Assembly (NCBI RefSeq): GCF_006345805.1
Contig: NW_021836217.1
Coordinates: forward strand, 1 to 25,201
Direction of reading: 5' to 3'
From: Octopus sinensis
Taxonomy: Eukaryota
Length of the DNA stretch: 25,201 bases
The notes beneath the pieces are model-generated. The model saw only the letters and a list, made by a program, of their open reading frames with translations. It was not told the origin of the DNA and searched no databases. A program made the position numbers and the translations under genes. Of the stretch, positions 1 to 25,201 are shown piece after piece. How positions within the stretch are numbered: the stretch's first letter is position 1; every line of letters starts with the position of its first letter.

Positions 1-406
1 TTTTTTATTTGTGATTTTATATACAATTGTCTTTTTTTTCTCCTCATTCAGTATGTGCTGAGGTATGTGTAGAAGAGTTTTTCCGTTTTGATTTGTAATA
101 AGGTTTCTGCAATCTTTAATCTGTTGTGTGTAGTAAACGAAACTTTTGTTACCTTTTCTTTTATCGCCTCGGCGAAGTTTGTTGTTGCTTTGTTATTGTG
201 TTACTGTTGATGTTGATGGCAGGGGTGTGGGTGTAGGTTTGTGGTTGCTGATTATGCAACTAGCAAGGGGTGGAAAATTGCCTGCGTAATTTAGTCCTGC
301 ATTAGCGCAAAATTTCGGCATTTCGTTGCTTGTCGTCGTTATTTTTTCACTTGTTGGTGATGGAGTGAGCAGTGGTTGAAGGGAATTGTTGTTGTCGTCG
401 TCGTCG

Positions 407-447
<41 letters not shown>

Positions 448-834
448 ATTGTCGTTCTTGGTGACGGCGGTGGTGTTAGTAGTATTAGTAGCATTGACGG
501 CACGGTCTTTGGTGGCGGTGATGGTGATGTTGGTATTGTTATTGGTGGCGACGTCTTTAGTAGGGATAGCAGTTTTAGTAGCAGATTCTGCCATGGTGTT
601 GTTGTCGGTGTTGGTGGTGGTGGTGGACTCACTGATGGTGTTGACGGTGCTTGGCCTTGCGACCTTTGTTTTGTATTTGTTGCTGTTGTCGATGTTGATG
701 GTGGCGGAGTTGTCAGGTTCAGCGTATGCTAACAGAGCATCCTGTTTTTCTGCCTCTGCGTCACGGTTGACTTGCACCTCAGCCTCGTGGTGACCAGTGC
801 CATTTTGGAAATAAAAGGGGCTAAATGAAACCAC
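1..834 (-). pseudogene. Low-complexity T/N-rich reading frame with frameshifted continuation; possibly a decayed retroelement ORF1-like region
   Basis: The 213-aa frame 193..834 contains an (AAC)n tract. Downstream minus frames read ...TNFAEAIKEKVTKVSF...IAETLLQIKTE and KTLLHIPQHILNEEKKKTIVYKITNK across frameshifts. No diagnostic domain recognised. Confidence 0.25.
385..447. repeat. (GTT)n/(GTC)n trinucleotide microsatellite
   Basis: Direct reading; explains the poly-V, poly-L, poly-N and poly-T ORFs. Confidence 0.95.
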
Positions 835-1029
835 GAAGGCTATGAGATTTTTTTTCTTTTAAATTTTGCCCACAAGGGGCAAAATTTTGTGTAGATATTT
901 ATCAAAGGTTTACAGTGGATGTTGTTGTACAACTTTTAAGCACAAAATGTTTGTCAATATACACTTTTAAATGGTCAAAATAAATGATTACCTTCGGAGC
1001 TGAAACGACATCACATCCGTCAGAGAGAT

Positions 1030-1138
<109 letters not shown>

Positions 1139-1730
1139 CTGCAGGCGTGGCTATGTTGTAAGAAGTATACTTCCAAACTACATGGCTTCTGTTTCAGTTT
1201 CTCTGCGTAGCATCTTGGGCAAGTATCTCTTACTATATCCCCGAGCCGACCAAACCCAAGTGAGTGGATTTGGCAGCCCGGATCTTAAAGAAAGCCTGTT
1301 GGCGTGTCGTAGATATATAAGCCGGCTTATGATAGAGTGTGACAAGACCGACCACTTTGAAATACAGACACTACCCGTTTTTGCCAGCTGAGTGGATTGG
1401 AACAACGAGAAATAAAGTGTCTCGCCCAAGGACACAACGTGTCGCCTGGAATTGAACTCACGACCTTACGATTCGTGAGCCGAATGCTCTAACCACTAAG
1501 CCACGTGCCTTCACTATTATATATGTGTGTGCATGTATATATAGATATACACACTCACACACACAGATATATGTGTGGGTGCATGTGTCTTTGTTTGGCT
1601 TTGCCCCCACAACCGTTTCACAACCGTTGCTGGTTTATTTTCTTCCTCATAACCCCGTTGAAAGAAATAACAAATCAAGTACCAAACTGAAAATAACTAA
1701 GTACCAGGGTCTCTTCATTCGACTAAAACA
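1139..1730 (+). mobile_element. tRNA-derived SINE family B (degenerate), interrupted by a family C SINE
   Basis: Head GCAGGCGTGGCTATGTTGTAAGAAG...CTTGGGCAAGT...GTGAGTGGATTTGG, central TA/TG tract, 3' part ...AAGTACC...TTCGACTAAAA. Similar to copies at 3191, 6380-7227 and 18816. Confidence 0.7.
1325..1513 (-). mobile_element. tRNA-derived SINE family C
   Basis: Reverse complement GTGAAGGCACGTGGCTTAGTGGTTAGAGC (A box)...GAGTTCAATTCC (B box)...TTGTGTCCTTGGGCGAGACACTT; homologous to the copy at 12268. Confidence 0.8.
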
Positions 1731-2137
1731 GTGATGCATCTATTAATATCAGCGATGTCGACTATTTATTTGACAGTCATGTCTGCCAATAAAATTTCAC
1801 CAGCGCAGCATACTTCATCCTCTTTCACTCGAAAGACCGCCTCAGGACGGTCTTTCCAGGGAGACAGATTTCTAACAGAAACACCTGCTTCGATGCTTCC
1901 GCGATCATTACCTTGTCTGGACTTAGCACTGTTGAGCCGATTAGCTTCTGGGTAGTTCAGCTGCTTTCGCAGGATAACATGCCGCTCTCAGTCTTACGCC
2001 ATTTATAGTAGACTTGAAGAGGTTAAGCTCACAGCTCGAATTATCTTTACAACAGGTTTGTGGACTTGGTCATGACTCTAGCGCAAGTGCCTGTCGCCTA
2101 GGTCTTTCTGACAGCTAATGTGAAAATACGGATTATC

Positions 2138-2303
2138 TAGTCGATTTCATCGATCCCAGGGTTCAACCGGTACTGATTTATCGACTACAAAAGCATGAAA
2201 GGAAAAGTCGACCTCAGTAGAATTTGAACTCGGAACGTAAATACTAACGAAATGGCGCAAAGCATTTCACCCGGCGGACTAACGATTCTGCCAGCTCGCC
2301 GTC
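2138..2303 (-). mobile_element. SINE family A
   Basis: Reverse complement of GGCGAGCTGGCAGAATCGTTAG...GAGTTCAAATTC...GAGGTCGACTTT. Confidence 0.85.
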
Positions 2304-2329
2304 TGGACACTGACTTTAATTATAATGAT

Positions 2330-2532
2330 TTTAAAATTTGGGCCAACAGATTTGGGTAAGGGTCAAGTTGATTATATTGACCCCAGTGTTCAACTGGTGA
2401 TTAATTTATCGGCCCCCGAAATGATGAAAGGTAAAGTCGACCTCGGCGGAATTTGAACTCAGAACATAAAAACGGACGAAATGCCGCAAAGCATTTTACC
2501 CGGCGTGTTAACTATTCTGCCAGCTCACCACC
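2330..2532 (-). mobile_element. SINE family A
   Basis: Same consensus, in tandem with the previous copy. Confidence 0.85.
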
Positions 2533-2844
2533 TGGACACAGATTTTAATTACAATGCCATTAGTATTAATTGCTATAACCCTGACAATAACTTTAATTGT
2601 AATTGTAATATAACACTAAGCGTAATTATAATTACTTTAATTAAAATTGCAATACCAATAACACTGATTACAATTGAAACCTATCTTGTACATCATTGCC
2701 ACCAAAGGCTATTGGCATCTTACATTTATGGTCACGTGCGCAATCATGTGACCATCCTGAATCCTGTCTATGATGTCATACACCCAACCTGTTTTTTCAA
2801 TGATCGTTTTAATAATTTGGTGCTTTCTCCTTTTCAGTGCGTAT

Positions 2845-3153
2845 GTTAGTTAGTTAGTTAGTTAATTTGGCTCAAAAGCAAATAGCAAGGCCATGTAGGG
2901 GGACATGGAGTTAAGTACAGGGTGGTGTTCATGTAAAGAGTTCAGGCCACTTGAGGTCCAGGGAGGCTTTGAACAAAGCGGTCGTCGGCATCTTTACCAT
3001 CTCGTCTGGCAGCTTGTTCCACGGATCCGCAACCCGGACGGAGAAAGCTCCTCTCCTTCGATTGAGATGAAATCGTCGCAGGTAGAGCTTTTCGGAATGA
3101 CCCCGCAGCCGACGCTCTGGAGCAGGAGTGAAGAACAGCTCTTTCGAGAGGTT
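2845..3153 (-). mobile_element. 5'-truncated CR1-group LINE: ORF2 C-terminus, 3' UTR and (TAAC)n tail
   Basis: Minus frame 3153..2929 reads NLSKELFFTPAPERRLRGHSEKLYLRRFHLNRRRGAFSVRVADPWNKLPDEMVKMPTTALFKASLDLKWPELFT*. This carries the LRGH..KL / FS.RV...WN.LP / FK..LD pattern of CR1-type ORF2 ends. GTTA repeats at 2845-2864 are the tail. Confidence 0.88.
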
Positions 3154-3190
3154 TCACTTCGATATTTCCTTCTCCCAGATCTGGGTTAAC

Positions 3191-3766
3191 AGGCGAAGGC
3201 ATGGCAGTGTGGTAAGAACCTTGCTTCGCAATGATAGGAAGAGCCGACATTGAAGGATCAAAAAGCGACGTCGCTGCGAACGCTTGGCCGCCACAAGCCA
3301 GTTATCCATGTGGTAACTTTTCTGACACCTCTCGGCGGAGGCATAGCTCGCCGCTGTTCTGAAAAGATCACGGTGCCAGGTTCAACATCGCTACGAGGCA
3401 CCTTGGGGAAGTGTCTTCTACTATGGCTTCGGTCCGATCAAAGCCTTGTAAGTGGATTTGGTAGATGGAGAGTGAAAGACGCCCGCCATATATATATATA
3501 TATATTATATATCTATATACAGCTTTGTGAAGAGTTTTACAGATTTAATTAAAGTACATATGTATGTATGCATGCATGCATGTATGAATGTGTCGTTGTG
3601 TCAGTATTTGCCCCACCCCCCACCGCCACTACCACCACCACCACCACGTCCACTGATTGACAATTGGTGTTGGAATGTTTACATGCCCGCAACCTAGCGC
3701 TTCGGCATAAGAAAGCGACAAAATAAGTACCAGGAATGAAACCAAAAAATATACAGGGGTCGATTC
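3191..3766 (+). mobile_element. SINE family B carrying a 28S rRNA insertion in its head
   Basis: GGCATGGCAGTGTGGTAAGAACCTTGCTTC [insert] CACGGTGCCAGGTTCAAC...GGCACCTTGGGGAAGTGTCTTCTACTAT...GTGGATTTGGTAGA, then an internal microsatellite and the 3' part ending AATAAGTACC...GGGGTCGATTC. Confidence 0.8.
3222..3369 (-). rRNA. Dispersed 28S (LSU) rRNA fragment from domain V, peptidyl-transferase region; non-functional
   Basis: Reverse complement reads GAGGTGTCAGAAAAGTTACCACATGGATAACTGGCTTGTGGCGGCCAAGCGTTCGCAGCGACGTCGCTTTTTGATCCTTCAATGTCGGCTCTTCCTATCATTGCGAAGCA, near-identical to the conserved eukaryotic 28S sequence over 3222-3331. Extension to 3369 is less certain. Confidence 0.92.
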
Positions 3767-3776
3767 AGTAGGCTAG

Positions 3777-4940
3777 AAGTTCACCGTCTCCAATCAACCA
3801 CAGAGAAAGTTCACCGTCATCAATCAACCACAGAGAAAGTTCACCGTCATCAATCAACCGCAGAGAAAGCTCACCGTCATTAATCAACCGCAGAGAACGT
3901 TCACCGTCATCAATCAACCGCAGAGAAAATTCCCCGTCATCAATCAACCACAGAGAAAGTTCACCGTCTCCAATCAACCACAGAGAAAGTTCACCGTCAT
4001 CAATCAACCGCAGAGAAAGCTCACCGTCATTAATCAACCGCAGAGAACGTTCACCGTCATCAATCAACCGCAGAGAAAATTCCCCGTCATCAATCAACCA
4101 CAGAGAAAGTTTACCGTTATCAATCAACCGCAGAGAAAATTCATCGTCATCAATCAACCACAGAGAAAGTTCACCGTCATCAATCAACCGCAGAGAAAGT
4201 TCACCATCATTAATCAACCGCAGAGAACGTTCACCGTCATCAATCAACCGCAGAGAAAGTTCACCGTCATCAATCAACCGCAGAGAAAGTTCACCGTCAT
4301 CAATCAACCGCAGAGAAAGTTCACCGTCATTAATCAACCGCAGAGAAAGTTCACCGTCATCAATCAACCACAGAGAAAGTTCACCGTCATCAATCAATCA
4401 ACCACAGAGAAAGTTCACCGTCATCAATCAATCAACCGCAGAGAAAGTTCACCGTCATCAATCAACCGCAGAGAAAGTTCACCGTCATTAATCAACCGCA
4501 GAGAAAGTTCACCGTCATCAATCAACCACAGAGAAAGTTCACTGTCATCAATCAACCGCAGAGAAAGTTCATCGTCATCAATCAGCCGCAGTGAAAATTT
4601 CACCGTCATCAATCAACCGTAATGAATGTTCACCGTCATCAATCAACCGCAGAGAAAGTTCCCCGTCATCAATCAACCGTAATGAATGTTCACCGTCATC
4701 AATCAACCGCAGAGAAAGTTTACCGTCATCAATCAACCACAGAGAAAGTTCACCGTCATCAATCAGCCGCAGTGAAAATTTCACCGTCATCAATCAACCG
4801 TAATGAATGTTCACCGTCATCAATCAACCGCAGAGAAAGTTCACCGTCATCAATCAACCGCAGAGAAAGTTCACCGTCATCAATCAACCGCAGAGAAAGT
4901 TCACCGTCATCAATCAACCGCAGAGAAAGTTCACCGTCAT
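3777..4940. repeat. 30-bp minisatellite, about 38 copies (TCACCGTCATCAATCAACCGCAGAGAAAGT)
   Basis: Direct head-to-tail units with point variants, two +4 (CAAT) units and two +1 units; no spacers. Confidence 0.98.
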
Positions 4941-5086
4941 CGGTTCACCGTTTTGTTATATTTCTATAAAATAGATTTTAACTATGAATGGTGAGATGCT
5001 ATGGATATATTTTCTCGGTGAACTTTCCCCATGGTCATCTTTCTTTTTTCACGGTGAATTGATGGCGGTGAACTTACCTGTAATCG
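4941..5086. mobile_element. Probable end of a non-autonomous inverted-repeat element, with inverted copies of the minisatellite motif
   Basis: CGGTGAACTTTC (5016-5027) and CGGTGAATTGATGGCGGTGAACTT (5052-5075) are reverse complements of parts of the array unit. Confidence 0.55.
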
Positions 5087-5362
5087 TTACATATAATCGA
5101 AAACTCTAAATGCTTATCACCTGCTGAATTGATTTTCCGCCGACTTTAGTCTATCGTCGCTGGTTGTCTCAAAGATTATTGTTTATTAATAGCAGGTGAT
5201 TTTTCCTTTGTTGCAGCTTAAAAGGTAAAGTGGGGGAGAATACGTCTTTTTTGATATTTATCGGAAGCAATTAATTTACTTAGAAACAATTATGTTCTTG
5301 ATAGTCATACCTTTTATAGCGAGGATTTCGAAATCGATTAATTCCTTTAATATTAGAAGCTC

Positions 5363-6286
5363 AAGGCGGCGAGTTGGCAGAAAGGTTAGCACGCCGGGCG
5401 AAATGCTTCGTCCGTTCTGAGTTCAAATTCTGCTGTGGGCGACTTTGCCGTTCATCCTTTCGGGGTCGATAAATTAAGTACCAGTTGCGTACTGGGGTCG
5501 ATCCAATCGACTAGCCCCTCTCCCCAAAATTTCAGATCTTGTAACAAGAACAGAAAAGAATGGTTAACACGCCGCGTGAAATGCTTAGCGGTGTTTCGTC
5601 TGTCTTTACGTTCTGAGTTCAAATTCCGCCGAGGTCGAGTTTACTTTTCATCCTTTCGGGGTCGATAAATTAAGTACCGCTTGCGTACTGGGGTCGATCA
5701 GATCGACTGGCCGCCTCCCCACTTCAGATTTCAGGTCTTGTGACTAGAGCAGAAAAGAAAGGTTAGCACGCCGGGCGAAATGCTTAGCGGTGTTTCGTCT
5801 CTCTTTACGTTCTGAGTTCAAATTCCGCCGGGGTCGATAAATTTAGTAGCAGTTGCGTACTGGGATCGATCCAATTGAATAGCCTCTTTCTCCAAAATTT
5901 CGGATCTTGTAACTAGAGCAGAAAAGAAAGGTTAGCACGCCGGGCGAAATGCTTTTGCGTTCTGAGTTCAAATTCCACCGAGGTCGACTTTGCCTTTCAT
6001 CCTTTCGGGGTCGATTAAATAAGTACCAGTTACGCACTGGGGTTGATATAATCGACTTAATCCCTTTGTCTGTCCTTGTTTGTCCTCTCTGTGTTTAGCC
6101 CCCTGTGGGTAGTAAAGAAATAGGTATTCGCCTGTCTTTACCTTATGAGTTCAAATTCCGCCTAGGTCGAATTTGCCTTTCATCCTCTGGGGATCTGTAA
6201 AATAAGTATCAATTAAACAGTGGGATCGATGTTATCGACCTATCTCCTGTCTCGAAATTGCTGGCCTTCGGTCAAAATTTGAAACT
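5363..6286 (+). mobile_element. Head-to-tail array of about 5 SINE family A units
   Basis: Units restart at GGTTAGCACGCCG near 5384, 5562, 5761 and 5930, and at GGTATTCG near 6123; each has GAGTTCAAATTC. Confidence 0.88.
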
Positions 6287-6379
6287 GATAATTACTATAC
6301 CGATAAAAGTAATTATAGTTTTAATATTTTAGGCTAATTATAATTATTGCAGCAATGATACTAATTATAATTACGATGT

Positions 6380-7227
6380 TCTTTTATCTGTTTGTTTCAT
6401 GCTGGAGCACCGCCTTAAAGAGCTTTTAGTCGAAGAAATCACCCTCAGGACTTATTCTTTGTGTGCCTAGTACTTTTGCCAAGCGATGGTGGGGGATAAA
6501 CCAAGACATAAAACACACACATATACAGAGTAATTCAAAAGTCTCCATACATAGGAAATTCTTTTTTTTTTATAAGAAACAGTTTATAAGATCCCCTAGA
6601 TCCCCTGATCTGACCCCTCTTGATTTCTATCTTTGGGGGCATTTGAAAGGCATGGTACATCGCGAAAAGATAAAAAAAACATAAATCATTTGAAGGAATG
6701 CATCACCAACTCCTTTGCACACGTATCACCAGATGTGCTATTATGAGTTCACTATGAGTGGGGTAAATGTATTGCAATGTGTATTCAAAACAATGGTAAC
6801 CATATACAGCTTGTTAAATAAAATAAAAAACTGTTGTTATAAACTGTTTCTTATAAAAAAAAATAAATTGTTCCTATGTATGGCAACTTTTGAATCACCC
6901 TATATATATATATCGAGAGTATGAGAAGTAGTGGTGTCAAGAAGACCCAAAGATGTCAGGTAATATTGAGTAAGTGCTATGTACAGACTATAGTTAAGCT
7001 CCAGGTTCGATGATGATACGATTGAGGAGTCCAACGTAGGTCGTACATATATATATATATATATATAGGACGGGATTCTTTCTCTTTCCGTCCATCAAAC
7101 CCACTTATAAGGATTTGGTCAACCCGAGGCTATAGTAGAAGACACTTTCCCATGGTACCGAGCAGTGAGACTGAACCCGGAACCATGTGGCTGGGAAGCA
7201 AGCTGCTTATCACACAGTCACGCCTGC
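6380..7227 (-). mobile_element. SINE family B (minus strand) split by a Tc1/mariner-type insertion
   Basis: 3' part at 6380-6520 (ATGCTGGAGCACCGCC...AGTCGA...GGACTTATTCTTTG); head at 7068-7227 (reverse complement GCAGGCGTGACTGTGTGATAAGCAGCTTGCTTCCCAGCCACATGGTTCCGGGTTCAG). Confidence 0.75.
6526..6902 (+). mobile_element. Internally deleted IS630/Tc1/mariner-superfamily transposon with both TIRs and a transposase C-terminal remnant
   Basis: Left TIR CAGAGTAATTCAAAAGTCTCCATACATAGGAA versus right reverse complement TAGGGTGATTCAAAAGTTGCCATACATAGGAA, flanked by TA. Peptide PRSPDLTPLDFYLWGHLKGMVH, then frameshifted NHLKECITNSF...EWGKCIAMCIQNNGNHI. Confidence 0.9.
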
Positions 7228-7463
7228 TGATACTAATACTAATATAACATAAAGGATATGTATATATTAACAACAACTCGCTAGGGTTCTAATCACACCA
7301 ATTGTAATTTTAATCTAATAATAGTAATTAGAATAACAATACTGCATAATTATAATTATAGTACCGAAGACACTAATTATAATTATAATCATAATTATAG
7401 TAACACTAATTGTTGTTTTGATTATAAATAGTTATGAACTTTGAGCGAACGTGAAATAATTAA

Positions 7464-7643
7464 TTTTTAACGGTCTAACACGAAGGAGATAAAGCAATAA
7501 GTAATAGCGTGTAAATATCGGCTTTTAACCTTTGGATAGAAAAAGTCAAATGCTTCGACTTTTTTTATCCAAGGGATCTTTAAGCCTAATAGCTTCATGC
7601 TATTGTTTATAGCTTTATCTACTTCGAGGTTAACCGTTAAAAA
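7464..7643. repeat. About 180-bp imperfect palindrome (fold-back, MITE-like)
   Basis: Arms TTTTTAACGG...GATAAAGC...AATAGC...TTGGATAGAAAAAGTC and GACTTTTTTTATCCAA...GCTATT...GCTTTATC...CCGTTAAAAA. Confidence 0.85.
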
Positions 7644-7675
7644 CGAATTATAACATTAATAGTATGTATGTATCA

Positions 7676-7736
7676 GGAAACTGAAAAAAGCCCGTCTTAT
7701 ATATGTGTATATATATATATATGTGTGTGTGTGTGT

Positions 7737-7780
<44 letters not shown>

Positions 7781-7935
7781 CGTATATGTTTGTGTGTCTG
7801 TGTTTGTCCTCCTCTTTCTTGAGTAACGCTGCGATGGACTGGCGTCCCGTGCAGCTGGCGGGGGGGGGGAGGAACACATACGCCACAGAAACCAGGAAAC
7901 CGAGCCCATGAGCCTGGCTAGGCTTGAAAAGGGGC
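7676..7935 (+). mobile_element. SINE family B middle fragment with (TG)n, joined to another SINE-like 3' segment
   Basis: GGAAACTGAAAAAAGCCCGTC-(TA/TG)n-TGTTTGTCC followed by CTGCGATGGACTGGCGTCCCGT...AGAAACCAGGAAACCG. Confidence 0.55.
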
Positions 7936-8747
7936 GACGTTTATCGTTTTTTATATTCCACAATCCTACTTTATTCGTCTGAATATAACGTTCGGCCAAA
8001 GACTGAATAACCAAGCCATGTGACTAATTGATTCTTCGTATCCTCTTATCATTCACTGTTACTGTTTAGGAAATTCTATCTTTGATACAGGCGAAACGTT
8101 CCAATAGATTATATTTCTTTAACTGTTGCAACACTTAGATTGTTATCTTACTGAAAACGTTCCACTTTCTCTCATTCTTCCTTTCTATATTGCTGTTTCC
8201 CCAAACAGTGTTCGTACATTCGTTGATATAGTTGTGGCTTAACTATTCTTAGTCAATATTCTGTATGCTGGAGTGTGATTTTTGTGGAAATTTGCTATTT
8301 CCTAATTTTGTTTACTTTTCTTGCCTGATGTGAGATTTAGATTTTCAATGTTTATAGATTTAAATGGATCTATTTTCGTAGTATTTTTGTTGCTTGTATT
8401 CTTGATTATGGATTATGTTTTATTACTATTTCTCATAACATTTATTCTTACGAATATAACTTCTTAAAATTAGCTTGTTTGTTTGGATCGAAACTTTTAG
8501 ATCAGAGATATTTACTCTCCAGATATCATGTTTGTTCATTGCGGTCCTCCCTTTACTATGTTAAATTGTAGCTGTAAAATATGTATGATGTATGGAGACA
8601 TATTACCCTCATATTCATTTAAGATTCCCTCGTTTAGTTTGTAAGAATATCTGCCACAAAGTTGAACCTTTTTATGTAAATACCCCTAGTTTTTAAACGA
8701 GAAGAGTTTCTCTCCTTTTTGGTTGTTGTTATTATTATTGTTGTTAA

Positions 8748-8960
8748 GGCGGTGAGCTGGCAAAATTGTTAGCCCACCGGGCAAAATGCTTAGCGATATT
8801 TCGTCCGTCTTTGCGTTCTGAATTCAAATTCCGCTGGGGTTGACTTTGCCTCTGATGCTTTTGGGTCGATAAATTAAGTACCAGTGACATACTGGGGTCG
8901 ACGTAATCGTCTAGTCCCCCCACACACAAAATTTCAGGCTTTGTTCCTTTGATAAAAAGA
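8748..8960 (+). mobile_element. SINE family A
   Basis: GGCGGTGAGCTGGCAAAATTGTTAGC...AATTCAAATTCCGC...TAAGTACCAG. Confidence 0.85.
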
Positions 8961-8982
8961 TTATTATTGTTGTTGGTGTTAG

Positions 8983-9195
8983 GGAGGCGAGCAGGCAGAA
9001 TCGTTAGCACGTCGGACAATGTGCTTAGCGACATTTCATCTGTCTGCACGCTCAGGGTTCAAATGCCGCCGAGGGCGACTTTTCCTTTTATCCTTTCAGG
9101 CTCGAAAAAATAAGTACCAGCTGATTATTGGGGTTGTTGTAATTGACAAACACCCTCCCACAAAATTCCCGGCCTTGTGCTTAAGAGAAGATTAT
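8983..9195 (+). mobile_element. SINE family A
   Basis: GGAGGCGAGCAGGCAGAATCGTTAGCACG...GGTTCAAATGCCGCCGAGG. Confidence 0.83.
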
Positions 9196-10305
9196 TAATG
9201 TTGTTTTGCTTAGTTCGTACTAAGTCATCGAGTAGGCGCGTGTTCACATTGAAGTCCAGCCGTGATAATTTAAACTCATACGATGTCCATTGTTCATTTT
9301 CCTCTTTAAAGACATTAGATACATGATTCGAATGAGATTTGGCTGTTCTTTCTTGCAGGCCTAGTGACTACGTTGTTCTTTCTCGTCGGCTCCTTCATGT
9401 CTCGTAATGCCGTATTGCGCAACCTCTAACTAACGTACTTTTTATGCATTATATATCAAATTCAAATAACACCTCCCTCATATAACCTTTGGTACAATAC
9501 TACAGGCTTCCATGATATTGTTTGTCAATGTTTTAGACTTTATCTCCTCGTCAATCGACTTCTCTTTGACTCATATTCAGTCATAAAAAATGCCGATTAT
9601 TTTCATTTTGTTTTCACTCTTCATTCCACGTTTATGCCATGTTTTTTTTAATTTATTTTATAACATTCTACTTCTCATTATTTTCTCTCACCATGTTGGC
9701 ATTTATATACTTTCCTACCTACGCACCATTTGAATTTCAAGTATTTTCCCATCTACCAATACTCATATTTGTCATTAAATTATTAAACTACTCATATTTT
9801 GACTGTTTCTGTTTAAATATCTCTTTCCTATTTGCTAAACAATTCTACAAACACAGGTTAATAACAAATAATAACATTATACCAGTTTTGTTCCTATTCA
9901 TCGTTACATAGAATTACATCACATAAAATTTCTCAGCATCTAAATTTGGATTAATATCTTTTATTGATAATTTTCCTATATTTCTAGCTAATATAAATTG
10001 GCTTCGCTTCCAACAGATCAACTTAAAACCAGAACTGCTACAGCTAATCTATTAATGCCTGTGGCTTTGTTACCTATGGATAATTCCATCCTAAATACAC
10101 ATCAAAAACTGTCTTCTCGTTGATTTGTTGATTTTCTTTTCTTTCTTTTAAGCTTCATACTGTTTTTATTTTATTTTATTTTCATATAATTATAGCTAAT
10201 GATCCATATTCTAACCTTTATGCCTCTATCTAACGTCATATTTACTAAAGCAAAGCAAATACACGTAGCAAAACAAAAAGGCCCAAAGGACGTTCACATA
10301 CTGCG

Positions 10306-10520
10306 AAGGTGGGGAACCGGTAGAACAGTTAGTACGCCGGAAAAATGTTCAGCGACATTTCTTGTGGCTTTTTATGTTCTGGTTTCAAATTCCACCGAAG
10401 TGCACTTTACTTTCCATCATTTCGAAGATGATGAATTAAAGTACCTGTTAAACACTGGGGTTCGTGTAATCGACAAACACCATTCACTACAATGTCAACC
10501 CTTGTAGCTATTGTAAAGAG
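10306..10520 (+). mobile_element. SINE family A, highly diverged
   Basis: GTTAGTACGCCGG...TTCAAATTCCACCGAAGTGCACTTT...AAGTACC...CACTGGGG. Confidence 0.7.
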
Positions 10521-10585
10521 AAAAAAACATTTGGTTGAGGCTTAACGGTAAAATGTTATAGAGTAAAAGTTATAAAGTAAAATAA

Positions 10586-10613
10586 TAACGTTTCGGACAA
10601 AGTCCTTCATCAT
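10586..10613 (-). ncRNA. Degenerate minimal hammerhead-ribozyme-like motif (Penelope-like element type)
   Basis: Reverse complement ATGATGA-A-GGAC-TTT-GTCC-GAAACGTTA; the first C of CUGAUGA is replaced by A. Confidence 0.45.
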
Positions 10614-22435: not shown

Positions 22436-22576
22436 CATGCATTTTGTGCACTACTGAGTGCAGCTCGGTGTACTTTGGATATGTACATTAGTTTGGTTAA
22501 TATTATTTTTACAATACTGAAAGTGCTTTATGCAGGATGTGTGCTGTGTCTAGCAGTGTTATTTTCTCTGTTATAT

Positions 22577-22693
22577 ACGAGGGGCGTAGGAAAAGTCTTG
22601 AACCTTAAAAAGAAGCAAAACATAGTACAATACTTCTGATGATTTATTTTTCAACATAGCCCCACTCCAGCGGTGCTGAAGTGCCATTATCCC
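22577..22693 (-). mobile_element. Second mariner 3'-end relic
   Basis: Terminus TACGAGGGGCGTAGGAAAAGT; the reverse complement encodes GIMALQHRWS and, after a deletion, GYVEK*. Confidence 0.7.
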
Positions 22694-22704
22694 GGCGGAC
22701 GAGG

Positions 22705-23330
22705 CTGAAAGGAATGAGGACAGATACATTCCGCTTTGGTAGAGGTCTCATCGATTTCTTCAAGTTTGACTTGAAAAGGAAATTGAGAGAGAAGGGGAAG
22801 TGCTGTCCTCGAGTGAATTTATTGAAAGCTGGGTGAAAGTTGCGACAATGACAAGAGTGGATGGTATTTCTCTAAGTGCAGACCTGTGAGTCGGAGAGAA
22901 AGGGAACTGGAGAGGCCACTTGCTTTTGGTGTTCAGGGTAATATCGGACAGTGGGGTTCTTCGCTTATCCCTAGAGGCCTTCCTGTATCAGGAGGGCCAC
23001 ATCTTTAAGTGTAGACCTATGAGTCGGAGAGAAGGAATTGGAGAGGGCGTTTGCTCTGGGATTTCAGGAAAATCTCGGACAGTGGGGTTCCTCGATTATC
23101 ACTAGAGCCCTTCCTGTATCAGGAGGGCCATATCTCTATCATCCTCCCCCACCCTTTTTAAACCTTTGTATGCCATGCACATGTCCCTTTTTTTTCCAGT
23201 GTATACCATGTGTACTTAATTTCTTTCTTCTTTACTTTTTTATTTTTCCATTATATGTAAACCCCACACTTTACGGTCTGTCTTTGTATTGTCCCCTCAT
23301 CTTTCGTCCTTGTGGCAAGTAAATGAAATC
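22705..23330 (+). mobile_element. LINE 3' end (L1/Tx1-like, tentative) with a duplicated 3' UTR segment
   Basis: GRGLIDFFKFDLKRKLR / EVLSSSEFIESWVKVATMTRVDGISLSADL*, then a T-rich UTR ending in an (ATT)n tract; clade assigned from memory only. Confidence 0.55.
22873..23137. repeat. About 133-bp diverged tandem duplication, 2 copies
   Basis: TAAGTGYAGACCTRTGAGTCGGAGAGAA...CGGACAGTGGGGTTC...CTTCCTGTATCAGGAGGGCCA at 22873 and 23006. Confidence 0.92.
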
Positions 23331-23360
23331 ATTATTATTATTGTTATTATTATTATTATA

Positions 23361-23431
<71 letters not shown>
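23329..23431. repeat. (ATT)n microsatellite
   Basis: Direct reading. Confidence 0.95.
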
Positions 23432-23432
<1 letters not shown>

Positions 23433-24854
23433 TGCTTTATTTTAGGTATGTCCTTGTCTGCCTGTGATCCAGTACTGACGTTTTTCGATCAGCCAGTGTA
23501 CTATGCCATGGAACGATATTTTGAAAATGAAATTTCCATCAGACCATGTACCGTAGCTAATGGTGCCAATGAGCATTTCAAAGACGACGTCGTTGGGTGT
23601 TGAAACCGCCAGTTTCTTTCCCCTACGGGATCCACCTCGTAGACAACAAGTTTGAAATAAAGAGTTTAGAGAATATCGAATGATATATACGCATACAAAA
23701 CCAAATATCAAATCGAACGTCGTAGAAAAAGGAAAATGTATGCGGATGGCATATGAAATGATAGAAAAGAAAAGAGAGAAATAAAAATACGAATGACAAG
23801 AAAACGGAGAAATGAAAAGGAAAATTAATAATGAATGAAGGAAGTAAAATTTTAGCAATATTTTCGGTGTTAATCCGCTTACTAGAAAAAATCTATATGA
23901 AAAGATAAAACTCAAAGAAACAGACGACAGCGACTACAACTTTCACATCGCATACACACGCGCACACAGATTCCCACTCACACGCATACATGTTATATGT
24001 ATGTAAATTATATATGTAGTTGTTATAGATATATACATATATATTTTATATGTGTTGTGATTGTATTAATGGTCTATTTTTGCAGCAGTCAGATAACGCA
24101 GCTACACATCAGCTTCCCCATATTCTCGATTTTTCCATAATCATATAAATTTTGTATCATCCATCCATCCATCCATCCATCCATCAATCCAGCCATCCAG
24201 CCATACATCCATACGTACGTACATAAATACATACGTACAAGTACACATAGTGCTTGTGTTCCATTTTGCTGCGCACAGATTATAGTAAATAACTTCCTAA
24301 TCTATATACATATATCCATACACACACACGCACATATACATATATAATATATATATATAATATATATATATATATACATACATTACTACATATATATATA
24401 TTCATTCATACAAAAATACTACATACATATATATGCGTATGAATAATGAAATATTTATGAACCTTTTTATTTAAATCATGATAAAACGAACAACAGAGAC
24501 AGCAAGAGAGCAACATATGCTGTAATCTTTCAGTCATCGATCTACGGCCATACTGGGGCATTACCTTCGTCGATATTGATATGAATTATAAGAGTATAAA
24601 AAGAGAGGGCAAGTGAGCCGAAATTAGTAATGCACCAAGCAAGCAAACAAATATATGTATTTATATAAAATATGATCTCTTTGAACTGATATTTAAAACG
24701 AAAGAATATATATATATATATTTCAAAAAAATTATTATTATTTCAAGAAAAAACCGACAACGTGCACAGAAATGGCATTGAAAATAATGAGAAATCTCAG
24801 AACCAGCAAGCAACATTAATAATAACAATATAACAAATTCATCTCTGGTACCCC

Positions 24855-25201
24855 ATGAATGGACCAACAAATAGCCCCCTAAGTGGGTTAGTGGTGCAAC
24901 AAACTCTTCAGTATCCTTCTCTTCAGGATCCTTCTCTTCAGGATCCTTCTCTTCAGGATCCTTCTCTTCAGGATCAGTTAAATCCGTCCCTATTAAGGGC
25001 CATCTATGTAAAGGACCCCCCAAATGTCACAGTTGGCATAATACTCTGTCTGATAATTTTGGCTACAATCGTCGGGAATGTTTTGGTGTTCGTAGCAGTT
25101 TCTTTACGCAAGAACCTGCGCACAATTTCCAATATGTTTATAATGTCCCTAAGCGTTGCCGATTTCCTGGTCGGCACTGTTGTTATGATTCCCGCCATGT
25201 T
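24855..25201 (+). CDS. Class A (rhodopsin-like) biogenic-amine GPCR, N-terminus to TM2, truncated by the window end; possibly 5-HT6-like
   Basis: MNGPTNSPLSGLVVQQTLQYPSLQDPSLQDPSLQDPSLQDQLNPSLLRAIYVKDPPNVTVGIILCLIILATIVGNVLVFVAVSLRKNLRTISNMFIMSLSVADFLVGTVVMIPAM. Shows TM1 GNxLV, ICL1 LRTxxN, TM2 SLxxAD and VMxP, and an NVT sequon. An in-frame stop at 24831 precedes the ATG. Confidence 0.92.
   Translation, partial: MNGPTNSPLSGLVVQQTLQYPSLQDPSLQDPSLQDPSLQDQLNPSLLRAIYVKDPPNVTVGIILCLIILATIVGNVLVFVAVSLRKNLRTISNMFIMSLSVADFLVGTVVMIPAM
24903..24975 (+). repeat. 15-bp in-frame tandem repeat (CCTTCTCTTCAGGAT), 4 full copies plus a partial, inside the GPCR CDS
   Basis: Encodes (PSLQD)4 at 24915-24974. 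Confidence 0.95.

What the first reader, a model, noticed from the sequence alone, without database searches (positions are those of the whole stretch)
3191..3490. Antisense 28S rRNA fragment placed between the A and B boxes of a tRNA-derived SINE
Seen: a family B head runs to ...CTTGCTTC, switches to 110-150 bp of reverse-complement 28S sequence that itself begins TGCTTC (6-bp microhomology), then returns to the SINE just before the B box (GGTTCAAC). The piece CGGCGGAG-GCATAG-CTCGCCG (3333-3353) folds into a hairpin and may be a lineage-specific rRNA expansion. Known: this 28S segment lies in domain V, and Pol III type-2 promoters tolerate variable A-B spacing. Inference: microhomology-mediated capture of rRNA cDNA or rDNA. 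If amplified, this would be a chimeric tRNA/anti-28S SINE whose transcript is complementary to rRNA.
Basis: partly seen in the sequence, partly recalled or inferred. Interest (0 to 1): 0.75.

Follow-up and report, generated by a model that had tools for sequence, protein, structure and literature searches.

The report
One-off 28S retrocopy inside dead SINE
A 148-base piece of the animal's own ribosomal RNA gene sits, in one copy only, inside a much older broken SINE, likely pasted there by a reverse transcriptase; it is not a new mobile element, but dozens of similar scattered pieces stop just short of a recently described octopus-specific cut in that RNA, so the genome may hold a fossil record of the cut.

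Summary
In detail: 148 bp of antisense 28S (3222-3369, helices H88-H91) splits a tRNA-SINE between its A and B boxes. It is not a SINE subfamily. Both junctions occur once in the 2.72-Gb assembly. The SINE halves are 18% from consensus, the insert 3.4% from rDNA, so it landed in an already old copy. It carries an older rDNA allele, which argues against a library chimera. There is no target-site duplication; 7 nt of SINE are lost, and the 6-nt microhomology lies at the rRNA 3' end, in the H91 loop. Most likely a LINE reverse transcriptase primed on uncut 28S RNA; DNA-templated break repair is the rival. No reads confirmed the junctions. The better lead lies beside the finding: 27 of 58 dispersed 28S pieces end within 10 nt, 17-26 nt upstream of that break. 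The scan has noted 28S-in-SINE nesting before (a fish genome, and other pieces of this genome).

The parts
3191..3227 (+). Head of the host tRNA-derived SINE; A-box-like motif at 3202-3212
   Evidence: 7 of 37 bases differ from the family consensus; aligned with four other heads
3222..3227 (.). 6-nt microhomology shared by SINE head and the 3' end of the rRNA piece (last 3 stem bases and first 3 loop bases of H91)
3222..3369 (-). 28S rRNA fragment, H88 to the H91 loop, 148 bp, older rDNA allele (lacks a 3-nt stretch in H88)
   Evidence: Rfam RF02543 E 3.7e-17; 5 substitutions in 148 aligned bases plus the 3-nt gap against rDNA copy L003
3318..3321 (+). Run of four T on the SINE-sense strand; possible weak Pol III terminator inside the insert (inferred)
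   Evidence: sequence; terminator rule from general knowledge
3333..3353 (-). H88 apical hairpin; the published octopus rRNA break maps between 3342 and 3341; one base of the break motif is changed in this copy
   Evidence: PMC13321053 passages
3369..3487 (+). SINE body with B-box-like motif at 3379-3386; A-to-B spacing 166 nt instead of 32
   Evidence: 21 of 119 bases differ from consensus; best of 28 compared copies 101 of 119
3488..3775 (+). Internal microsatellite and decayed 3' module of the same composite SINE
   Evidence: aligns with the 3' module of L096 and L107; 75-79% partial hits
2845..3159 (-). Young, 5'-truncated LINE 3' end with (CTAA)n tail; a separate, later insertion 31 bp upstream of the SINE
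   Evidence: 98-100% to the 39 other places listed, 40 of 415 candidates scored; a longer copy, L024, carries RVT_1, E 1.3e-17

Best explanation
A single, old, neutral passenger: a 148-nt piece of the animal's own 28S rRNA was likely reverse-transcribed into an already decayed SINE copy. Shown: one copy, antisense orientation, 6-nt match at the rRNA 3' end inside the H91 loop, 7-nt loss of target, no duplication, older rDNA allele, insert younger than host. Inferred steps: (1) the + strand of the SINE was nicked or broken after TGCTTC; (2) this 3' end paired with the complementary H91 bases and primed a LINE reverse transcriptase; (3) copying ran 148 nt, through the H88 break position, so the template was likely uncut precursor 28S; (4) end-joining on about 1 nt of homology closed the gap and lost 7 nt. 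The locus has not amplified and is predicted to be inert.
For: Single-copy junctions; flanks 2580-2840 and 3160-3190 also single. Age: 28 of 156 vs 5 of 148 differences, Fisher p 3.2e-5. Allele: of 44 28S loci examined, 27 carry the 3-nt stretch (22 of them at most 2.1% diverged), 11 including the window lack it (all 3.4-13.6% diverged), 6 not scored. Antisense orientation is what priming from the + strand gives. The class behaves like RNA copies: 27 of 58 internal 3' ends fall in 10 nt while only 1 of 48 other copies starts there; 5 of 17 new downstream copies start within about 5 nt of each other. Two tailless copies ending at the same loop have 19-22 and 10-nt duplications and also span the break (L047, L048). 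Loop end plus 2-18 nt target complementarity are the marks of tailless retrocopies (PMC5322556, passages); short target truncation is a recognised outcome of LINE insertion (PMC4245944, passages).
Against: No target-site duplication and no tail, so nothing at this locus alone proves an RNA template. The insert crosses the position where mature octopus 28S is reported cut. The H91 loop is not a demonstrated hotspot: 4 other copies end at it in the query-biased set but only 2 of 22 in an unbiased set, about 0.8 expected (by hand P about 0.2). About 21 long copies in the genome run through this region and some continue beyond the 28S end, so rDNA also moves as DNA here. No read or contig spanned either junction.
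Confidence: 0.72

Rival explanations
1. DNA-templated patch: a double-strand break in the SINE was repaired by microhomology-mediated end joining that copied or captured a piece of rDNA.
For: Target loss without duplication, microhomology at both ends; the insert spans the H88 break position; long DNA-type rDNA copies are scattered over many chromosomes; most hotspot copies tested show no duplication of 10-11 nt or more.
Against: Homology is long only at the rRNA 3' end and sits in a loop; dispersed pieces show strong one-sided end clustering that random DNA capture does not predict; TSD-bearing copies also cross the break.
Confidence: 0.2
2. Assembly or library chimera on a small unplaced contig.
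For: The window is a whole 25.2-kb unplaced contig; none of 24 listed runs held half of the stretch's words; contigs of 4 runs did not cover the 3' junction.
Against: The insert carries the older allele plus 5 substitutions; its H88-side variant occurs at no other of the 12 older-allele sites; head and body are collinear and equally aged (19% and 18%). None of the 4 runs held this SINE copy either (longest listed piece 53 nt), so they say nothing.
Confidence: 0.04
3. A chimeric tRNA/anti-28S SINE that is or was transcribed by Pol III and mobile.
For: A-box-like and B-box-like motifs survive; 28S-derived mobile copies exist in mammals (SINE28, PMC4994717).
Against: 1 copy of each junction; host diverged long before the insert; spacing stretched to 166 nt; T4 run before the tail; 3' module decayed and interrupted; antisense orientation in mid-element does not fit a single-pass template switch.
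Confidence: 0.04

Closest known systems
Tailless retropseudogenes (Noll et al. 2015, PMC5322556; passages and section 19 read)
   Same: No tail; 3' end in an RNA loop; target complementary to the last bases of the RNA; 5'-truncated 28S examples are reported (ten in human).
   Different: Their set was defined by flanking duplications and an L1-type target in therians and a lizard; this copy has a 7-nt target loss, no such motif, and lies in an invertebrate.
SINE28 (Longo et al. 2015, PMC4994717; abstract and first part of section 9 read)
   Same: Short 28S-derived copies, one shown embedded in an otherwise intact older element (MER5B).
   Different: SINE28 comes from the 3' end of 28S, with A-rich tail and duplication; this piece is internal, tailless and has none.
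[quoted passage not shown]
   Same: Short 28S segments (50-482 nt) made into DNA by LINE machinery; a LINE end lies nearby on the same strand as the 28S piece.
   Different: There both parts arrive in one event; here 62 bp of other DNA separate them and the LINE is at most about 1-2% diverged, so it came later.
Octopus H88 rRNA break (Mitra et al., bioRxiv 2026, PMC13321053; abstract and passages read, supplements not seen)
   Different: The preprint describes the RNA; its main text has no hit for pseudogene, retro or germ. The link to dispersed genomic copies is this report's inference.

Membership tests
Tailless retropseudogene | No oligo(A) or repeat tail at the RNA 3' end | tested here: met
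   28S abuts the SINE head directly
Tailless retropseudogene | 3' end in a loop or single-stranded region | tested here: met
   Ends at the third base of the H91 hexaloop; the true joint may lie anywhere in the 6 shared bases, 3 of which are stem
Tailless retropseudogene | Target complementary to the last 2-18 nt of the RNA | tested here: met
   6 nt exact; chance about 0.001 by hand with equal base frequencies
Tailless retropseudogene | Flanking target-site duplication | tested here: not met
   No shared flank word; 7 nt of consensus lost. So: works like one, not filed as a strict member
Tailless retropseudogene | L1-type target motif TT/WAAAAWW | tested here: not met
   Not present at the junction by inspection
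Tailless retropseudogene | Made by a relaxed LINE reverse transcriptase | not testable with these tools
   LINEs with RVT_1 are young in this genome but the enzyme used is unknown
SINE subfamily (chimeric) | Several dispersed copies of the same composite | tested here: not met
   1 hit for each junction in G000
SINE subfamily (chimeric) | Working internal Pol III promoter and full-length transcript | tested here: inconclusive
   Boxes recognisable but imperfect, spacing 166 nt, T4 run inside; no RNA reads
SINE28 | Derived from the 3'-terminal 28S, with A-rich tail and duplication | tested here: not met
   Ends about 680 nt before the 28S 3' end (L003 1651 vs 2335); no tail, no duplication
28S/LINE chimeric insertion | 28S joined directly to the LINE 5' end in one event | tested here: not met
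   62 bp apart; LINE 98-100% to its copies, insert 3.4% diverged

The most novel reading that the evidence does not exclude
The scattered 28S retrocopies of this octopus genome are a germ-line fossil record of the octopus-specific H88 rRNA break: the freed 3' end of the cut 5' fragment, trimmed back about 20 nt to the base of H88, is the favourite priming substrate of LINE reverse transcriptase (27 of 58 ends in 10 nt), in both old-allele and new-allele copies. The copies would then show that the cut occurs in germ cells, and let the cut be dated and traced across cephalopod genomes without RNA. The window's insert is a minority copy made from uncut precursor.
Probability: 0.45. Interest if true: 0.6.

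Novelty: new member of a known kind. Interest (0 to 1): 0.33.

Why it matters
The locus itself matters little: it is one more rRNA piece nested in a common repeat, and several other 28S pieces in this genome also sit in or against SINEs. It is useful as a dated marker (older rDNA allele, potential presence/absence character). The value lies in the class it belongs to: if the pile-up of 3' ends near H88 reflects the newly reported octopus ribosome break, genome assemblies alone could tell when the break arose, whether germ cells make it, and whether cirrate octopuses or squids ever had it.

Tried and rejected
Junction support from public runs: 24 runs listed, none with half of the words; shares of 0.30-0.37 are about what the LINE part alone gives. 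Contigs of 4 runs laid on 3332-3487 covered only generic SINE pieces, no depth at 3332-3385 and no spanning record; this is no evidence either way. The 5' junction was not tested with reads. An allelic or paralogous empty site: none found; L076 and L077 share B-box-side variants but are only 76-77% identical, i.e. other old copies. H91 loop as a hotspot: looked strong in the biased set, not significant in the unbiased one (2 of 22). Run-off of reverse transcriptase at the H88 break: only 1 of 17 newly fetched downstream copies (L147) starts within 3 nt of it; starts cluster 17-18 and 33-37 nt further down instead, so this prediction of the novel case was not met. Co-insertion with the neighbouring LINE: rejected on age and spacing. 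Template switch from SINE RNA to rRNA: rejected on orientation. The window's own LINE piece has no Pfam hit. A batch Rfam scan of 19 loci failed internally. Scripting ended, so later counts were read by hand; model ends overshoot by a few bases and three near-identical C17 copies were counted as three. Paper searches for dispersed 28S copies with hotspots in invertebrates (0 papers with all six terms), cephalopod rDNA pseudogenes and cDNA capture with target deletion (0) found nothing on this case; the library lacks most subscription journals, and supplements of the H88 preprint were not seen.

Full report
Setting. The window is a whole unplaced contig, G000:C12688, of a 2.72-Gb animal assembly with 13,516 contigs. 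The genome's rDNA carries in H88 the motif TATG/CGTC, which a 2026 preprint reports as conserved in and specific to incirrate octopuses (PMC13321053, passages); I therefore infer an incirrate octopus.

1. Observation. The stretch 3222-3369 matches eukaryotic LSU rRNA on the minus strand (E 3.7e-17) and the genome's own rDNA at 95%. Against a consensus of 26 fetched copies of the host SINE, the head 3191-3227 and the body 3369-3487 align without gaps, and 7 consensus bases are missing between them. TGCTTC is shared at the left joint, one base at the right. There is no duplication and no tail. The A-to-B spacing grows from 32 to 166 nt. The host is a composite SINE that continues past the microsatellite to about 3775.

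2. Copy number. A 31-letter pattern over the left joint with 2 mismatches, and a gapped pattern over the right joint, each hit only the window. Both flanks are single-copy. A pattern on the body's private B-box region hit two other places, which are unrelated old copies. No look-alike stretch is in the scan's index. It is a one-off.

3. Order of events. The SINE halves differ from consensus at 7 of 37 and 21 of 119 bases; the insert differs from rDNA copy L003 at 5 of 148 (Fisher p 3.2e-5). The consensus leans to younger copies, but even against L076 and L077, which share the copy's B-box-side variants, identity is 76-77%, about 12% per lineage. The 28S piece therefore entered an old SINE. The LINE end at 2845-3159 is 98-100% identical to the other copies listed and came last.

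4. Real or artefact. The insert lacks a 3-nt stretch in H88. Of 44 28S loci examined, 27 have the stretch (22 at most 2.1% diverged), 11 including the window lack it (3.4-13.6% diverged) and 6 could not be scored; five copies with the stretch are 3-6% diverged, so both alleles coexisted for a time. Three of four later copies also lack it. Of 12 sites matching the older allele, only the window has its two private changes. A chimera made from today's rRNA or rDNA would not look like this. Direct confirmation is missing: no listed run holds the locus, contigs of four runs did not cover the right joint or this SINE copy, and the left joint was not tested with reads.

5. Mechanism. Read as RNA, the piece ends at the third base of the H91 hexaloop, and the 6-nt match lies at this 3' end. 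A + strand DNA end reading TGCTTC pairs with exactly these bases and, extended by reverse transcriptase, writes antisense 28S into the + strand. This geometry is that of tailless retropseudogenes, whose ends map to loops and whose targets complement the last 2-18 nt (PMC5322556). The 7-nt loss is a short target truncation, a recognised result of LINE insertion (PMC4245944). A template switch from SINE RNA to rRNA would give sense orientation (inference). The insert crosses the reported H88 break (between 3342 and 3341) by 28 nt, so an RNA template must have been uncut; L047 and L048, with 19-22 and 10-nt duplications, cross it too. DNA-templated repair also explains microhomology and loss and cannot be excluded at this locus.

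6. The class. To test RNA against DNA I sampled 28S copies by patterns outside the junctions. A pattern upstream of the insert found 81 sites; with a profile of 361 positions, 23 run through and 58 end inside. Thirty-one end at model 65-88; read from the alignment, 27 of 58 end at model 66-75, against about 2 expected if ends were even. The break is at model 92/93. The mirror is absent: of 48 other sites found by a pattern at model 78-102, one starts at the hotspot (starts after model 78 are not sampled). Site counts fall from 81 upstream to 49 across and 46 downstream. Both alleles end there (L104; L098, L109). Most hotspot copies tested show no duplication of 10-11 nt or more; L125 may have one. 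Against my reading: the H91 loop is not significantly enriched in the unbiased set (2 of 22), and 5' starts do not pile up at the break (1 of 17 new downstream copies). Five of those 17 start at model 125-129, next to guanosines that are 2'-O-methylated in yeast 25S (recalled, not from a call), which would fit reverse transcriptase stalling.

7. Nesting in SINEs is common here. L096, L107, L116, L109 and L141 also join 28S pieces to SINE sequence, in either orientation, L107 with target loss. The SINE family is very abundant (5338 candidates), so landing in one needs no special cause.

8. Function. None is indicated. The boxes are imperfect, a T4 run lies inside the insert on the SINE strand, and the 3' module is decayed. 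Transcription was not tested.

9. Known and new. Closest are tailless retrocopies, SINE28 (one shown inside MER5B; PMC4994717) and 28S/LINE-1 chimeras (PMC13174262); dispersed rDNA-derived DNA is known in human (PMC5381670, passages). The locus works like a tailless retrocopy but fails the duplication test. Earlier notes of this scan describe the same nesting elsewhere; they are unchecked notes, not support. What I did not find in the searches made is a link between dispersed 28S copies and the octopus H88 break. That link rests on one genome, hand counts and an offset of about 20 nt that needs trimming or internal priming to explain.

Verdict. Observation confirmed; chimeric SINE family not supported; ordinary one-off insertion, with a worthwhile side lead. 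Interest 0.33.

Noticed in passing
81 sites; L079-L126 and earlier loci: 27 of 58 dispersed 28S pieces end within 10 nt at the 5' arm of H88, 17-26 nt upstream of the published octopus rRNA break; almost none start there.
   Followed up: partly
L132, L134, L138, L141, L146: Five of 17 downstream 28S pieces start within about 5 nt of each other (model 125-129), possibly a reverse-transcriptase stop at modified bases; L133 and L143 both start near model 110.
   Followed up: partly
L003 1513-1515 and copies: A 3-nt gain in H88 of the rDNA, absent from the more diverged dispersed copies: a recent change about 15 nt from the break site, usable to date copies.
   Followed up: partly
L047 843-1174; L048 984-1208: Tailless 28S copies ending at the H91 tip with clear 19-22 nt and 10-nt duplications: textbook tailless retrocopies in an invertebrate.
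   Followed up: partly
L096 979-1075; L107 980-1090; L109; L116; L141: Further 28S pieces joined to SINE sequence; in L096 the piece bridges the 3' module of one SINE and the head of the next.
   Followed up: partly
L094 near 975: The 28S piece is followed by a short inverted copy of its own preceding bases (fold-back at the junction).
   Followed up: no
L002-L012, L014-L016, L018-L020, L050, L054, L056, L062: About 20 long, near-identical 28S/rDNA stretches (1-3 kb seen) are spread over many chromosomes, several ending at the same reference positions; real orphons or assembly placement not examined.
   Followed up: no
window 2845-3159: Very young LINE family (98-100% identical copies on many chromosomes) with a (CTAA)n tail; CR1/L2-like by a recalled C-terminal motif, RT confirmed in L024.
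   Followed up: partly
window 3777-4500: Tandem array of a 30-bp unit that begins where the host SINE's 3' module breaks off.
   Followed up: no
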